Below are positions 1-64,000 of a stretch of DNA of 64,000 bases, piece by piece. How positions within the stretch are numbered: position 1 is the first letter of the stretch; each line of letters starts with the position of its first letter. A program made the translations under genes and the position numbers. Source of the stretch: Escherichia coli (lineage in GTDB: Bacteria > Pseudomonadota > Gammaproteobacteria > Enterobacterales > Enterobacteriaceae). The notes beneath the pieces are model-generated. The model made no database searches and was not told where the DNA came from. It saw nothing but the letters and a program-made list of their open reading frames with translations. The stretch is from the NCBI RefSeq assembly GCF_036507355.1, contig NZ_AP027877.1; one strand, written 5' to 3'.

Positions 1-546
1 ACCATCGCCCCGACATTAATCATCAATTACGACGACAAAAGCTGGCAGGCGCTGTTAACGCAACTTGGCGAAATTACCGGGCATGAGAAACAAGCGGCAG
101 AGCGGATTGCGCAGTTTGATAAGCAACTGGCGGCGGCGAAAGAGCAAATCAAATTACCGCCGCAGCCGGTCACTGCCATTGTCTATACTGCCGCTGCACA
201 CAGTGCCAATCTCTGGACGCCGGAATCAGCACAAGGGCAGATGCTGGAACAACTCGGCTTTACGCTGGCGAAGTTACCCGCAGGGTTAAATGCCAGCCAA
301 AGCCAGGGTAAACGCCATGACATCATTCAGCTTGGTGGGGAAAATCTGGCTGCAGGGTTAAATGGCGAGTCACTATTCCTGTTCGCCGGTGATCAGAAAG
401 ATGCCGATGCTATTTATGCTAATCCGCTGCTCGCGCACCTGCCTGCAGTACAAAACAAGCAGGTTTATGCGCTGGGAACCGAGACGTTCCGTCTGGATTA
501 CTACAGCGCCATGCAAGTGCTGGAACGACTTAAGGCGCTGTTTTAA
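1..546 (+). CDS. fepB: Ferric enterobactin periplasmic binding protein FepB, C-terminal part (5' end outside window)
   Basis: Frame 1 is open from nt 1 to the stop at 544-546; translation ([19 protein letters not shown]...RLKALF) matches the FepB C-terminus as I recall it; position beside entS fits K-12 synteny. Confidence 0.9.
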
Positions 547-549
547 GCA

Positions 550-1800
550 TTAACCGTCAGACGCTGTCACCTGCGGCGGCGTCTGGCGAAAACGTCGCAA
601 CTCCACCAGCACCAGCAATAACAACACGCCGATAATCAACAAACCAAAACCGCTCGCGCTTGCGGAAGCAACCGGTGTCATCATCGCTCCCAAACCGCCC
701 AGCAGCGCCGCGCCTATGGCATCGCCCGTCACGTTTTGCGCCGTCCACAAACCGTTAATCCGCCCTAACATCGCTTCCGGAGTTTGCGTTTGCAGCATTG
801 TATATTGCAGCAACGAACTAACCGCGCTCAGCCAGCCGAACAGCGCCAGACAAACCACGCCTAAAATCCACATCGGCATCAGGCCAAACAGACCAATGGC
901 GAGGAACGATCCCAGCGTGGAGAGCAGCATCAATAACCCTGGTCGCGCGCTATGTGCCAGCTTCCCGCTGGTTAACGCGCCAATAGCCGCGCCGAGCGGG
1001 ATCGCCGCATAGAGAAAACCAATCTGTGCCGCCGACATCTGCCAGTTGTCAGCCAGCGCCGGATACAGTACCCGCACCGCGCTCGCCATCGTCAATAAAC
1101 CACCCAGCAGCGCAATCCCTCCTATCAGCGGGCTGGCGAGCAGAAAACGAAATCCTGCCAGTAATGATTTCAACGGATGCTCACGCGGCTGCGGTGGCGG
1201 TGGCAACGCCGGAAGGCTTAACAACGGTAGCAAGGTAATAAACGTGCCCGCCGCCGCCAGCCCGTAGTTCCAGGCCACACCGCCGGTCGCCAGCAATAAA
1301 CCGCCAATCATGGGCGAAATCACCGACCCCAGACGCACGGTCAACATGGTGATCGCCCCGGCCTGCATTAAGTTTTCACGCCCTACCAGTGCTGGTGTCG
1401 CCGCCAATAGCGCCGTAACGCCAAGCGATGCGAAAAAACCATCCCATAAACCAAGTAAATAGATTGCCAGCAATGACGGCTCCGGCAGCAGCGCGTTCAG
1501 GCACAGTCCAATGAAGCCAATGCCACAGGTGCCGCGCGCCAGCAAAATCACTTTTTTGCGCTCATAGCGATCCGCCAGCACACCGCCGACCATCAGGCCA
1601 ACAAACATCGCGCCGCCGGTCAGCGTCACCGAAAGCCCCACCTGCCAGGTGGAATGTGTCATCATCTGGATCTGCACCGGCACCGCGACGCCGAGCAAAC
1701 CCAGAGAAACAATAGAGATGAAACGAGCGAGGAATACTGCGCGAAACGCCGGGTGCGTTTTCAACAGGCTGAGGTTAAGCAGCCAGGATTGTTTATTCAT
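550..1800 (-). CDS. entS: Enterobactin exporter EntS (MFS transporter)
   Basis: 416-aa ORF, hydrophobic multi-helix MFS-like protein; divergent from fepD across a Fur-box region, as in K-12. Confidence 0.93.
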
Positions 1801-1872
1801 TACAATGCCTTGCCATCAAATATTTTAAATACCTATTCTTAGGCTGCACATGCTAACATATCCAAATAAGAT

Positions 1873-1897
1873 CGATAACGATAATTAATTTCATTAT
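1873..1897. promoter_or_regulatory. Fur box in the entS-fepD divergent promoter
   Basis: gataacgataattaatttcattatc closely resembles the GATAATGATAATCATTATC Fur consensus and lies directly upstream of the fepD start. Confidence 0.7.
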
Positions 1898-1910
1898 CAT
1901 GGAAGTTCGT

Positions 1911-2915
1911 ATGTCTGGTTCTGTTGCCGTGACACGCGCCATTGCCGTGCCCGGATTGCTGTTATTACTGATTATCGCGACGGCATTAAGTCTGCTCATT
2001 GGGGCAAAATCACTCCCCGCTTCCGTAGTGCTGGAGGCCTTCTCCGGCACCTGCCAGAGCGCCGACTGCACCATCGTGCTCGACGCGCGGCTGCCGCGTA
2101 CCCTTGCCGGTTTACTGGCAGGCGGCGCGCTTGGCCTTGCCGGGGCGTTAATGCAAACCCTCACCCGAAACCCACTTGCCGACCCCGGCTTGCTTGGCGT
2201 GAACGCCGGAGCCAGCTTTGCCATTGTGCTGGGTGCGGCGCTGTTTGGTTACTCTTCCGCACCGGAACAACTGGCGATGGCCTTCGCCGGGGCGCTGGTG
2301 GCCTCGTTGATTGTTGCCTTTACCGGCAGCCAGGGCGGCGGGCAGTTAAGTCCGGTGCGTTTAACCCTGGCGGGCGTGGCGCTGGCGGCGGTGCTGGAAG
2401 GGCTGACCAGCGGCATCGCCCTGCTTAATCCTGACGTCTACGATCAACTGCGTTTCTGGCAAGCCGGTTCGCTGGATATTCGCAATCTACATACCTTAAA
2501 AGTGGTGCTGATCCCAGTGCTGATCGCCGGAGCAACTGCGCTATTACTGAGTCGCGCGCTGAACAGTTTAAGCCTTGGCAGCGACACCGCGACGGCGCTG
2601 GGCAGTCGCGTGGCGCGCACACAGTTGATTGGTCTGCTGGCGATTACCGTGCTTTGTGGTAGTGCGACGGCGGTAGTTGGCCCGATTGCCTTTATTGGCC
2701 TGATGATGCCGCATATGGCGCGTTGGCTGGTGGGTGCCGATCATCGCTGGTCGCTGCCCGTCACGCTACTTGCTACCCCTGCCCTGCTGCTGTTTGCCGA
2801 TATCATCGGGCGGGTGATTGTGCCCGGCGAGCTGCGCGTTTCTGTGGTCAGTGCGTTTATTGGTGCACCGGTGCTGATCTTCCTCGTGCGACGTAAAACG
2901 CGAGGTGGTGCATGA
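1911..2915 (+). CDS. fepD: Ferric enterobactin ABC transporter permease FepD
   Basis: ORF track 1899..2915; internal ATG at 1911 (MSGSVAVTRA...) gives the 334-aa form I recall for K-12; alternative start at 1899. Confidence 0.9.
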   Translation: MSGSVAVTRAIAVPGLLLLLIIATALSLLIGAKSLPASVVLEAFSGTCQSADCTIVLDARLPRTLAGLLAGGALGLAGALMQTLTRNPLADPGLLGVNAGASFAIVLGAALFGYSSAPEQLAMAFAGALVASLIVAFTGSQGGGQLSPVRLTLAGVALAAVLEGLTSGIALLNPDVYDQLRFWQAGSLDIRNLHTLKVVLIPVLIAGATALLLSRALNSLSLGSDTATALGSRVARTQLIGLLAITVLCGSATAVVGPIAFIGLMMPHMARWLVGADHRWSLPVTLLATPALLLFADIIGRVIVPGELRVSVVSAFIGAPVLIFLVRRKTRGGA

Positions 2916-3904
2916 TTTACGTCTCTCGCCGATTACTCATCACCTGTTTGCTGCTGATTTCCGCCTGTGTGGTTGCAGGTATCTGGGGATTACGCAGCGG
3001 TGCCGTCACGCTGGAAATCTCGCAGGTATTCGCCGCGCTGATGGGCGATGCGCCGCGCAGTATGACGATGGTGGTCACCGAATGGCGTTTACCACGCGTG
3101 CTGATGGCGCTGTTGATTGGCGCAGCACTGGGCGTCAGTGGCGCGATTTTTCAGTCGCTGATGCGTAACCCGCTCGGCAGCCCTGACGTAATGGGTTTTA
3201 ACACCGGGGCGTGGAGCGGCGTGCTGGTGGCGATGGTGCTGTTTGGTCAGGACCTGACGGCTATCGCGCTGGCAGCAATGGTGGGCGGCATTGTCACTTC
3301 TCTGTTGGTCTGGCTGCTCGCCTGGCGTAACGGTATCGACACCTTTCGGTTGATTATTATCGGCATCGGCGTTCGCGCCATGCTGGTGGCCTTTAATACC
3401 TGGCTGTTGCTGAAAGCGTCTTTAGAAACGGCGCTAACAGCAGGTTTGTGGAATGCCGGATCGCTCAACGGCCTGACGTGGGCAAAAACTTCGCCTTCCG
3501 CACCCATCATTATATTGATGCTCATTGCCGCCGCCTTGCTGGTGCGGCGAATGCGCTTGCTGGAAATGGGCGATGATACCGCGTGTGCGCTGGGCGTCAG
3601 CGTTGAACGTTCGCGTCTGTTAATGATGCTGGTTGCAGTGGTGCTTACCGCTGCGGCAACAGCGCTTGCCGGGCCGATTTCCTTTATTGCTTTAGTCGCG
3701 CCGCACATTGCCCGACGCATTAGCGGCACCGCTCGCTGGGGGCTGACCCAGGCGGCGCTGTGCGGGGCGTTGTTATTGCTGGCGGCCGATCTCTGCGCCC
3801 AACAACTGTTTATGCCGTATCAACTTCCGGTTGGCGTCGTTACCGTCAGCCTCGGTGGTATTTACCTTATCGTCTTGTTAATTCAGGAGTCTCGCAAAAA
3901 ATGA
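2912..3904 (+). CDS. fepG: Ferric enterobactin ABC transporter permease FepG
   Basis: 330-aa membrane protein; start overlaps the fepD stop (ATGA), indicating translational coupling. Confidence 0.93.
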   Translation: MIYVSRRLLITCLLLISACVVAGIWGLRSGAVTLEISQVFAALMGDAPRSMTMVVTEWRLPRVLMALLIGAALGVSGAIFQSLMRNPLGSPDVMGFNTGAWSGVLVAMVLFGQDLTAIALAAMVGGIVTSLLVWLLAWRNGIDTFRLIIIGIGVRAMLVAFNTWLLLKASLETALTAGLWNAGSLNGLTWAKTSPSAPIIILMLIAAALLVRRMRLLEMGDDTACALGVSVERSRLLMMLVAVVLTAAATALAGPISFIALVAPHIARRISGTARWGLTQAALCGALLLLAADLCAQQLFMPYQLPVGVVTVSLGGIYLIVLLIQESRKK

Positions 3905-4716
3905 CCGAATCAGTAGCCCGTTTGCGCGGCGAACAGTTAACCCTGGGATATGGCAAATATACCGTTGCGGAAAATCTGACTGTAGAAATACCTGATGGTC
4001 ACTTCACGGCAATTATCGGGCCAAATGGCTGCGGTAAATCCACGTTACTGCGTACCTTAAGCCGCCTGATGACGCCTGCTCATGGGCATGTCTGGCTGGA
4101 TGGCGAGCACATTCAACATTACGCCAGTAAAGAGGTTGCACGCCGGATTGGTCTGTTGGCGCAGAATGCTACCACGCCGGGAGATATCACCGTACAGGAG
4201 CTGGTGGCGCGTGGACGTTACCCGCATCAACCGCTGTTTACCCGCTGGCGCAAAGAGGATGAAGAAGCGGTAACGAAAGCGATGCAGGCCACGGGAATAA
4301 CTCATCTGGCAGATCAAAGCGTGGATACCCTTTCTGGCGGACAACGCCAGCGAGCGTGGATCGCGATGGTGCTGGCCCAGGAAACGGCGATTATGCTGCT
4401 CGACGAACCCACGACCTGGCTGGATATCAGTCATCAGATTGATCTCCTGGAACTGTTAAGCGAACTGAACCGCGAAAAAGGCTATACCCTGGCGGCGGTG
4501 CTGCACGATCTTAATCAGGCCTGTCGTTACGCCAGCCATTTAATTGCATTGCGGGAAGGGAAAATTGTTGCTCAGGGAGCGCCGAAGGAGATTGTCACTG
4601 CTGAACTGATTGAGCGCATTTATGGTCTGCGCTGCATGATCATTGACGATCCAGTTGCCGGAACGCCGCTCGTGGTGCCGCTCGGACGAACGGCACCTTC
4701 AATCGCAAATAGTTAA
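3901..4716 (+). CDS. fepC: Ferric enterobactin ABC transporter ATPase FepC
   Basis: ATG at 3901 overlaps the fepG stop; 271-aa product with Walker A (GPNGCGKST), signature (LSGGQRQR) and Walker B (LLDEP) motifs. The track ORF from 3760 is an upstream extension. Confidence 0.95.
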   Translation: MTESVARLRGEQLTLGYGKYTVAENLTVEIPDGHFTAIIGPNGCGKSTLLRTLSRLMTPAHGHVWLDGEHIQHYASKEVARRIGLLAQNATTPGDITVQELVARGRYPHQPLFTRWRKEDEEAVTKAMQATGITHLADQSVDTLSGGQRQRAWIAMVLAQETAIMLLDEPTTWLDISHQIDLLELLSELNREKGYTLAAVLHDLNQACRYASHLIALREGKIVAQGAPKEIVTAELIERIYGLRCMIIDDPVAGTPLVVPLGRTAPSIANS

Positions 4717-5846
4717 ACTAAGTGGTCTGCCATCATGGCATCCTTTTTTCTGGATGCCATCGCATGGCGCAACAGCACGCTACCACAAGCCACCATCCCG
4801 CCGATCAGCGCGGAAAGGATCACAATAATCGCCTTACCCGGACCGTCTTTTTTCACTGGCAATGACGGGCTTAACTGATATTTAAACGGCGTAAAATTCA
4901 CATCGTTGATATTTGCTTTTGTTAACTGCTCAACAAGATACTGACGATTACGTAATTCACCGTTCAGTTCCGCAACGTCAGTGACCGCTTTTTCAATTTC
5001 CAGTTTGCGTTCAATACCGTCTGCGCCGAGAGAAATAGAGAAATCGGGGTCATCTTTAACGGCCTGACCATTACTGTAAACGGGCTTTTTAATTCCTGCC
5101 GCGTTGGCAATGTCGAGTGAATAATTGAGGCGCTGAATGTTTGCATCAAGTTGATTTTTCATTTTAATGCGGTCCTGAGCCAGTTTTTCTTTTTCAAACT
5201 GGGTTTTGATCTCCAGTTTATTACGGACGTTTTCTATCGACTCTTTCACCACCAACGCAGAGATATAATCGATATACCCGCTCAAAACGGTCTGCGCCTC
5301 TTCACTGGTTGGCGCGGTAAAACTTAGCGTCCAGGAGGTATACAGTGACGGTTCATCTTTTTTCTTACTGGCATTGTCATCAACCGCTTTCATTTTTTCG
5401 CTCAATGCGACAATTGCGCGATGCAAATCCAGTTCGTCGATTTTCGCCTCTTTTAATTGGTCCATCACATAAGGTGATGAACGCAGGTACTCTTCCAGCA
5501 AGCTAATTGACTGAAATTTCTTGATAAACAGATTAAATACACCGCCACGGTCGATATTAACATCGAGATCAAGAACGCGGAGTTTGGTAAAGGTTTTCTC
5601 CAGGTCCTGCCACTGAATGGCTTCGGCGGGAGTAATAACGGCTGAGCTGGTCCATTTTTGCGGCAGGATGAAAGAGATCAGTAAACCTGCGCAGGCAAAT
5701 GCAAAAACGACCGCCATGACCGTTTTTTTGGCCCGCCATAAAACTTCGATTAGATTAAGTAAATCAATTTCATTATTACTGGGCGACGCCAGAGGATAAT
5801 CGGGAAAATGAGCGTCACTTCCCTGTTTAATATTCAGTGATGACAT
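4713..5846 (-). CDS. fepE: Polysaccharide co-polymerase (Wzz-like) FepE
   Basis: 377-aa ORF with N- and C-terminal hydrophobic segments and a coiled-coil-rich middle, as in FepE/Wzz family proteins; 3' end overlaps the fepC 3' end (convergent). Confidence 0.9.
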   Translation of the reverse strand: MSSLNIKQGSDAHFPDYPLASPSNNEIDLLNLIEVLWRAKKTVMAVVFAFACAGLLISFILPQKWTSSAVITPAEAIQWQDLEKTFTKLRVLDLDVNIDRGGVFNLFIKKFQSISLLEEYLRSSPYVMDQLKEAKIDELDLHRAIVALSEKMKAVDDNASKKKDEPSLYTSWTLSFTAPTSEEAQTVLSGYIDYISALVVKESIENVRNKLEIKTQFEKEKLAQDRIKMKNQLDANIQRLNYSLDIANAAGIKKPVYSNGQAVKDDPDFSISLGADGIERKLEIEKAVTDVAELNGELRNRQYLVEQLTKANINDVNFTPFKYQLSPSLPVKKDGPGKAIIVILSALIGGMVACGSVLLRHAMASRKKDAMMADHLV

Positions 5847-6013
5847 GGGGTATAACCTGAAAATGAGTCCAATAGGGGGAAATCTCCACGGCGCTCACTT
5901 TACCAGTTGGTGAGAATTATCCGAAGCTGAAGTTTGTAAATTCATTCCACTGAATGCAACATTCACTCTATTTAAGAAAAATAACCAGCAAACTTATAAA
6001 TTAAATAAATGAT

Positions 6014-6046
6014 AAACCCATAATTATTTCCTGCAATTATGGGTTT
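6014..6046 (-). terminator. Stem-loop (12-bp perfect stem) just downstream of entF, candidate intrinsic terminator or RNA stability element
   Basis: aaacccataatt / aattatgggttt inverted repeat with a 9-nt loop, followed on the minus strand by a U-rich tract (AUCAUUUAUUUAAUUU). Confidence 0.4.
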
Positions 6047-6061
6047 ATAGATAATGTTAAT

Positions 6062-9000
6062 TTATCTGTTTAGCGTTGCGCGAATAATCGGCCCAATTTT
6101 TTCAAATGCCCCTGGAGAGATAATATCCACATGCGCACAATCCTGACGATAGATATCCAGCTCCGCAATCCACGGCGACCAGGCGCGTTCAGGACTCATA
6201 CCTTCCTGAAGCGTGCGTTCAGCAACAAACAACGTCGCTTTACCGTCAAACGGTACGCTATGAGCAGTCGTCAGCAGGCGCACAGCATCAGCGTAGTTGC
6301 CTTCAATGGTGGTAAACAGCTCCGTTGAAGTACTTCCCTGCTGTGCCGCCAGGAAGGCCTCGCGCTCGCAGTTAATCTCCGCCAGCACTTCCGGGTCCAG
6401 ACCATTAGCTTCTTTTTCCTGCCAGTTTTGCGTTTCTGGCGGCCAGGTATCCAGCAAGCCAAGAAATGCCACCTGTTCGCCACGGGCACGCAGCCGCGCC
6501 GCAATCCCCTGCGCCAGCGTACCGCCCAGCGAATAACCCAGCAGGTAATAAGGGCCGTGCGGTTGTTGCTCAAGTAACGTTGCCAGATGCGCTTCGCAGA
6601 CTTCATCCAGGTTCGTCGCTGTCTGCATGGGGCCATGAGGGCGCGGCGACTGAATGCCGATAATCGACCATAGTGGATCGAGATAACGCGAGAGCACGCT
6701 AAACTGCCAGGCAAAACCGGATGCCGGATGGAAACAAAACAGCGTCGGGCCATTACCTTCACGCAACGGCAGAATGGTTTCGAATCCCATGCGCCGGGAG
6801 CTGTCCTCTTCACCATCAATAATCGTTGCCAGTTTGGCGACGGTTGACGCGACCATCACCTGCCCCGGCGTCACCTGACGGGCAAACTGCCGACTTAACT
6901 GCGCTGCCAGTTTCATTGCCAGTAGCGAATGACCGCCAAGCGCGAAGAAATCAGCATCGGCATCCTGCACGTCACAACCCAGCAACGACGCGAATGCCGC
7001 AGCGATAATCGTTTCACTGCCCGCTTTCGGCGCACGCCCCGGCGTTTGTGCCTTAAGTTCAGGCAACGGTAAGGCTTTGCGATCCAGCTTGCCGTTGGCG
7101 CTAAGAGGTAACTGTGGAAGTTGCAGCAGAACGACCGGCACCATATGCGGCGGCAATGTTTCGCGAAGCTGTGCCTGTAATGCGCTGGTATCCAACGGCA
7201 GACCTGATTGCGACACCAGATAGCCCACCAACTGACGCGCATCACCACCGGTGGCTGCCGCCTGGTTAATCACACAGGCGTGGGTAACGGCTTGTTCGAC
7301 ATCCGGCAGCGCCTGCATCACGCGATCGATTTCGCCCAGTTCGATACGCTGCCCGCGAATTTTTAGCTGATCGTCACTGCGCCCGAGGTACTCCACCGCG
7401 CCGTTATCCAGCCAGCGGGCAACGTCTCCGGTACGATACATCCGTTCACCTGGGGCAAAAGGATCGGCAATAAAACGGCTGGCGGTCAGATCGGGTCTTC
7501 CAAGATACCCCTGCGCCAGTTGAATGCCGGTGAGATAGAGATCACCCGCCACACCCGGCGGCACCGGATGCATCATCGCATCAAGAATACGCAGACCCGT
7601 ATTCCACACCGGATAACCAATCGGCACACTGCTGCCGCGCACCTGTGCCAGTTCCTCGCCAAAAGCCGGATACCAGCTCACATCTACCGCCGCTTCCGTC
7701 GGGCCATATAGATTATGCAACGGCGCGCCCGTTAACTGTTGCCATTCGCGGCATAAATCAGCCGGTAAGGCCTCACCACTACAGAAAACCTGTTTCAACG
7801 TCGCGCAATTCTGGCGAGCGGTTTGCGGAGTCAGCGATGCAACAAATGCCGCCAGCATCGACGGCACAAAGTGCGTGGTCGTTACGCCATATTCGGCAAA
7901 GAATTGCTGCATAGCGAGCGGGTCGCGGTGCGCTTCCGGTTCAGCCATCACTAGTTTAGCCCCGGCAATAAACGGCCAGAAAAACTCCCACACCGAGACA
8001 TCAAAACTGCACGGCGTTTTTTGGGCAACGACATCTTCGCCTGTAAGCGGGTAGTGATTTTGCATCCATAACAGGCGGTTAACGATAGCCGTCTGCCCGA
8101 CCATTACCCCTTTCGGCCTGCCGGTGGAACCGGAGGTAAAGATGATATAAGCCGTGTGGTGCGGTTGTGAAAGTTGCAGCGGTGCACTGCCCTGCGGTGT
8201 AAGCGGGGCGTTATAGCAAAGGCTGGTTAAATCTGGAACATCGGCAAAGCGCGGCAGTTGATCGTCGGTGGTGATTAACAGCGACGGACGCGCATCTTCC
8301 AGCATCATTTTCAGGCGATCGTCCGGATAGCCGGTATCCAGCGGTAACCAGGCCGCACCAGCTTCAACAATTGCATGTAGCGCCAGAGTCAAAAATACCG
8401 AGCGCGGTAGCGCCACCGCCACGCTGTCGCCAGGTTTAACGCCGCGCTCACGCAGCAGATTCGCCAGCGCCACCACCTGCTCGCGCATTTCCCGATAGCT
8501 GAACTGGTAACGCGCATCTGCCAGCGCCGGAGCATCCGGTGTTTTTGCCGCTTGTTCTGCCACCAGCGCGCTAAGCGTGGTTTCTGGAATCTCAACCTGA
8601 GTGGCGTTGATCTGCGCCAACTGCGCATATTCACCTGGCAGCATAATATCGACATCGCCGCACAACAGCGCCGGATCCGCGGCTAATTGGGCGATCAGCA
8701 TTTTCAGGCGTTCAGCATGCTGGATTAACGTTGGCTCATCGTAACGCTGTTTATTGGCGAGGATCTCAATACTCAAATCACCGTGTTCATCCGGGAACAG
8801 GGCCAGTTCAAGGTCATTAACCGGACCGGTTGCCAGGGTATGGGTTTGCGCCTCAACATCAAGAATATCCAGTTGGTAATCAAATACCTTGATATTGAGT
8901 ACCGGACCAAACAGCGGTTCATCACCTGCCGCTCGCCCGCTGTCACGGACAATTTGTTCGGCATCGTAACGTTGATGGCGACGCATTTTTTTCAGTTGAG

Positions 9001-9943
9001 CCGCCAGTCGGGTTGCCAGTTCCGGCAGCGTTTCTTGTGCCGCAATGTGAATACCCAACGGCAAAACGTTGAGCACAGGTCCGGTAGCCGTCAGCGCCGC
9101 CGACCCCAGTCGACGCATAAAGATAAATCCGGCAGCGTAGTCCATGCGATTGCACAATCGCCCCAGCCACAAAGCCGCCAGCGCAAGAGCTAAATCGGTA
9201 CGCTGCACACCTGAAAGTTGCATAGCCAGCTGGCGGAATTCCCCGTCGGTAAATTCCAGTTTCAGGCGCAGAATATCTGCCGAAGCGCTGCGCCCCGGTA
9301 AAGGTGCCGGAGAAAGTGACGCGGGCGGTGGCAGTTGACGACGCTGTTCCGCCCAGAATGCTGCATCACGCTGCCAGGCTTCGCTTTCGCGGTATTGCTG
9401 GTACTCTCCCACTACATCAGCGAAAGGCGTAAACGGCGAAGCAGGCGTTGGTTCGCCACGCAGTAATGCGCAGTAAATGTTGGCGATCTGCCGGGTAATG
9501 GCCGGGAAACTGAAGCCATCGACCAGCAAATGGTGATAACGCTGATACCAGTACCAGCGGTTATCTGCCACCTGTATCAGCTGGTGAAAGACCAGTGGTT
9601 TACCGCTATCGACGCGCAAATCTTGTTGCAAATCCGCCTGCATTAATGCCTGCGCAGTACCGTGCGGATCAATGTTGGTTCGCAGGTCGATAATTTCTGG
9701 CAGTTCGAATATCAGCGCATCATCGACCCATTGCCAGACTTCGCCGTTATCTTCCGTAAAACGCATCCGCAACGTATCTGCTTGCGCTAATCCGGCAACC
9801 ACCGCGCGGGCCAGTAATGGCGCATCAACCTCTCCGGTTAACTCAACGTAATGCGCCACGCTCCAGGCGGAGGGTAAATCCGACAGTTTTTCTGCCATCC
9901 AGATGCCGGGCTGTGCGGCTACCAAAGGTAAATGCTGGCTCAT
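6062..9943 (-). CDS. entF: Enterobactin synthase component F (NRPS, C-A-PCP-TE, serine-activating)
   Basis: 1293-aa ORF; adenylation core motifs (YIIFTSGSTGRPKGV, YRTGDVAR, GRSDDQLKIRGQRIELGEI), PCP site (LGGHSLLAMKLA) and thioesterase GYSLGG motif visible in the translation. Confidence 0.97.
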   Translation of the reverse strand: MSQHLPLVAAQPGIWMAEKLSDLPSAWSVAHYVELTGEVDAPLLARAVVAGLAQADTLRMRFTEDNGEVWQWVDDALIFELPEIIDLRTNIDPHGTAQALMQADLQQDLRVDSGKPLVFHQLIQVADNRWYWYQRYHHLLVDGFSFPAITRQIANIYCALLRGEPTPASPFTPFADVVGEYQQYRESEAWQRDAAFWAEQRRQLPPPASLSPAPLPGRSASADILRLKLEFTDGEFRQLAMQLSGVQRTDLALALAALWLGRLCNRMDYAAGFIFMRRLGSAALTATGPVLNVLPLGIHIAAQETLPELATRLAAQLKKMRRHQRYDAEQIVRDSGRAAGDEPLFGPVLNIKVFDYQLDILDVEAQTHTLATGPVNDLELALFPDEHGDLSIEILANKQRYDEPTLIQHAERLKMLIAQLAADPALLCGDVDIMLPGEYAQLAQINATQVEIPETTLSALVAEQAAKTPDAPALADARYQFSYREMREQVVALANLLRERGVKPGDSVAVALPRSVFLTLALHAIVEAGAAWLPLDTGYPDDRLKMMLEDARPSLLITTDDQLPRFADVPDLTSLCYNAPLTPQGSAPLQLSQPHHTAYIIFTSGSTGRPKGVMVGQTAIVNRLLWMQNHYPLTGEDVVAQKTPCSFDVSVWEFFWPFIAGAKLVMAEPEAHRDPLAMQQFFAEYGVTTTHFVPSMLAAFVASLTPQTARQNCATLKQVFCSGEALPADLCREWQQLTGAPLHNLYGPTEAAVDVSWYPAFGEELAQVRGSSVPIGYPVWNTGLRILDAMMHPVPPGVAGDLYLTGIQLAQGYLGRPDLTASRFIADPFAPGERMYRTGDVARWLDNGAVEYLGRSDDQLKIRGQRIELGEIDRVMQALPDVEQAVTHACVINQAAATGGDARQLVGYLVSQSGLPLDTSALQAQLRETLPPHMVPVVLLQLPQLPLSANGKLDRKALPLPELKAQTPGRAPKAGSETIIAAAFASLLGCDVQDADADFFALGGHSLLAMKLAAQLSRQFARQVTPGQVMVASTVAKLATIIDGEEDSSRRMGFETILPLREGNGPTLFCFHPASGFAWQFSVLSRYLDPLWSIIGIQSPRPHGPMQTATNLDEVCEAHLATLLEQQPHGPYYLLGYSLGGTLAQGIAARLRARGEQVAFLGLLDTWPPETQNWQEKEANGLDPEVLAEINCEREAFLAAQQGSTSTELFTTIEGNYADAVRLLTTAHSVPFDGKATLFVAERTLQEGMSPERAWSPWIAELDIYRQDCAHVDIISPGAFEKIGPIIRATLNR

Positions 9944-10158
9944 TGTGCCTCCTGCAACTGGGTGAAATTCGCCGGTGTCAGAGTACGCCAGTGGGCTTCA
10001 AGCCACTGCTGGCAGGACTCTTGTGACTGCGGCTGACACACAATGTCCCAGCCTGCCGGTAAGGCGCATTGTTGCGGCCACAGACTGAATTGCCCCTGCG
10101 CATTGCGCAAAATGTAAAACACTCCCTGTGGATCATCGAAGGGATTACTGAATGCCAT
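9940..10158 (-). CDS. ybdZ: MbtH-like protein YbdZ
   Basis: 72 aa from the ATG at 10158 (MAFSNPFDDPQG...); MbtH-like tryptophan-containing motif; stop overlaps the entF start (ATGA). Confidence 0.9.
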   Translation of the reverse strand: MAFSNPFDDPQGVFYILRNAQGQFSLWPQQCALPAGWDIVCQPQSQESCQQWLEAHWRTLTPANFTQLQEAQ

Positions 10159-10160
10159 AT

Positions 10161-11363
10161 TCAACTCCTGTCATGGAAAAGTGGTTGCCAGAGGTCGATT
10201 AACCCCTGCATCAAGCCACCGCGCCAACAAAGCGCATCATGTCCGCCGTCAACCTGACGCCAGAAAATGGATTCTTTTATAGGGTGCAATTGCGCATACA
10301 GCGCCTGATTGGCCCGCATGATCATCGGCTCGCGAATACCCGCTTCCAGCACAATGCGCAGACCTTCGGCGCTAACTTCACCAGCTTTTAGCTTTTCAAG
10401 TAACACGCCCTCTTGCTGCCCGCCCCGATGCGGCCACCAGTACGATCCTGACTGGCTTAATACACAGCCAAAGCGTTCAGGCCAGTGCAGTCCGGCATAC
10501 AGCGCGGACAGCCCACCAAAACTCTGCCCGGCGACCACGGTGCGATCGGCGCGATCGCTAAAAGGGGCAATAGCTTTCACCAGGGGTAATAACTCTTGCT
10601 GTACTGCCAGCCAGAAATCCGCATTACACGGCAGTTCGTGGGCGCGGTGCGTGGTGTCGATAGCGTCGATCAACACATACACGGCGGGAGGAAGTTGCTG
10701 ACGATGGGTCAGCGAAGTCAGCACAGGCCAGACGGGCATACTTTGCGCCCAAAATTCGCCATCGAGCAAAACTGCCAGCGGGCGTTCTTCTGCTGTTACA
10801 TCGCCGGTGGTAAAAATCCATACACGACGTGAATTTTTCAACCGTTCACTTTTCCAGATAATTTCTTTGGCTGGTATTTCTGGCGCTTGCGGACAATCCC
10901 ATCCCGGTTGCAGAGGCGCTTGCGGCATTTCGAGTGCAGAAACAGCGTGCCCTCGCCCGCCTTTCCAGCTTTGTGGATTCAGCGGATCGGCTATTGCCTG
11001 GGGTAATAGTTTTCGCCAGCCTTCACGTAATTCGAGGCGATCGGGGGATGGTGCAGAAAAAATGTCATCGCGTTCGGTGGGAATAAAGCAGTAGCTGCCG
11101 CGCCAGTTGGCATTGAGTTGTGTCGTCCACTGCCAGACATCAGTACCTGCAATTCGCTGCATCGACTGGGGCTGGCTGTTCTGATGATGATCGGTCACAC
11201 CAGTGATGTAGATCCATACGCGCTTTATCGTCGAGTATTCTTCAGAACCTTGGGGATCACGCCACCAGAAAGTGACCTCAAACATTTCGTCATTCAGACG
11301 CTGCCATTCCGGGCCATGTTTCGACTGCCACCAGCTCTCACTTCCTACTTTTAACGCCGTCAC
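10161..11363 (-). CDS. fes: Enterochelin esterase Fes
   Basis: 400-aa ORF from a GTG at 11363 (MTALKVGSESWW...); a shorter 374-aa form from the internal ATG (MFEVTFWW) is possible; GQSFGG esterase motif present. Confidence 0.9.
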   Translation of the reverse strand: MTALKVGSESWWQSKHGPEWQRLNDEMFEVTFWWRDPQGSEEYSTIKRVWIYITGVTDHHQNSQPQSMQRIAGTDVWQWTTQLNANWRGSYCFIPTERDDIFSAPSPDRLELREGWRKLLPQAIADPLNPQSWKGGRGHAVSALEMPQAPLQPGWDCPQAPEIPAKEIIWKSERLKNSRRVWIFTTGDVTAEERPLAVLLDGEFWAQSMPVWPVLTSLTHRQQLPPAVYVLIDAIDTTHRAHELPCNADFWLAVQQELLPLVKAIAPFSDRADRTVVAGQSFGGLSALYAGLHWPERFGCVLSQSGSYWWPHRGGQQEGVLLEKLKAGEVSAEGLRIVLEAGIREPMIMRANQALYAQLHPIKESIFWRQVDGGHDALCWRGGLMQGLIDLWQPLFHDRS

Positions 11364-11413
11364 ACCATAACCCCATGTTTACTGTGCAATTTTTCATTGA
11401 TTGCAGAAATATA

Positions 11414-11450
11414 TTGATAATATTATTGATAACTATTTGCATTTGCAATA
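11414..11450. promoter_or_regulatory. Overlapping Fur boxes of the fes / fepA divergent promoters
   Basis: tgataatattattgataactatttgcatttgcaatag contains tandem GATAAT-type hexamer repeats typical of Fur operators, centred in the fes-fepA intergenic region. Confidence 0.7.
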
Positions 11451-11605
11451 GCGTAATGGCGCGCCGTGGGAAGCGCGGACATTAATTAACCAACTGCACT
11501 GCGTGTCTTTCAGGATCAAAGGTTTTCGCGGTAGCGGGATGCGTCGTGTTGATGACGACCATGCCCGACAGTTGCAATTCGTGGCAAAAATGCAGGAATA
11601 AAACA

Positions 11606-13846
11606 ATGAACAAGAAGATTCATTCCCTGGCCTTGTTGGTCAATCTGGGGATTTATGGGGTAGCGCAGGCACAAGAGCCGACCGATACTCCTGTTTCACA
11701 TGACGATACTATTGTCGTTACCGCCGCCGAGCAGAACTTACAGGCGCCTGGCGTTTCGACCATCACCGCAGATGAAATCCGCAAAAACCCCGTTGCCCGC
11801 GATGTGTCGGAGATCATCCGTACCATGCCAGGCGTTAACCTGACCGGTAACTCCACCAGTGGTCAGCGAGGGAATAACCGACAGATTGATATTCGCGGTA
11901 TGGGTCCGGAAAACACGCTGATTTTGATTGACGGCAAGCCGGTAAGCAGCCGTAACTCGGTGCGTCAGGGCTGGCGTGGCGAGCGCGATACCCGTGGTGA
12001 TACCTCCTGGGTGCCACCTGAAATGATTGAACGTATTGAAGTTCTGCGTGGTCCGGCAGCTGCGCGTTATGGCAACGGCGCGGCGGGCGGCGTAGTTAAC
12101 ATCATTACCAAAAAAGGCAGCGGCGAGTGGCACGGCTCCTGGGACGCATATTTCAATGCGCCAGAACATAAAGAGGAAGGTGCCACCAAACGCACTAACT
12201 TTAGCCTGACCGGTCCGCTGGGCGACGAATTCAGCTTCCGCTTGTATGGCAACCTCGACAAAACTCAGGCTGACGCGTGGGATATCAACCAGGGCCATCA
12301 GTCCGCGCGTGCCGGAACGTATGCCACGACGTTACCAGCCGGGCGCGAAGGGGTGATCAACAAAGATATTAATGGCGTGGTGCGCTGGGACTTCGCGCCT
12401 CTGCAATCACTCGAACTGGAAGCGGGTTACAGCCGCCAGGGTAACCTGTATGCGGGTGATACCCAGAACACCAACTCTGACGCTTACACTCGCTCGAAAT
12501 ATGGCGATGAAACCAACCGCCTGTATCGCCAGAACTACTCGCTGACCTGGAACGGTGGCTGGGATAACGGCGTGACCACCAGCAACTGGGTGCAGTACGA
12601 ACACACCCGTAACTCGCGTATTCCGGAAGGTCTGGCGGGCGGTACCGAAGGGAAATTTAACGAAAAAGCGACACAGGATTTCGTCGATATCGATCTTGAT
12701 GACGTGATGCTGCATAGCGAAGTTAACCTGCCGATTGATTTCCTCGTTAACCAGACGCTGACGCTGGGTACGGAGTGGAATCAGCAACGGATGAAGGACT
12801 TAAGTTCCAACACCCAGGCACTGACCGGAACGAATACCGGTGGCGCTATTGATGGCGTGAGTGCCACCGACCGTAGCCCGTATTCAAAAGCAGAAATTTT
12901 CTCGCTGTTTGCCGAAAACAACATGGAGCTGACTGACAGCACCATCGTAACGCCGGGGCTGCGTTTCGATCATCACAGTATTGTCGGCAATAACTGGAGC
13001 CCGGCGCTGAACATATCGCAAGGTTTAGGCGATGACTTCACGCTGAAAATGGGCATTGCCCGCGCCTATAAAGCGCCGAGCCTGTACCAGACTAACCCGA
13101 ACTACATTCTCTACAGTAAAGGTCAGGGCTGCTATGCCAGCGCGGGCGGCTGCTATCTGCAAGGTAACGATGACCTGAAAGCAGAAACCAGCATCAACAA
13201 AGAGATTGGTCTGGAGTTCAAACGCGACGGCTGGCTGGCGGGCATCACCTGGTTCCGTAACGATTATCGCAATAAGATTGAAGCAGGCTATGTTGCTGTA
13301 GGGCAAAACGCAGTCGGCACCGATCTCTATCAGTGGGATAACGTGCCGAAAGCGGTGGTTGAAGGTCTGGAAGGATCGTTAAACGTACCGGTTAGCGAAA
13401 CGGTGATGTGGACTAATAACATCACTTATATGCTGAAGAGTGAAAACAAAACCACGGGCGACCGTTTGTCGATCATCCCGGAGTATACGTTGAACTCAAC
13501 GCTGAGCTGGCAGGCACGAGAAGATTTGTCGATGCAAACGACCTTCACCTGGTACGGTAAGCAGCAGCCGAAGAAGTACAACTATAAAGGTCAGCCAGCG
13601 GTTGGACCGGAAACCAAAGAAATTAGTCCTTACAGCATTGTTGGGCTGAGCGCGACGTGGGATGTGACGAAGAATGTCAGTCTGACCGGCGGCGTGGACA
13701 ATCTGTTCGACAAACGTTTGTGGCGTGCGGGTAATGCCCAGACCACGGGCGATTTGGCAGGGGCCAACTATATCGCCGGTGCCGGGGCGTATACCTATAA
13801 CGAGCCGGGACGCACGTGGTATATGAGCGTAAACACCCACTTCTGA
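11606..13846 (+). CDS. fepA: TonB-dependent ferric enterobactin outer membrane receptor FepA
   Basis: 746 aa from the ATG at 11606 (MNKKIHSLALLVNLGIYGVAQA signal peptide); TonB box DTIVVTA; C-terminal aromatic residue (HF). Confidence 0.97.
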   Translation: MNKKIHSLALLVNLGIYGVAQAQEPTDTPVSHDDTIVVTAAEQNLQAPGVSTITADEIRKNPVARDVSEIIRTMPGVNLTGNSTSGQRGNNRQIDIRGMGPENTLILIDGKPVSSRNSVRQGWRGERDTRGDTSWVPPEMIERIEVLRGPAAARYGNGAAGGVVNIITKKGSGEWHGSWDAYFNAPEHKEEGATKRTNFSLTGPLGDEFSFRLYGNLDKTQADAWDINQGHQSARAGTYATTLPAGREGVINKDINGVVRWDFAPLQSLELEAGYSRQGNLYAGDTQNTNSDAYTRSKYGDETNRLYRQNYSLTWNGGWDNGVTTSNWVQYEHTRNSRIPEGLAGGTEGKFNEKATQDFVDIDLDDVMLHSEVNLPIDFLVNQTLTLGTEWNQQRMKDLSSNTQALTGTNTGGAIDGVSATDRSPYSKAEIFSLFAENNMELTDSTIVTPGLRFDHHSIVGNNWSPALNISQGLGDDFTLKMGIARAYKAPSLYQTNPNYILYSKGQGCYASAGGCYLQGNDDLKAETSINKEIGLEFKRDGWLAGITWFRNDYRNKIEAGYVAVGQNAVGTDLYQWDNVPKAVVEGLEGSLNVPVSETVMWTNNITYMLKSENKTTGDRLSIIPEYTLNSTLSWQAREDLSMQTTFTWYGKQQPKKYNYKGQPAVGPETKEISPYSIVGLSATWDVTKNVSLTGGVDNLFDKRLWRAGNAQTTGDLAGANYIAGAGAYTYNEPGRTWYMSVNTHF

Positions 13847-13883
13847 TGCTAACGTCAGATTGTTGACAAAGTGCGCGTCGTTC

Positions 13884-13984
13884 ATGCCGGATGCGGCGTG
13901 AACGCCTTATCCGGCCTACAAAAATCTTGCCAATTCAATATATTGCAGGACCATGTAGGCCTGATAAGCGTAGCGCATCAGGCA
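13884..13984. repeat. REP/BIME element (two inverted REP palindromes) between fepA and entD
   Basis: gccggatgcggcgtgaacgccttatccggcctaca and tgtaggcctgataagcgtagcgcatcaggc are canonical REP sequences in opposite orientation. Confidence 0.8.
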
Positions 13985-14020
13985 GTTTTGCGTTTGTCAT
14001 CAGTCTCGGATATGGTCGAT

Positions 14021-14641
14021 ATGAAAACTACGCATACCTCCCTCCCCTTTGCCGGACATACGCTGCATTTTGTTGAGTTCGATCCGGCGAATTTTTGTGA
14101 GCAGGATTTACTCTGGCTGCCGCACTACGCACAACTGCAACACGCTGGACGTAAACGTAAAACAGAGCATTTAGCCGGACGGATCGCTGCTGTTTATGCC
14201 TTGCGGGAATATGGCTATAAATGTGTGCCCGCAATCGGCGAGCTACGCCAACCGGTGTGGCCTGCGGAGGTATACGGCAGTATTAGCCACTGCGGGGCTA
14301 CGGCATTGGCCGTGGTTTCCCGTCAACCGATTGGCGTTGATATCGAAGAAATTTTTTCTGCGCAAACAGCGACCGAATTGACAGACAACATTATTACACC
14401 AGCAGAACACGAGCGACTCGCAGACTGCGGTTTAGCCTTTTCTCTGGCGCTGACACTGGCATTTTCCGCCAAAGAGAGCGCATTTAAGGCAAGTGAGATC
14501 CAAACTGATGCAGGTTTTCTGGACTATCAGATAATTAGCTGGAATAAACAGCAGGTCATCATTCATCGTGAGAATGAGATGTTTGCTGTGCACTGGCAGA
14601 TAAAAGAAAAAATAGTCATAACTCTGTGCCAACATGATTAA
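14021..14641 (+). CDS. entD: Phosphopantetheinyl transferase EntD
   Basis: 206 aa from the ATG at 14021 (MKTTHTSLPFAGH...); the longer track ORF from 13871 runs through the REP element and is not credible. Start could also be the ATG at 14012. Confidence 0.92.
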   Translation: MKTTHTSLPFAGHTLHFVEFDPANFCEQDLLWLPHYAQLQHAGRKRKTEHLAGRIAAVYALREYGYKCVPAIGELRQPVWPAEVYGSISHCGATALAVVSRQPIGVDIEEIFSAQTATELTDNIITPAEHERLADCGLAFSLALTLAFSAKESAFKASEIQTDAGFLDYQIISWNKQQVIIHRENEMFAVHWQIKEKIVITLCQHD

Positions 14642-14661
14642 TTGACAACATCTGGTACGAT

Positions 14662-15130
14662 TCGCCCGCAGCCATCACTGACTGCGGGCGAAAGTGTAAA
14701 GCAGGTGCCTTACCACTCTGACCTGACAACCGGATATGCGGGGATTGCTCCCCGCACAACGGCTACTTCTTCGGTTCGTAAGCGAGAACAGCCTTAAACT
14801 CAATATTACGTTCCTTTACGGTGAACTCACACAGCGAGTCTCCGACCAGAAGCGTAAATCCCAGCACCGTCAAACACAGCACTATGACTGCCACAAGGGC
14901 ATATTTCGTCAGCATGTTTATATTGCCTCCATGCGAAGAAGGGACTACCATCCGAGTTGTTGAGGCTCGGAGTGGCAGCCCCAGGATTGATAGAAATATC
15001 TCCTGGGGCTTCATCTTTCCAGACCTCAGAGTTAACCTGAAACCGGAAAGCTTCAGGCACCCGCCGTTATCTTACCCTTCCTTAGCAAAATAGCTGTTTA
15101 TTTATACAGTGAATCCTGTTTCGGACTTCT
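14662..15130 (-). other. hokE-like type I toxin-antitoxin locus, copy 1 (repeat unit)
   Basis: About 470-bp unit containing a Hok toxin ORF, upstream mok-like leader and a terminal inverted repeat (cgcccgcag...ctgcgggcg); repeated with 503-bp period at 15165-15632. Confidence 0.8.
14763..14915 (-). CDS. hokE: Hok-family membrane toxin (HokE-like), copy 1
   Basis: 50-aa peptide [50 protein letters not shown], typical Hok/Gef toxin with one transmembrane helix. Confidence 0.85.
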
Positions 15131-15164
15131 GTCGGCAAAACTCATCATTGCTCTTAAAACGAAA

Positions 15165-15632
15165 TCGCCCGCAGCCATCACTGACCGCGGGCGAAAGTGT
15201 AAAGCAGGTGCCTTACCATCCTGACCTGACAACCGGATATGCGGGGATTACTCCCCGCACAACGGCTACTTCTTCGGTTCGTAAGCGAGAACAGCCCTGA
15301 ACTCAATATTACGTTCCTTCACCGTAAACTCACACAGCGAGTCTCCGACCAGAAGCGTAAATCCCAGTACCGTCAAACACAGCACTATGACTGCCACAAG
15401 GGCATATTTCGTCAGCATGTTTATATTGCCTCCATGCGAAGAAGGAACTACCATCCAAATTGTCTGGTTTGGAGTGGCAGCCCCAGGGTTGATAGAAATA
15501 TCTCCTGGGGCTTCATCTTTCCAGACCTCAGAGTAAACCTGAAACCGGAAAGCTTCAGGCACCCGCCGTTATCTTACCTTTGCTTAGCAAAATAGCTGTT
15601 TATTTATACAGTAAGTCCTGTTTCGGACTTCT
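15165..15632 (-). other. hokE-like type I toxin-antitoxin locus, copy 2 (repeat unit)
   Basis: Second unit, roughly 95% identical to copy 1 with scattered substitutions and a 1-nt indel in the leader. Confidence 0.8.
15266..15418 (-). CDS. Hok-family membrane toxin (HokE-like), copy 2
   Basis: 50-aa peptide identical to copy 1 except K41R (…[14 protein letters not shown]). Confidence 0.85.
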
Positions 15633-15848
15633 CACTCCCCATTTGATCAACTGAAGCTGAACCCGTTTTTTTCTGCATGCCTCAATCGTCAAAATTCTTC
15701 GCCACCAGCCAGCCGTGCCATAACTTGTCACATTGCAAAAGTAGCCAATTTGCTTCAGTCACCATCACCAAAAAAAGAAATATTCCAGAACTTCCGCATC
15801 TCGCCCAGCCGCTCCGACTTCTATACTGAATAGAAAACGCCAACATAA

Positions 15849-16976
<1,128 letters not shown>

Positions 16977-17041
16977 GCCGGGAATTGCCTTACAGAAGAA
17001 TATCCCTGACAATGGTGTTTTAACTTACATTTAACAATGTT

Positions 17042-17290
17042 ATGAAACACCCTTTAGAAACCTTGACCACCGCAGCAGGCATTTTGCTGATGGCTTTCCT
17101 CTCTTGCCTGCTGCTGCCCGCCCCCGCACTGGGGCTGACGCTGGCACAAAAACTGGTGACCACGTTCCATCTGATGGATCTTAGTCAGCTTTACACTTTA
17201 TTGTTTTGTCTGTGGTTTTTAGTGCTGGGCGCTATTGAGTATTTTGTTCTGCGCTTTATCTGGCGACGCTGGTTCTCGCTGGCGGATTAA
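17042..17290 (+). CDS. ybdJ: Small inner membrane protein YbdJ
   Basis: 82-aa ORF with two hydrophobic helices; position between ybdK and ybdF matches K-12. Confidence 0.8.
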
Positions 17291-17354
17291 ACGTCGATTA
17301 TCGCCGTACTTCGCGGCATACTTTGCTTATTCTCCTTCGCCTAAAGGAACGTTT

Positions 17355-17723
17355 ATGGATAAGCAATCACTGCACGAAACGGCGAAACGCCAGGCCCTTG
17401 AGTTACCCTTTGTCGAGCTTTGCTGGCCTTTTGGCGCGGAGTTCGATGTTTTTAAAATTGGCGGCAAGATTTTTATGCTGTCGTCGGAGCTACGCGGCGT
17501 CCCCTTTATCAATCTGAAGTCCGAACCACAAAAATCCCTGTTAAATCAGCAAATATACCCGAGCATTAAGCCAGGGTATCACATGAATAAAAAGCACTGG
17601 ATTTCGGTGTATCCCGGCGAGGAAATCTCCGAAGCGTTACTTCGCGATCTGATCAACGATTCGTGGAATCTGGTGGTTGATGGTCTGGCTAAACGCGATC
17701 AAAAAAGAGTGCGTCCAGGCTAA
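17355..17723 (+). CDS. ybdF: Conserved protein YbdF
   Basis: 122 aa from the ATG at 17355 ([11 protein letters not shown]...); the track ORF from 17235 is an upstream extension. Confidence 0.8.
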
Positions 17724-17816
17724 AGCGGAAATCTATAGCGCATTTTTCTCGCTTACCATTTCTCGTTGAACCTTGTAATCTGCTGGCACGCAAAATTACT
17801 TTCACATGGAGTCTTT

Positions 17817-18470
17817 ATGGATATCATTTCTGTCGCCTTAAAGCGTCATTCCACTAAGGCATTTGATGCCAGCAAAAAACTTACCCCGGAACAGGCCGAG
17901 CAGATCAAAACGCTACTGCAATACAGCCCATCCAGCACCAACTCCCAGCCGTGGCATTTTATTGTTGCCAGCACGGAAGAAGGTAAAGCGCGTGTTGCCA
18001 AATCCGCTGCCGGTAATTATGTGTTCAACGAGCGTAAAATGCTTGATGCCTCGCACGTCGTGGTGTTCTGTGCAAAAACCGCGATGGACGATGCCTGGCT
18101 GAAGCTGGTTGTTGACCAGGAAGATGCTGATGGCCGCTTTGCCACGCCGGAAGCGAAAGCCGCGAACGATAAAGGTCGCAAGTTCTTCGCTGATATGCAT
18201 CGTAAAGATCTGCATGATGATGCAGAGTGGATGGCAAAACAGGTTTATCTCAACGTCGGTAACTTCCTGCTCGGCGTGGCGGCTCTGGGTCTGGACGCGG
18301 TACCCATCGAAGGTTTTGACGCCGCCATCCTCGATGCAGAATTTGGTCTGAAAGAGAAAGGCTACACCAGTCTGGTGGTTGTTCCGGTAGGTCATCACAG
18401 CGTTGAAGATTTTAACGCTACGCTGCCGAAATCTCGTCTGCCGCAAAACATCACCTTAACCGAAGTGTAA
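17817..18470 (+). CDS. nfsB: Oxygen-insensitive NAD(P)H nitroreductase NfsB
   Basis: 217 aa from the ATG at 17817 ([23 protein letters not shown]...), the classical NfsB N-terminus. Confidence 0.95.
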
Positions 18471-18479
18471 TTCTCTCTT

Positions 18480-18508
18480 GCCGGGCATCTGCCCGGCTAT
18501 TTCTCATC
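18480..18508 (+). terminator. Candidate rho-independent terminator downstream of nfsB
   Basis: GC hairpin gccgggcatctgcccggc followed by tatttctc. Confidence 0.45.
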
Positions 18509-18529
18509 AGATTTTACTTATTTGCATAA

Positions 18530-19825
<1,296 letters not shown>

Positions 19826-19861
19826 TTAAAAAAACCGCTCTCATCGAATGGATGAGAGCGG
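19826..19861 (-). terminator. Rho-independent terminator of pheP (also placed to stop ybdG read-through)
   Basis: Perfect 11-bp stem ccgctctcatc / gatgagagcgg with a 5-nt loop, preceded on the plus strand by AAAAAAA (a U-run on the minus-strand transcript). Confidence 0.7.
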
Positions 19862-19892
19862 ACATCGTTTTGTCGGATGTAGCGTGAATGCC

Positions 19893-21269
19893 TTATTTCC
19901 GACGCAGCGTTTTAAACGCCACAAACAGGAATACAATCCACACCGGCAGCAGGATCGCTGACAAGCGCATATCATCCATCGTGCACATCAGCAGCAAAAT
20001 CATGCCGAGGAAGGCAATGCAGAGATAGTTGCCGAACGGATAGAGCAGCGCCTTAAACTGTGTTTCACGCCCCTGACGTCGCATCGCTGCACGAAAACGC
20101 AGATGCGCCAGGCAGATCATAATCCAGTTCAACAGCAGCGTTGCTACCACCAGCGCCATCAGCAGACCAAACGCTTTTTGCGGCAGCAGATAGTTGATTA
20201 ACACCACCAGCGAAGTGATCGCTCCGGAAAGCATCAGCGAGTTAATCGGCACGCCGCGACGGCTGACGCGAGTCAAAAACTTCGGCGCATTACCCTGTAC
20301 AGAAAGGCCAAACAGCATGCGGCTGTTAGAGTAAACCCCGCTGTTATACACTGACAGCGATGCTACCAGAATGACGAAGTTCAGCGCAGAAGCTACCACG
20401 TTGCTGTCGAGATTATGGAAAATCATCACAAACGGGCTACTGTTGGATTTCACTTCCACCCACGGATAGAGCGCCAGTAAAACCACCAGTGAACCGATGT
20501 AAAACAGCAGGATGCGATACACCACCTGATTTACCGCTTTTGGAATGCTTTTTTCCGGATCGCGCGCTTCAGCCGCAGTAATCCCAATCAGCTCCAGACC
20601 GCCGAAGGAGAACATAATCACCGCCAGCGACAAAATCAGCCCATTCCAGCCGGTGGCGAAGAAACCACCGTAGCGCCAGAGGTTGTCGATACTGGCTTTC
20701 TCGCCGCCGTGACCAGAAAACAGCAGCCACAGGCCAAAGCCGATCATACCGATGATCGCCAGCACTTTAATCAGCGCAAACCAGAACTCGGTTTCGCCAT
20801 ATAAGCGCACGTTCACCAGGTTAACGGCGTTGATGATAATAAAGAAGGCGGCAGCCCAAATCCACGTTGGAACATCCGGGAACCAGTACTGCATATAGAT
20901 GCCCGCAGCGGTCAGCTCTGCCATTCCCACCAGCACGAACATCACCCAGTAGTTCCAGCCGGAGAGGAACCCGGCGAACGGTCCCCAGTATTTATAGGCA
21001 AAGTGGGCAAATGAACCGGATACCGGCTCTTCGACCACCATCTCGCCGAGCTGGCGCATAATCAGGAAAGCGATGATCCCGGCGACGCCGTAGCCCAGCA
21101 ATACAGCCGGACCCGCCATCTGAATCGCCGGGCCAATGCCAAGAAACAGACCAGTACCAATTGCGCCACCCAGCGCAATCAGTTGAATATGACGGTTATG
21201 TAATCCGCGATGAAGCGTCGGCTCTTGATTCGACGCAGTATCTTCCGATACGGTTGACGCGTTTTTCAC
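19893..21269 (-). CDS. pheP: Phenylalanine-specific permease PheP (APC family)
   Basis: Track ORF is 470 aa; the 458-aa form starting (M)KNASTVSEDTASNQEPTLHRG... begins at a GTG codon 12 codons into the track ORF; 12-helix amino-acid permease. Confidence 0.9.
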   Translation of the reverse strand: MKNASTVSEDTASNQEPTLHRGLHNRHIQLIALGGAIGTGLFLGIGPAIQMAGPAVLLGYGVAGIIAFLIMRQLGEMVVEEPVSGSFAHFAYKYWGPFAGFLSGWNYWVMFVLVGMAELTAAGIYMQYWFPDVPTWIWAAAFFIIINAVNLVNVRLYGETEFWFALIKVLAIIGMIGFGLWLLFSGHGGEKASIDNLWRYGGFFATGWNGLILSLAVIMFSFGGLELIGITAAEARDPEKSIPKAVNQVVYRILLFYIGSLVVLLALYPWVEVKSNSSPFVMIFHNLDSNVVASALNFVILVASLSVYNSGVYSNSRMLFGLSVQGNAPKFLTRVSRRGVPINSLMLSGAITSLVVLINYLLPQKAFGLLMALVVATLLLNWIMICLAHLRFRAAMRRQGRETQFKALLYPFGNYLCIAFLGMILLLMCTMDDMRLSAILLPVWIVFLFVAFKTLRRK

Positions 21270-21370
21270 GCCTTTCCCCTGTGTGTCTTTTTTGTTGAGG
21301 GGCACCTTTTAACATTTAGTGCCCATCGTCGCAAGACACAATCCACACGGTTAAACGGGGTATCCTGCTT

Positions 21371-24300
21371 TTATTTCCGTACCCGATGTCGGTGCAGCCA
21401 CATCAGCTTATACGCCGCCGGGATAATAAACAGCGACAGCAAAGGCGCGGTGATCATGCCGCCAATCATCGGCGCGGCAATCCGGCTCATCACCTCTGAC
21501 CCTGCTCCTGTTCCCCACAGAATCGGCAGCAGACCAGCGATAATCACCGCCACCGTCATCGCTTTCGGGCGCACGCGCAGTACCGCGCCGTGATACAACG
21601 CCTCATCCAGCTTCTGCTCGCTGAATGTTTGCGGATTATTCAACGACGGCTCGGCCTCTATGGCGTGACGTAAATACATCAGCATCACCACGCCAAATTC
21701 GGCGGCGACCCCGGCGAGGGCGATAAAGCCAGTGCCCGTCGCCACAGAAAGATGAAAGCCCATCCACCACAGCAACCAGATGCCGCCCACCAGCGCAAAC
21801 GGTACGCTGCTGATAATCAGCAACGCTTCGCCCACCCGACGGAATGCCAGATACAACAGCACGAAGATGATCATCAACGTCATCGGCACCATGAGTTTCA
21901 GCTTATGGTTGGCGCGCTCCAGTAGCTCGAACTGCCCGGAGAACGCCACGCTGGTGCCCGGTTTTAACTGCACTTTTTCAGCTATCGCTTTTTGCAGATC
22001 GTGAACCACCGACACCATGTCACGATCGCGGGCATCGATATAAATCCAGCTCGTCGGGCGCGCATTCTCGGTTTTCAGCATCGACGGTCCGGTAGAGACG
22101 TTAACGTCGGCCACGTCCGCCAGGGTGATTTGCTGCTTCATCGGCGTCAGGATCGGCAACTGGCGCAGCGCCTGCGGGCTATCGCGCCAGCTTTGCGGAT
22201 AACGCAGATTAATGGGATAACGGGCAATTCCTTCCACCATTTCGCCAACCATCGCCCCGCCCACCGCAGATGTCACAAACAATTGCACATCCGCCACCGT
22301 CATACCGTAACGCGCGGCTTTTTCACGGTTAATCTCAACGTTGATATAGCGCCCACCTTCCAGACGCTCGGCAAGCGCAGAAGCCACGCCTGGCACCGTT
22401 CGCGCCACTTCTTCAATTTGCTCCGCCATCGCGTCGATATCCGCCAGCACAGTGCCGGAAACTTTAATGCCGATGGGGCTTTTAATGCCGGTTGAGAGCA
22501 TATCGATACGGTTACGAATTGGCGGCACCCACAGATTCGCCAGCCCCGGCAGACGCACGGTGTTATCCAGTTCCTCAATGATTTTGTCCATCGTCATGCC
22601 TGGCCGCCACTGATCCTGTGGCTTAAGCTGAATGGTCGTTTCAACCATCTCCAGCGGAGCAGAATCGGTGGCGGTTTCCGCTTTCCCGGTTTTGCCAAAT
22701 ACCCGCGCCACTTCAGGTACGCTCATAATCAGCTTGTCGGTTTTTTGCAGCATACTCGCCGCCTCTGCTGCGGAAATCCCCGGCAGCGTCGATGGCATAT
22801 ACAACAAGTCGCCTTCATTGATCTGCGGTAAAAATTCCCCGCCAACTTTATTGAGCGGCCAGAGAACCGTCAGCACCGAAAGCGCTGCCACCAGCAGCGT
22901 GGTTTTCGGCCAGTGCAGTACTTTCAGCAATAGCGGATGATAAACACGAATCAAAAAGCGATTGAGCGGGTTACTGCTTTCCGGCGGAATTTTGCCACGG
23001 ATCCAGTAACCCATCAGGATAGGGATCACCACGATCGCCAGCAGCGCCGCGCCCGCCATCGCATACGTTTTGGTGAACGCCAGCGGGCCAAACAGACGCC
23101 CTTCCTGCCCTTCCAGGGTGAAGATCGGGATAAACGACAGTGTGATAATCAGCAGACTGATAAACAACGCCGGTCCCACTTCAACAGACGCATCGGTAAT
23201 CACCTGCCAGCGCGTTTTATTATCCAGCGTGGCGTCAGGATGCTGGTGCTGCCACTCTTCCAGCCGTTTATGCGCATTCTCGATCATGACGATAGCGGCA
23301 TCGACCATCGCCCCGACGGCAATCGCAATACCGCCCAGCGACATAATATTGGCATTCAGCCCCTGGAAGTGCATGACAATAAAAGCAATACACAACCCCA
23401 GCGGCAACGAAATAATCGCCACCAGCGCCGAGCGCACATGCCAGAGAAACAGCGCACAGACTACCGCCACCACAATAAACTCTTCCAGCAACTTGCCGCT
23501 GAGGTTGTCGATGGCCCGGTCAATGAGCTGGCTGCGATCGTATGTTGTAACTATCTCCACGCCTTCCGGCAGACTACTTTTCAGCGTTTCCAGTTTGTCC
23601 TTCACGGCGGCGATCACTTCTCGGGCGTTTTTGCCGGAGCGCAGGATCACCACCCCGCCCGCAACTTCGCCTTCGCCGTTCAGTTCGGCAATGCCCCGGC
23701 GCATCTCCGGGCCAACCTGGACCTTCGCAACATCACGCAGATAAACGGGCACGCCATTTTCACTGGCTTTTAAAACGATGTGATTAAAGTCGTCGAGCGT
23801 TTGCAGATAGCCGCTGGCGCGCACCATATATTCCGCTTCCGCCAGTTCGATCGACGAACCGCCCGCTTCCTGGTTTGAAGCATCCAGCGCATTTTTCACT
23901 TCGCCGAGACTGATGCCATACTGCGCCAGGCGCTGAGGATCGATAACCACCTGATACTCTTTCACCACACCGCCCACCGACGCCACTTCCGCAACGTCAG
24001 GGATGGTTTTTAGCTCATATTTGAGAAACCAGTCCTGCAATGAGCGTAAATCGGCCAGATCGTGCTTACCGCTGCGATCCACCAATGCATATTCATAGAT
24101 CCAGCCAACACCCGTGGCATCTGGCCCCAGCTCGGCGCTGACTCCCGCAGGCAGCTTACCCTGTACCTGGTTGAGGTACTCCAGCACCCGCGAGCGCGCC
24201 CAGTACGGATCGGTGCCATCTTCGAAAATGACATACACATAAGAGTCGCCAAACTGCGAGAAACCACGCACAGTCTTCGCGCCAGGCACCGACAACATGG

Positions 24301-24514
24301 TGGTAGTTAGCGGATAAGTCACCTGATTTTCAACGATTTGCGGTGCCTGACCGGGATAGCTGGTTTTAATAATCACCTGCACATCGGAGAGATCCGGCAG
24401 CGCATCCACTGGCGTATTAATGATGGTCCAGGTGCCCCAGATACTTAGAAACAACGCGCCCATCAGCACCAAAAAACGGTTCGCCACCGAGCGACGAATA
24501 ATCCATTCAATCAT
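21371..24514 (-). CDS. cusA: RND copper/silver efflux pump CusA
   Basis: 1047-aa RND transporter; N-terminal [23 protein letters not shown]. Confidence 0.97.
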
Positions 24515-24525
24515 TGGTTATTCCC

Positions 24526-25749
24526 TCAATGCGCATGGGTAGCACTTTCAGAGCGCATCCGCTCCAGTGCGCCAGAAATATTGGCTTCGGAATCAATCAG
24601 GAACAGGCCGCTGGAAACCACCTTTTCACCTTCCGCCAGACCAGAGCGTAATGCGGTGACACCTTGCGATGCCTGGAAAACGGCAACGCGTTTTGGTACA
24701 AAGCGCCCGTCGGCATCAACGGTAATCACCCGCTGTTCGCTGCCGGTATCAATCAGCGCTTGTGACGGAATGAGCAGCATCGGTTCGCTGGCGGTATTGA
24801 GTTGCAACCAGGCGTTCATTCCCGGTTTTAGCGCCTCGTCGGCGTTGTCGACTTCCAGACGCAGCTGCAGCGTGCGGGTCGCGGCATCCACGCCAGGTAG
24901 TAGCGTCCATTTGCGGATGGTGAGTGTTTTATCAGGTCGCGCCGGAACGGTGAGCGTAAACTGCGAGGCATCTTTCACCAGCCAGGCGATGGACTCCGGG
25001 ATCGCAGCAGTGACCCACACCGGGTCCATACCCTGAATTTTCGCTACCACGTTATCTTTGGCGATATTCATTCCCGCGCGCAGATCAAACGCGGTGATCA
25101 CGCCATCAATGGGTGCTTTGAGCGTAAAGCGAGTCTGGATTTTTTGCGTGGCGATCAGGCGGCGAATATCCGCCTCCGGCATTCCCGCCAGTCGCAGCCG
25201 CTCAAGAATGCCTTCAGTCTGGGTCGCCGTACCGCCGGTTTCGCGCAGCAGTAAATACTCACTCTGCGCTTCCACCCAGTCAGGAATGGTCAGGTCGAGA
25301 AGCGGTGCGCCCTTTTGTACTTTATCGCCCACGGTAAGCGGATACACCTTGTCGATAAACCCGGCAGCGCGAGCCTGCACAATGGCATACTGATACTCGT
25401 TGTAACTGACATTCGCCGGGAAACTCTGGGCAAAAGTCAGCGGTCCGCGCGTGACGGTAGCCGTTTTCACCCCCAGATTCTGCGTCTGAGTCGGGTCAAT
25501 GCGCACACCAGACGCAGAACTCTCTTCATCGGCATATTTCGGCACCAGATCCATATCCATAAACGGCGATTTACCTGGTTTATCGAACCGCGTATTGGGA
25601 TACATCGGGTCGTACCAGAATAAGATTTTACGTTCTGCGGTCGACGTTTTTTCTGCAGGCGGTTCCGCCTTTGCAAACCAGGTAAAACCTGCCGCAGAAA
25701 TAATACCGCCCGCGATCATGCTGCCGATAATAAGCGCGATTTTTTTCAT
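24526..25749 (-). CDS. cusB: Membrane fusion protein CusB
   Basis: 407-aa periplasmic adaptor immediately downstream of cusF and upstream of cusA. Confidence 0.95.
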   Translation of the reverse strand: MKKIALIIGSMIAGGIISAAGFTWFAKAEPPAEKTSTAERKILFWYDPMYPNTRFDKPGKSPFMDMDLVPKYADEESSASGVRIDPTQTQNLGVKTATVTRGPLTFAQSFPANVSYNEYQYAIVQARAAGFIDKVYPLTVGDKVQKGAPLLDLTIPDWVEAQSEYLLLRETGGTATQTEGILERLRLAGMPEADIRRLIATQKIQTRFTLKAPIDGVITAFDLRAGMNIAKDNVVAKIQGMDPVWVTAAIPESIAWLVKDASQFTLTVPARPDKTLTIRKWTLLPGVDAATRTLQLRLEVDNADEALKPGMNAWLQLNTASEPMLLIPSQALIDTGSEQRVITVDADGRFVPKRVAVFQASQGVTALRSGLAEGEKVVSSGLFLIDSEANISGALERMRSESATHAH

Positions 25750-25764
25750 CTCATTAAACCTGGG

Positions 25765-26097
25765 TTACTGGCTGACTTTAATATCCTGTAATAAAGAAAG
25801 GTTGCCCTGCTGGACAAAATTAAACGCCACTTTGTCGCCAGTTTTAATTTCACTCATTTTCGTCTGCGGAGTGATGGTAAAGCGCATGGTCATCTCCGGC
25901 CAGTTCACGGCAGCAATCGGATCGTGATGGATGGTGATTTTTTTGCTTTCCAGATCAACACCTTTTACCACGCCGGTGGCACTAATGACCTGTGGTTGTG
26001 CTTCGCTCATGGTTTCATGATGATGTTCGTTAGCCTGGGCATTAAAGCCAATAACGGTAAACAGACTGAACATTGCGACTTGCAGTGCTTTTTTCAT
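25765..26097 (-). CDS. cusF: Periplasmic copper/silver chaperone CusF
   Basis: 110-aa secreted protein with a His-rich N-terminal region (NEHHHETMSEAQPQVIS) and the Met/Trp metal-site region. Confidence 0.95.
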   Translation of the reverse strand: MKKALQVAMFSLFTVIGFNAQANEHHHETMSEAQPQVISATGVVKGVDLESKKITIHHDPIAAVNWPEMTMRFTITPQTKMSEIKTGDKVAFNFVQQGNLSLLQDIKVSQ

Positions 26098-26120
26098 TTA
26101 TTTTCTCCTGGAGTTAAAAA

Positions 26121-27503
26121 TTATTGCTGCCAACCGCCACCAAGTGCGGTATATAAAGAAATTTCGTTGACCTGACGGGCATAATTCAGGTCAAGTAAGG
26201 TTTGTCGGGTTGCAAATAAAGAACGCTCGGCATCCAGCACTTCCAGATAACTTACCGCGCCGTGCTGATATAATGCCCGCGCCCGTTGCAAAGTAATTTG
26301 CAGCGACGCCAGATAACGCTGCTGGGCGCTGATTTGATCGTTCAGGCTTTGACGTAATGCCAGCGCATCTGCCACTTCTTTAAAGGCGTTCTGGATTTTC
26401 TGTTCATAATTCACTACCGACTGCTGCTGGCGAATTTCGGCGATATCCAGATTGGCCTGGTTGCGTCCGGCATTAAAAATGGGGATCTCAATTTTAGGAA
26501 TAAAATTCCACATCCCGCTGCTGGCGTTAAATAATGACGACAGATCGCTGCTGGCGGTTGATATTCCGCTGGTCAGGCTTATAGATGGGAAAAATGCCGC
26601 GCGTGCGGCCCCAATATTGGCATTAGCCGCCATTAACGCGTGTTCAGCTTCCATAATATCCGGGCGCTGCAATAAGATTTGCGACGACAAGCCCGCCGGT
26701 AATTTAACGCTTTGCAGGCTGTCGCTGTTTACTGTCTGCGCTTGCGGCAGCTTGCCGTAGCTTCCCAATAACAGTTGCAATGCATTATTCGCCTGCGCCA
26801 GTTCCCCCTGACGTTTAGCGATGTCACTGCGGGTACTTTCTATCACCCCGCGAGCCTGTTCCAGCGCCAGAACATTGCTGCTACCGGTCAACAGTTGTTT
26901 TTCGACAAACGCATATGACTGCTGATAATTACGCAGCGTTTCTTCGGCTATTTGCAATTGCGCATACGCCAGTTGCTGATTGAAATAGCTTTGCGCGACA
27001 TTAGAAACCAGCAGAATATGCACCGCGCGCTGAGCTTCCTCAGTGGCTAAATAATTTTGTCGCTCGGCTTCGCTCATGTTCTTTAAGCGCCCGAAAAAAT
27101 CGAGGTCAAAGCTGGCGTTAAGGCCAGTAGAAAACTCCCGCGTCGTGGCTGAATCGCCTTTAAGATTGCCGCTCCAGCTGCCGCTGCCCTCGCCATTGAG
27201 CTGTGGGTAGCGGTCGGCATCGGTCAGACGATATTGCGCCCGTGCCTCCTGCACTTTCAGCGTCGCCATGCGCAAATCCCGGTTATTCACCAGCGCCTCG
27301 CTAATCAGCGTCTTCACCTGATTATCAACAAAAAAGGTGCGCCAGCCCGCGTTCTGATAGTTATCTGCTGCGTTAACGAGGCCGTTCTGGCTGAGTGAGA
27401 ACTGCTGCGGTACGGGCATTGCCGGGCGCTGATAATCCGGTGCCAGTGAACAACCGGTTAGCGCAAGGGCCACACAAAATGGCAGAAGTTTACAAGGAGA
27501 CAT
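26121..27503 (-). CDS. cusC: Outer membrane efflux lipoprotein CusC
   Basis: 460-aa ORF with a lipoprotein signal (LALTGCSL), OMF/TolC-like. Confidence 0.95.
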   Translation of the reverse strand: MSPCKLLPFCVALALTGCSLAPDYQRPAMPVPQQFSLSQNGLVNAADNYQNAGWRTFFVDNQVKTLISEALVNNRDLRMATLKVQEARAQYRLTDADRYPQLNGEGSGSWSGNLKGDSATTREFSTGLNASFDLDFFGRLKNMSEAERQNYLATEEAQRAVHILLVSNVAQSYFNQQLAYAQLQIAEETLRNYQQSYAFVEKQLLTGSSNVLALEQARGVIESTRSDIAKRQGELAQANNALQLLLGSYGKLPQAQTVNSDSLQSVKLPAGLSSQILLQRPDIMEAEHALMAANANIGAARAAFFPSISLTSGISTASSDLSSLFNASSGMWNFIPKIEIPIFNAGRNQANLDIAEIRQQQSVVNYEQKIQNAFKEVADALALRQSLNDQISAQQRYLASLQITLQRARALYQHGAVSYLEVLDAERSLFATRQTLLDLNYARQVNEISLYTALGGGWQQ

Positions 27504-27572
27504 AGGCTCATAATTTCTGGTGATTTTATACCGCCAACTTTACTCGCCAGGCTCTGATTTTCCGGTGACAGG

Positions 27573-27594
27573 AAAATGACAAAATTGTCATTTT
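27573..27594. promoter_or_regulatory. CusR box in the cusC-cusR divergent promoter
   Basis: Perfect palindrome aaaatgacaaaattgtcatttt (AAAATGACAA-NN-TTGTCATTTT) centred in the 156-bp intergenic region. Confidence 0.8.
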
Positions 27595-27659
27595 GCCAAT
27601 AAGCGATTGCCATCTGATCCCGCTACTCTAGAATTGCCCGGGCAACATGCGGAGGAAAT

Positions 27660-28343
27660 ATGAAACTGTTGATTGTCGAAGATGAAAAGAAAACCGGAGA
27701 ATACTTGACCAAAGGGTTAACCGAAGCCGGTTTTGTGGTCGATTTGGCCGACAACGGGCTGAATGGCTACCATCTGGCGATGACCGGTGATTATGATCTG
27801 ATAATCCTCGATATTATGCTGCCGGACGTGAACGGCTGGGATATCGTGCGCATGTTGCGCTCCGCCAATAAAGGGATGCCGATTCTGTTGCTTACCGCGC
27901 TTGGCACCATTGAACATCGCGTCAAGGGGCTGGAGTTGGGGGCAGATGACTACCTGGTGAAACCATTCGCTTTTGCTGAACTACTGGCGCGGGTGCGCAC
28001 TCTCCTGCGGCGCGGGGCGGCGGTGATTATCGAAAGTCAGTTTCAGGTTGCCGATCTGATGGTCGATCTCGTCAGCCGCAAAGTCACCCGCAGCGGCACG
28101 CGCATCACTTTGACCAGTAAAGAGTTTACTCTGCTGGAGTTTTTTCTCCGCCATCAGGGCGAAGTGCTGCCCCGCTCGCTTATCGCCTCGCAGGTATGGG
28201 ACATGAATTTTGACAGCGACACTAACGCCATTGATGTGGCGGTGAAGCGGCTGCGCGGCAAAATCGACAACGACTTTGAGCCGAAGCTGATTCAGACCGT
28301 GCGCGGCGTGGGCTATATGCTTGAGGTACCTGATGGTCAATAA
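27660..28343 (+). CDS. cusR: Copper-responsive response regulator CusR (OmpR family)
   Basis: 227-aa ORF with a receiver domain ([12 protein letters not shown]...[11 protein letters not shown]) and a winged-helix C-terminus. Confidence 0.95.
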
Positions 28344-29775
28344 GCCATTTCAGCGCCCGTTTTCGCTGGCAACCCGCCTGACCTTTTTTATCAGCCTGGC
28401 CACCATCGCGGCGTTTTTCGCCTTTGCATGGATCATGATCCACTCAGTAAAAGTGCATTTTGCCGAGCAGGATATTAATGATTTAAAAGAGATTAGCGCC
28501 ACCCTTGAACGGGTACTAAATCACCCTGACGAAACGCAAGCCCGACGCTTAATGACGCTGGAAGATATCGTCAGTGGTTATTCCAACGTGTTGATTTCCC
28601 TGGCAGATAGCCACGGCAAAACGGTGTATCACTCCCCCGGTGCGCCTGATATCCGCGAGTTTGCACGTGATGCCATACCCGATAAAGACGCGCGGGGTGG
28701 CGAGGTGTATCTCCTTTCCGGCCCGACGATTATGATGCCAGGCCACGGTCACGGGCATATGGAACACAGCAACTGGCGGATGATTAACTTGCCGGTTGGC
28801 CCGTTGGTGGACGGCAAACCGATTTATACGCTATACATCGCGCTGTCGATCGATTTTCATCTTCATTACATAAATGATTTGATGAATAAACTTATTATGA
28901 CCGCATCGGTAATCAGCATCCTGATCGTCTTTATCGTGCTGTTGGCGGTACATAAAGGTCACGCGCCGATCCGCAGCGTCAGCCGTCAAATCCAGAATAT
29001 CACCTCGAAAGATCTCGACGTTCGCCTCGACCCGCAGACCGTGCCCATTGAGCTGGAACAGCTGGTACTGTCGTTCAACCATATGATCGAGCGTATTGAG
29101 GATGTCTTTACCCGCCAGTCCAATTTCTCAGCGGATATCGCTCACGAAATTCGCACGCCGATTACCAATCTCATCACGCAAACGGAAATCGCCCTCAGCC
29201 AGTCTCGCAGCCAGAAGGAGCTGGAAGATGTGCTCTACTCTAATCTCGAAGAGCTGACGCGAATGGCGAAAATGGTCAGCGATATGCTGTTTCTCGCTCA
29301 GGCCGATAACAACCAGCTAATCCCCGAAAAGAAAATGCTCAACCTGGCGGATGAAATCGGCAAAGTGTTCGATTTTTTCGAGGCGTTAGCGGAAGATCGC
29401 GGCGTGGAGTTGCGATTTGTTGGCGACGAGTGCCAGGTTGCGGGCGATCCGCTGATGCTGCGTCGGGCGTTAAGCAACCTGCTTTCGAACGCCCTGCGTT
29501 ATACGCCACCCGGAGAGGCTATTGTAGTACGCTGCCAGACGGTCGATCATCTGGTGCAAGTTATCGTCGAAAACCCCGGTACGCCCATTGCGCCCGAGCA
29601 CTTACCGCGATTGTTTGACCGTTTCTACCGCGTTGACCCCTCCCGCCAACGAAAAGGCGAAGGTAGCGGCATTGGGCTGGCGATAGTGAAATCGATTGTT
29701 GTCGCACATAAAGGCACGGTTGCAGTAACGTCAGATGCGCGGGGAACAAGATTTGTTATCACATTACCCGCTTAA
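28333..29775 (+). CDS. cusS: Copper/silver sensor histidine kinase CusS
   Basis: 480 aa from the ATG at 28333, overlapping the cusR 3' end; H-box ([10 protein letters not shown]) and ATPase motifs present. Confidence 0.95.
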
Positions 29776-29924
29776 TCCTTCAGCAAACGGCAACTTTTAT
29801 AACCAGTGTAAAAATAACGTGCCGCAATAGTCATACCTATTAATGGTAAAAAGCTGTCACAATTCATAAAAAACCTTAATATACGCCACCCTAAACATAA
29901 CCAGCGTTAATGTAAGGTTTTTGT

Positions 29925-32162
29925 GTGGACTGGCTTCTTGATGTTTTTGCTACCTGGCTCTATGGCTTAAAAGTAATCGCGATAACGTTAGCGGTCATCA
30001 TGTTCATCAGCGGGCTGGACGATTTTTTTATTGATGTCGTCTACTGGGTACGCCGCATTAAACGCAAGTTGAGTGTTTATCGCCGCTACCCGCGAATGAG
30101 TTACCGCGAACTGTATAAACCAGATGAAAAACCGTTAGCGATTATGGTTCCGGCGTGGAATGAAACGGGCGTCATCGGCAATATGGCCGAGCTGGCGGCG
30201 ACCACGCTCGACTACGAAAACTATCATATCTTTGTTGGCACCTACCCCAACGACCCCGATACTCAGCGTGATGTTGACGAAGTGTGCGCTCGCTTCCCGA
30301 ATGTGCATAAGGTAGTCTGCGCGCGTCCTGGCCCCACCAGCAAAGCCGACTGTCTGAACAACGTGCTGGACGCCATCACCCAGTTTGAACGTAGCGCCAA
30401 TTTCGCATTTGCTGGTTTTATTCTGCATGACGCCGAAGATGTGATTTCACCGATGGAGTTGCGTCTGTTCAACTATCTGGTCGAGCGTAAAGATCTGATT
30501 CAGATCCCGGTATACCCATTCGAACGCGAATGGACGCACTTCACCAGCATGACTTACATTGATGAGTTTTCAGAACTGCATGGCAAAGATGTTCCGGTGC
30601 GTGAAGCCCTCGCCGGACAAGTGCCCAGCGCAGGCGTCGGCACCTGTTTCAGCCGCCGCGCCGTGACCGCACTGTTAGCTGACGGTGACGGTATTGCTTT
30701 CGACGTGCAGAGTCTTACTGAAGATTACGACATTGGCTTCCGCCTGAAAGAAAAAGGTATGACGGAAATTTTTGTCCGTTTTCCGGTGGTGGACGAAGCC
30801 AAAGAACGCGAGCAGCGTAAATTTTTACAGCACGCACGGACGTCAAACATGATCTGCGTGCGCGAATATTTCCCCGATACCTTTTCGACTGCGGTTCGAC
30901 AAAAATCTCGCTGGATCATCGGCATTGTTTTCCAGGGCTTTAAAACCCACAAATGGACCTCCAGCCTGACGCTGAACTACTTTCTCTGGCGCGACCGCAA
31001 AGGGGCAATCAGTAACTTTGTCAGCTTCCTCGCAATGCTGGTGATGATCCAGCTTTTGCTGTTGCTGGCGTATGAAAGTTTGTGGCCCGATGCCTGGCAT
31101 TTCCTTTCTATTTTTAGCGGCAGCGCATGGTTAATGACCCTGCTGTGGCTAAACTTTGGCTTGATGGTTAACCGCATCGTGCAGCGGGTGATTTTCGTCA
31201 CTGGCTACTACGGCCTGACGCAGGGGCTACTATCTGTCCTGCGTCTTTTCTGGGGCAACCTGATTAACTTTATGGCCAACTGGCGCGCGTTAAAACAGGT
31301 ACTTCAACACGGCGATCCACGTCGCGTCGCGTGGGATAAAACAACGCATGACTTCCCCAGCGTCACTGGCGATACCCGCTCGTTGCGCCCGTTAGGTCAA
31401 ATTCTGCTGGAAAATCAGGTCATCACTGAAGAACAGCTCGATACAGCACTGCGTAATCGCGTCGAAGGTCTACGCCTGGGCGGTTCAATGCTGATGCAGG
31501 GGCTGATTAGCGCCGAGCAGCTGGCACAGGCGCTGGCAGAGCAAAACGGCGTGGCGTGGGAATCCATCGATGCCTGGCAGATCCCGTCCTCGCTGATTGC
31601 CGAAATGCCGGCCTCCGTGGCGCTGCATTATGCGGTACTGCCGCTGCGTCTGGAAAATGATGAGTTAATTGTCGGCAGTGAAGATGGTATTGACCCGGTT
31701 TCGCTGGCGGCCCTGACACGTAAAGTCGGACGCAAAGTGCGTTACGTCATTGTTCTGCGGGGACAAATTGTCACGGGGTTACGTCACTGGTATGCACGCC
31801 GACGCGGTCACGATCCGCGGGCAATGTTGTACAATGCGGTTCAGCATCAGTGGCTCACGGAACAGCAGGCCGGTGAAATCTGGCGGCAATATGTGCCGCA
31901 TCAGTTCCTGTTCGCCGAAATACTGACCACGCTCGGTCATATTAATCGTTCAGCAATTAACGTGTTGTTATTGCGCCATGAACGCAGTTCTCTGCCGCTC
32001 GGCAAGTTTTTGGTCACCGAAGGCGTTATCAGCCAGGAAACGTTGGATCGCGTCCTGACAATTCAACGCGAATTACAAGTTTCGATGCAATCACTATTAC
32101 TCAAAGCAGGTTTAAACACAGAACAGGTTGCGCAACTGGAGTCCGAAAATGAAGGAGAATAA
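29925..32162 (+). CDS. nfrB: NfrB: inner-membrane family-2 glycosyltransferase with a C-terminal MshEN-type c-di-GMP-binding domain (phage N4 adsorption protein B)
   Basis: 745-aa ORF from a GTG start (MDWLLDVF...); GT2 motifs (DAEDV, QKSRW) and a C-terminal region resembling MshEN domains. Confidence 0.93.
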   Translation: MDWLLDVFATWLYGLKVIAITLAVIMFISGLDDFFIDVVYWVRRIKRKLSVYRRYPRMSYRELYKPDEKPLAIMVPAWNETGVIGNMAELAATTLDYENYHIFVGTYPNDPDTQRDVDEVCARFPNVHKVVCARPGPTSKADCLNNVLDAITQFERSANFAFAGFILHDAEDVISPMELRLFNYLVERKDLIQIPVYPFEREWTHFTSMTYIDEFSELHGKDVPVREALAGQVPSAGVGTCFSRRAVTALLADGDGIAFDVQSLTEDYDIGFRLKEKGMTEIFVRFPVVDEAKEREQRKFLQHARTSNMICVREYFPDTFSTAVRQKSRWIIGIVFQGFKTHKWTSSLTLNYFLWRDRKGAISNFVSFLAMLVMIQLLLLLAYESLWPDAWHFLSIFSGSAWLMTLLWLNFGLMVNRIVQRVIFVTGYYGLTQGLLSVLRLFWGNLINFMANWRALKQVLQHGDPRRVAWDKTTHDFPSVTGDTRSLRPLGQILLENQVITEEQLDTALRNRVEGLRLGGSMLMQGLISAEQLAQALAEQNGVAWESIDAWQIPSSLIAEMPASVALHYAVLPLRLENDELIVGSEDGIDPVSLAALTRKVGRKVRYVIVLRGQIVTGLRHWYARRRGHDPRAMLYNAVQHQWLTEQQAGEIWRQYVPHQFLFAEILTTLGHINRSAINVLLLRHERSSLPLGKFLVTEGVISQETLDRVLTIQRELQVSMQSLLLKAGLNTEQVAQLESENEGE

Positions 32163-35121
32163 CCTTAATCGCGTCATCGGATGGTCTGGTTTACTGCTGA
32201 CGTCTTTATTGAGTACCAGCGCACTCGCAGACAATATCGGCACCAGCGCAGAAGAGCTGGGGCTGAGCGATTATCGCCATTTTGTTATTTATCCCCGTCT
32301 CGATAAGGCGCTGAAGGCACAGAAAAATAACGACGAAGCAACCGCCATCCGCGAATTTGAATATATACACCAGCAGGTGCCGGATAATATTCCGCTGACT
32401 TTATACCTTGCGGAAGCCTATCGCCATTTTGGTCATGATGACCGGGCGCGGCTGTTGCTTGAGGATCAACTGAAACGTCACCCAGGAGATGCCCGACTTG
32501 AGCGCAGTCTGGCGGCTATTCCGGTTGAAGTGAAAAGCATTACAACTGTTGAAGAACTGCTTGCCCAGCAAAAAGCGTGCGATGCTGCGCCGACCCTGCG
32601 TTGTCGCAGTGAAGTCGGGCAGAATGCCCTGCGGCTGGCACAGTTACCTGTCGCCAGAGCGCAACTGAACGATGCGACGTTTGCTGCATCGCCGGAAGGA
32701 AAAACGCTGCGAACCGATCTGCTGCAACGGGCAATCTACCTGAAACAATGGTCCCAGGCAGATACGCTATACAATGAAGCACGCCAGCAGAACACATTAA
32801 GCGCGGCAGAACGCCGCCAGTGGTTTGATGTGCTTCTTGCCGGGCAGCTGGACGATCGGATCCTGGCACTGCAATCACAGGGGATCTTCACCGATCCTCA
32901 GTCATATATTACTTACGCGACCGCGCTGGCTTATCGTGGCGAAAAAGCACGCCTCCAGCATTATCTCATTGAAAATAAGCCGCTGTTTACCACGGACGCA
33001 CAAGAGAAAAGTTGGCTCTATCTGTTATCTAAATACAGCGCCAACCCCGTTCAGGCATTGGCGAATTATACGGTGCAGTTTGCCGATAACCGCCAGTATG
33101 TTGTTGGCGCGACGCTACCGGTGCTGTTAAAAGAAGGTCAGTACGACGCAGCGCAAAAACTGCTCGCCACCCTCCCCGCCAATGAAATGCTTGAGGAGCG
33201 TTATGCTGTCAGCGTGGCGACCCGTAACAAGGCTGAAGCTCTGCGTCTGGCACGCTTGCTGTATCAGCAAGAACCGGCAAATCTTACCCGCCTGGATCAA
33301 CTAACCTGGCAACTGATGCAGAACGAGCAGTCACGGGAAGCTGCCGATTTATTGCTGCAACGCTATCCTTTCCAGGGCGATGCGCGTATCAGCCAGACTT
33401 TAATGGCGCGACTGGCGTCTCTGCTGGAAAGTCATCCTTACCTGGCAACGCCGGCGAAGGTGGCGATTTTATCGAAACCCTTACCGCTGGCGGAGCAACG
33501 TCAGTGGCAAAGTCAGTTGCCGGGTATTGCAGATAATTGCCCGGCAATAGTTCGCTTGCTGGGCGATATGTCGCCTTCCTACGATGCTGCCGCCTGGAAC
33601 CGTCTGGCAAAGTGTTATCGGGACACGCTACCCGGTGTGGCGTTGTATGCATGGCTTCAGGCCGAACAACGACAACCGAGCGCCTGGCAACATCGTGCGG
33701 TAGCCTATCAGGCGTATCAGGTTGAGGACTACGCCACCGCACTGGCGGCCTGGCAGAAAATCAGTCTTCACGACATGAGCAATGAGGATCTGCTTGCTGC
33801 TGCCAATACCGCCCAGGCGGCAGGAAATGGTGCGGCTCGCGATCGCTGGCTACAACAGGCAGAACAACGTGGACTGGGAAGCAATGCCCTCTACTGGTGG
33901 CTGCATGCACAACGTTACATTCCTGGTCAGCCGGAACTCGCACTGAACGATCTCACGCGCTCAATCAATATTGCGCCTTCTGCCAACGCTTACGTTGCGC
34001 GGGCGACAATTTATCGCCAACGTCATAATGTCCCGGCCGCGGTGAGTGATTTGCGCGCCGCGCTGGAACTGGAACCGAATAATAGCAACATCCAGGCAGC
34101 GCTTGGTTACGCCTTGTGGGATAGCGGTGATATCGCACAGTCGCGGGAAATGCTCGAACAGGCGCATAAAGGGCTTCCGGACGATCCGGCACTGATCCGA
34201 CAACTGGCCTACGTGAACCAGCGTCTGGATGACATGCCTGCGACGCAGCACTACGCCCGGCTGGTGATTGATGACATTGATAATCAGGCGCTGATAACCC
34301 CATTGACGCCAGAACAAAATCAACAACGCTTCAATTTCCGCCGTTTGCATGAGGAGGTCGGTCGCCGCTGGACGTTCAGTTTCGATTCTTCTATCGGCTT
34401 GCGTTCCGGCGCAATGAGTACCGCTAACAATAATGTCGGCGGCGCAGCGCCAGGGAAAAGCTATCGTAGCTACGGGCAACTGGAAGCCGAGTACCGCATC
34501 GGACGCAATATGCTGCTGGAAGGCGACCTGCTCTCAGTTTATAGCCGCGTCTTTGCCGATACCGGAGAAAACGGGGTGATGATGCCGGTGAAAAATCCGA
34601 TGTCCGGCACCGGTCTGCGCTGGAAGCCGCTGCGCGATCAGATCTTTTTCCTCGCCGTCGAACAGCAGTTGCCGCTGAACGGGCAAAATGGCGCATCCGA
34701 TACCATGCTGCGCGCCAGCGCCTCATTCTTTAATGGCGGCAAATACAGCGACGAATGGCACCCGAACGATTCAGGCTGGTTTGCCCAAAACCTGTACCTC
34801 GATGCGGCGCAATATATCCGCCAGGATATTCAGGCGTGGACGGCAGATTATCGCGTCAGCTGGCATCAGAAGGTAGCTAACGGACAGACTATTGAGCCTT
34901 ACGCTCACGTTCAGGACAACGGCTATCGTGATAAAGGCACTCAGGGCGCGCAGCTTGGCGGTGTCGGGGTCCGCTGGAATATCTGGACCGGCGAGACGCA
35001 CTACGACGCCTGGCCGCACAAAGTCAGTCTCGGCGTCGAGTATCAACATACCTTTAAGGCGATTAATCAACGTAACGGAGAGCGCAACAACGCGTTTCTC
35101 ACCATTGGAGTGCACTGGTAA
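32149..35121 (+). CDS. nfrA: NfrA: outer membrane TPR/beta-barrel protein (phage N4 adsorption protein A)
   Basis: 990 aa from the ATG at 32149 (MKENNLNRVIGWSGLLLTSLLSTSALA signal peptide), overlapping the nfrB 3' end by 14 nt; C-terminal ...TIGVHW. Confidence 0.93.
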   Translation: MKENNLNRVIGWSGLLLTSLLSTSALADNIGTSAEELGLSDYRHFVIYPRLDKALKAQKNNDEATAIREFEYIHQQVPDNIPLTLYLAEAYRHFGHDDRARLLLEDQLKRHPGDARLERSLAAIPVEVKSITTVEELLAQQKACDAAPTLRCRSEVGQNALRLAQLPVARAQLNDATFAASPEGKTLRTDLLQRAIYLKQWSQADTLYNEARQQNTLSAAERRQWFDVLLAGQLDDRILALQSQGIFTDPQSYITYATALAYRGEKARLQHYLIENKPLFTTDAQEKSWLYLLSKYSANPVQALANYTVQFADNRQYVVGATLPVLLKEGQYDAAQKLLATLPANEMLEERYAVSVATRNKAEALRLARLLYQQEPANLTRLDQLTWQLMQNEQSREAADLLLQRYPFQGDARISQTLMARLASLLESHPYLATPAKVAILSKPLPLAEQRQWQSQLPGIADNCPAIVRLLGDMSPSYDAAAWNRLAKCYRDTLPGVALYAWLQAEQRQPSAWQHRAVAYQAYQVEDYATALAAWQKISLHDMSNEDLLAAANTAQAAGNGAARDRWLQQAEQRGLGSNALYWWLHAQRYIPGQPELALNDLTRSINIAPSANAYVARATIYRQRHNVPAAVSDLRAALELEPNNSNIQAALGYALWDSGDIAQSREMLEQAHKGLPDDPALIRQLAYVNQRLDDMPATQHYARLVIDDIDNQALITPLTPEQNQQRFNFRRLHEEVGRRWTFSFDSSIGLRSGAMSTANNNVGGAAPGKSYRSYGQLEAEYRIGRNMLLEGDLLSVYSRVFADTGENGVMMPVKNPMSGTGLRWKPLRDQIFFLAVEQQLPLNGQNGASDTMLRASASFFNGGKYSDEWHPNDSGWFAQNLYLDAAQYIRQDIQAWTADYRVSWHQKVANGQTIEPYAHVQDNGYRDKGTQGAQLGGVGVRWNIWTGETHYDAWPHKVSLGVEYQHTFKAINQRNGERNNAFLTIGVHW

Positions 35122-36012
35122 ATGCGTAAGTTCATTTTCGTATTGCTGACACTGCTTTTGGTCAGCCCTTTTTCCTTTGCGATGAAAGGTATTATCTGGC
35201 AACCACAAAACCGTGATAGTCAGGTTACCGATACCCAGTGGCAGGGGCTGATGAGTCAGTTACGTTTGCAAGGCTTCGATACCCTGGTTTTGCAATGGAC
35301 CCGTTACGGCGATGCATTTACCCAGCCAGAACAGCGCACGTTATTGTTTAAGCGGGCCGCAGCTGCGCAACAGGCTGGCCTGAAGCTGATTGTCGGGCTG
35401 AACGCCGATCCGGAATTTTTTATGCACCAGAAACAGTCGTCCGCAGCGCTGGAAAGCTATCTTAATCGCCTGCTGGCTGCCGATCTCCAGCAAGCCAGAT
35501 TATGGAGCGCCGCGCCTGGCGTAACGCCGGATGGCTGGTACATCAGCGCGGAAATTGACGACCTGAACTGGCGCAGCGAAGCCGCCCGTCAGCCTTTGCT
35601 AACATGGTTAAACAACGCGCAGCGGCTGATTAGCGATGTTTCAGCAAAACCGGTTTATATCAGTAGTTTTTTCGCCGGAAACATGTCGCCAGATGGCTAT
35701 CGCCAACTGCTGGAACACGTTAAAGCAACCGGCGTTAATGTCTGGGTACAGGATGGCAGCGGCGTGGATAAACTTACCGCTGAACAGCGTGAACGTTATC
35801 TACAGGCCAGCGCCGATTGCCAGAGTTCCGCCCCAGCAAGCGGCATTGTTTATGAACTGTTTGTCGCCGGCAAAGGCAAAACCTTTACAGCGAAACCGAA
35901 ACCGGACGCAGAAATTGCCTCGCTGTTAGCGAAACGTTCCTCTTGCGGTAAAGACACTCTCTATTTCTCTCTGCGCTATTTGCCCGTCGCGCACGGCATT
36001 CTCGAGTATTAA
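35122..36012 (+). CDS. ybcH: YbcH, secreted protein co-encoded with NfrA/NfrB
   Basis: 296-aa ORF starting immediately after the nfrA stop; signal peptide MRKFIFVLLTLLLVSPFSFA. Confidence 0.9.
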   Translation: MRKFIFVLLTLLLVSPFSFAMKGIIWQPQNRDSQVTDTQWQGLMSQLRLQGFDTLVLQWTRYGDAFTQPEQRTLLFKRAAAAQQAGLKLIVGLNADPEFFMHQKQSSAALESYLNRLLAADLQQARLWSAAPGVTPDGWYISAEIDDLNWRSEAARQPLLTWLNNAQRLISDVSAKPVYISSFFAGNMSPDGYRQLLEHVKATGVNVWVQDGSGVDKLTAEQRERYLQASADCQSSAPASGIVYELFVAGKGKTFTAKPKPDAEIASLLAKRSSCGKDTLYFSLRYLPVAHGILEY

Positions 36013-36194
36013 ATCTCCTCCAGGTAAGTCGGGTACGACCTGGCTTACCTCTTTCGCTCTCGTCAGAATTCCATCAAGATTAATTGCTAAAAAGCGTGCT
36101 AAAGAAAGAAGATCGTTATCGGCGAACGGGCCGATCACTCATGCAGGAAGCATAGATCCTTTGAGCGGAGTTTCTGATATCTGAGGAGTGCGAA

Positions 36195-36956
36195 ATGCAA
36201 TTGAGCAGCAGTGAACCTTGCGTGGTGATCCTGACCGAAAAAGAGGTAGAGGTAAGCGTCAATAACCATGCTACGTTTACCCTTCCGAAAAACTACCTGG
36301 CCGCCTTCGCGTGCAACAATAACGTCATTGAACTCTCAACGTTAAATCACGTATTAATCACCCACATCAACCGTAACATCATCAACGATTATCTGTTGTT
36401 TTTAAATAAGAACTTAACCTGTGTAAAGCCCTGGTCGCGGCTGGCTACCCCGGTTATCGCTTGTCATAGCCGTACACCGGAAGTGTTCCGGCTAGCCGCC
36501 AACCACAGCAAGCAGCAACCTAGCAAACCCTGCGAAGCGGAGTTGACGCGCGCATTGCTTTTTACCGTATTGTCTAACTTTCTTGAGCAATCGCGGTTTA
36601 TTGCCCTACTGATGTATATCTTACGCAGCAGCGTCCGCGACAGCGTCTGCCGCATTATTCAAAGCGATATTCAGCATTACTGGAATCTGCGAATTGTCGC
36701 CAGTTCGCTATGTTTAAGCCCCAGCCTGCTCAAAAAGAAATTAAAAAACGAAAATACCAGCTATAGCCAGATTGTCACAGAGTGTCGTATGCGTTACGCC
36801 GTACAGATGTTATTGATGGATAACAAAAATATCACTCAGGTGGCGCAATTATGTGGCTATAGCAGCACGTCGTACTTTATCTCTGTTTTTAAGGCGTTTT
36901 ACGGCCTGACACCGTTGAATTATCTCGCCAAACAGCGACAAAAAGTGATGTGGTGA
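36195..36956 (+). CDS. envY: AraC-family transcriptional regulator EnvY
   Basis: 253-aa ORF with a C-terminal AraC-type HTH (…ITQVAQLCGYSSTSYFISVFKAFYGLTP…). Confidence 0.9.
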   Translation: MQLSSSEPCVVILTEKEVEVSVNNHATFTLPKNYLAAFACNNNVIELSTLNHVLITHINRNIINDYLLFLNKNLTCVKPWSRLATPVIACHSRTPEVFRLAANHSKQQPSKPCEAELTRALLFTVLSNFLEQSRFIALLMYILRSSVRDSVCRIIQSDIQHYWNLRIVASSLCLSPSLLKKKLKNENTSYSQIVTECRMRYAVQMLLMDNKNITQVAQLCGYSSTSYFISVFKAFYGLTPLNYLAKQRQKVMW

Positions 36957-37001
36957 AGGGCAAAGCGGAAACGGATAAGACGGGCATAAATGAAGAAGAA
37001 A

Positions 37002-37078
37002 TGGCGCGCCCTGCAGGATTCGAACCTGCGGCCCACGACTTAGAAGGTCGTTGCTCTATCCAACTGAGCTAAGGGCGC
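37002..37078 (-). tRNA. argU: tRNA-Arg (anticodon UCU), argU
   Basis: Reverse complement reads GCGCCCTTAGCTCAGTTGGATAGAGCAACGACCTTCTAAGTCGTGGGCCGCAGGTTCGAATCCTGCAGGGCGCGCCA: cloverleaf with TTCGAATCC T-arm, UCU anticodon and CCA end. Confidence 0.93.
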
Positions 37079-37320
37079 GTTGATACCGCAATGCGGTGTA
37101 ATCGCGTGAATTATACGGTCAACCCTTGCTGAGTCAATGGCTTTTGATCTGGTTGCTGAACAAGTGAACGACCGCGTCTGATTTTCTGATTTATTTCGCT
37201 ATAGCGGCAAACAAATGCACACCGCTGCGCATCTGAATCAAGAAAACCCGTATTTTCATGTATCAAAGTACAATTTACCGCCCTAACGGAAAATTGTCCG
37301 CTCCTATGAGACTGGTAACT

Positions 37321-37529
37321 ATGAAACCAACGTCGGTGATCATTATGGATACTCATCCTATCATCAGAATGTCTATTGAAGTTCTGTTGCAAAAAAACAG
37401 TGAATTGCAGATTGTCCTGAAAACGGATGATTACCGCATAACCATCGATTATCTCCGAACCCGTCCTGTTGATTTAATCATTATGGATATAGACTTGCCC
37501 GGAACAGACGGTTTTACCTTCCTGAAAAG
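37321..37529 (+). pseudogene. fimZ: 5' fragment of response-regulator gene fimZ (receiver domain only), truncated by IS1
   Basis: Encodes MKPTSVIIMDTHPIIRMSIEVLLQKNSELQIVLKTDDYRITIDYLRTRPVDLIIMDIDLPGTDGFTFLKR, then runs into the IS1 terminal repeat (…VMTPTY*). Confidence 0.85.
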
Positions 37530-37544
37530 GGTAATGACTCCAAC

Positions 37545-38048
37545 TTATTGATAGTGTTTTATGTTCAGATAATGCCCGATGACTTTGTCATGCAGCTCCA
37601 CCGATTTTGAGAACGACAGCGACTTCCGTCCCAGCCGTGCCAGGTGCTGCCTCAGATTCAGGTTATGCCGCTCAATTCGCTGCGTATATCGCTTGCTGAT
37701 TACGTGCAGCTTTCCCTTCAGGCGGGATTCATACAGCGGCCAGCCATCCGTCATCCATATCACCACGTCAAAGGGTGACAGCAGGCTCATAAGACGCCCC
37801 AGCGTCGCCATCGTGCGTTCACCGAATACGTGCGCAACAACCGTCTTCCGGAGCCTGTCATACGCGTAAAACAGCCAGCGCTGGCGCGATTTAGCCCCGA
37901 CATAGCCCCACTGTTCGTCCATTTCCGCGCAGACGATGACGTCACTGCCCGGCTGTATGCGCGAGGTTACCGACTGCGGCCTGAGTTTTTTAAGTGACGT
38001 AAAATCGTGTTGAGGCCAACGCCCATAATGCGGGCTGTTGCCCGGCAT
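37545..38048 (-). CDS. insB: IS1 InsB (transposase frame; InsAB' is made by -1 frameshift)
   Basis: 167-aa [28 protein letters not shown]… overlapping the insA 3' end in the -1 frame. Confidence 0.95.
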
Positions 38049-38242
38049 CCAACGCCATTCATGGCCATATCAATGATTTTCTGGTGCGTACCGGGTTGAG
38101 AAGCGGTGTAAGTGAACTGCAGTTGCCATGTTTTACGGCAGTGAGAGCAGAGATAGCGCTGATGTCCGGCGGTGCTTTTGCCGTTACGCACCACCCCGTC
38201 AGTAGCTGAACAGGAGGGACAGCTGATAGAAACAGAAGCCAC
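37967..38242 (-). CDS. insA: IS1 InsA
   Basis: 91-aa protein [42 protein letters not shown]…. Confidence 0.95.
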
Positions 38243-38525
38243 TGGAGCACCTCAAAAACACCATCATACACTAAATCAGTAAGTTGGCAGCATCACCAAT
38301 TATCTTAATCCTTTGACAAGGAAATAAGTCAGTTCCAGATTTACAACGCCATCATGGACGAAAAATGAAGCTTTCAATCTCAGCGACCTCAGCGACGGTG
38401 CGCCTAACCTTCGCAAGAGGTCGCTTCACGCGATAAATCTGAAACGAAACCTGACAGCGCGCCCCGCTTCTGACAAAATAGGCGCATCCCCTTCGACCTA
38501 CGTAACAGATGGAATCCTCTCTCTG

Positions 38526-39392
38526 ATGGCAGCAAAGATTATTGACGGTAAAACGATTGCGCAGCAGGTGCGCTCTGAAGTTGCTCAAAAAGTTCAGGCG
38601 CGTATTGCAGCCGGACTGCGGGCACCAGGACTGGCCGTTGTGCTGGTGGGTAGTAACCCTGCATCGCAAATTTATGTCGCAAGCAAACGCAAGGCTTGTG
38701 AAGAAGTCGGGTTCGTCTCCCGCTCTTACGACCTCCCGGAAACCACCAGCGAAGCGGAGCTGCTGGAGCTTATCGATACGCTGAATGCCGATAACACCAT
38801 CGATGGCATTCTGGTTCAACTGCCGTTACCGGCGGGTATTGATAACGTCAAAGTGCTGGAACGTATACACCCGGACAAAGACGTAGACGGTTTCCATCCT
38901 TATAATGTCGGTCGTCTGTGCCAGCGCGCGCCGCGTCTGCGTCCCTGCACCCCGCGCGGTATTGTCACGCTGCTTGAGCGTTACAACATTGATACCTTCG
39001 GCCTCAACGCCGTGGTGATTGGCGCATCGAATATCGTTGGCCGCCCGATGAGCATGGAACTGTTGCTCGCAGGTTGCACCACCACCGTGACTCACCGTTT
39101 CACTAAAAATCTGCGTCACCACGTAGAAAATGCCGATCTGTTGATCGTTGCCGTCGGCAAGCCAGGCTTTATTCCCGGTGACTGGATCAAAGAAGGCGCA
39201 ATTGTGATTGATGTCGGCATCAACCGCCTGGAAAATGGCAAGGTTGTGGGCGACGTCGTGTTTGAAGACGCGGCTAAACGCGCCTCATACATTACGCCTG
39301 TTCCGGGCGGCGTTGGCCCGATGACGGTTGCCACGCTGATTGAAAACACGCTACAGGCGTGCGTTGAATATCATGATCCACAGGGTGAGTAA
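38526..39392 (+). CDS. folD: Bifunctional methylenetetrahydrofolate dehydrogenase/cyclohydrolase FolD
   Basis: 288-aa [26 protein letters not shown]…. Confidence 0.97.
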
Positions 39393-39393
39393 C

Positions 39394-39606
39394 ATGGCGA
39401 CATTTTCTTTAGGTAAACATCCGCACGTTGAGCTGTGCGACTTGCTGAAACTGGAAGGCTGGAGCGAAAGCGGCGCGCAGGCGAAAATCGCGATTGCCGA
39501 AGGCCAGGTGAAAGTCGACGGTGCGGTTGAAACGCGCAAACGCTGCAAAATCGTCGCCGGTCAGACAGTGAGTTTTGCAGGTCACAACGTACAGGTTGTT
39601 GCCTGA
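39394..39606 (+). CDS. ybcJ: S4-like RNA-binding protein YbcJ
   Basis: 70 aa from the ATG at 39394 (MATFSLGKHPHVELCDLLK…), 1 nt after the folD stop. Confidence 0.9.
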   Translation: MATFSLGKHPHVELCDLLKLEGWSESGAQAKIAIAEGQVKVDGAVETRKRCKIVAGQTVSFAGHNVQVVA

Positions 39607-39713
39607 TCCCTTTCCCGGCCTGTATCAACAGGCCAGTTCTCTTTTCAGACTTTTGCCCTCTACGCCCCGTTCATCCATGCTGATAGCATCGACATTTTGC
39701 CGAAGCGACCATC

Positions 39714-40235
39714 ATGCCAACCGTTATTACGCACGCCGCCGTTCCCCTTTGCATTGGTTTAGGGTTGGGTTCGAAAGTCATCCCTCCGCGTCTTTTATTT
39801 GCCGGAATCATCCTGGCGATGCTGCCCGACGCCGACGTATTGTCGTTTAAATTTGGCGTTGCTTACGGCAATGTTTTTGGTCATCGCGGGTTTACCCATT
39901 CGCTGGTGTTTGCGTTTGTTGTCCCGCTGTTATGTGTGCTGATTAGACGCCGATGGTTCAGGGCTGGGCTGATTCGCTGCTGGCTGTTTTTAACCGTCTC
40001 GTTGCTATCGCACAGCTTGCTGGATTCGGTAACTACTGGCGGTAAGGGCGTTGGCTGGCTGTGGCCGTGGTCAGATGAACGCTTTTTCGCTCCCTGGCAG
40101 GTGATTAAAGTCGCGCCGTTTGCATTGTCTCGTTACACCACAGCGTACGGGCATCAGGTGATTATTTCTGAATTGATGTGGGTGTGGTTGCCGGGGATGC
40201 TACTGATGGGAATGTTGTGGTGGCGCAGACGATAA
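39714..40235 (+). CDS. ybcI: Inner-membrane metal-dependent hydrolase family protein YbcI (DUF457)
   Basis: 173-aa hydrophobic ORF MPTVITHAAVPLCIGLGLG…. Confidence 0.9.
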   Translation: MPTVITHAAVPLCIGLGLGSKVIPPRLLFAGIILAMLPDADVLSFKFGVAYGNVFGHRGFTHSLVFAFVVPLLCVLIRRRWFRAGLIRCWLFLTVSLLSHSLLDSVTTGGKGVGWLWPWSDERFFAPWQVIKVAPFALSRYTTAYGHQVIISELMWVWLPGMLLMGMLWWRRR

Positions 40236-40259
40236 CCGGATGCGAAAACTCGCATCCGG
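40236..40259. terminator. Bidirectional terminator hairpin between convergent ybcI and cysS
   Basis: 10-bp stem ccggatgcga / tcgcatccgg with a 4-nt loop immediately after the ybcI stop and 11 nt after the cysS stop. Confidence 0.5.
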
Positions 40260-40270
40260 CAATAGCGCAA

Positions 40271-41656
40271 TTACTTACGACGCCAGGTGGTCCCTTGCGG
40301 GCCATCTTCCAGCACGATCCCCATCTCGTTAAGACGGTCACGCGCCGCATCTGCCGCCGCCCAGTCTTTCGCTTTACGGGCATCCAGACGCTGTTGAATT
40401 AACGCTTCAATCTCAGCCACTTCGCTGTCGTCTGCCTGCGCGCCGCTTTGCAGGAACGCTTCCGGTTCTTGCTCCAGCAGGCCCAATACAGCGGAAAGTT
40501 TACGCAGGTGAGATGCCATTGCATTCGCCGCTGCCATATCTTCTGCTTTCAGACGGTTCACTTCACGCGCCATATCAAACAGCACGGAATAGGCTTCCGG
40601 GGTGTTGAAATCGTCGTCCATCGCTTCAATAAAGCGCGCTTCAAACGCTTCGCCACCGGCAGGCGCAACGGTTTTATCTGTGCCGCGCAGCGCAGTGTAG
40701 AGACGCTCCAGCGCCGCACGCGCCTGCTTCAGGTTCTCTTCGCTATAGTTCAGCTGGCTGCGATAGTGGCCCGACATCAGGAAGTAACGCACGGTTTCCG
40801 CGTCGTAGTATTTCAGCACATCACGCACGGTGAAGAAGTTACCCAGCGATTTGGACATCTTCTCGCGGTCAACCATCACCATCCCGGAGTGCATCCAGTA
40901 GTTCACATACTGGCCATCATGCGCACAGGTGGACTGAGCGATTTCGTTCTCGTGGTGCGGGAACATCAGGTCTGAACCGCCGCCGTGGATATCAAAGTGG
41001 TTACCCAGCTGCTTGCAGTTCATTGCCGAACATTCAATGTGCCAGCCAGGACGGCCCGCGCCCCACGGAGACGGCCAGCTCGGTTCGCCCTCTTTCGACA
41101 TCTTCCACAGAACGAAGTCCATCGGGTTGCGTTTGTCATCGACCACGTCAACGCGCGCGCCTGCCTGCAGCTGGTCGAGATCCTGACGCGACAGCACGCC
41201 ATAAGTCGGATCGGTCGGGACGTCGAACATCACGTCGCCGTTGTCCGCCACATAAGCGTGACCTTTGGCGATCAGTTGTTCAGTGAGTTCAATAATTTCT
41301 GCGATATGGTGCGTCGCGCGCGGCTCCATATCCGGGCGCAGAATGTTCAACGCATCAAAATCTTTGTGCATTTCGGCGATCATGCGATCCACCAGCGCCA
41401 CAAAGCTTTCGCCATTTTCATTGGCGCGTTTGATGATTTTGTCGTCGATATCGGTAATGTTGCGCACATACTTCAGCTTATAGCCGAGGAAACGCAGATA
41501 GCGCGCAACCACGTCAAAAGCAACAAAGGTACGCCCGTGACCGATATGACAGAGATCGTAAACGGTGATTCCACACACGTACATGCCGACTTCCCCGGCG
41601 TGAATAGGCTTAAATTCCTCTTTTTGGCGTGTCAGAGTATTGAAGATTTTTAGCAT
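40271..41656 (-). CDS. cysS: Cysteinyl-tRNA synthetase
   Basis: 461-aa ORF with class I HIGH (CHIGHGR) and KMSKS motifs. Confidence 0.97.
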
Positions 41657-41829
41657 CGAAGATTCCGTTTAGACATGTGTGGGTAATTGAGTTGCGTATA
41701 ATACCCATATTTCCCGCGCGAATCAGCATACATTGCGTGATGATCCGATCGTGCGGTTATGCTATAACACCACCCTATATATGACCCGAACTGGGTTGAA
41801 GCACCAATCAAACGGAACAGGATGCAAAA

Positions 41830-42324
41830 ATGGTTACTTTCCACACCAATCACGGCGATATTGTCATCAAAACTTTTGACGATAAAGCACCTGAAACAGT
41901 TAAAAACTTCCTGGACTACTGCCGCGAAGGTTTTTACAACAACACCATTTTCCACCGTGTTATCAACGGCTTTATGATTCAGGGCGGCGGTTTTGAACCG
42001 GGCATGAAACAAAAAGCCACCAAAGAACCGATCAAAAACGAAGCCAACAACGGTCTGAAAAATACCCGTGGTACGCTGGCAATGGCCCGTACTCAGGCTC
42101 CGCACTCTGCAACTGCACAGTTCTTCATCAACGTGGTTGATAACGACTTCCTGAACTTCTCTGGCGAAAGCCTGCAAGGTTGGGGCTACTGCGTGTTTGC
42201 TGAAGTGGTTGAAGGCATGGACGTGGTAGACAAAATCAAAGGTGTTGCAACCGGTCGTAGCGGTATGCACCAGGACGTGCCAAAAGAAGACGTTATCATT
42301 GAAAGCGTGACCGTTAGCGAGTAA
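41830..42324 (+). CDS. ppiB: Peptidyl-prolyl cis-trans isomerase B (cyclophilin)
   Basis: 164-aa [30 protein letters not shown]…. Confidence 0.97.
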
Positions 42325-42326
42325 TC

Positions 42327-43049
42327 GTGGCGACACTCTTTATTGCAGATCTTCATCTCTGCGTGGAAGAACCGGCGATCACCGCCGGTTTTCTGCGTTT
42401 TTTAGCGGGAGAAGCCCGCAAGGCCGACGCGCTGTATATTCTTGGCGATCTGTTTGAAGCGTGGATTGGCGACGACGATCCCAACCCACTTCATCGCCAG
42501 ATGGCGGCAGCGATCAAAGCGGTGTCCGATTCCGGCGTTCCCTGTTATTTCATTCATGGCAACCGTGATTTTCTGCTCGGCAAACACTTTGCCCGTGAAA
42601 GTGGCATGACGTTATTGCCGGAAGAGAAGGTGCTCGAACTTTATGGTCGTCGGGTGTTGATTATGCATGGCGACACGCTGTGCACCGATGATGCGGGTTA
42701 TCAGGCTTTTCGCGCCAAAGTCCACAAACCCTGGCTGCAAACGCTATTCCTCGCCCTGCCGTTGTTTGTGCGCAAACGCATTGCCGCGCGAATGCGAGCG
42801 AACAGTAAAGAAGCCAACAGCAGTAAATCGCTGGCGATCATGGACGTTAACCAAAACGCGGTGGTCAGTGCGATGGAAAAACATCAGGTGCAATGGCTGA
42901 TTCACGGGCATACCCATCGCCCGGCGGTACATGAACTTATCGCCAATCAGCAACCGGCTTTTCGCGTGGTACTGGGTGCCTGGCATACGGAAGGTTCGAT
43001 GGTGAAAGTCACGGCGGATGACGTTGAGTTGATTCATTTTCCATTTTAA
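42327..43049 (+). CDS. lpxH: UDP-2,3-diacylglucosamine pyrophosphatase LpxH
   Basis: 240-aa ORF from a GTG start ([12 protein letters not shown]…), calcineurin-like metallophosphatase motifs (DLH, GDLFE, GNRD). Confidence 0.95.
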
Positions 43050-43165
43050 ATACCCGCGAGTTTGCTGATTTCACAGCCACGCAACCGTTTTCCTTGCTCT
43101 CTTTCCGTGCTATTCTCTGTGCCCTCTAAAGCCGAGAGTTGTGCACCACAGGAGTTTTAAGACGC

Positions 43166-43675
43166 ATGTCTTCCCGCAATAATCCGGCGCGTGTCGCCAT
43201 CGTGATGGGGTCCAAAAGCGACTGGGCTACCATGCAGTTCGCCGCCGAAATCTTCGAAATCCTGAATGTCCCGCACCACGTTGAAGTGGTTTCTGCTCAC
43301 CGCACCCCCGATAAACTGTTCAGCTTCGCCGAAAGCGCCGAAGAGAACGGTTATCAGGTGATTATTGCGGGCGCAGGCGGCGCGGCGCACCTGCCAGGTA
43401 TGATTGCCGCCAAAACGCTGGTGCCGGTGCTGGGCGTGCCAGTACAGAGCGCCGCACTGAGCGGTGTCGATAGCCTCTATTCTATCGTACAAATGCCGCG
43501 CGGCATTCCGGTGGGTACGCTGGCGATTGGTAAAGCTGGCGCGGCAAACGCGGCGTTACTGGCAGCACAAATTCTTGCGACTCATGATAAAGAACTGCAC
43601 CAGCGTCTGAATGACTGGCGCAAAGCCCAGACCGACGAAGTGCTGGAAAACCCGGACCCGCGAGGTGCGGCATGA
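43166..43675 (+). CDS. purE: N5-carboxyaminoimidazole ribonucleotide mutase PurE
   Basis: 169 aa from the ATG at 43166 ([20 protein letters not shown]…). Confidence 0.97.
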
Positions 43676-44739
43676 AACAGGTTTGCGTCCTCGGTAACGG
43701 GCAGTTAGGCCGTATGCTGCGTCAGGCAGGCGAACCGTTAGGCATTGCTGTCTGGCCAGTCGGGCTGGACGCTGAACCGGCGGCGGTGCCTTTTCAACAA
43801 AGCGTGATTACCGCTGAGATCGAACGCTGGCCGGAAACCGCATTAACCCGCGAGCTGGCGCGCCATCCGGCCTTTGTGAACCGCGATGTGTTCCCGATTA
43901 TTGCTGACCGTCTGACTCAGAAGCAGCTTTTCGATAAGCTCCACCTGCCGACTGCACCGTGGCAGTTACTTGCCGAACGCAGCGAGTGGCCTGCGGTGTT
44001 TGATCGTTTAGGTGAGCTGGCGATTGTTAAGCGTCGCACTGGTGGCTATGACGGACGCGGTCAATGGCGTTTACGCGCCGATGAAACCGAACAGTTACCG
44101 GAAGAGTGTTACGGCGAATGTATTGTCGAGCAAGGCATTAACTTCTCTGGTGAAGTATCGCTGGTTGGCGCGCGCGGCTTTGATGGCAGCACCGTGTTTT
44201 ATCCGCTGACGCATAACCTGCATCAGGACGGTATTTTGCGCACCAGCGTCGCTTTCCCGCAGGCCAATGCGCAGCAGCAAGCGCAAGCCGAAGAGATGCT
44301 TTCGGCGATTATGCAGGAGCTGGGCTATGTGGGCGTGATGGCGATGGAGTGTTTTGTCACCCCGCAAGGTCTGCTGATCAACGAACTGGCTCCGCGTGTG
44401 CATAACAGCGGTCACTGGACACAAAACGGTGCCAGCATCAGCCAGTTTGAGCTGCATCTGCGGGCGATTACCGCTCTGCCGTTACCGCAACCGATAGTGA
44501 ATAGTCCGTCGGTGATGATCAACCTGATTGGTAGCGATGTGAATTATGACTGGCTGAAACTGCCGCTGGTGCATCTGCACTGGTACGACAAAGAAGTCCG
44601 TCCGGGGCGTAAAGTGGGGCATCTGAATTTAACCGACAGCGACACATCGCGTCTGACCGCGACGCTGGAAGCCTTAATCCCGCTGCTGCCGTCAGAGTAT
44701 GCCAGCGGCGTGATGTGGGCGCAGAGCAAGTTCAGTTAA
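43672..44739 (+). CDS. purK: N5-carboxyaminoimidazole ribonucleotide synthase PurK
   Basis: 355-aa ATP-grasp ORF overlapping the purE stop (ATGA). Confidence 0.97.
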
Positions 44740-44749
44740 GCAGGTGCTC

Positions 44750-45000
44750 ATTTGATTGCCGGATGCGGCGTAAACGCCTTATCCAGCCTACCGATCCGGC
44801 ACCCATTGTAGGCCTGATAAGATGCGTCAAGCGTCGCATCAGGCATTGTGCGCCAATTGCCGGATGCGGCACCAATTGTAGGCCTGATAAGACGCGTCAA
44901 GCGTCGCATCAGGCATTGTGCGCCAATTGCCGGATGCGGCACCAATTGTAGGCCTGATAAGACGCGTCAAGCGTCGCATCAGGCACAAATGTCTAATGCC
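44750..45000. repeat. Cluster of REP palindromes (BIME) in three tandem units of about 70 bp
   Basis: gccggatgcggc…tgtaggcctgataagacgcgtcaagcgtcgcatcaggc repeated three times between convergent purK and ybcF. Confidence 0.85.
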
Positions 45001-45005
45001 TACAA

Positions 45006-45899
45006 CTACAGCGAAATACAGGTCCCCGCTTCGCCCGCCAGCGTCTCTTCAATCCGCGATAACGCCCCAATCCACGCGGGTTTACCACGGCTTCTGACAT
45101 AACCACTCACCGCCGTTACCTTCGGCCCCATCGAACCATCGGCTTTGGCAAATGGCGCTAACTCATCCGGTGTGGCATGGCGAATGGCACGTTGCTGCGG
45201 CGTTCCCCAGTTTTCATATACCGCATCAGCATCGGTGAGGATCACCAGTCCATCGGCGTTAATTTGCTCGGCGAGCAACGCAGCGGCGAGATCTTTATCA
45301 ATCACTGCTTCACTCCCTGCTCCGTCATCCGTCACAGGCACACCGCCGCCGCCACTGCAAATCACCACATGCCCCTCTTTGAGCAACAACTCGATGGCTT
45401 CGCTGTCGAGAATTTTACGCGGTTGCGGAGACGCCACCACCCGGCGTAAATATTTACCATCACGTTTCATCTGCCAGCCGTAAGCCGCTTCCAGTGCCTC
45501 TTGTTCTTCTGGCTGATAAACCGGACCAATAAATTTCTCTGGCTGCAAAAACGCCGGATCATCAGGCGAAACCTCAATGCGCGTCAGCACCGTCGTCACG
45601 GGCGGCATCTGCGGCTGTGCGCTCAAACTCTGCGCCAGCATATAGCCAATCATCCCCTGACTTTCTGCCACCAGCACATCCAGCGGATACGGTTCTACCT
45701 CTTTCCACGCCAGATTCTGCAATGCCAGCAGCCCCACCTGCGGCCCGTTGCCGTGAACAATCGCCAGCCGATAAGAACGGGCCAGGCGCGCCAGCGCGGG
45801 TACAGCACTGGCGATATTGCGATATTGATTTTCTGCCGTCAGCGCCTCACCGCGCTGAAGCAAGGCATTGCCCCCAAGAGCTACAACCAGTATTTTCAT
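45006..45899 (-). CDS. ybcF: Carbamate kinase-like protein YbcF (ArcC/AllK)
   Basis: 297-aa [21 protein letters not shown]… typical of the carbamate kinase family; start overlaps the ylbF stop. Confidence 0.92.
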
Positions 45900-46711
45900 G
45901 GTTTTCCTTGTAATAATTGTTGACCAAGCCAGAACCCCAGCAGTGTATCTGCCCCTGACGTATGCCCCAGCGCCAGCAGCGAATCAATCGCAACAGCGGT
46001 ACGTTTCGGGCAACTCAGAGCATGAACAAAGTGCAGGAGTGGCGAGGCGAAATATCCTTGCGCGGCATAACGTAAATAACTGACGCTCACCGCTGTGGTA
46101 ACGAGTTGCAGATTGTCGGAACAGGCAAAAAACGGACGACCGGAGCGCGCATCTAAAGCGCCATAATACCAGGCCGCCAGCAGCATTCCGCTCAGCGTGT
46201 CATCATGACTCGGCGTTAATCCGGGGCCTTTACCCAGCCAGTGTCGCCAGTCGGTCTTAACGCCATTGAGCGCGGCCTGAAAACAGTGACGAAACTGGCG
46301 TAACTCAGCAGGCAGCGGATCGCTTGCCGCCAACGCCAGTGGCCCGAAAAGCCCGGTTTCCTCCGCGCGTTGCATCCATGCAGCTGCAAGTGGTTGAGGA
46401 TGCGCAGGCGGCGTAATACGCAGCAAACAATAACGCTGTGGCTGTTTAACCGTGAAACGCCCGAGGCGAATCCCTTGAGCCACAACCTGTGGTCGTTCAT
46501 TGCCGCATAATCCACCGCATAACGCATCGAATTGCGCACGGCGAAGCACCCATCCTCCGGGGCCGAAACCACTACCCTGACGATGCAGCGTTAACAGTTC
46601 GCCGCTTTCCGTCATCAGGTTAATCGCCCGCCGCCACACTCCCGCTAACCGCCAGGACTGGCGATAATTCGGTGCGCTACTACTGGCAAGCAGAGGATGG
46701 ATGATCGTCAT
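45896..46711 (-). CDS. ylbF: YlbF (AllH), putative oxamate carbamoyltransferase subunit
   Basis: 271 aa from the ATG at 46711 ([12 protein letters not shown]…); the track ORF from 46804 is an upstream extension. Confidence 0.85.
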
Positions 46712-46721
46712 TGCGCGTTCC

Positions 46722-47981
46722 TCAACCAATACCCATGCTTTCAGCCAGTGCTTCCAGCGCCTGTTCAAAACACGCCAGCGGTGCCCGCACAGTGCCTGCG
46801 CCAATCTGCCCGATCCCCGCCTCTTTATGGGCGATACCGGTATTGATGAGTGGCGTAATGCCGGTTTCTACCACGCGACGAATGTCCAGTCCCAGGCACG
46901 CGCCCTGAAAATCCCAGCTTGGGATCTGCAACTGCATATTGCGTTCAAGGTAAATTTCCGCCATCTCTTCAGATACCGCCCTGGCCGCTTCCATGCCACC
47001 CGCACCGACAAAGCGCGTTACGCCAGGCGCTGCGATCATTGCCGCACCTCCGATACCAAAGGTTTCGGTAATCGCGCTATCGCCCATATCCGGGTTCGCC
47101 TGCTCCTGCGAGAAGCCGGTGAAAAACAGACCTTGCGGAGTGTTTACAGGCGCAGTAAACCAGCGTTCGCCCAGCCCGCTTACCCGAATCCCGAACATAT
47201 TGCCGTTGCGGGTCATTGCCGTGACGATGCTGCCTGCGCGGATCATCGCGCCAGCATCCATCGCCGCCTTGCAGTAAGCCATCGCGAGGTTGAGGAAGAA
47301 CTGATCGGTCACGCTGAGGAAATCCATCACTTCCGCGATGTGCTGTTTATCATGATCGAGGCGAGCAATTTGTGGGGCCAGCGCACGCATTAACAGTGCT
47401 GAGGAAGCAATATTGCGTTGATGGAACTCATCGCCCATCGTAATGCCCTGCGCCATCATCGCGGTAAGATCGATACCGCGCTCCATGCGCCCCAGCGCCG
47501 CGCTTAATACTGGCATTAACACATCGCGCATCCAGCGATGGCGAGTCAGGACATCTTCGCCGTAAGCGCCAAAACGCATCACTTTGCCGATACCTTCGTT
47601 GAGGTTGCAGTACGCCCGGTTGCCGTCGGTCACATTCTCGACCACCAGCATTGGCATACTGGCAGAAGTAATGCCGCCCATTGGCCCGACGGCATTCACA
47701 TGGTGACAAGGAATGAAGTTCACTTCCCCCTGCTCCAGTATTGCCAGCGCCTGCGCTTCATCTTTCGCCCAACCTTCCAACAGACATGCGCCCACGCACG
47801 CCCCTTTCATGGGTCCGGTCATCTCCTGCCAGCGCATTGGCGGCCCGGCGTGAAGCAGTGTTTTGCCCTGGTTTAGTTCGCTGATAAGTGAAGAAGCCGG
47901 TTGCACATCCAGCCAGTGTGGACGAGCGCGACGAATTTGTTCGATAACCGCAGCATTGGCTTGCGCCACTGATGTAAACAT
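46722..47981 (-). CDS. ylbE: YlbE (AllG, DUF1116), intact 419-aa form
   Basis: Uninterrupted 419-aa [26 protein letters not shown]…. Confidence 0.88.
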
Positions 47982-47990
47982 GGGAACCCC

Positions 47991-49658
47991 TTATTGCAAA
48001 CGTTCTAATAAACGAGCCAGTTTTTTATTGCCGCCGGCGACTGGCGACCATTGGTAATGCACAACCGGTTTGCTGGCGCTTTGTAGCTCCAGCGCAAAAC
48101 TGCGTAATCCGATGTTAATCACGGCGACGTTTTCCAGTAATGACGGTGTGTGTTGCTGTGCGGCAGGCGAGAGCGGATGAATTAACGCTGCCGCCAGCAA
48201 GGTGGCTTCCGGCAGCGAACTCACTACCGCGATCCCCGCATCTTCCAGCGTGGCGATTTGCTGCGAGCGGCATTGCGGGTCACGTTCAGTGCCTGTCACC
48301 GTGGCAATGGCATACAGTGGTTGATTGTCTGAACGCGCAGCACAGGCTTTTTGCCAGGCGCTTACCAGCGAGGCGGCAGGATCGGCAGTCGCACCGAAGC
48401 CAATCACGACATCAAGCAGCAGCACACGCACTTGCGGTTTAGCGCCGAGATCGGCAATTAACTGGTTGCGTAAGGTTGGGTCGATCATCGGATGGGGACG
48501 CCCGACGGTGTAGAAATCATCGCCGAGGTCAATAATCTGGTGGCCATCGGCGTCCAGCATCATGCCGTGATGATGGGCATCATCGGCTTCCACGCCAAGG
48601 TGTCCGGCAAGTAATCCCGCCGCTTCGGCAGCCAGCGTACCGCCGGTATACAAACCGCAAATAAATCCGCTGCTGGCAGGCGTTATCGCGTTACGTCGCG
48701 CCGTAACGCGTGAAAGCAGGCAAGCCAGGCGTGCGGCCTCATCCAGCGAGGAGGCAAACCAGACATTCTCGTCGCGGGCCACCGCCGGGGTATAACCTAA
48801 AAACAGCGCCACCGTCGGTTTGCCGGTTGCTTTCATGGCATTAACAATTTTCAGACGCACCGCTTCGGCAGGTGGTTTTGAAACAAATGCCAGCACTTCG
48901 CTTTTCTCGTCTGCACTGAGCATTTCCAGCGCTGTTAGCGCACTGATGCCGCCCACTTCACGGCTGAGGTCGCGCCCGCCAAGGCCAATCGCGTGAGTAA
49001 TTCCCTCCCCTGCCAGCGCAATCTGCGAACACAGCTCCTGAATCCCGGTACCGGAAGCGCCAATGACGCCAATATTGCCTTCCGGCATCACGTTAGCAAA
49101 AGCCAGCGGCGTGGCGGCAATCATCGACGTACCGCAGTCCGGCCCCATCACCAGCAAGCCTTTTTCTCGCGCGCGGGTTTTAAGTTGGATTTCATCTTCC
49201 AGCGTGACGTTATCGGAGAACATCATCACGTTGAGGTTGCGATCCAGCGCCTGATTCGCCAGCTCCGCCGCATACTCGCCAGCCACTGAAATCAGCGCCA
49301 GATTGGCATCGGGTAATTTCTGACAGGCACTGTCCCAGCGACGCACCTGCGTCAAGGACTGGCTGCTGCCTGACCCCTGCGCCAGTTGTTTTAGCGCCTC
49401 TTCAAGCTGCTGCATAATCGCCTGCGCGATCCCCGCATCCGCCGCTTCGCTACGAATTGCCACGCAAATATCGTTCGGCGTGGCGTTATTAAAATCGTCA
49501 TGCCAGAAACCTGTGGTATCTAATAACGCTTTATTGGCGGGCGTACCCATCATTACGGAAACATCATCAACATTTTCTGATTCGCTGAGTTTTCGTGAAA
49601 TAATCATTAAACTGACCGAATCCTGAAAACACCCTTTTTTAATAAAGGCGTGGATCAT
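47991..49658 (-). CDS. fdrA: FdrA (AllF), acyl-CoA synthetase-like protein
   Basis: 555-aa ORF MIHAFIKKGCFQDSVSLMIISRKL…; first gene of the fdrA-ylbE-ylbF-ybcF block. Confidence 0.92.
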   Translation of the reverse strand: MIHAFIKKGCFQDSVSLMIISRKLSESENVDDVSVMMGTPANKALLDTTGFWHDDFNNATPNDICVAIRSEAADAGIAQAIMQQLEEALKQLAQGSGSSQSLTQVRRWDSACQKLPDANLALISVAGEYAAELANQALDRNLNVMMFSDNVTLEDEIQLKTRAREKGLLVMGPDCGTSMIAATPLAFANVMPEGNIGVIGASGTGIQELCSQIALAGEGITHAIGLGGRDLSREVGGISALTALEMLSADEKSEVLAFVSKPPAEAVRLKIVNAMKATGKPTVALFLGYTPAVARDENVWFASSLDEAARLACLLSRVTARRNAITPASSGFICGLYTGGTLAAEAAGLLAGHLGVEADDAHHHGMMLDADGHQIIDLGDDFYTVGRPHPMIDPTLRNQLIADLGAKPQVRVLLLDVVIGFGATADPAASLVSAWQKACAARSDNQPLYAIATVTGTERDPQCRSQQIATLEDAGIAVVSSLPEATLLAAALIHPLSPAAQQHTPSLLENVAVINIGLRSFALELQSASKPVVHYQWSPVAGGNKKLARLLERLQ

Positions 49659-49974
49659 AACAACTCCTTAAAAATTGCACCCATGGCAATTGCACGAGCA
49701 GTGTTAATGTGGCGATTACGGTATCGATGACAACGGGTAAATAAGGTGATGAATATCACACAGGGATTATTAACAAAAGAATTCAAATAACCGCCATGCT
49801 ATTACGTGTTATTTTTTAATAAGCGTGGTTGTTTTAAAAACCAGGTTAAAAGAGAGCGGATTATCAAATAAATTCTAACTATATTTTTTTGCCTGTCTGG
49901 ATCACATAATCCAGATATTTTCCCTGTATGTTAATTGCAGTCATGCTTCACACCGTCGTTAAAAAGGAAGACAG

Positions 49975-51024
49975 ATGAAAATCAGTCGGGAAACACTCCA
50001 CCAGCTAATTGAGAATAAACTCTGCCAGGCTGGGTTAAAACGTGAGCACGCTGCAACCGTGGCTGAAGTATTGGTTTACGCCGATGCCAGAGGGATCCAC
50101 TCTCATGGCGCGGTGCGCGTGGAATACTACGCGGAACGCATTTCAAAAGGCGGCACCAACCGCGAACCGGAGTTTCGTCTTGAGGAAACCGGGCCGTGCT
50201 CGGCAATTTTACATGCCGACAATGCCGCCGGACAGGTCGCGGCGAAAATGGGTATGGAACATGCCATCAAAACCGCCCAGCAAAATGGCGTTGCGGTGGT
50301 CGGTATCAGCCGGATGGGTCACAGCGGCGCAATCTCTTATTTTGTGCAGCAGGCAGCCCGCGCCGGATTAATTGGCATTTCGATGTGCCAGTCCGATCCA
50401 ATGGTGGTGCCGTTTGGCGGCGCGGAAATTTACTACGGTACTAACCCACTGGCCTTTGCCGCGCCGGGAGAAGGCAACGAGATCCTTACCTTTGATATGG
50501 CGACTACCGTACAGGCATGGGGAAAAGTGCTCGACGCCCGCTCGCGTAATATGTCTATCCCGGATACCTGGGCGGTCGATAAAAACGGTGCACCAACAAC
50601 CGATCCGTTCGCGGTACATGCTCTGCTCCCCGCCGCCGGGCCGAAAGGGTATGGCCTGATGATGATGATTGACGTCCTCTCAGGCGTCTTACTCGGCTTA
50701 CCGTTCGGGCGACAGGTTAGTTCGATGTATGACGATTTACACGCCGGGCGTAATTTGGGGCAATTACATTTAGTTATTAATCCGAACTTTTTCTCCTCCA
50801 GCGAATTATTCCGTCAACATCTTAGCCAGACCATGCGCGAATTAAATGCCATTACCCCCGCGCCCGGTTTTAATCAGGTTTATTATCCCGGACAGGATCA
50901 GGATATTAAACAACGCAAAGCCGCCGTCGAAGGCATCGAAATTGTTGATGATATTTACCAGTATTTAATTTCCGACGCGCTTTATAACACGTCATACGAA
51001 ACGAAAAATCCCTTTGCGCAATAA
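49975..51024 (+). CDS. allD: Ureidoglycolate dehydrogenase AllD
   Basis: 349-aa ORF MKISRETLHQLIENKLCQAGL…. Confidence 0.95.
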   Translation: MKISRETLHQLIENKLCQAGLKREHAATVAEVLVYADARGIHSHGAVRVEYYAERISKGGTNREPEFRLEETGPCSAILHADNAAGQVAAKMGMEHAIKTAQQNGVAVVGISRMGHSGAISYFVQQAARAGLIGISMCQSDPMVVPFGGAEIYYGTNPLAFAAPGEGNEILTFDMATTVQAWGKVLDARSRNMSIPDTWAVDKNGAPTTDPFAVHALLPAAGPKGYGLMMMIDVLSGVLLGLPFGRQVSSMYDDLHAGRNLGQLHLVINPNFFSSSELFRQHLSQTMRELNAITPAPGFNQVYYPGQDQDIKQRKAAVEGIEIVDDIYQYLISDALYNTSYETKNPFAQ

Positions 51025-51045
51025 TTATTGAGACAGGACTTTCTT

Positions 51046-52281
51046 ATGATTACACATTTTCGCCAAGCCATAGAAGAAACGCTGCCCTGGCTTTCCTCTT
51101 TTGGCGCTGACCCAGCGGGTGGGATGACCCGTTTACTTTATTCGCCGGAATGGCTGGAAACCCAGCAGCAATTTAAAAAAAGAATGGCAGCAAGCGGGCT
51201 GGAAACACGTTTCGATGAAGTGGGGAATTTATACGGTCGCCTGAGTGGCACCGAATATCCACAGGAAGTGGTTCTGAGCGGTTCGCATATCGATACCGTG
51301 GTTAACGGCGGTAACCTCGACGGGCAATTCGGCGCGCTGGCGGCGTGGCTGGCAATTGACTGGTTGAAAACGCAATACGGCGCGCCGTTACGTACGGTTG
51401 AAGTGGTGGCGATGGCGGAAGAAGAAGGCAGCCGCTTCCCGTATGTTTTCTGGGGCAGTAAAAATATCTTTGGGCTGGCGAATCCTGACGACGTGCGGAA
51501 TATCTGTGATGCCAAAGGAAATAGTTTTGTCGATGCGATGAAGGCTTGCGGATTTACTCTGCCGAACGCCCCACTAACTCCGCGTCAGGATATTAAAGCC
51601 TTTGTCGAACTGCATATCGAACAGGGCTGTGTGCTGGAAAGTAATGGGCAATCAATTGGCGTGGTGAATGCAATTGTCGGGCAGCGTCGCTATACGGTGA
51701 CGCTGAACGGCGAATCAAACCATGCAGGCACCACGCCGATGGGTTATCGTCGTGATACGGTTTACGCTTTCAGTCGCATTTGCCATCAGTCGATCGAAAA
51801 AGCGAAAAAGATGGGCGATCCGCTGGTTCTGACCTTTGGGAAAGTAGAGCCGCGCCTGAATACGGTGAATGTGGTGCCGGGTAAAACCACGTTCACCATT
51901 GATTGTCGTCATACCGACGCCGCCGTGCTGCGTGATTTCACCCAACAGTTAGAAAACGACATGCGGGCGATTTGCGATGAAATGGACATTGGTATTGATA
52001 TCGATTTATGGATGGACGAAGAACCCGTGCCGATGAATAAGGACCTGGTCGCCACCCTGACAGAATTGTGTGAAAGCGAAAAACTGAATTACCGGGTGAT
52101 GCACAGTGGTGCCGGGCACGACGCGCAAATTTTCGCGCCTCGCGTGCCGACCTGCATGATTTTCATTCCCAGCATCAACGGGATCAGCCATAACCCGGCG
52201 GAACGCACCAATATTACCGACCTTGCCGAAGGGGTCAAAACGTTGGCACTCATGCTTTATCAACTTGCCTGGCAGAAATAA
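51046..52281 (+). CDS. allC: Allantoate amidohydrolase AllC
   Basis: 411 aa from the ATG at 51046 (MITHFRQAIEETLP…), M20 peptidase family. Confidence 0.95.
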   Translation: MITHFRQAIEETLPWLSSFGADPAGGMTRLLYSPEWLETQQQFKKRMAASGLETRFDEVGNLYGRLSGTEYPQEVVLSGSHIDTVVNGGNLDGQFGALAAWLAIDWLKTQYGAPLRTVEVVAMAEEEGSRFPYVFWGSKNIFGLANPDDVRNICDAKGNSFVDAMKACGFTLPNAPLTPRQDIKAFVELHIEQGCVLESNGQSIGVVNAIVGQRRYTVTLNGESNHAGTTPMGYRRDTVYAFSRICHQSIEKAKKMGDPLVLTFGKVEPRLNTVNVVPGKTTFTIDCRHTDAAVLRDFTQQLENDMRAICDEMDIGIDIDLWMDEEPVPMNKDLVATLTELCESEKLNYRVMHSGAGHDAQIFAPRVPTCMIFIPSINGISHNPAERTNITDLAEGVKTLALMLYQLAWQK

Positions 52282-52291
52282 GGAGTCATAA

Positions 52292-53077
52292 ATGGGATAT
52301 TTAAATAACGTCACCGGTTACCGCGATGATTTACTGGCTAACCGTGCGATTGTGAAACACGGTAATTTCGCACTGTTAACACCAGACGGTCTGGTAAAAA
52401 ATATTATTCCGGGCTTTGAAAATTGTGACGCGACAATCCTCTCCACGCCAAAGCTGGGTGCCTCTTTTGTTGATTATCTGGTCACACTGCATCAAAACGG
52501 TGGCAACCAACAGGGCTTCGGTGGCGAAGGCATTGAAACGTTCCTGTATGTGATCTCTGGAAATATCACTGCCAAAGCCGAAGGCAAAACATTTGCCTTA
52601 AGCGAAGGTGGCTATCTTTATTGCCCGCCAGGCTCCTTAATGACGTTTGTTAACGCCAAGGCCGAAGACAGCCAAATCTTTTTATATAAGCGCCGCTATG
52701 TTCCGGTAGAAGGCCATGCACCGTGGCTGGTTTCTGGCAATGCCAGCGAACTGGAACGCATTCACTATGAAGGTATGGATGATGTGATCCTGCTGGATTT
52801 TCTGCCCAAAGAGTTAGGTTTTGATATGAACATGCATATCCTCTCTTTTGCACCAGGTGCCAGCCATGGTTATATCGAAACACACGTTCAGGAACACGGT
52901 GCCTATATTCTTTCCGGTCAGGGGGTTTATAACCTCGACAATAACTGGATCCCGGTGAAAAAAGGCGATTACATCTTTATGGGCGCTTATTCTTTACAGG
53001 CTGGTTATGGCGTAGGGCGTGGTGAAGCGTTCAGCTATATTTACTCGAAAGATTGTAACCGCGACGTAGAGATTTAA
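52292..53077 (+). CDS. allE: (S)-ureidoglycine aminohydrolase AllE (YlbA), bicupin
   Basis: 261-aa ORF MGYLNNVTGYRDDLLANRAIVKHGNF…. Confidence 0.93.
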   Translation: MGYLNNVTGYRDDLLANRAIVKHGNFALLTPDGLVKNIIPGFENCDATILSTPKLGASFVDYLVTLHQNGGNQQGFGGEGIETFLYVISGNITAKAEGKTFALSEGGYLYCPPGSLMTFVNAKAEDSQIFLYKRRYVPVEGHAPWLVSGNASELERIHYEGMDDVILLDFLPKELGFDMNMHILSFAPGASHGYIETHVQEHGAYILSGQGVYNLDNNWIPVKKGDYIFMGAYSLQAGYGVGRGEAFSYIYSKDCNRDVEI

Positions 53078-53119
53078 ATCATACCACTCGCCTGATTATT
53101 TTTAGCTATGTTGGATTTT

Positions 53120-53147
53120 GCCACGGTTTATACCGTGGCTTTTTTTG
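53120..53147 (+). terminator. Rho-independent terminator of the allDCE operon
   Basis: Hairpin gccacggtttataccgtggc followed by TTTTTTT. Confidence 0.7.
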
Positions 53148-53161
53148 TAGTAAATTCAGGT

Positions 53162-53188
53162 AAAAAAAGATGCGAAATAAATCGCATC
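53162..53188 (-). terminator. Rho-independent terminator downstream of glxK
   Basis: Hairpin gatgcgaaataaatcgcatc preceded on the plus strand by AAAAAAA (a U-run on the minus-strand transcript). Confidence 0.65.
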
Positions 53189-53205
53189 CGCTTTAAAGGT
53201 AAGAG

Positions 53206-54351
53206 TCAGTTTTTAATTCCCTGACCTATTTTAATGGCGCAGGCAATATTTCGCGCGCTGTTGAAGAGATTGGTTTCACCGCTGGCGAGCACTTCGGCTA
53301 AAGGTGCCAGACGAGGCAAAATGCTGAATACCGCGTCAATGCCGTACTGGTGCACCACTTCCACGCCATCACCCAATACGCCAGCAATCCCAATCACCGG
53401 TACATTAAACTGCTTCGCCACCGACGCAACGCCCAGCGGCGCTTTACCGCCTGCCGTTTGCGAGTCAATGCGCCCTTCCCCGGTGATCACCAGTGCTGCG
53501 CCCTGCACTGCCTGCGCAAGATTGACTGCATTCAACACAATCTCAATGCCCGGTTTAATATCCGCATTGAGGAATACCGCCGCCGCAATCCCCATACCGC
53601 CCGCAGCGCCGCCGCCCGCCATCTGGCAGACATTAATTTCAGTTTGCTGTTGTAAAACACGGGCGTAATTTTGCAGCCCCTGTTCCAGTTCTTCGACCAT
53701 CTCCGGCGTTGCCCCTTTTTGCGGGCCAAACACCGCCGCCGCGCCGCGTGCCCCTACCAGCGGGTTATCAACGTCACATGCTACTTCAATATGGCAGTTC
53801 GCCAGACGCGGATCGCATTCATCCATCTCAATGCTTGCCACGCGCGCTAAATTGCCGCCGTTAGCCACCAGCACCTGACCGTCGGCATCAAGGAAACGCA
53901 CACCGAGCGCCTGAGCCATGCCCATACCGCCGTCGACCGTCGCACTGCCGCCAATGCCGAGAATAATATGGCGAATGCCGTTATCCAGCGCATGACGAAT
54001 TAACTCCCCCGTACCAAAACTGGAGGCCAGCAACGGATTACGCTTTTCAGGCGCGACCAGCATCAGGCCACTTGCTGCCGCCATCTCAATCACCGCCGTT
54101 TTCCCGTCGCCGGTAAGGCCATAAAAAGCATTCACTTTTTCGCCCATCGGCCCGCAGACTTCAAGCGTCACGATGTTGCCGCCCGTCGCGGCGACCATCG
54201 CATCCACCGTCCCTTCGCCGCCATCCGCTATCGGCAAACAGATATAGTTCGCATCGGGAAAGAGGGTCGAAAACCCGGCTTTAATTGCCTGACAACATTT
54301 TTCTGCACTTAAGCTCTCTTTAAAAGAGTCTGGCGCAATGACAATCTTCAT
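53206..54351 (-). CDS. glxK: Glycerate 3-kinase GlxK
   Basis: 381 aa from the ATG at 54351 ([16 protein letters not shown]…). Confidence 0.95.
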
Positions 54352-54372
54352 TATCAATCCTTTTTCAACAAA

Positions 54373-55680
54373 TTATTCGATGCGTTCCCACGGAATAAGG
54401 TTATCCATAAGAACAGCCAGTAAAATCCCGACCAATAAGCCGTTACTGAGCAGAGGACGAAGCGTTAATGGAAGGTCTTGCAGATACACAGGCGGTAATG
54501 CCATTAAAAATATGCCGACAAATAACGGCAATGCGAGTCGATAAATGTTGCGAGCGGTAAACGTTATTTGCTGGCTAAACACCAGCGCGGAAAAGAGTAA
54601 AGGCAGATAAGAAACCAGCATGACCGCACTACTCACGGGTAAAGGGATACTGCAAAACAGTCGCGTGAGTGCAGGAACCAGCGCCACCAGCAGGCAAATA
54701 ACGCTGCCATAAATAAACGAACGCCGCGTGTAATCGCCAGTCTGGGTTAATAAACCAATGGATGAAACAAACGGTGAAAATGGAATTACCGCCAGCGGTA
54801 CGGTTATCAGCGTCATAAATCCGGTCGCCACAAAGCTACGACGATAACGCGTATTCCCCGCGCCCTGCTGCGGATAAAAAACATCCGTGCCCCGAATCGC
54901 ACCGTAGGTATTGCTGATATTCACCAGACCTGTAATCACCGCCGTCAGAATAATCCCCGGAGACAAAGCACCGCCACTGCCGAGCGGGAACCACTGCCAG
55001 TGCAACTCACCGGAGAGCGAATGCGAAGAAGGAAAGCAAAAGTACCACAACAACCAGCCAGTTATGGTGCCGACCAGCAGGCCATAACGGGCAAAACGTT
55101 GCGGCAGGAAAATAATCATCGCCAGTACCAGGCACATCACCGCCACCGAGAGCGCGAACGGCGGTAACTGAATTTTAAAATTCGGGTCGGCTATGCCAAA
55201 CGGCAGCCCGAGCATACCTTTGAAAAAGATAGTGGTCAGCTGCGCGCCCAGCATCAACATAAACAAGACCATCACCGACGGCGTAAATAACCGTGCCAGG
55301 CGATGGCCTAATCCGCTAAAACCAATCAACATCGTCAGCACGCCGGAGAGTGCAATCCCCACCGCCAGGCTGGTAGCGATATCGTTGATCGGTGTCCCGC
55401 GCGATGCTTCGCCAAGGGTGATAGTAAGGATGGTTCCCCACCACAGGCCACCTGGCCCTTCCATAATAGCGCGACGATGACCGCAAAACGCCTGAGCGAA
55501 GCAGGCCAGTGCGGTAGCAAGAAAAGCATATTGCGTGAGCGTAAGCAGGCTACTTTGCGGCAACTGAAAAGCAGAAAGTAGCGTAGGAGGAACCACAACC
55601 GTGTTGCAAAAAATAAAGAAAAACCACTGAAATCCTGATAACAGGCTTTCGCGGCTGACTGCAAAATTGAACATAAACAC
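54373..55680 (-). CDS. ybbY: Putative purine/nucleobase permease YbbY (NCS2 family)
   Basis: Polytopic membrane ORF of about 433-435 aa (MFMFNFAVSRESLL…); start ambiguous between two adjacent ATGs. Confidence 0.88.
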   Translation of the reverse strand: MFMFNFAVSRESLLSGFQWFFFIFCNTVVVPPTLLSAFQLPQSSLLTLTQYAFLATALACFAQAFCGHRRAIMEGPGGLWWGTILTITLGEASRGTPINDIATSLAVGIALSGVLTMLIGFSGLGHRLARLFTPSVMVLFMLMLGAQLTTIFFKGMLGLPFGIADPNFKIQLPPFALSVAVMCLVLAMIIFLPQRFARYGLLVGTITGWLLWYFCFPSSHSLSGELHWQWFPLGSGGALSPGIILTAVITGLVNISNTYGAIRGTDVFYPQQGAGNTRYRRSFVATGFMTLITVPLAVIPFSPFVSSIGLLTQTGDYTRRSFIYGSVICLLVALVPALTRLFCSIPLPVSSAVMLVSYLPLLFSALVFSQQITFTARNIYRLALPLFVGIFLMALPPVYLQDLPLTLRPLLSNGLLVGILLAVLMDNLIPWERIE

Positions 55681-55730
55681 ACCTTAACCGGAGAATGCCC
55701 GCCGCAAGGACGGGCATTGCAGGGGCCAGA

Positions 55731-57092
55731 TTACTGCTGATGTTTAAGGATAAATTGACCTTTCGGCGCAACAGGGAAGCCCTGTTCAATGTCGTAAATC
55801 ACATCACCACGTAAGATGGTTTTCGTGATACGCGCGCCAATGGTACGGCCAACATACGGGCTGACTTTGTGGCGATATTCCAGATCGTCATTGGTAAGAA
55901 CATAGCTGCTATTCGGCTGAATGAAGACGAAGTCGGCATCTTTTCCTGGGGCGATACGGCCTTTTTGCTGCAGACCGAAAATATCTGCTGCGTTAGTCGC
56001 CATTAATTTGCCGAACATTGGCAGAGACATTCCGCGTTTCTGTACCGCTTCATCGAACATCACGTCCATACAGTTTTGCAGACCGGCAATACCGCCCCAT
56101 GCTTCCATGATGTTGCCGGCTTTCATTTCCGGAGGGCATGGTGAGTGGTCGGAAACCAGGCAGTCGATTTCACCGTTAAACAGTTTTTCCCACATGCCTT
56201 TCTGGTTTTCCAGATCGCGGATCGGCGGTGAACACTTCGCCAGAGTACCGATTTCTTCGAACTGATCGGTATCCAGTACAAAGTAATGCGGGCAGGATTC
56301 ACAAGTAACGTCCTGACCTTCCTGACGTGCACGAGTCACTTCTTCAACCCCTTCCGGGCTGCTGATATGGCAAACGTGCAGACGGCAACCGGCAACTTTC
56401 GCCAGATACAGCACGCGGCGAATCGCTTCCACTTCGGTAAATACCGGACGCGAAGCCACATAGTCATGGGCAGTTACGCGACCTTCACGTTTCGCTTCTT
56501 CGCCCAGTGCGTCACAGATCAGCGCGTTTTCGCAGTGCACCAGCACCGGCTGCCCCAGTTCGCCCAGCTTCTGCGCACCTTTGAAGAACTGCCAGTCGTT
56601 TACATCACGGAAGTCGTTGTCGATACCGCGATCGCCACAGGTCGCAACGAAGCATTTGAAGCCGACAACGCCCACTTCATCCAGCTCATGCAGACGGTCG
56701 ATGTTGTAAGACACCAGGCCACCGAGTTGTGCCGCATCGATAGTCAGCTTGCCTTTAGCGGCATCGAACTTCAGTTCAATTGAAGCGCGGTCAACCGTTG
56801 CAGGCAGCTGGTTGAGCGGCATTTCGATCATGGTGGTGATACCACCTTTTGCCGCTGCGCGAGTACCGGTTTCATAACCTTCCCAGTGGCTACGACCCGG
56901 TTCAGAAATATGGGTGTGCGCATCAACCATGCCCGGCGAAACCACCAGACCAGACGCATCCATAACTTCTTTTGCATCGCCCAGATCCTGACCGATAGCA
57001 GCAATTTTGCCGCCTTTAACGGCGATATCTACAACGCGAGCTTCGTTTTCTAAAATAACGGTGCCGTTTTTAATGATTAAATCAAAAGACAT
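55731..57092 (-). CDS. allB: Allantoinase AllB
   Basis: 453-aa amidohydrolase [33 protein letters not shown]… with metal-binding HxH (DAHTH). Confidence 0.96.
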
Positions 57093-57151
57093 AACAAACT
57101 CCTTGTAAAATACAGATTGGTTTTTAACTCAATGTTCAATATCGGGATTAA

Positions 57152-58606
57152 TTAACCTATGGTTTTTTGCTCTCCTGTTTTTTCTGCTGTTGTACGTTTC
57201 TTTAATAAGGCGTAGGCCGCAAAGGCGACGATGACGCCGACAAACCATGAGACACGCGATAACGGTTCCATAAAGGGAATAAACTTACCGCCAAGAGATA
57301 AAATAACGGCCACCAGAGTTACTGAAAACGCGGTGAGGTTAAAACCGTTATCGTAATATTTATAATCGCCAGGTGCGGTGTACAGTTCATCAAGATTAAT
57401 TTGCCCACGCATCACCACAAAATAATGCGCCATCATGACACCAATTACCGGACCAAGCATTCCGCCGATAATATCGAGGAACAGATAAATACTGTCCTGA
57501 TTTTCCATTAATTTCCACGGGCAGATCAGCAGGCTGATAATACTGGCAATCAGTACGCCGTTTTTATAGGTCAGTTTTGTCGGTGCAATGGCAGCAATCT
57601 GATAACCAGCCGGAATAATATTACCAGTGGCGTTAGTGGAGATAGTCGTCATCAGAATAACCAGTACCGCAAAGAACGAGGCAAACAGGCTGTCCCAACG
57701 CTGAACAATATCCAGCACGTTCCAGGTATCAGCGCCGTAATGAATACTGGCTCCGGCAATAATACATACCCCGGCGACCGCAAACAGAATATAGGCCACA
57801 ACTAAACCCAGCGTTTGCCCCAGCGCTTGCTCACGAAACGAGTGGGCGTTTTGCGTAAAGTCGGATGCGCTCACCGCCGGAGCCGCCCAGACCGCAACTA
57901 CCGCGTTAATCACCACCAGGAACAGGAAGCCACTGTTTTCTGCTTTCTGAATACCGCTCGGAATGTAGTCAAAGATTGGACCGAGCCCGACCAGCGAAAT
58001 CGCCCAAATCGCCATACCGCCGAAAACGATATAGATGCACGGGTTAAGAATGGCAGTGAATTTATTTAAAACTTTGCCACCGCCAAAACCTATACCAACG
58101 TTGACCAGCCAGAAGAGTAAGAAAGTAATTAAGCCCGGTAGAGAAAGGCCTAACAGAGTGAAATCACCACCGAGAGTCAAAAATCCCGGCCAGATTTTGC
58201 CAATCAGAATCAAGCAGGCCAGTGACCCCGCGTAACATTGCAGGCCAAACCACATAATGGCAGCAATACCGCCTCTTAATAATCCGGGAAACAGTGCGCC
58301 ACGTACGCCGTAAGAAGCACGCAGGATCATGGCAAACGGTACGCCGTATTTACTGCCCGCAGCGCCGTTTAATACCATTACCGCGGCAATGAAAAAGGCG
58401 CTGAGGATAATTGCCAGCATAATACTAAAGGTAGACAAGCCGAGAATAAAAAAGCCGCCGACCATCACATAATTGGGAACGTTATGAACCGAACCCATCC
58501 ATAAGGTAAAATAGTTAAATGTTTTCCAGGTCCGCTGGCTTTGCGTTTTCGGCAATAGATCTTCGCTATAGCCGCGTTGCTGGAATAGTTTTCTCTGATG
58601 TTCCAT
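57152..58606 (-). CDS. ybbW: Allantoin permease YbbW (NCS1 family)
   Basis: 484-aa polytopic membrane ORF MEHQRKLFQQRGYSEDLLPKTQSQRTW…. Confidence 0.92.
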   Translation of the reverse strand: MEHQRKLFQQRGYSEDLLPKTQSQRTWKTFNYFTLWMGSVHNVPNYVMVGGFFILGLSTFSIMLAIILSAFFIAAVMVLNGAAGSKYGVPFAMILRASYGVRGALFPGLLRGGIAAIMWFGLQCYAGSLACLILIGKIWPGFLTLGGDFTLLGLSLPGLITFLLFWLVNVGIGFGGGKVLNKFTAILNPCIYIVFGGMAIWAISLVGLGPIFDYIPSGIQKAENSGFLFLVVINAVVAVWAAPAVSASDFTQNAHSFREQALGQTLGLVVAYILFAVAGVCIIAGASIHYGADTWNVLDIVQRWDSLFASFFAVLVILMTTISTNATGNIIPAGYQIAAIAPTKLTYKNGVLIASIISLLICPWKLMENQDSIYLFLDIIGGMLGPVIGVMMAHYFVVMRGQINLDELYTAPGDYKYYDNGFNLTAFSVTLVAVILSLGGKFIPFMEPLSRVSWFVGVIVAFAAYALLKKRTTAEKTGEQKTIG

Positions 58607-58774
58607 AAATCCCTCTTAATTTCACGTATCGAATAACGTTGTTTTAATCTAGCTATGAGGAACAAATAAAATAAAAATATTATTTTTAATACTGAAGCAA
58701 CATCTTTGGCTGCTTTCTTTTTTAATATTGCTGGCCGATTCATTTTTTGATATCGGCCATTTTTATTGCGGGTA

Positions 58775-59653
58775 TCAGGCCAGTTTATGGTTAGCCATTA
58801 ATTCCAGCGCCTGCACTAACGCAGAGTGATCCAACTGGCTGCCACCGTTTGCCGCGCAGGTATTAAATAACTCCTGGCAGGTCGCAGTGTTTGGCAGGTT
58901 CAGCGCCAGTGCCTTCGCACTTTGCAGTGCCAGGTTGAGATCTTTCTGGTGCAGCGCAATTTTGAAACCTGGATTAAAGGTGCGTTTAATCATGCGCTCA
59001 CCGTGAACTTCCAGAATACGTGAGGAAGCAAAGCCGCCCATCAGCGCCTGGCGCACACGTACCGGGTCTGCACCGGCTTTTGAAGCAAACAGCAGAGCTT
59101 CAGAGACCGCTTCAATATTGAGCGCTACGATAATCTGATTTGCCACTTTGCAGGTTTGACCGTCGCCGTTACCGCCCACAAGGGTGATATTTTTACCGAG
59201 CAGTTCAAACAGCGGTTTAACACGTTCAAATACCGCTTCGTCACCGCCAACCATAATTGACAACGTCCCTTCACGCGCGCCGATTTCGCCGCCGGAGACT
59301 GGCGCATCGAGATAATCACCACCCAGTTCATTCACCTGACGAGCGAAACGTTTAGTTTCAATCGGTGAAATGGAGCTCATATCAACAATGGTTTTGCCCT
59401 TCAGCGAGGCTTTGGTACAACCATTTTCACCAAACAGAATTTCTTCAACCTGAGGTGTGTCCGGCACCATAATAAAAATGATGTCCGCTGCTTCCGTTAC
59501 CTGGCGCGCGGTGTCGACATTAACAGCACCGAGTGACAGTAATTCATCAGCAACCGGTCCAATGGTCGTGACATGTAATTGATGGCCGGCACGCGCCAGA
59601 TTAATGGCCATCGGAGTACCCATAATGCCTAAGCCAATAAATCCCAGTTTCAT
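58775..59653 (-). CDS. glxR: Tartronate semialdehyde reductase GlxR
   Basis: 292-aa ORF MKLGFIGLGIMGTPMAINL… with an NAD-binding GxGxxG. Confidence 0.95.
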   Translation of the reverse strand: MKLGFIGLGIMGTPMAINLARAGHQLHVTTIGPVADELLSLGAVNVDTARQVTEAADIIFIMVPDTPQVEEILFGENGCTKASLKGKTIVDMSSISPIETKRFARQVNELGGDYLDAPVSGGEIGAREGTLSIMVGGDEAVFERVKPLFELLGKNITLVGGNGDGQTCKVANQIIVALNIEAVSEALLFASKAGADPVRVRQALMGGFASSRILEVHGERMIKRTFNPGFKIALHQKDLNLALQSAKALALNLPNTATCQELFNTCAANGGSQLDHSALVQALELMANHKLA

Positions 59654-59753
59654 AATTAACCTCTTTTTAAATGCCGCTATTCCTGAATTCAGACAACACG
59701 ATCCCCTGCCAACTTAGCGGCCTAAAAAAGCATTGTCTGAATAGCGTTACGTT

Positions 59754-60530
59754 TTAACGGTACGGATCCATCCAGCGTAAACCGGCTTCTGTGGTGGTTT
59801 GGGGTTTATATTCACACCCAACCCAACCGTTGTAGTCAGAATTTTCGATTACCTTAAAGAGATAATCATAATTAATTTCTCCGGTCCCCGGTTCACCGCG
59901 ATGCGGATTATCAGCAATTTGCAGGTGACCAATTTTATCGGCCCACTGAGTCATGGTGTTGGTTAATTCACCTTCCATCCGCTGCATGTGATAAATGTCA
60001 TACTGAATTTTCAAATTGCAGCAACCAACATCATCAATCAATTTCAGCGCCTGCCGAGTTCCGGTGAGATGGAAACCAGGAATATCAAAATGGTTAATAG
60101 GTTCAATCAGTAATAAAATATCTTCTTTCATCAGCATATTCGCGGCATAACGCAGGTTTTCTACAAGCGTTGCGTGAATCTGTTCACTGCTGAAACCAGC
60201 CGGCGTTTTACCGACCAGACAGTTAATTTTTTTATTACCCAGCGCACGGGCATAACGAATCGCTGCTTCTACGCCATCCCGAAACTCTTCTTCACGGCCA
60301 GGAATACAGGCAATACCGCGCTCCCCCGCCGCCCAGTCACCCGCCGGTAAATTGTGCAGCGTATGTTCGAGTTTATTACTCGCCAGCACCTGTTTTAATT
60401 CTTCAATGTCGTAGTCATAAGGAAACATAAATTCAACGCCGCGAAAACTACACTGCGCAGCTTTCTCAAAACGGGCGAGAAAATCATATTCACCAAATAA
60501 CATCGATAAATTAGCAGAGAAACGTAACAT
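59754..60530 (-). CDS. hyi: Hydroxypyruvate isomerase Hyi
   Basis: 258-aa ORF MLRFSANLSMLFGEYDFLARFEKAAQ…. Confidence 0.95.
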   Translation of the reverse strand: MLRFSANLSMLFGEYDFLARFEKAAQCSFRGVEFMFPYDYDIEELKQVLASNKLEHTLHNLPAGDWAAGERGIACIPGREEEFRDGVEAAIRYARALGNKKINCLVGKTPAGFSSEQIHATLVENLRYAANMLMKEDILLLIEPINHFDIPGFHLTGTRQALKLIDDVGCCNLKIQYDIYHMQRMEGELTNTMTQWADKIGHLQIADNPHRGEPGTGEINYDYLFKVIENSDYNGWVGCEYKPQTTTEAGLRWMDPYR

Positions 60531-60542
60531 TATTTATCTCCC

Positions 60543-62324
60543 TTATTCATAGTGCATGAAGCAGGTTTCAGTCGGTGCATCCGCTGCGTTATCGGCGATA
60601 TCTTCAAATTCCATGACGTTATCCAGTTCGCTGCCCATCGAAATATTTGTCACACGCTCGAGAATAACTTCCACGACTACCGGTACCCGATATTGCGCCA
60701 TTAAGGCTTTCGCCTGTTCAAAGGCCGGTGCAATATCTTCCGGTTTGAAGACGCGAATAGCTTTACAACCTAAACCTTCCGCTACTTTTACGTGGTCGAC
60801 GCCGTAACCGTTCACTTCGCTGGAGTTGATATTCTCGAAAGCGAGTTGCACGCAGTAGTCCATGTCAAAGGCGCGTTGTGACTGACGAATCAGGCCGAGA
60901 TAGGCGTTATTCACCAGCACATGGATGTACGGAATGTTGAACTGCGCGCCAACGGCTAACTCTTCAATCAGGAACTGGAAGTCGAAGTCACCGGAAATCG
61001 CCACCACATTGCGTTTCGGATCAGCGGCACAAACCCCCAGCGCCGCCGGAATCGTCCAGCCTAACGGACCAGCCTGACCACAGTTGATCCAGTGGCGGTC
61101 TTTAAAGACATGCAGCATTTGTGCCGCAGCGATTTGTGACAGGCCAATGGTGGTGACATAACAAACATCGCGACCAAAGGCTTTGTTCATCTCTTCATAC
61201 ACGCGCTGCGGTTTCACCGGCACGTTGTCGAAATGGGTTTTGCGCAGCAAAGTGCGTTTGCGCTGCTGGCAGTCGGCGACCCATTCTTTACGACACGGCA
61301 GACGACCCGCTTTTTGCATCTCCTGCGCCACTTCAACCAGCAGTGTCAGCGCCGCTTTAGCATCAGAGACAATGCCGAGATCCGGACACAGCACGCGGCC
61401 AATTTGCGTCGGCTCAATATCGATATGAACGATTTTGCGCCCTTCGGTGTATTTCTCTACCGAACCGGTATGACGGTTAGCAAAACGGTTACCGATACCA
61501 AACACCATGTCGGACGCCAGCAACGTTGCGTTACCGTAACGATGCGCGGTTTGCAGACCGACCATCCCGGCCATCAGTTCATGATCGTCCGGGATACAGC
61601 CCCAGCCCATCAGCGTTGGGATCACCGGAACGCTGGTCAGTTCAGCAAACTGTTGTAACAGTGCAGCTGCGTCAGCATTGATTACCCCGCCCCCGGCAAC
61701 AATCACCGGACGTTCGGCCTGGATTAACATTTCTACAGCTTTTTCGATCTGCATACGGCTGGCAGCAGGTTTGTAGACCGGTAGCGGTTCGTACATGTCA
61801 GGATCAAACTCGATTTCCGCAACCTGAACGTCGAACGGTAAATCCACCAGTACCGGACCCGGACGACCAGAACGCATCAGGTGAAATGCCTGTTGCAGCA
61901 CGCGAGGCACCAGCGCCGCTTCACGAACTGTAACCGCCATTTTGCTGACCGGTTTAGCAATTGCTTCAATATCTACGGCCTGAAAATCTTCTTTATGCAG
62001 ACGGGCGCGCGGTGCCTGGCCGGTAATGCACAGAATAGGAATGGAATCAGCAGAAGCGGAATAGAGCGCGGTGATCATGTCCGTGCCCGCAGGACCGGAA
62101 GTCCCCAGACATACGCCGATATTCCCTGCCGTTGCGCGGGTATAACCTTCCGCCATGTGCGAAGCACCTTCCACATGACGCGCCAGAATGTGACGAATAC
62201 CGCCGTGCTTACGCATCGCTGAGTAGAACGGATTGATTGCAGCTCCCGGAACACCGAAGGCGGTGGTGATACCTTCTTTCTCCAGCACATACATTGCCGC
62301 GTCAACGGCTCTCATTTTTGCCAT
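60543..62324 (-). CDS. gcl: Glyoxylate carboligase Gcl (ThDP enzyme)
   Basis: 593 aa from the ATG at 62324 ([18 protein letters not shown]…); the track ORF from 62414 is an upstream extension across the promoter. Confidence 0.96.
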
Positions 62325-62344
62325 TTTATTCCTACCTCTATTTA

Positions 62345-62361
62345 TTGGAAAATTTTTCCAA
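62345..62361. promoter_or_regulatory. AllR operator in the gcl promoter
   Basis: Perfect palindrome ttggaaaatttttccaa about 20 nt upstream of the gcl start. Confidence 0.8.
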
Positions 62362-62413
62362 CTTTCAAATTTTGTCAAAAAAACCCGCTCCGCAGAGCGG
62401 GATGCGACAGACA

Positions 62414-63229
62414 TTATGGATGTGCTTTCAGTCCCAACGCCGTGCTGATATCGCGGGCGGTGTCTCTGACCAGCTCACCCTGACTGACAAAACGATCTTC
62501 TGTCAGTCTTGATGAAGGCCCGGAGATGGAGATAGCGGCAACAACGCTACCGACATCATCGTAAATTGCTGAAGCTATGCAATTCAGACCTACAACATGC
62601 TCTTCTTTATCTACGGTATAGCCCAGTTCACGCGCTTGTTCCAGGTCCTTCAGCAAGGTGGGCATATCCACAAGCGTAGTTGGCGTAAACTGCTGCAAAC
62701 CGGTTTGCAGAATGATGCTCATCAACTCCTCTTCCGCCAGCGGATAAAGCAGCGCCTTGCCCGCACCGGAAGCATGCAGCGGCAGACGACTGCCCAGTGG
62801 CGCACACATCCTGACCATCGATTTACACTCTAGCTGACCAATTAATACTGCTTCATTGCCGTTACGGATCGCGACATTGACCGTTTCGCCGGAAAGTAAC
62901 ATCAGGCGGCGCATAAACGGCCCGGCGACGGAGAGGACATCGCGGTTATGGATGTACGCCGCACCGACGTTAAAGACACCTAATCCTATATGCCACCAGC
63001 CTAACTGACTGTCCTGATAGACAAAATCCGCTGCCTGTAAAACCTTCAGCAAGCGAAAGGTCGTGGAGAGCGGCAAATCCAGATTGAGAGAAATATCGCT
63101 AACCGACGAACTTCCCCCACTTTTTTCCAGATATTGCAGAATCGCAATTCCCCGCTCTAACGCCTGTGCGCCCTTCTGTGCCACAGGCTCCGCCTGTCCT
63201 GGCCTGCCGCGCCGTCTAACTTCCGTCAT
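62414..63229 (-). CDS. allR: IclR-family repressor AllR
   Basis: 271-aa [37 protein letters not shown]… with an N-terminal HTH and C-terminal effector domain. Confidence 0.96.
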
Positions 63230-63306
63230 ACCTACGTTAACTCCGACCTACAAGTGAGCATAAACAATGAACAATTAATTTATCTTATGCAAGTCGGTTG
63301 CAGGCG

Positions 63307-63789
63307 TCACGCAAAACAGAGTTCCTGTTCAGGAATACTTTCAACATCACAGTTGTCACTGCCGCCGCGATCGATGGTCAGAAAATCGGTGACGCGCTGC
63401 CAGGCGAAAAGTGGGTGATGCCAGACGTTACGATGGTAATTCACTCCCTGTTCGCCGTTGGTAATAAACGCCCGCAGCGTTGACAGGTCTGGTTTGTCGT
63501 CGCCTAACGCCACGACCACCACAAACACTTCACCTTTCATCGGGATAAAGGCCTGAGTGCCCAGCGGATGACGTTCGAGTTCGTGAATGGTCAGCGGCAG
63601 ATTCGCCGGTTGCGCGCGGTTAATGCTGATAAGCGTACGGTCTTGCTCAAGAATCTCAACCAGCGCCAAATCGTGGTAACGCTCCACCAGGCCATTGTTA
63701 ATATGGAAAAAATCCCGTTGCTGCGTTTCGATTACGTCGCCATAAGCACTAAAGGCTTCCTGACTTAACGGTAATACCTGAAGTTTCAT
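63307..63789 (-). CDS. allA: Ureidoglycolate lyase AllA
   Basis: 160-aa [31 protein letters not shown]…. Confidence 0.95.
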
Positions 63790-63894
63790 CTCTTTGTCCT
63801 TGTAACATAATTCCGTTCAACCACCGCCGACCGGTCAGCTTGGTTTCAATAACAGGCAATCTAAAACCTTAAGAGAACAACATCAATACAAAAG

Positions 63895-63911
63895 TTGGAA
63901 TATTTTTCCAA
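63895..63911. promoter_or_regulatory. AllR operator in the allA upstream (allA/allS divergent) region
   Basis: ttggaatatttttccaa, a near-perfect copy of the gcl operator palindrome, about 105 nt upstream of allA. Confidence 0.7.
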
Positions 63912-64000
63912 AACTAGATTTAGTCCACAAATTGAACAGGGTTATCATGTAAAAATACTGATAAATCAGAGGATAAGAAAATCACGCAACTTGCGGATTT

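Follow-up and report, generated by a model that had tools for sequence, protein, structure and literature searches.

A single IS1 copy without target-site duplication joins a truncated fimZ to the folD upstream region in place of the sfm fimbrial operon of Escherichia coli

Classic IS1-promoted deletions were reportedly described in the gal region by Reif and Saedler in 1975, and IS1 insertion hot spots in AT-rich DNA are said to have been found on pBR322 by Zerbib in 1985 and by Gamas in 1987. The targets of IS1 are, more generally, expected to be AT-rich. Duplications of 8–9 bp are the normal outcome of IS1 insertion (PMC12428005). For IS copies that lack such duplications the standard causes are adjacent deletion and recombination between two IS copies, and each of the 14 IS150 deletions studied in the LTEE (14/14) began as an insertion, after which came an adjacent deletion (PMC11708052). 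One-step movement of an IS without duplication has also been proposed, for IS5 and IS481 (PMC11708052). The sfm (Salmonella-like fim) operon is patchy in its distribution; 65% of E. coli strains carry sfmA, the B2 strains analysed are all without it, and all Shigella analysed keep sfmA and lack sfmC and/or sfmH (PMC3604780).

We analysed a stretch of 64,000 nucleotides of E. coli DNA (GCF_036507355.1, NZ_AP027877.1), referred to below as the window. The original prediction, made from the sequence alone, had drawn attention to positions 37321–38525, proposing that an IS1 without target-site duplication truncates fimZ and takes the place of the sfm operon next to folD. These coordinates proved exact, position 37321 being the first base of the fimZ ATG and 38525 immediately preceding the folD ATG. 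The end state is directly visible in the window, where one intact IS1 joins the fimZ remnant (fimZ') to the folD upstream region with no duplication. The features of the element itself are as follows.

37530–38297, minus strand (that of the transposase genes): IS1, 768 bp, IS1A-like by comparison with K-12 IS1A.
37530–37552, plus strand: right inverted repeat (IRR), GGTAATGACTCCAACTTATTGAT, facing fimZ' (pattern search, 0 mismatches).
38275–38297, minus strand: left inverted repeat (IRL), GGTGATGCTGCCAACTTACTGAT, facing folD (pattern search, 0 mismatches).
37967–38242, minus strand: insA, intact, 91 aa (open reading frame; Pfam Zn_ribbon_InsA, 1.3e-21, and HTH_Tnp_IS1, 4.7e-31).
37545–38048, minus strand: insB' frame, intact, 167 aa (open reading frame; Pfam DDE_Tnp_IS1, 2.3e-78).

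Length, inverted repeats, the insA/insB' arrangement with its A6C motif and near-identity to the reference all identify the element as a member of the IS1 family. It differs from K-12 IS1A at 2 of 768 nt (99.7% identity; SNPs at window positions 37812 and 37854) and is identical to IS1 copies of strains CP131_Sichuan and EH10-18-47. The IS1 end consensus matched just twice in 64 kb, both times with 0 mismatches, against a chance expectation of 0 in the pattern search. The A6C motif (AAAAAAC), at which a −1 frameshift yields the InsAB' transposase, lies at IS1 coordinate 307, and a promoter-like site found by consensus scan at 38290–38263 on the minus strand overlaps IRL, in the position of the insA promoter. 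Since the insA and insB' frames, the Pfam domains and the A6C motif are all present, the copy is apparently transposition-competent. The one usual attribute that is absent is a direct target-site duplication of 8–9 bp; this absence is no argument against the identity of the element and shows that a rearrangement followed its insertion.

On the left, the locus begins at argU and runs into the truncated gene.

37002–37078, minus strand: tRNA-Arg(UCU), argU, the left landmark of the locus (ARAGORN; Rfam tRNA; K-12 alignment).
37321–37529, plus strand: fimZ', the 5' 209 nt of a LuxR-type response-regulator gene (70 native residues; K-12 alignment).
37321–37551, plus strand: FimZ'-IS1 read-through open reading frame of 76 aa (ORF list and translation).
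37521–37529, no strand: left flanking 9-mer, CCTGAAAAG, unlike the right 9-mer in sequence.

This side is 99.1% identical to K-12 over window positions 37000–37530. As predicted, the fimZ frame leaves native sequence after about 70 codons exactly at the inverted repeat: native fimZ ends at 37529 (nt 209), IRR begins at 37530, and codon 70 is completed by the first G of IS1. The frame continues inside IS1 for six codons (VMTPTY) to a stop at 37549–37551. The Pfam Response_reg match of FimZ' covers only profile positions 1–64 of 111 (~60% of the receiver domain), and the GerE/LuxR HTH is gone, whereas both Response_reg and GerE are present in the full-length FimZ of strain TB06052. The window gene therefore does not have the complete receiver and C-terminal GerE/LuxR HTH of a NarL/LuxR-type FimZ, and it is a truncated remnant. 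On the far side of argU, envY directly adjoins the tRNA gene (window 36956–37320), with no DLP12 prophage and hence no ompT or appY; the same argU-envY arrangement without DLP12 is found in TB06052, GN25 and several further strains.

On the right, the element abuts DNA that belongs upstream of folD.

38298–38306, no strand: right flanking 9-mer, AATTATCTT, which is duplicated on either side of an IS1 in strain GN25.
38298–38525, plus strand: retained folD upstream DNA, 228 bp, from the end of the sfmA-folD intergenic region nearest to folD (K-12 and TB06052 alignment).
38526–39392, plus strand: folD, intact, 288 aa, without stops and with 99.65% identity to the whole of K-12 FolD.

As had also been proposed, this IS1 end joins the folD upstream region directly, in sequence collinear with K-12 and 228 bp before the folD ATG (38526). 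No open reading frame crosses the right junction in the window, and a promoter-like site at 38451–38479 (consensus scan) is kept upstream of folD. The two flanking 9-mers, CCTGAAAAG and AATTATCTT, were held to be unlike and are so; we found no direct repeat of 8, 9 or 10 bp between them, shifted or shorter repeats included. Within the retained upstream DNA, a 9-bp unit, CTCAGCGAC, is present as a tandem duplicate (window 38370–38387), also in TB06052, and is single in K-12 and HCP6S3_I2.

The gene order in K-12 is folD, sfmA, sfmC, sfmD, sfmH, sfmF, fimZ, argU, so that sfmACDHF lies between folD and fimZ as the original prediction stated. When the window was aligned to K-12 MG1655, positions 557,961–564,271 (6,311 bp) were found to be missing between the two IS1 flanks. 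The deletion has taken away the promoter region of sfmA, all of sfmACDHF and, from the 3' end of fimZ, 424 nt or two-thirds of the gene. The closest complete genome that we found, TB06052, has flanks 99.0–99.2% identical to those of the window, is likewise without DLP12 and carries no IS1 at the locus; it holds the full interval in one contiguous piece, including sfmF and full-length fimZ, and by alignment to it 6,317 bp are missing from the window. Among the genomes returned for the identical FolD protein, sfmA, sfmC and sfmD lie beside folD in 10 of 10. A search for Sfm protein homologues elsewhere in the 64-kb window gave no hit, the sole match being to FimZ residues 1–71. The IS thus occupies the new joint precisely, and relatives hold the missing DNA in one piece, as in an adjacent deletion. 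The proposal that either an IS1 adjacent deletion or recombination between IS1 copies removed the 3' part of fimZ together with sfmACDHF is supported by this exact interval with IS1 at its joint.

One might instead suppose that this lineage natively has fimZ beside folD and that IS1 simply inserted between them with no deletion at all. The patchiness of sfm gives this some initial appeal, since 1,225 of 5,426 complete genomes lack sfmD and B2 strains lack sfmA (PMC3604780). However, the break in fimZ falls inside a domain, at codon 70, the break upstream of folD falls in the midst of intergenic sequence, there is no duplication, and the closest relatives carry the full interval. Because TB06052 and the ten identical-FolD genomes carry sfm beside folD, the two genes are not natively adjacent and the deletion is therefore secondary. 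The truncation of fimZ and the lack of a duplication in effect refute native adjacency, which we regard as next to impossible. Neither a 9-bp direct repeat nor relatives with native fimZ-folD adjacency came to light, the two findings named beforehand as contrary to a deletion.

The surroundings of the locus are unremarkable. Collinearity with K-12 extends from fepB to allA over a contiguous 64 kb, with no other inserted element and one IS1 copy. None of 55 K-12 genes checked contains a stop or frameshift in the window; 52 of them align end to end, entS and purK are one terminal residue short in the alignment, and fepB is cut by the window edge. With this collinearity, undisrupted genes and a single IS1, the organism is an ordinary E. 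coli, unlike Shigella with its load of IS copies. Over the 24.7 kb to the right of IS1 (window 38298–63000), identity to complete RefSeq E. coli genomes nowhere exceeds 98.9%, so that the lineage is poorly represented among them. The IS1-rich Shigella and E. coli B genomes that had been suggested as context did not prove relevant, given the single IS1, the 55 undisrupted genes and the lack of any match above 98.9%. An origin from Shigella or E. coli B was rejected on the undisrupted genes, the single IS1, the lack of other inserts, the absence of sfmA, which all Shigella analysed keep (PMC3604780), and the lack of a complete genome above 98.9% over 24.7 kb, B strains presumably being among those compared.

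Several small differences from K-12 were observed elsewhere in the window. The hokE/sokE type I toxin-antitoxin locus is tandemly duplicated (14662–15632; period ~503 bp; 95–96% identity), with two Hok open reading frames and two Rfam sok hits; K-12 has at this place a single copy followed by IS186B, and the window is without IS186. In the cusC-cusF spacer (26119–26122) ~128 bp of K-12 sequence are missing, the stretch between ybcF and purK (44863–44915) holds a short repeated element, and between glxK and allE (53149–53170) ~120 bp of K-12 sequence are replaced by ~20 bp; these three differences are probably REP-type elements. FepE (4716–5846) is 94% identical to the K-12 protein, its neighbours being 98–100% identical.

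To place the junctions in a wider context, we compared the locus across E. coli. Junction searches covered 5,426 complete genomes, in which many IS1 copies were present at the locus. Besides the window, 20 alleles from complete genomes were inspected, and 17 junction pairs, that of the window included, were mapped onto TB06052. They reveal an IS1 hot spot, a 24-bp stretch of the sfmA-folD intergenic region ~217–240 bp upstream of folD (window 38287–38321; TB06052 L023 13851–13882), with a GC content of 24% within ±25 bp. Five junction positions within it, at offsets of −11, 0, +6, +10 and +12 relative to the right junction of the window, account for seven simple insertions with perfect 9-bp duplications and six deletion derivatives.

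Offset −11, simple insertions with a 9-bp duplication and sfm present: CP131_Sichuan, ET76, MB30 and DX6.
Offset −11, deletions without duplication and with different left ends: LR-33 (into sfmC, 1,262 bp) and PCP07083 (fimZ nt 383, 6,154 bp).
Offset 0, simple insertion: GN25, with duplication of AATTATCTT.
Offset 0, deletion without duplication: the window (fimZ nt 209, 6,317 bp).
Offset +6: no simple insertion seen; deletion in HCP6S3_I2 (to fimZ nt 208).
Offset +10: no simple insertion seen; deletion in E1739 (into sfmH).
Offset +12, simple insertions: 144 and EC23HZZ201.
Offset +12, deletion without duplication: H7 (fimZ nt 38, 6,476 bp).

Different IS1 variants occupy these positions; compared with the copy in the window, that of strain 144 differs at 45 positions and those of ET76 and MB30 at 7, and the presence of different variants at the same site indicates that the insertions were independent. 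All copies in the hot spot share one orientation, with the exception of F829, which has the opposite orientation at offset 0. Deletions that make no use of the intergenic hot spot occur in 504838, PEC408 and EH10-18-47. The allele of F829 (NZ_OY754443.1, 3315165–3323522) is more elaborate: it has two inverted IS1 copies, the first in fimZ near nt 447 and the second at the AATTATCTT site, and between them lie inverted pieces of the fimZ 3' part and of sfmH as well as an IS903B, with an 8–9 bp inverted target duplication, an arrangement compatible with duplicative inversion or with recombination between inverted copies. A literature search returned no account of this fimZ/sfm IS1 deletion allele or of a folD-sfmA IS1 hot spot.

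GN25 is of particular use for interpreting the window. Its IS1 starts at the very base that forms the right junction of the window and has the same orientation, and its sfm and fimZ are intact, so that an ordinary insertion with duplication exists at the same site in another lineage. Because its flanks differ from those of the window (3 mismatches in 120 bp), GN25 counts as an analogue from a different lineage, not as a demonstrated ancestor, and the comparison yielded no precursor from the lineage of the window itself.

These observations bear on whether the junction might be an artefact, through assembly collapse of two IS1 copies that hides sfm between them, or the product of a single step in which a deletion break captured IS1 with no target cleavage of the transposase type. 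The IS1 repeat does break short-read assemblies (all 7 draft contigs that carry the fimZ-side junction end inside IS1), the search for sfm covered the 64-kb window only, and the proposals for IS5 and IS481 (PMC11708052) offer a precedent for one-step capture. Yet the window is contiguous over 64 kb and elsewhere collinear with K-12, the same type of allele occurs in the independent complete genomes HCP6S3_I2, H7 and PCP07083, and the right junction is a canonical, duplication-generating insertion site. We consider both versions highly improbable.

An IS1-mediated deletion by one of three standard routes is, taken together, very probably what the window records. Among the three, insertion on the folD side followed by IS1 adjacent deletion into fimZ is the likeliest history, and we would give it roughly an even chance. 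The ancestral state in this E. coli lineage would have been argU-fimZ-sfmFHDCA-folD. IS1 would have entered the AT-rich sfmA-folD hot spot, duplicating AATTATCTT, with IRL towards folD. By intramolecular replicative transposition of the same IS1, IRR would then have attacked the CCTGAAAAG target in fimZ, ending at nt 209; CCTGAAAAG is accordingly presumed to be the new target hit by the deletion event. The ~6.3 kb in between and the left copy of the AATTATCTT duplication would have been lost. An insertion on the folD side is favoured because simple-insertion 'parents' and nested 'children' without duplication share the folD-side junction, and a nested deletion series anchored on that side, as the alleles suggest, is the pattern that adjacent deletions would be expected to give. 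The AT-richness of both targets, the intergenic site and fimZ, also agrees with what is expected of IS1. Against this history stand the recurrence of the fimZ nt 209 junction and the capacity of fimZ to take simple insertions (B19374, nt 354), as well as the differing flanks of GN25 and the failure to find a precursor in the window's own lineage. Moreover, a single sequence does not disclose which event came first, and recombination between two IS1 copies or a deletion anchored in fimZ would give the same product.

An identical junction between fimZ nt 209 and IRR, with the 76-aa open reading frame, was found in 7 draft contigs of other assemblies and in one metagenome scaffold (carriers include GCA_965181805.1, SRR11484673, ERR3317631, ERR15395390, SRR9990283 and ERR10765996). 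The carriers represent at least three flank haplotypes beyond that of the window (four counting the window), with 42–92 mismatches to the window in 5.2 kb and up to 97 when pairs of carriers are counted. All 7 draft contigs end inside IS1, so that only the fimZ side is visible in them; CCTGAAAAGGATC at the IRL end of their IS1 would mark a simple insertion at fimZ nt 209, and folD upstream DNA there would mark a deletion. Spread of one allele by recombination on a shared flank haplotype was rejected, the carriers sharing none and their differences reaching within ~100 bp of the junction. In HCP6S3_I2 the left junction is 1 bp shorter (nt 208, in a G run) and the right junction 6 bp away. In B19374, the simple IS1 insertion at fimZ nt 354 has a duplication of GCCGTTCAG. 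The GC content of fimZ is 36.8%, compared with 45.8% for the sfm genes. Because the nt 209 junction recurs on several haplotypes and fimZ takes simple insertions, this fimZ site, too, is one that IS1 prefers, and it could have received the first insertion.

Such a beginning would suit an adjacent deletion anchored in fimZ, in which IS1 was first at nt 209 and IRL then moved into the AATTATCTT hot spot, deleting rightwards. The recurrent nt 209 junction agrees with this, intramolecular transposition would favour the intergenic hot spot, and HCP6S3_I2 would fit one anchor with two landings if its 1-bp G-run difference is an assembly error. The documented simple insertions, however, include one at the right junction and none at fimZ nt 209, and for three hot-spot positions it is the right junction, not the left, that deletions of unequal length have in common. 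We think this route unlikely.

The remaining route is RecA-dependent homologous recombination between two direct IS1 copies, at fimZ nt 209 and at the AATTATCTT site, with excision of 6.3 kb. It would leave one IS1 with one half of each duplication pair, a product indistinguishable from the window; the right site has been used independently in GN25 and F829 and the left on at least three further haplotypes, and F829 has two IS1 copies at the locus (in fimZ and at AATTATCTT), though inverted. But three events are needed here as against two, a direct IS1 pair bracketing sfm was present in 0 of the 20 complete-genome alleles inspected, and a near-match to the left junction as a single piece occurs in 1 of 5,426 complete genomes (HCP6S3_I2). 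No mosaic of IS1 variants was detected in the window IS1, which is 1–3 SNPs from common IS1A; identical parents would leave none. Such recombination is conceivable, and we hold it to be rather doubtful as the origin of the window allele.

A broader reading of the comparison would be that the oriented 24-bp hot spot seeds, as a recurrent process, nested deletions that erase Sfm and FimZ in unrelated lineages, with endpoints concentrated in fimZ. We put this forward only as a speculation of low probability. If true, it may reflect convergent selection for loss of the Sfm fimbria or of the FimZ regulator, or a nucleoprotein architecture that steers the intramolecular target choice of IS1, for example bridging of the AT-rich sfmA promoter and fimZ by H-NS or IHF, beyond what AT-richness and deep sampling would give.

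Returning to the deletion in the window, the strain is expected, judging from its gene content, to have lost the Sfm chaperone-usher fimbria and the FimZ regulator, the latter because only a truncated receiver fragment without the DNA-binding domain is left. The allele would thereby explain a gene-content difference of this genome, which would have neither. The folD gene is undamaged and still has 228 bp of DNA upstream of it, and the analysis flags an apparently active IS1 beside this essential gene. The locus provides a clean natural example of an IS copy whose missing target-site duplication marks a deletion, and the comparison across strains identifies the sfmA-folD intergenic region as a recurrent IS1 entry point that adds to the patchy distribution of sfm in E. 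coli. The scar is a textbook IS-mediated deletion of a known class and not a new kind of feature, and it does not alter how IS1 or the loss of fimbrial genes is understood at present. At the population level it is mildly notable for the hot spot with one orientation and for identical deletion endpoints in unrelated strains.

In comparison with known systems, the element resembles K-12 IS1A in its 768 bp, inverted repeats, insA/insB' and A6C motif, and differs from it by two SNPs and by having no flanking 8–9 bp duplication, owing to the later rearrangement. The repeated independent insertions within a 24-bp stretch of 24% GC are like the IS1 hot spots of pBR322, but the folD-side hot spot is chromosomal and nearly all of its copies have one orientation. 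With respect to the patchy sfm operon (PMC3604780), the window adds another lineage without a functional Sfm at the folD-argU position; it differs from the B2 and Shigella patterns in that the 5' stump of fimZ stays, sfmA is gone and an IS1 marks a recent secondary deletion. The closest parallels are the IS-mediated adjacent deletions of IS1 in gal and of IS150 in the LTEE. Unlike those, the deletion described here comes from a natural isolate and is known from its end state alone. As in those systems, an intact IS stands at the joint with no duplication and one junction is a normal insertion site, which at this locus is shared across strains by nested deletions of different lengths.

Follow-up and report, generated by a model that had tools for sequence, protein, structure and literature searches.

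A BIME-2-derived REP array with three z2 copies in the spacer between the convergent purK and ybcF genes of Escherichia coli

The DNA studied here is a 64,000-nucleotide stretch of an Escherichia coli genome (contig NZ_AP027877.1, assembly GCF_036507355.1), which we call the window, and all positions given without another accession are those of this stretch. The purK gene (355 aa) is located on the plus strand at 43672-44739 and ends with the stop codon TAA at 44737-44739, and the ybcF gene, which encodes a carbamate kinase of 297 aa, is located on the minus strand at 45006-45899 and ends with the stop codon TAG. An earlier reading of this DNA from its letters only (the sequence-only reading) had named these two genes as the convergent flanks of a repeat array, and this is confirmed by the ORF coordinates, by Pfam (ATP-grasp and PurK_C for purK, AA_kinase for ybcF) and by the annotation of E. 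coli records. The purK annotation is present in all matching E. coli records, and proteins exactly identical to PurK and YbcF are recorded as E. coli under BED23398.1 and BED23399.1, respectively. The spacer between the two genes is 266 bp long (44740-45005), and the REP array proper extends from 44758 to 44985. Thus the array does lie inside the spacer, but the statement that it fills the whole intergenic region is not literally right, since it covers 228 of the 266 bases (86%). The first REP starts 18 nt after the purK stop codon, and the last z2 REP ends 20 nt before the stop codon of ybcF.

The array opens with a y-type REP, GCCGGATGCGGCGTAAACGCCTTATCCAGCCTAC, at 44758-44791, which is the sole intact y REP and which, read on the plus strand, is in the iREP orientation with CTAC at its 3′-end (44788-44791). 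It has 3 mismatches to the y REP at 13886 of the window (REP comparisons were ungapped Hamming scans). A 16-nt tail-to-tail linker, CGATCCGGCACCCATT, at 44792-44807 joins this y REP to the first z2 REP, and the same linker is found in K-12 and other alleles. Three z2-type REPs then follow on the plus strand at 44808-44845, 44878-44915 and 44948-44985, all in the same orientation, each with GTAG at its 5′-end (44808, 44878 and 44948) and with the plus-strand sequence GTAGGCCTGATAAGACGCGTCAAGCGTCGCATCAGGCA; copy 3 is identical to copy 2, and copy 1 is different from both by one base (in GATGC). Between the z2 copies are two linkers of 32 nt on the plus strand, linker 1 at 44846-44877 and linker 2 at 44916-44947, with 0 mismatches between them. 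Linker 1 can be divided into an S-type head-to-head linker of 13 nt, TTGTGCGCCAATT (44846-44858), a y head of 12 nt, GCCGGATGCGGC (44859-44870), and the heptamer ACCAATT (44871-44877), of which the second is the remnant head of a y REP and the third is a remnant of the tail-to-tail linker. Compared with the full 100-bp units of other alleles (L006, L007 and L016), the 70-bp units lack 31 bp between GATGCGGC and GATCCGGC, and these missing 31 bp comprise the remainder of the y REP and a portion of the tail-to-tail linker. Because the y heads are cut to 12 nt in units 2 and 3, z2 follows z2 as direct repeats without alternation with y. The labels y and z2 were assigned with the names from PMC3333891 and PMC4550694 and with the consensus sequences of these types.

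The internal repetition that the sequence-only reading expected at 44700-45050 was recovered by Tandem Repeats Finder as a single array at 44793-44985 with a period of 70 (2.8 copies, 97% matches, 0 indels, score 365). A repeat search placed 70-nt copies in register at 44793, 44863 and 44933, with 100, 96 and 79% identity to the reference copy, and found three sets of hairpin arms of 14+14 nt, one per 70-nt copy, that are 79-86% complementary. The perfectly periodic part is 162 nt long (44824-44985), as 92 consecutive positions (44824-44915) are each equal to the base 70 nt downstream. By chance, a 106-nt repeat signature is expected 0.00 times (100 shuffles), and the 64-kb window has 7 occurrences of the REP head motif GCCKGATGCGRCG where 0.73 are expected, with 6 of the 7 inside the array. 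Hence the description of the region as a threefold tandem array of ~70-bp units with REP palindromes stands as far as the repetition is concerned, but it has to be corrected in that the three units are not equivalent: a full y-z2 unit is followed by two y-truncated ones, and the first period is 101 bp, as seen from the spacing of the 'ATTGCCGGATGCGGC' motif, which is 101 and then 70.

All four REPs (the 34-nt y and the three 38-nt z2) fold into hairpins on both strands, with energies of -15 to -22 kcal/mol (extreme -22.1) and z scores of -2.9 to -6.0, and only 0-2 of 200 shuffled sequences fold as stably. The hairpin of the y REP has -15.1 kcal/mol on the plus and -18.7 kcal/mol on the minus strand, and those of z2 copies 1 and 2 have -20.0 kcal/mol (z -4.6) and -21.8 kcal/mol (z -5.4), respectively. 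The 32-nt linker folds no better than shuffled sequence (z 0.13), and the spacer as a whole reaches about -125 kcal/mol on each of the two strands (z scores of -6.3 and -5.8). A search for intrinsic terminators, i.e. a GC-rich hairpin followed by a T tract, returned 0 candidates on either strand in 44300-45400; the bases that follow the REP hairpins are TTGTGC or CAAATG, with no T runs. No promoter-like site was found inside the spacer, and the only consensus match in 44300-45400 is within purK on the minus strand.

E. coli REPs are imperfect palindromes of 30-40 nt with a conserved GTAG foot, and are divided into the types y, z1 and z2 (PMC3333891). The y and the three z2 elements are palindromes of this length that form hairpins, they carry the GTAG foot (CTAC where the other strand is read), and they are extragenic, the array being wholly in the spacer. 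They are also dispersed: a 951-nt query of the array and its flanks has a median of 19 matching places per genome in 5,425 E. coli genomes, and a 102-nt query made of linker, z2 and linker has a median of 4 per E. coli genome. Thus the REP/BIME identity that had been proposed for the region holds, with REPs of both types, the expected feet and stable hairpins on both strands. [quoted passage not shown] The present array, with one intact y and three z2 REPs with GTAG feet, resembles BIME-2 (PMC3333891, PMC10592627) in this composition, in its tandem arrangement, in its intergenic position and in a copy number that differs between strains at purK-ybcF, and other alleles of the same locus are canonical BIME-2 with 2, 3 or 5 units of 100 bp. 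However, it does not have the inverse alternation of y and z2 in every unit; the inverse pair is present only in unit 1, units 2 and 3 are y-truncated, and there is no intact head-to-head y-S-z2 pair. Because the alternation fails, 'atypical BIME' or BIME-2 derivative is the accurate label, and the purK-ybcF array is a BIME-2-derived atypical BIME.

Descriptions of REP/BIME arrays, of the hairpins that they form and of their copy-number differences among strains go back decades, and K-12 has the same BIME at this locus. In K-12 MG1655 (NC_000913.3, spacer 551333-551526), the same flanking genes and the same right junction, CACAAATGTCTAATGCCTAC, enclose an intact y REP, the 16-nt linker, a z2 REP, a 32-nt linker with the truncated y head, and a second z2 REP. 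K-12 differs from the window by having two z2 units in a spacer of 194 bp, compared with three in 266 bp, and by a few point substitutions, and the first z2 of K-12 has the compensated inner-stem pair GATGC...GCATC, compared with GATGC...GCGTC in the window. In the feature table of NC_000913.3 as retrieved, no repeat_region is given for the spacer 551333-551526, though the REPs are plainly there. Strain 33F4 also has two z2 units in the same architecture, with a spacer of 196 bp.

The earlier statement that copy number varies between strains was right, as 0 to 5 units were found at purK-ybcF among E. coli genomes. Sixteen alleles were decoded directly from sequence, and their spacers range from one y-z2 unit (126-138 bp), through y with two z2 as in K-12 (194-206 bp), two full 100-bp units (233 bp) and three full units (332 bp), to five full units (533 bp); one of the sixteen (L009) has a spacer of 152 bp with unrelated sequence and no REP. 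The frequencies of these classes were estimated from 97 genomes, taken as two samples at even steps down BLAST rankings with lengths from match spans, and they are rough because the rows are non-random and only one or a few representatives were decoded for each length class: one unit in 38 of 97 genomes, two z2 units of the K-12 type in 36, five full units in 12, two full units in 5, no REP in 5, three full units in 1, and three z2 units of the truncated kind in 0. For the last class we used the 102-nt query, to which a full-length match is possible only with at least three z2 units, and three z2 units at purK-ybcF were found in 2 of 5,426 complete E. coli genomes, A16 and ETEC6335. Both have a left and right flank haplotype unlike that of the window, and therefore the third unit has been gained more than once. 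The three-unit signature was absent from GTDB species representatives and from JGI metagenomes, and the first-unit haplotype specific to the window was not found in JGI metagenomes. The three-unit allele is rare but unremarkable, and the purK-ybcF spacer as such, with 126 to 533 bp in different E. coli lineages, makes a highly polymorphic length marker.

Several smaller features of these alleles were recorded. A comparison of L003, L004, L010, L011 and L013 with 44986-45005 of the window shows that at the right end of the array two junctions exist in the population, CACAAATGTCTAATGCCTAC(A/G)A, as in the window and K-12, and ATGGTGCACCGATTGC(C/T)GGATGCTCTCATCA, which is a further S linker with part of a y head; arrays of 1, 2 or 3 z2 units are found with either junction. 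Two loop variants of the z2 REP exist, of 38 and 37 nt, and these are tied to different unit types. Across alleles, one variable stem pair of z2 is C-G, T-A, T-G or C-A; with the loop variants mixed, this is too little for covariation. The spacer without REPs (E. coli strain E118, positions 641-792 of the L009 record) contains a different GC-rich palindrome, CCCCTCACCCTAACCCTCTCCCCACAGGGGCGAGGGGAC. Among species representatives, the sole match to the truncated y′-z2 junction was a contig of 379 bp with 0.75x coverage (NZ_JAAARM010000155.1, L015) recorded as 'Pseudomonas sp. Fl4BN1', which holds a K-12-type purK-ybcF spacer and the 3′-end of ybcF; from its sequence, this is most probably E. coli DNA contaminating a Pseudomonas assembly.

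The third unit of the window is a recent and exact 70-bp tandem duplication. That it is exact and recent follows from the identity of 44824-44915 to the bases 70 nt downstream, and the breakpoint cannot be placed within 44824-44985. The best match of the window among complete E. coli genomes is 98.5% identical over 24 kb, and a draft genome with the same YbcF (GCA_905398585.1, L018) has flanks that are 99.9% identical over 3.9 kb. The spacer of this draft is base-for-base that of the window, including the window-specific substitutions, minus one 70-bp unit. The two units of this close relative are not airtight evidence, as a short-read draft could have collapsed three units to two. A Logan short-read assembly (L019), with 100% identity to the window over 2.4 kb, stops within the third z2 (at window position 44957). 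Since the 162-nt periodic stretch is longer than a typical read and this assembly breaks there, draft assemblies might under-count units. Hence such a stretch breaks or may collapse short-read assemblies, and copy numbers from drafts are unreliable.

The y REPs expected between the z2 copies have been cut to 12-nt heads by loss of 31 bp between the short direct repeats GATGCGGC and GATCCGGC. The common E. coli allele of this truncated type, K-12 included, has two z2 units, and the third of the window was added by the exact 70-bp duplication. The cause of the duplication would most likely be unequal recombination or replication slippage between z2 copies 70 bp apart; alternatively, the REP-associated transposase TnpA(REP) might have exchanged strands. 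TnpA(REP) is a Y1 HUH transposase that mobilises REP doublets, and in vitro it recombines BIME substrates into multi-REP products (PMC3333891). The REPs at purK-ybcF share with the REPIN/RAYT system the GTAG and the stem mismatch that are both needed for TnpA(REP) binding (PMC3333891), but the gain of 70 bp is equally well explained by homology-driven slippage.

It may be asked whether the third unit is biological at all, or whether it is an assembly or consensus error and the true allele is the common two-z2 form. In line with an error, three units on the haplotype of the window were present in 0 of 5,426 complete E. coli genomes, the closest recorded relative has two units, and the signature was missing from both the species representatives and the metagenomes mentioned above. 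We nevertheless consider an error unlikely. The source is a single 4.64-Mb contig, which suggests that it was finished or assembled from long reads, the duplicated unit is an exact copy in perfect register, and the unrelated complete genomes A16 and ETEC6335 have three z2 at the same locus, which means that this state occurs in nature. Moreover, loss of a unit from a short-read draft is likelier than gain of one in a finished assembly, and L019 does break within the array. A real duplication of 70 bp is the reading retained in the following.

Taking the composition, the alleles and the surroundings together, we hold with high confidence that the array is a BIME-2-derived, non-coding cluster in the 3′ region of its neighbours which obtained an extra unit by a 70-bp duplication, and whose most likely role is that of 3′-end hairpins. 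The array lies in the 3′ region that the convergent purEK and ybcF transcription units share, and transcripts of either strand would be expected to fold into a row of stable hairpins. Because no intrinsic terminator is present, the most likely role of these hairpins, by analogy with other REPs, is that they would set the 3′-ends of the purK and ybcF mRNAs and protect them. The REP/BIME family is associated with mRNA stabilisation, stable 3′-ends by Term-seq, gyrase binding and topological insulation (PMC3333891, PMC9023263, PMC10592627, PMC1475751); stable 3′-ends and mRNA protection by REPs are described in the first two of these sources, and the gyrase or insulator role of BIME-2 in the last two.

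As a secondary possibility, the array may, again by analogy, be a gyrase-binding or supercoil-insulating site, for which its location between converging polymerases would be suitable. BIME-2 is bound and cleaved by DNA gyrase in vivo according to Espeli and Boccard (1997), as that work is represented in PMC3333891, PMC10592627 and PMC1475751. At purK-ybcF, only truncated y heads face z2 heads. Gyrase targeting of BIME-2 requires an intact head-to-head y-S-z2 pair, and thus targeting may be weaker here, so that the array may be a poorer gyrase target than a canonical BIME-2. In addition, about 5% of the sampled E. coli have no REP at this position (the L009 type), and therefore any function of the array is dispensable or replaceable. 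The gain of the third unit is most likely neutral or close to neutral. Liang, Rudd and Deutscher are said to have found in 2015 that REPs within about 15 nt of stop codons cause ribosome stalling; this rule probably does not apply at purK-ybcF, where the distances are 18 and 20 nt.

A different role would be that of a locus for non-coding RNA of the naRNA type, in which y-linker-z2 RNAs would bind HU and help to condense the nucleoid, as is reported for REP325. The naRNA4 family (RF02564), which was built from y-l-z2 units of REP325 (PMC4550694), is the only Rfam family that was matched, with six matches and E values down to 6.8e-06, but every match was below the gathering score (best 43.8 compared with 59.5 bits), a result that any REP pair would be expected to give. 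REP325, which is located between yjdM and yjdN and transcribed from its upstream gene, is also a tandem array of y-linker-z2 units, and about 80% of E. coli REPs are transcribed (PMC4550694). However, REP325 has six complete y-l-z2 units of 77 bp, whereas two of the three units here are without y, so that both hairpins are found only in the first unit. The effect of these RNAs hinged on RNA secondary structure and not on sequence (PMC4550694), which does not single out the present locus, and the spacer has, as described above, no promoter-like site of its own. By this comparison with REP325, a naRNA function at purK-ybcF seems improbable, slightly more so than an assembly error.

Less probable still is the idea that the y-truncated 70-bp unit works as a copy-number switch that mutates fast, and that the rare three-unit state was selected in this lineage and did not arise by neutral drift. 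If this idea, which we doubt strongly, were true, the number of z2 hairpins would tune the mRNA stability of the purEK and ybcF (allantoin/oxamate) operons, or the absorption of supercoils between the converging polymerases. The non-coding 3′-end cluster, with a third unit that makes little or no difference, thus remains the preferred reading.

That reading was also compared with a coding one. Three ORFs are present over the array, 44715-44951 and 44848-45102 on the plus strand and 44748-44945 on the minus strand, and because their frames are open over 65-84 codons they could be thought to encode real small proteins. They were regarded as artefacts of the repeats by the sequence-only reading, and our results agree. 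None of the three has a Pfam family, and a collection of about 15 billion predicted proteins contains none of their exact sequences. The purK-ybcF spacer carries no annotated CDS in any E. coli record inspected, and in the source genome the protein accessions of purK and ybcF are consecutive with no CDS between them. The start codons of the ORFs are GTG or TTG, the ORFs overlap purK or lie antisense to ybcF, their length and sequence shift with the number of units, and they vanish in one-unit and REP-less alleles. A period of 70 nt is not divisible by 3, so the reading frame changes from unit to unit. Real small proteins are therefore very improbable, and the three ORFs should stay out of annotation.

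Finally, a small CRISPR-like array of 38-nt repeats and 32-nt spacers, whose spacing is mimicked by a palindromic 38-nt repeat at 32-nt intervals, can be dismissed with near certainty, since both 'spacers' are identical and made of REP and linker sequence, the repeat is a REP dispersed over the genome (with the medians of 19 and 4 places given above), the flanking genes are purK and ybcF and cas genes are absent, and distinct phage-matching spacers were found in none of the 16 alleles decoded. The 38+32-nt geometry could nevertheless fool CRISPR finders.

Elsewhere in the window, a second REP cluster is located at 13886-13985, between the ORFs 11546-13846 and 13871-14641. It consists of the y REP GCCGGATGCGGCGTGAACGCCTTATCCGGCCTAC, an AT-rich linker of 35 nt and a shorter inverted REP, GTAGGCCTGATAAGCGTAGCGCATCAGGCA, and from this order of elements (y, long linker, z1) it looks like a BIME-1. 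The GTG start of the ORF 13871-14641 overlaps the REP and was probably called too far upstream. At 37000-38297, the DLP12 cryptic prophage of K-12, with ompT, is cleanly missing next to an intact argU gene for tRNA-Arg(UCU) at 37002-37078. An IS1 copy at about 37531-38297, with the InsB ORF at 37545-38048 and a terminal repeat at 38275-38297, replaces the segment 557960-564271 of K-12, which contains the sfm fimbrial operon and most of fimZ.

Follow-up and report, generated by a model that had tools for sequence, protein, structure and literature searches.

The four minus-strand genes at 45006-49658 of the window, the whole 64,000-nt stretch of Escherichia coli DNA that we analysed, almost certainly (probability about 0.95) represent the E. 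coli core-genome operon allFGHK, which encodes the oxamate branch of anaerobic allantoin catabolism, and an intact ylbE is its normal state, MG1655 included. This operon is already known, together with its enzymes and regulators, and the window carries one more ordinary allele of it.

The open reading frame list places four minus-strand frames in this interval, at 47991-49658 (555 aa, ATG), 46722-47981 (419 aa, ATG), 45896-46804 (the longest form, opening with TTG) and 45006-45899 (297 aa, ATG). The first is fdrA (allF; 47991..49658), coding for the largest subunit of oxamic transcarbamylase, and it is followed by two further subunit genes, the uninterrupted ylbE (allG; 46722..47981) and ylbF (allH; 45896..46711, 271 aa), and by ybcF (allK; 45006..45899), the gene for a catabolic carbamate kinase. 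The longest ylbF frame, from the TTG at 46804, would encode 302 aa and run into ylbE; the accepted start is the ATG at 46711, which has GAGGAA upstream and fits the 816-bp gene expressed in PMC11326118. The fdrA ATG is preceded, 6 nt upstream, by the Shine-Dalgarno sequence AAGGAG. fdrA and ylbE are separated by 9 nt and ylbE and ylbF by 10 nt, while ylbF and ybcF overlap by 4 nt (45896-45899), the ybcF ATG sharing the sequence ATGA with the ylbF TGA; all three spacings are identical in MG1655. An earlier note on this DNA, made from the sequence alone, had described four intact minus-strand genes with this overlap, a clean 419-aa ylbE frame and a position divergent to allDCE, and the frame list and the comparison with MG1655 bear it out on each count. 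Its 10-nt gaps elsewhere hold for ylbE-ylbF and are a trivial slip for fdrA-ylbE.

Comparison with MG1655 revealed the same lengths and the same start and stop codons in all four genes, no internal stops, and nucleotide identities of 98.2-99.5%. The dN/dS ratios against MG1655 are 0.12 for fdrA, 0.046 for ylbE, 0 for ylbF and 0.045 for ybcF and, as far as such ratios indicate, the four genes are under purifying selection. A chance pattern of open frames is excluded by this identity, by the low dN/dS (0-0.12) and by strong Pfam and NCBIfam matches. Two antisense frames within the block (46701-47393 and 45501-45923) gave no Pfam match. The 5.7-kb block, at a coverage of at least 80%, is present in 5405 of 5426 complete E. 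coli genomes and belongs to the core genome of the species; this search placed matches at a median of 15 sites per genome, owing to a REP/BIME cluster that lies within the searched block.

At the 3′ end of the operon, this cluster (44740..45005) occupies the spacer between the convergent ybcF and purK and contains three tandem 70-nt units at 44793-45002. MG1655 has one unit fewer, with a spacer of 194 nt against 266 nt in the window. An Rfam search of the purK-ybcF spacer yielded only sub-threshold matches to naRNA4, a REP-derived family.

Relative to the K-12 allFGHK operon (b0518, b4572, b0520, b0521), the window thus preserves gene order, lengths, spacings, start and stop codons and the 316-nt spacer to allD. 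The differences are only allelic: 8, 2, 0 and 2 residues in the four proteins, and 74 substitutions over 4969 nt, 10 of them in the promoter spacer, besides the extra REP/BIME unit 3′ of ybcF. The work on the K-12 operon is attributed to Kim & Kim (2022, 2024, 2025).

Domain analysis supports the assignment of each product. YlbE matches Pfam PF06545 AllG (E=8e-98) and has a close homologue of solved structure (PDB 3clq, E=5.5e-111); the exact window protein is present on 261 public contigs. YlbF matches Pfam PF11392 AllH and is identical to MG1655 b0520, the four nucleotide differences in its gene all being synonymous, and this protein is present on at least 1000 contigs. YbcF, with two amino acid differences from b0521, scores 618.6 bits against the NCBIfam carbamate kinase equivalog PRK09411 (cutoff 416) and 425 against TIGR00746 arcC (cutoff 358). 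FdrA, equal in length to b0518 with 98.26% nucleotide identity and eight amino acid differences, reaches 1045 bits against NCBIfam PRK06091 FdrA (cutoff 433). Proteins identical to it carry the HMA_AllF_N domain, and its structure has been solved (PDB 3dmy, 'Protein fdrA').

The flanking genes complete the K-12 arrangement. Across the 316-nt spacer from fdrA, the plus strand carries allD (49975-51024, annotated as ureidoglycolate dehydrogenase), allC (51046-52281, allantoate amidohydrolase) and allE (52292-53077, ureidoglycine aminohydrolase), each full length, intact and 97.6-99.3% identical to MG1655. Together with glxK, ybbY, allB, allW, glxR, hyi, gcl, allR and allA, these genes are collinear with MG1655, full length and free of internal stops; for glxK, 1144 of 1146 nt align to MG1655, within an open 383-aa frame. 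Position 64000 of the window corresponds to MG1655 532,240, and allS (531,295-532,221), the gene of the activator AllS, lies just beyond the window end.

In MG1655 itself the oxamate branch has been demonstrated both biochemically and genetically (PMC9843812, PMC11326118, PMC12535856). RT-PCR detected a transcript spanning all four genes, and YbcF is active as a carbamate kinase (PMC9843812). Purified AllFGH converts oxamate and carbamoyl phosphate to oxalurate with only Mg2+ added, the reverse direction being the only one assayed, as oxalurate is not sold commercially; MG1655 forms 17.7 mM oxamate from 19.5 mM allantoin, and deletion of allF, allG or allH abolishes oxamate formation (PMC11326118). 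Co-transcription, enzyme activities, deletion phenotypes and regulator binding have been reported for MG1655 and MC4100. The window contains full-length, near-identical orthologues in the K-12 arrangement, with the promoter spacer and the upstream all (allantoin) genes intact, and its strain probably uses the same pathway; no feature of the sequence speaks against this reading.

In this pathway, the allDCE operon supplies oxalurate through the oxidation of ureidoglycolate by AllD. The AllF-AllG-AllH oxamic transcarbamylase then converts oxalurate and Pi to oxamate and carbamoyl phosphate. AllK uses the latter to phosphorylate ADP, so that ATP is formed and carbamate is released, which breaks down to NH3 and CO2. 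A single mRNA for all four genes starts from a promoter in the allD-allF spacer, which AllS and ArcA activate when allantoin serves as nitrogen source and oxygen is absent. The earlier note, which had drawn a proposed route from oxamate through carbamoyl phosphate to ATP, was right on gene identities, operon layout and the link to the pathway; oxamate is the product and oxalurate the substrate, and "proposed" is outdated, the branch now being experimentally proven.

As an enzyme, AllFGH resembles the classical transcarbamylases (ATCase PyrB, OTCase ArgI/ArgF, YgeW) in catalysing a reversible carbamoyl transfer between carbamoyl phosphate and an acceptor nitrogen, and its coupling to AllK parallels that of catabolic OTCase to the carbamate kinase ArcC, which likewise yields ATP. 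In sequence it bears no relationship to them, and it is built from three different subunits instead of a homotrimer. None of the four window proteins matched the OTCase/ATCase Pfam domains (carbamoyl-phosphate-binding and Asp/Orn-binding) at E ≤ 0.001, and the authors of PMC11326118 likewise report that AllFGH has no similarity to classical transcarbamylases.

What FdrA does resemble is the succinyl-CoA synthetase (SCS) alpha and NDP-forming acyl-CoA synthetase superfamily. It carries the CoA_binding (PF02629, E=7.5e-13) and Ligase_CoA (PF00549, E=3.4e-37) domains, and its residues 118-290 align with residues 66-238 of SucD at 22% identity. These domains favour an older annotation, under which the cluster encodes no transcarbamylase: FdrA would act as an acyl-CoA synthetase or an oxamate:CoA ligase (or suppress ftsH mutations), and YlbE and YlbF would be unrelated proteins with no known function; the RefSeq name is still "acyl-CoA synthetase FdrA". 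Several observations argue against it. Purified AllF-AllG-AllH makes oxalurate in a mixture containing neither CoA nor nucleotide (PMC11326118), and FdrA by itself is reported to be inactive. FdrA scores 53.8 bits against the curated SCS alpha model, far under the required 336, and the alignment ends at SucD residue 238, before His246. The GH[AS]G phosphohistidine motif is absent from its sequence, with no recognisable GHAGA loop, and YlbE gave no BLASTP match to SucC. We therefore consider the older annotation extremely improbable. The phosphorolytic cleavage that turns an activated acyl group into an acyl phosphate may resemble the first half-reaction of SCS.

The earlier note described ylbE as frameshifted in MG1655 and suggested that the strain of the window may have kept a branch missing from the reference; the superseded MG1655 record indeed annotates ylbE as a pseudogene, and the W3110 RefSeq record still flags it as frameshifted. 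In the current record (NC_000913.3), ylbE (b4572) is annotated as an intact 1260-nt CDS. It has no fragments there to which the window gene could be aligned: the two genes are equal in length and 98.81% identical in nucleotide sequence, and their products differ only by E38Q and F68L. Moreover, the pathway was characterised in MG1655, where deletion of allG abolishes the formation of oxamate from allantoin (PMC11326118). A functional branch in the window strain that MG1655 has lost is refuted by this intact gene and by these experiments, and we see next to no chance that it is correct.

The discrepancy traces to a G5 tract at 47726..47730 on the minus strand (ylbE nt 252-256), the frameshift site of the old K-12 records. 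Both the window and the current MG1655 record read GCAGGGGGAAG here, and in silico removal of one G introduces a stop at codon 87 of the otherwise open 419-codon frame. The pseudogene records (U00096.2-era MG1655 and W3110 NC_007779.1) concern the same gene at the same locus and differ in reading GGGG where the window and NC_000913.3 read GGGGG. Of the 5417 complete E. coli records that match, four carry the 4-G version, NC_007779.1 (W3110) and CP026026-28; the others have no exact match to the 4-G probe, and the 6-G version has an exact match in no record. These counts were taken from ranked rows at 100% of the 99- and 100-nt probes; the ≥99% identity band is uninformative because 99/100 matches with a single gap fall into it as well. 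The records of W3110 and of strain CIT flag ylbE as "frameshifted".

Resequenced stocks differ from the superseded MG1655 record by an additional G at old coordinate 547,831 and by an A to G change at 547,694 (PMC4404585, PMC5460176, PMC4759930, PMC3045373). The 5-G allele has been reported in the MG1655 stocks ATCC47076, ENZ535 and BW30270, in NCM3722 and in a laboratory W3110.

Homopolymer tracts are known slippage sites, and the four deposited 4-G records could be taken to mean that the tract is a genuine hot spot, with certain K-12 sublines, the sequenced W3110 clone for instance, truly negative for oxamic transcarbamylase through an on/off polymorphism and not through sequencing error. 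We judge this very unlikely. The tract is just five G long and has no 6-G counterpart, and the extra G is present in a resequenced laboratory W3110. Three of the four 4-G records are 4.54-4.64 Mb in size and hold ylbE at the coordinates of the old MG1655 record, a pattern suggestive of K-12 derivatives assembled with a reference as guide. In addition, the silent change at 547,694 always accompanies the extra G, and two changes that always occur together indicate a single faulty stretch of the old records, not repeated slippage. The ylbE frameshift belongs to these old K-12 records.

Allelic differences of potential regulatory interest are concentrated in the divergent allD-allF spacer (49659..49974, 316 nt). 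It is equal in length to that of MG1655 and free of indels; its 10 substitutions all lie within -195 to -78 relative to the allF ATG. Activation of the operon requires both AllS and ArcA, and both bind promoter fragments; the EMSA fragments at -203/-144 (AllS) and -142/-83 (ArcA) correspond to window 49802-49861 and 49741-49800, respectively (PMC12535856). About 9-10 of the 10 substitutions fall inside these fragments. At the predicted AllS motif position, whose centre is placed at -181 in the literature, lies a dyad, TTTTAA-N8-TTAAAA (49832..49851, minus strand, -193..-174; TTTTAACCTGGTTTTTAAAA), and we propose it as a candidate AllS site from its sequence and placement. Neither arm differs from MG1655; the single substitution sits in the dyad spacer. 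Promoter and terminator scans of the block returned sites no more numerous than in shuffled sequence.

The substitutions in the AllS and ArcA fragments may make regulation of the window operon quantitatively different. Five of the eight FdrA substitutions relative to K-12 fall between residues 326 and 372, and a single FdrA change, D296Y, is reported to alter how ureidoglycolate is divided between the oxamate and glyoxylate branches. That the spacer substitutions or the eight FdrA changes alter this division relative to K-12, or that the ylbE G5 tract serves as an on/off switch in some K-12 sublines, seems highly improbable.

Collectively, the analysis has little discovery value, and its practical use lies in correcting the picture of ylbE (allG), which is no pseudogene in MG1655. 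This bears on strain engineering, where ylbE of W3110 has been used as an integration site (PMC12175537). Integration at this position in resequenced W3110 stocks probably disrupts one subunit of a functional enzyme and would also be polar on ylbF and ybcF.

ORF scanning recovered four minus-strand genes at the positions described in the earlier note, divergent to allDCE: ybcF (allK; 45006-45899, 297 aa), ylbF (allH; 271 aa from its accepted ATG at 46711), ylbE (allG; 46722-47981, 419 aa) and fdrA (allF; 47991-49658, 555 aa). A 316-nt spacer separates fdrA from allD, allC and allE on the plus strand, and a purine-rich, Shine-Dalgarno-like stretch lies 5′ of each of the four genes. The tight linkage reported earlier was borne out for the 4-nt ylbF/ybcF overlap (ATGA) and the 10-nt ylbE-ylbF gap, the fdrA-ylbE gap being 9 nt rather than 10, a trivial slip. 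The longest ylbF ORF in the scan starts at a TTG at 46804, and the UTI89 annotation has a 302-aa YlbF from the upstream TTG. Protein clusters at 90% identity mixed the 555-aa FdrA with the 419-aa YlbE, and YlbF with one YlbE, probably through chaining via fused or read-through gene calls.

Comparison with the current MG1655 record (NC_000913.3) revealed four intact coding sequences, fdrA (b0518), ylbE (b4572), ylbF (b0520) and ybcF (b0521), spaced as in the window. Each window gene agrees with its MG1655 counterpart in length and in start and stop codon, and none is interrupted by an internal stop. Nucleotide identities were 98.26% for fdrA (8 amino acid differences, dN/dS 0.12), 98.81% for ylbE (E38Q and F68L, 0.046), 99.51% for ylbF (no amino acid differences, 0) and 98.21% for ybcF (2 differences, 0.045), and these low ratios indicate purifying selection. 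Among the 5426 complete E. coli genomes searched, 5405 cover at least 80% of the 5.7-kb region, and one public draft assembly carries a block 100% identical to that of the window; the four-gene block is core genome, an already known and ordinary feature of E. coli. The allantoin genes allA to allD in the window are all full length and collinear with MG1655, with allS just past its end.

The uninterrupted ylbE noted earlier is confirmed, its 419-aa frame containing no internal stops and five G at nucleotides 252-256 (47726-47730). The accompanying contrast with a frameshifted ylbE in MG1655 is obsolete: in NC_000913.3 the gene is intact (1260 nt, YP_009029994.1), has the same five-G run and encodes a protein two residues from that of the window. 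Removal of one G from this run, the frameshift site, brings a stop at codon 87. Resequencing of K-12 lines against the old reference repeatedly found the same two ylbE differences, a synonymous A-to-G substitution at position 547,694 of that reference and a G inserted at 547,831 (base 253 of the gene). The pair restores an open reading frame to what had been annotated as a pseudogene, and was seen in BW30270 and its derivatives (PMC4404585), an MG1655 line (PMC5460176), ENZ535 and ATCC47076 (PMC4759930) and NCM3722 (PMC3045373). A resequenced laboratory W3110 carries the same two changes relative to the W3110 reference (PMC5979011).

When a 100-nt ylbE segment with four, five or six G was searched against all complete E. 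coli genomes, exact matches to the four-G version were confined to four records, those of W3110 (NC_007779.1) and of strains CIT, LIM and CAR (CP026026-28), and no record matched the six-G version. The last three are K-12-sized, with ylbE at old MG1655 coordinates, and ylbE is flagged as frameshifted in the W3110 and CIT records. This rarity, together with the resequenced stocks, indicates that the frameshift is a feature of old records, not of strains in use. The probe also matched two places on E. coli records classed as plasmids.

FdrA and YbcF score above NCBIfam curated cutoffs, and YlbE and YlbF match the named Pfam families AllG and AllH. As a pairing of a catabolic transcarbamylase with a carbamate kinase, allFGHK is comparable to ArcB/ArcC; however, Pfam found no ATCase/OTCase domains in the operon's proteins, which places AllFGH outside that family. 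With succinyl-CoA synthetase alpha, FdrA shares CoA-binding and CoA-ligase domains, but it has no recognisable phosphohistidine motif and scores far under that family's cutoffs. Since purified AllFGH also requires neither CoA nor nucleotide (PMC11326118), the RefSeq designation "acyl-CoA synthetase FdrA" is best read as describing the fold of the protein. A structure search of FdrA, YlbE and YlbF returned crystal structures for FdrA (3dmy) and a YlbE homologue (3clq), and none for YlbF.

The function of the block has since been established by experiment in MG1655. RT-PCR detected a single mRNA spanning the four genes, and YbcF, once purified, acted as a carbamate kinase with a KM of 0.47 mM for carbamoyl phosphate (PMC9843812). 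Deletion of allF, allG or allH abolished oxamate formation, and purified 6xHis-AllF/AllG/AllH-6xHis, with only Mg2+ and buffer added, converted oxamate and carbamoyl phosphate (KM 36.9 and 1.3 mM, respectively) to oxalurate (PMC11326118). In this pathway, AllD oxidises ureidoglycolate to oxalurate, AllFGH converts oxalurate and Pi to oxamate and carbamoyl phosphate, and AllK uses carbamoyl phosphate and ADP to yield ATP and carbamate. The branch suggested earlier, from oxamate through carbamoyl phosphate to ATP, therefore holds for its oxamate branch and carbamate kinase, but has oxamate on the wrong side of the reaction: oxamate is formed and then excreted. Klebsiella pneumoniae was described as lacking the OXTCase and carbamate kinase genes (PMC11326118), whereas the allantoin island of hypervirulent ST23 K. 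pneumoniae is reported to contain fdrA, ylbE, ylbF and arcC beside allABCDRS (PMC7718023).

Expression of allFGHK requires anaerobic conditions, allantoin and both regulators, AllS and ArcA, which bind promoter fragments -203/-144 and -142/-83, respectively, relative to the allF ATG (PMC12535856). The allD-allF spacer (49659-49974) is 316 nt in MG1655 as well, with no indels. Its 10 substitutions all lie within -195 to -78 (49736-49853), in or right beside the AllS and ArcA EMSA fragments, while the 120 nt adjoining allD and the 77 nt adjoining allF are identical. At the predicted AllS position, both arms of a putative TTTTAA-N8-TTAAAA dyad are the same as in MG1655. We read these substitutions as normal allelic variation, which may have a quantitative effect on regulation.

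Neighbouring sequence also differs from MG1655. The purK-ybcF spacer (44740-45005) measures 266 nt versus 194 nt and holds three tandem 70-nt REP/BIME units (44793-45002) versus two; these units gave sub-threshold Rfam naRNA4 matches and explain the large number of additional hits per genome in the initial BLAST search. An IS1 copy (37531-38298), with Pfam confirming both its InsA and its InsB ORF, stands where MG1655 carries the fimbrial sfm operon and the distal (3′) two-thirds of fimZ; of fimZ, only nucleotides 1-210 remain (37321-37530). The absent ~6.3 kb (MG1655 557,960-564,271) looks like an IS1-associated deletion. The minus-strand argU tRNA-Arg(UCU) gene (37002-37078) directly adjoins the envY side; the K-12 cryptic prophage DLP12 (MG1655 564,755-586,056; emrE, appY, ompT) is missing and its attachment site empty.

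One practical point follows from the label that persists in the W3110 record, where ylbE is still entered as a frameshifted pseudogene (NC_007779.1, 547581-548839) while the locus serves engineering. Several W3110 metabolic-engineering papers use ylbE as a cassette integration site, and a cassette placed there probably inactivates a working subunit of OXTCase.

Follow-up and report, generated by a model that had tools for sequence, protein, structure and literature searches.

The closest described system, allDp/allFp of the all regulon in E. coli (Rintoul et al. 2002; Kim & Kim 2025, PMC12535856), is the very locus studied here, with the same genes and the same 316-bp gap between them. The operon fdrA-ylbE-ylbF-ybcF has been renamed allFGHK and encodes an oxamic transcarbamylase and a catabolic carbamate kinase (PMC11326118). 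Expression of an allD'-'lacZ fusion was AllS-dependent and anaerobic, as the work is cited in a later study (Rintoul et al. 2002, cited in PMC12535856). A plasmid-borne allF'-'lacZ fusion gave 15–19 Miller units aerobically and ∼105 Miller units anaerobically with ammonium, and ∼4000 Miller units were reached only under anaerobiosis with allantoin (Kim & Kim 2025, PMC12535856). The fusion required anaerobiosis, allantoin, AllS and ArcA; the in vivo dependence of allF on allS and arcA was strong and was accompanied by complementation, and deletion of allR had no direct effect (PMC12535856). This reporter activity indicates a promoter on the allF side.

In gel shifts, a lysate of AllS-overexpressing cells retarded a 60-bp fragment spanning −203 to −144 from the allF ATG, and a lysate with phosphorylated ArcA retarded the fragment from −142 to −83 (PMC12535856). 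When the published coordinates are converted as 49658 + N, these fragments correspond to 49802–49861 and 49741–49800 of the window, by which we mean the whole stretch of 64,000 nucleotides analyzed here. The lysates were crude and the sole negative control was the unrelated protein EBNA, without an empty-vector lysate (PMC12535856). The placement of AllS and ArcA by these gel shifts is therefore tentative. An AllS ChIP-seq model in another study failed to train (PMC11142182). The −10 and −35 marks in the same study are a computational promoter prediction, and we found no experimentally mapped start sites for allD or allF in the literature searched.

Parts of this locus also resemble other described promoters. 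The likeness to class II CRP promoters with a pathway-specific upstream activator, of which melAB with MelR is an example, lies in a consensus-like CRP site ∼41 bp upstream of a predicted start, the lack of a recognizable −35 and the pathway-specific activator. Unlike those promoters, this locus would carry the arrangement twice, once for each divergent operon and in mirror-image orientation, and the box of the second copy amounts to a half-site in E. coli. LysR-type promoters carry a recognition site near −65 (the −58 to −80 region is canonical), an activation site near −35 and a T-N11-A box. AllS is a LysR-type regulator, and both predicted promoters have conserved AT-rich blocks at ∼−58 to −80. 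However, a CRP-type box takes the −35/−45 position here, the fragment reported to bind AllS is more distant (∼−79 to −116), and allS is, unlike the genes of many LysR-type regulators, neither adjacent nor divergent to its target. With ArcA-P promoters the locus shares the strong arcA dependence in vivo and the gel shift with a phosphorylated ArcA lysate (PMC12535856); it differs from their TGTTA direct repeats at 11-bp spacing in that the consensus is matched about as often as by chance and its single good TGTTA varies between genera.

The original prediction had placed a 316-bp gap at 49659–49974, and these coordinates are exact. The gap is flanked by the FdrA ORF on the minus strand (47991..49658, 555 aa) and the AllD ORF on the plus strand (49975..51024, 349 aa). 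It had been read as dividing the allDCE and fdrA-ylbE-ylbF-ybcF operons, which agrees with the gene layout and with the RefSeq annotation of identical and near-identical E. coli genomes, where both fdrA and allD are named. K-12 has the same divergent layout (allE-allC-allD versus fdrA-ylbE-ylbF-ybcF) around a 316-bp gap, with no features annotated inside it. The segment 49559–50074 is present at 95–100% identity in 5351 of 5426 complete E. coli genomes, always annotated as fdrA and allD, and the gap itself is 96–100% identical to allDp/allFp of other E. coli, with no difference in kind. The marked AT-richness that had been pointed out is borne out by a GC content of 35.8% as against a window mean of 52.6%. 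GC contents this low or lower occur in 0.34% of all 316-nt segments, which occupy three places in the 64 kb; the other two are 5734–6144 and 58460–58807. Both A/T runs quoted earlier were found, ttattttttaataagcg at 49809–49825 and ctaactatatttttttgcc at 49875–49893. The proposed anaerobic, allantoin-dependent activation of AllS type is supported by the published allD and allF fusions and gel shifts. The gap is the control region of two divergent anaerobic allantoin operons; as an annotation this is correct, ordinary and already published. Whether E. coli and its relatives gain all the nitrogen of allantoin, and one ATP with it, in the anaerobic gut is decided by this region. In Klebsiella liver-abscess strains, one report presents allS as a virulence determinant (PMC10163214). 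What we add is a comparative map that marks one CRP site with high confidence, a predicted −10 hexamer on each side and two mirrored conserved blocks.

A genome scan with AllD returned 80 loci, including 33 Enterobacterales loci with fdrA divergent from allD. The length of the gap is 295–316 bp in 17 Enterobacteriaceae and 357–507 bp in Serratia, Erwinia, Pantoea, Providencia, Budvicia and Pragia. Comparative alignment had been proposed earlier as a way to find conserved blocks, and aligning the 17 Enterobacteriaceae indeed revealed discrete conserved elements. The mean majority fraction per column was 0.715, against baselines of 0.64 for third codon positions of allD and 0.90–0.93 for first and second positions, and several blocks in the gap are conserved like codon positions 1 and 2. 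Judged by this alignment, the gap is not a neutral spacer, as its length is held and its blocks are conserved. Within Escherichia, SNPs cluster at 49712–49738 and 49793–49858, the latter being a central region that evolves at an approximately neutral rate; 49859–49974 and the CRP site described below show no variation. Two elements, GTGA-N6-TCACA on the fdrA side and GATCACA on the allD side, are kept across the order with a mutual spacing of 146–152 bp in most species. The fdrA start codon is conserved in all orthologues (ATG at 49658–49656). The conserved elements of the 17-species alignment include both ribosome-binding sites, AAGGAG of fdrA at 49664–49669 on the minus strand and AAGGAAG of allD at 49964–49970 on the plus strand, ahead of the ATG at 49975.

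The fdrA-side element, GTGA-N6-TCACA at 49746–49760, lies within a CRP site, TAAGGTGATGAATATCACACAG, at 49742–49763 (centre 49752.5, 94.5 nt upstream of the fdrA ATG). Its half-sites are invariant and its spacer is free to vary in the 17 Enterobacteriaceae, and TGA-N6-TCACA is kept across Enterobacterales, including Serratia, Erwinia, Pantoea and Budvicia. We scored the window with a matrix made from the 39 independent high-affinity sites in Table 1 of a Footprint-seq preprint (Wang, Stringer & Wade 2026, PMC12871828). TAAGGTGATGAATATCACACAG reached 18.8 bits, above the training median of 17.2 bits, and was the top match in the 64-kb window. The runner-up was AGTGTGATAATCAGCAGACT at 23139–23158, with 12.5 bits. 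The same table lists in vitro binding of CRP at K-12 position 546586, allD/fdrA, with the sequence tgTGTGAtattcaTCACCtta and a Kd of 9.8 nM, and flags the site as novel (PMC12871828 Table 1); tgTGTGAtattcaTCACCtta is the exact reverse complement of 49742–49762. The original prediction had held that no operator could be confidently assigned by eye, and it gave none, but the CRP site at 49742–49763 can now be assigned with confidence, with binding known in vitro. In the literature searched we found no reports of in vivo CRP-cAMP dependence of allD or fdrA transcription.

A predicted −10 hexamer of fdrA, TACCGT, is located at 49718–49723 on the minus strand, from which a start at ∼49710–49712 would follow. 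The TAnnnT pattern is kept across the order, where the variants TAGCCT, TACCTT, TAGCTT and TAATTT share the T, the A and the final T, and so is the distance of 21 nt between the CRP box and this hexamer. Relative to the predicted −10, the CRP site would be centred at ∼−41.5, a class II geometry. On the allD side the predicted −10 hexamer is TATGTT at 49927–49932 on the plus strand (TACATT in Serratia and Erwinia), with a predicted start at ∼49939–49940. The surrounding GTATGTT (49926–49932) has GTAT.TT invariant in the 17-species alignment. Upstream of it lies a box with a CRP-type half-site (49889–49908, plus strand), in which GATCACA at 49900–49906 is invariant in 33 of 33 orthologues. From TCACA to the predicted −10 there are 20 nt, kept across the order, so that the centre of this box would fall at −40.5 to −41.5 from the predicted start, again a class II position. 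As a CRP site the allD box scores 1.4 bits in E. coli and ∼7–14.5 bits in most other genera, where it commonly ranks second among the CRP matches of the gap. The weakest CRP sites have been found to lean mainly on one half-site (PMC12871828). Given that its score in E. coli is only 1.4 bits, the allD box could bind another protein and serve, e.g., as an activation subsite for AllS. The box also holds a GATC, the target of Dam methylation, at 49900–49903, conserved in 33 of 33 orthologues. We could not recognize a usable −35 hexamer at either predicted promoter, which fits activator dependence. A generic scan of the gap gave two promoter-like and two terminator-like hits where 1.7 and 0.9 were expected, i.e., chance level, and neither of the two promoter-like hits coincided with a conserved element.

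The two sides of the gap also resemble each other further upstream. For each of 15 diverse species, the 55 nt upstream of one box were compared with the 55 nt upstream of the other, each half being read in the direction of the gene it serves. In these species, which are related so that shared ancestry is counted, the halves in register (shift 0) had a mean identity of 44.8%, compared with 26–36% at the other shifts from −10 to +10, a control that uses the same sequences. In the direct, non-mirrored orientation the identity was 28–36%, and the shuffle null was 0.313 ± 0.015, and none of 1000 trials exceeded 0.365. Counted from the predicted starts, the positions common to both halves are ATT at −80 to −78, A at −72, TTnT at −67 to −64, cAAT at −61 to −58, AAt at −92 to −90 and TTnTTnAAnA at −111 to −102.

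The strongest conserved block, GATTATCAAATAAATTCTAACTAT at 49860–49882 on the plus strand, covers ∼−80 to −58 from the predicted allD start and is a candidate site for AllS or another activator. Within it, 49862–49879 has a majority fraction of 0.92, as against 0.64 for third codon positions, and is invariant within Escherichia. It is mirrored by a conserved block on the fdrA side, 49769–49791 on the minus strand, which likewise covers ∼−80 to −58 and is a candidate AllS site; the top-scoring published ArcA prediction (−117) falls within this block (PMC12535856 Fig. 3 legend). The symmetry of the blocks at −58 to −80 is weak, and we saw no clear conserved T-N11-A dyad in the gap. The fragment shifted by AllS lysate, 49802–49861, coincides with a central, fast-evolving A/T-tract region whose conservation is 0.63, about the third-codon baseline; the pseudo-dyad centre of the whole gap lies in it at ∼49825. 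The fragment leaves out both strongly conserved blocks that we propose as AllS sites. The TTnTTnAAnA of both halves sits inside it, so that this fast-evolving fragment is compatible with AllS binding. In K. spallanzanii (L018:2561-3000) a repeat element of 125 bp is inserted exactly at the centre of the gap and both halves are intact, suggesting that the two halves are separable modules and not one common site.

Serratia sp. Ag1 (L032) has an insertion of ∼125 bp between the allD −10 and the ribosome-binding site, with the conserved boxes intact. The inserts of both species contain ...CCCAGTCAC...CTCCTGGGGA.TCAC..., which we take to be an ERIC-type intergenic repeat.

Several other candidate elements were rejected. 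The palindrome TGGTTGTTTTAAAAACCA (49826–49843) is not conserved between genera and both of its arms are broken in K-12. The few SNPs that separate the gap of this strain from that of K-12 lie in the central region and include both TGGTT...AACCA arms, which read TTGTT...AATCA in K-12. A second palindrome, CTGGATCACATAATCCAG (49897–49914), is not conserved between genera either, and both were dismissed as independent operators. An IHF site, with WATCAANNNNTTR read by eye over 49862–49874, was dismissed since the TTR part does not fit and the critical C differs among species. A search for GATTAT-type blocks elsewhere in the window gave nothing informative.

We consider it likely that the gap is a shared control region with two mirror-image, activator-dependent σ70 promoters, with CRP at a class II position, AllS upstream and ArcA as the anaerobic signal. 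Each promoter would consist of a conserved TAnnnT −10 and a CRP-type box ∼41 bp upstream of the predicted start, without a usable −35; the fdrA box would be the strong one and the allD box, in E. coli, a half-site only. CRP-cAMP would recruit RNA polymerase from the class II position, at a site bound in vitro on the fdrA side and presumed on the allD side. AllS would most plausibly bind the AT-rich conserved positions at ∼−58 to −111, which have the same layout on both sides, and from there supply the pathway-specific activation of both promoters. The level of AllS would be set by AllR, glyoxylate and nitrogen status, and ArcA would add the anaerobic signal, directly or indirectly. A genomic-SELEX peak of NtrC has been reported at K-12 547,672 and listed between 'fdrA' and 'ylbF' (PMC8743547). 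This position corresponds to ∼48666 of the window, inside the fdrA coding region and outside the gap, and the peak may be relevant to the unexplained response of the pathway to nitrogen limitation.

The published two-factor model could instead be complete as it stands, with AllS at one central site (∼49839) and ArcA-P near 49775 and 49792 activating allF, and with a CRP site that is bound in vitro only and has no regulatory role. The strong allS and arcA dependence in vivo, with complementation, and the gel shifts on two gap fragments speak for this model (PMC12535856), and the in vivo requirement for ArcA is solid. However, the fragment that was shifted by the phosphorylated ArcA lysate (allFp −142/−83, 49741–49800) contains the whole CRP site, and the CRP palindrome is the only element in this fragment that is invariant across the order. 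The TGTTA at 49771–49775 on the minus strand, which lies under the top-scoring published ArcA prediction, is not kept between genera. Scanning the gap with the 15-mer ArcA consensus GTTAATTAAATGTTA, said to be that of Liu and De Wulf from 2004, gave no matches at up to four mismatches and three at up to five, compared with 2.65 in shuffles, so that matches are at chance level for AT-rich DNA of this composition. The AllS motif score of 1.00 in the same work (PMC12535856) is probably explained by a matrix that goes back to this locus itself, and the missing empty-vector lysate bears on both shifts. On this balance we find it doubtful that the two-factor model is the whole account. Some caution toward the published site assignments for ArcA and AllS is accordingly in order, since the in vitro controls behind them are weak and the motif matches are at chance level or unconserved; our doubt about them is modest. 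ArcA could also act indirectly on allF.

A more far-reaching version of the arrangement with CRP and AllS at two mirrored promoters is put forward here only tentatively. It holds that the promoter pair is order-wide, that each promoter is co-activated by CRP at ∼−41.5 and by an AllS oligomer at ∼−58 to −111 that stands back to back with its twin, and that CRP directly regulates the oxamate branch as an unrecognized third factor. In that case the published assignment of ArcA to 49741–49800 would be misattributed at least in part, owing to an indirect effect of ArcA or to another protein in the lysate. An iPro54 score has also been quoted in the published work (PMC12535856). We rejected a σ54 promoter, since TGGCAC-N5-TTGCW (−24/−12) has no match at up to two mismatches inside 49659–49974.

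It is very unlikely that the boxes at ∼−41.5 are FNR sites through which FNR gives the strict anaerobic induction. In favor of this reading, promoters activated by FNR typically have their sites at a class II position, GTGATgaatATCAC agrees with TTGATnnnnATCAA at 8 of 10 positions, and Providencia and Pragia carry TTGA in one half-site. CRP and FNR sites are told apart by a G, not a T, before TGA. The discriminating bases are of the CRP type and invariant, with the single TTGA half-site of Providencia and Pragia as the exception, and a class II FNR promoter (TTGAT-N4-ATCAA) was ruled out on these bases. Further, GTGA...TCAC is invariant in 17 of 17 Enterobacteriaceae as well as in Serratia, Erwinia and Budvicia, the site has a Kd of ∼10 nM for purified CRP (PMC12871828), and the published PRODORIC scan returned no FNR site (PMC12535856).

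That the AT-richness marks just an H-NS-type silenced spacer or a relaxed composition, without specific operator architecture, is highly improbable. The very low GC content and the near-neutral rate of 49793–49858 fit this explanation, but the gap length is fixed, discrete blocks are invariant across a bacterial order and the mirror symmetry is in register. As a sole explanation it is already contradicted by the conservation pattern, and H-NS binding could coexist with specific sites.

The predicted fdrA leader contains an inverted repeat, AATTGCA-cccat-GGCAATT, at 49673–49691, 15–33 nt upstream of the fdrA ATG, which is a candidate operator. It is unique in the window and invariant within Escherichia. 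Its consensus, AATTGCAcccatKGCAATT, is kept in Escherichia, Citrobacter, Klebsiella, Raoultella and Superficieibacter, and the repeat is lost in Buttiauxella and Atlantibacter. The repeat is conserved and adjoins the ribosome-binding site, as would suit a cis-acting RNA (leader hairpin, riboswitch or small RNA) controlling fdrA or allD, but we give this hardly any credence. Neither predicted leader folds more stably than its shuffled sequences (z +0.43 for fdrA, +1.25 for the other leader), the stem shows no compensatory changes and is missing from several genera, and the gap matches no Rfam family; its single hit, a eukaryotic scaRNA, scores 18.7 bits where the gathering score is 65.

Outside Enterobacterales, Firmicutes (Paenibacillus, Bacillus, Sporosarcina and others; L041, L050-L081) carry an FdrA homologue of ∼40% identity. 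Its gene follows allD in the same orientation, mostly with a start ∼60–300 nt past the end of allD. As it is co-directional and not divergent, the divergent, mirrored control region is specific to Enterobacterales. Two loci in assemblies labeled 'Chryseobacterium sp. 18061' (L011) and 'MAG: Sporobacter termitidis bin60' (L013) are allD-fdrA loci of the Enterobacteriaceae type with an AllD identity of 83%. The gap of the first aligns with Citrobacter sp. 18056 and that of the second with Klebsiella/Raoultella, which looks like mislabeling or contamination. In E. coli 07_3337 (L085:616-915), allD is annotated as a pseudogene with an internal stop, and the T-run in its gap at the position of 49884–49890 is 1 nt shorter.

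Follow-up and report, generated by a model that had tools for sequence, protein, structure and literature searches.

Two 17-bp palindromes flanking allR in an Escherichia coli genome are the known AllR operators of gcl and of allS/allA

The 89 bp between allR and gcl in this E. coli genome contain a 17-bp inverted repeat, and a near copy of it lies upstream of allA, on the far side of allR; the locus thus raises the question of which protein reads the pair and which genes the pair controls. We analysed a single stretch of 64,000 nucleotides, called the window throughout, together with the corresponding DNA of K-12 and of other genera and the published work on the regulators concerned. The two palindromes are the already known, well-characterised operators of AllR, and we regard it as nearly certain that AllR, encoded between them, uses them to repress the gcl operon and allS/allA until glyoxylate is present. 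The genes and the two sites are as follows.

60543 to 62324, minus strand: gcl, glyoxylate carboligase (TIGR01504, 1283 bits; also by annotation)
62345 to 62361, no strand assigned: AllR operator of gcl (O_gcl), TTGGAAAATTTTTCCAA, centred 29 nt upstream of the gcl ATG
62414 to 63229, minus strand: allR, IclR-family repressor of 271 amino acids (NCBIfam NF007548, the AllR equivalog, 619 bits against a cutoff of 406)
63307 to 63789, minus strand: allA, ureidoglycolate lyase (NF002948, 365 bits; also by annotation)
63895 to 63911, no strand assigned: AllR operator of allS and allA (O_allS/A), TTGGAATATTTTTCCAA, centred 114 nt upstream of the allA ATG

The palindrome pair and its gene context

An earlier note on this DNA, made from the sequence alone, had described near-identical 17-bp palindromes at 62345-62361, in front of gcl, and at 63895-63911, in front of allA. 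Both are present exactly as it gave them, TTGGAAAATTTTTCCAA and TTGGAATATTTTTCCAA differing at one base, and the gene identities on which the description depends are borne out by the NCBIfam equivalog models and by the RefSeq annotation. The gcl copy is a perfect 8+1+8 palindrome, while 7 of the 8 arm positions are paired in the allA copy. The interval under which the note had placed the pair, 62325-62413, is the complete allR-gcl spacer, flanked by the start codon of gcl (62324) and the stop codon of allR (62414); it does hold the gcl palindrome, but the second palindrome lies outside it, 1,550 bp away, and the terminator shared by allR and the small RNA AllZ falls within it as well.

When the whole window was scanned for TTGGAA-N5-TTCCAA, a check that the note had proposed, these two sites were the only exact matches, and no exact match arose in 100 dinucleotide shuffles of the window or in 200 first-order Markov simulations. 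The two stand alone, since looser matches occurred at the level of chance: three sites with two mismatches (2.8 expected) and 22 with three mismatches (26 expected) across the 64 kb. The best additional match in the first scan, at position 26495, was set aside; it falls within the cusC coding sequence.

Two AllR-like sequences with three mismatches do lie near the operators, one (62318-62334) over the gcl Shine-Dalgarno sequence and start codon and the other (63800-63816) directly upstream of the allA ATG. An AllR ChIP-seq study does mention weak AllR sites in clusters (PMC12059191). We rejected these two sequences as auxiliary AllR sites because matches of this quality are as frequent over the window as chance predicts, and the lack of conservation of 62318-62334 in Providencia also counts against that reading; auxiliary sites they probably are not.

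The gene context is that of K-12. The window is collinear with K-12 MG1655 from 624,099 to 532,240 on the reverse strand, with 97-98.6% identity over long aligned blocks, and its last 2 kb are matched in 5,404 of 5,426 complete E. coli genomes, where the genes are annotated in RefSeq as gcl, allR, and allA. The true start of gcl is the MAKMRAV at 62324 rather than that of the longer mechanical open reading frame, and gcl is the first gene of the gcl-hyi-glxR-allW-allB-ybbY-glxK operon. The allR product is full-length, so that the cognate repressor is intact in the same genome as its sites; the structure of its effector domain has been solved (PDB 1tf1, E = 2e-110), and the protein shows no amino-acid difference from K-12 AllR. 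By transfer from K-12, O_allS/A sits in the middle of a 229-bp divergent spacer between allS and allA, about 116 nt from the allS ATG. The allS start codon lies about 19 bp beyond position 64000, so allS itself is inferred by transfer from K-12 rather than seen in the window.

Elsewhere the window departs from K-12 at several points. A tandem pair of hok/sok copies occupies 14741-15564 (Rfam places sok at 14907-15062 and 15410-15564), and the two stretches align to a single K-12 segment (607621-608010); K-12 has one hokE/sokE followed by IS186B, which is absent here. The tRNA-Arg(UCU) gene argU is present at 37002-37078, and the DLP12 cryptic prophage that adjoins it in K-12 is cleanly absent, K-12 position 586054 being joined directly to 564801 at a junction near 37049. 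An IS1 at 37530-38298 stands in place of K-12 557960-564271 (sfmA through sfmF and part of fimZ), and the sfm fimbrial operon appears to have been lost by a deletion associated with IS1; this junction was matched over at least 80% of the query in only 101 of 5,426 E. coli genomes. Two further small RNAs scored above the Rfam gathering threshold: STnc480 (53084-53150, minus strand), in the glxK-allE spacer within the allantoin cluster, and ES036 (CssrF; 13921-13962, plus strand), in DNA whose K-12 counterpart lies directly upstream of entD.

Identity with the K-12 operators and conservation in other genera

Whether the pair can be equated with sites already studied is decided by comparison with K-12. 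O_gcl is identical to K-12 533879-533895 and O_allS/A to K-12 532329-532345. The allR-gcl spacer is 100% identical to that of K-12, and the 211 nt upstream of allA contain one difference, which adjoins the start codon and lies outside the operator. Because the operators, the allR-gcl spacer, and the AllR protein are all identical, experiments performed in K-12 transfer directly to this strain. The E. coli AllR motif is given as KTTGGAAWAWTWTTCCAAC in Table 1 of a comparative study of IclR-family motifs, where it is credited to Rintoul et al. 2002 (PMC8222616); against the motif as tabulated there, O_gcl fits at 18 of 19 positions and O_allS/A, on the minus strand, at all 19.

Published work bears on the pair directly. 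The gcl promoter and the control region between allS and allA are both reported to be bound by AllR, glyoxylate acting as the inducer and allantoin as a corepressor (PMC12535856), and binding at these regions with a response to glyoxylate is also stated in PMC11323563, which cites Walker et al. 2006 for the lowering of AllR DNA binding by glyoxylate. An increased flux through the oxamate branch in an allR mutant was explained by derepression of allS (PMC12535856). AllR has been studied by ChIP-seq, Library-ChIP, and biolayer interferometry, yielding a model that agrees with the RegulonDB motif, and the ChIP-seq data and binding-energy models recover the known sites (PMC12059191). A Pgcl::lux reporter was held at its basal level by AllR (PMC13300388); its primers begin immediately past the allR stop codon and reach the gcl Shine-Dalgarno sequence, approximately 62334-62413 here, and hence span essentially the allR-gcl spacer. 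Pgcl is already in use as an AllR-controlled biosensor promoter.

The proposal that AllR represses the gcl operon and allA/allS in a glyoxylate-responsive manner is therefore supported by identity with K-12, by the fit to the motif, and by published reports of binding and induction. It holds for gcl and allA as they lie in the window; allS is not in the window, and allantoin has to be added as corepressor. AllR control at these operators has been established since 2002, so the pair has little significance beyond correct annotation, but the sites can be annotated in this strain with full confidence, and the call made from sequence alone was accurate.

The pair is also found outside E. coli. We scanned species-representative genomes with the consensus TTGGAAWAWTWTTCCAA and obtained at least 120 loci, most of which are single chance matches in AT-rich genomes, as expected for 14 specified bases. 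Among the matches listed, tblastn with AllR, Gcl, and AllA placed an AllR homologue in 5 of 120 loci (three from Citrobacter, one from Superficieibacter electus, and one from a Providencia); the loci having been retrieved by the motif itself, they speak to conservation where the site is present and not to how often it is absent. All four of the listed loci with an allA-allR-gcl arrangement (the three Citrobacter loci and the Providencia locus) carry the palindrome at both orthologous positions, one upstream of allA and one between allR and gcl, at a spacing of 1,548-1,647 bp as compared to 1,550 bp in the window. In Superficieibacter the palindrome is present at the allA position, and the locus sequence ends before gcl.

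In the spacer alignments the palindrome forms an invariant block, whereas the flanks have strongly diverged in Providencia, whose AllR is 65% identical to that of the window. The core of O_gcl is exact in Citrobacter and Providencia except for one central base in Citrobacter sp. FP75, and the TTGGAA/TTCCAA arms of O_allS/A are invariant in Citrobacter, Superficieibacter, and Providencia, with variation at central bases only. The helix-turn-helix segment of AllR is kept in all five homologues. Within E. coli, BLAST searches of all genomes with 60 nt around each operator matched 2,536 and 5,335 genomes, compared with 5,404 for the 2-kb query; the lower counts probably reflect the 28-nt word size and the low-complexity filter and are no measure of conservation.

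The allR-gcl spacer and a proposed mechanism

How AllR would act at gcl depends on what else the 89-bp spacer holds. Read towards gcl, its order is TGTCTGTCGCAT-CCCGCTCTGCGGAGCGGG-TTTTTTT-GACA-AAATTTGAAAG-TTGGAAAAATTTTCCAA-TAAAT-AGAGG-TAGGAATAAA-ATG, in which the following elements can be distinguished besides O_gcl.

62377 to 62401, minus strand: intrinsic terminator of allR and AllZ, with a stem-loop at 62384-62401 (CCCGCTCTGCGGAGCGGG) and a tract of seven T's at 62377-62383
62377 to 62611, minus strand: AllZ small RNA, from the 3' end of allR, transferred from K-12 b4831; a neighbour of the operator and not part of it
62373 to 62378, minus strand: TTGACA, a -35-like hexamer of a putative gcl promoter, assigned from its sequence
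62335 to 62339, minus strand: AGAGG, the gcl Shine-Dalgarno sequence, read from the sequence (GAGG or GGAG kept in the alignment)

A 43-nt segment containing the terminator hairpin has a folding energy of -18.8 kcal/mol, and the position of the hairpin is kept across genera. The 3' end of K-12 AllZ (533863) maps to 62377; AllZ has been verified by northern blot and has an independent promoter (PMC8175672), and a transcription start site from Kim 2012 at about 62608 lies 3 nt from its annotated 5' end. The first two bases of TTGACA are the last two T's of the terminator tract, followed by GACA, and the hexamer ends 11 nt upstream of O_gcl; at the aligned position other genera have TTCACA, TAGACA, or TTGGAT.

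Scanning for promoter consensus elements gave no convincing sigma-70 promoter upstream of either gcl or allA. Its sole match, TTTCCA-17-TAAAAT, was rejected because it would place the -10 element on the gcl start codon, with no room for a leader or Shine-Dalgarno sequence, and because the number of hits equalled the shuffle expectation. The Kim 2012 tables, compiled from uninduced cells, likewise list no start at the gcl or allA promoter and place starts only inside allS, allA, and allR, the one inside allR matching AllZ; the lack of starts at the AllR-controlled promoters is consistent with repression under non-inducing conditions. The start inside allA, at 63624 on the minus strand (531840 in U00096.2 coordinates), is there attributed to allR, with a leader of 395 nt, consistent with an allR promoter of its own, independent of the AllR-controlled allA promoter.

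We propose that, without glyoxylate, the winged-helix domains of AllR would bind each 17-bp inverted repeat, with one TTGGAA half-site contacted per subunit. Because O_gcl starts so closely downstream of TTGACA, a gcl -10 element at any normal spacing from that hexamer would lie inside the operator, which extends to about 20 nt before the gcl start codon and would thus cover both the -10 element and the region of transcription start, the start itself falling at its end or slightly beyond. From this overlap we infer that repression takes place through steric occlusion, AllR on O_gcl keeping RNA polymerase off the seven-gene operon that gcl heads. TGn-plus-A/T-rich hexamers are also present in the palindromes on the strands leading towards gcl, allA, and allS; the -10 elements of the two divergent promoters could thus both lie within O_allS/A.

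At the other end of allR, the single, central O_allS/A would repress both divergent genes and, since the allS product activates allDCE and allF, would indirectly gate the whole oxamate branch. Glyoxylate, the product of the pathway, would free AllR from the DNA and permit induction, and allantoin is reported to strengthen binding. On this scheme the two operators explain why the gcl operon and allA (directly) and allDCE and allF (through allS) stay off until glyoxylate appears.

Other readings of the palindromes and related systems

The reading that survives best beside sole control by AllR involves IclR, a paralogous repressor that senses glyoxylate and pyruvate. That AllR and IclR share these operators, as the resemblance of the two motifs might suggest, is unlikely; were they to do so, the antagonism of pyruvate and glyoxylate at IclR would extend to the assimilation of allantoin and glyoxylate. 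Less likely again is that IclR is the main binder, or an additional one, with the sites then integrating control of the glyoxylate shunt. The resemblance is real: the operator cores match the IclR box TGGAAATNATTTCCA (PMC8222616) at 12 of 14 specified positions in O_gcl and 11 of 14 in O_allS/A, AllR scores 248 bits on the IclR equivalog model (below its cutoff of 380), and the ligand-binding residues of the two proteins are nearly alike (PMC11323563). However, repression at these promoters has consistently been ascribed to AllR (PMC12535856, PMC13300388, PMC11323563). The AllR consensus, at 18 and 19 of 19 positions, fits the sites better than the IclR box does, and the central positions, AAT/TTT as opposed to T-N-A, tell the two motifs apart. 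With these partial matches, the differing center, and a location at gcl and allA rather than at aceB and iclR, the sites do not belong to the IclR boxes. Only aceB and iclR were reportedly recovered in IclR SELEX.

A role at the RNA level, with the palindromes serving not as DNA operators but as leader hairpins that affect the stability or translation of the gcl, allA, or allS transcript, is highly improbable. Each would fold into a short hairpin if transcribed (-4.4 to -6.5 kcal/mol), but such short stems, made up mostly of A-U pairs with no more than two G-C pairs apiece, are weak, and the site between allS and allA would need to work in transcripts that run in opposite directions. The cross-genus alignment shows conservation of the exact sequence without compensatory changes, and binding of AllR to these regions is documented (PMC12535856, PMC11323563). 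We rejected the hairpin reading on account of the weak stems and the exact-sequence conservation. That the palindromes are chance repeats with no specific binder has a negligible probability, even though intergenic promoter DNA is AT-rich and a scan of genomes with the 17-mer yields many unrelated matches in AT-rich genomes, because the shuffles and simulations predict no exact site in 64 kb, two near-identical copies flank the cognate repressor gene, and other genera have the palindrome at both positions although the surrounding spacer has diverged, which effectively refutes it.

AllR thus remains the preferred reader of both sites, and three known systems place them. BhcR of Paracoccus denitrificans, which serves the beta-hydroxyaspartate cycle, is like AllR a glyoxylate-responsive, IclR-family regulator of glyoxylate assimilation and belongs to a sister clade (PMC11323563); the BhcR model gives AllR 269 bits, short of its cutoff of 350, and the two systems differ in organism, pathway, and operator. 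The IclR box at aceBAK/iclR is closer in form, likewise an A/T-rich palindrome with TGGAA/TTCCA arms that is bound by a glyoxylate-responsive, paralogous repressor of the IclR family, but it differs from the AllR operators in its central bases, its outer T/A positions, its genomic location, and its cognate regulator. The AllR operators of K-12 are the same element in another strain: the same 17-bp sequences, at the same positions relative to gcl and allA, with the same AllR. The differences between this strain and K-12, namely the missing DLP12 and IS186B and the IS1 that replaces most of the sfm operon, include nothing of substance at the operators.
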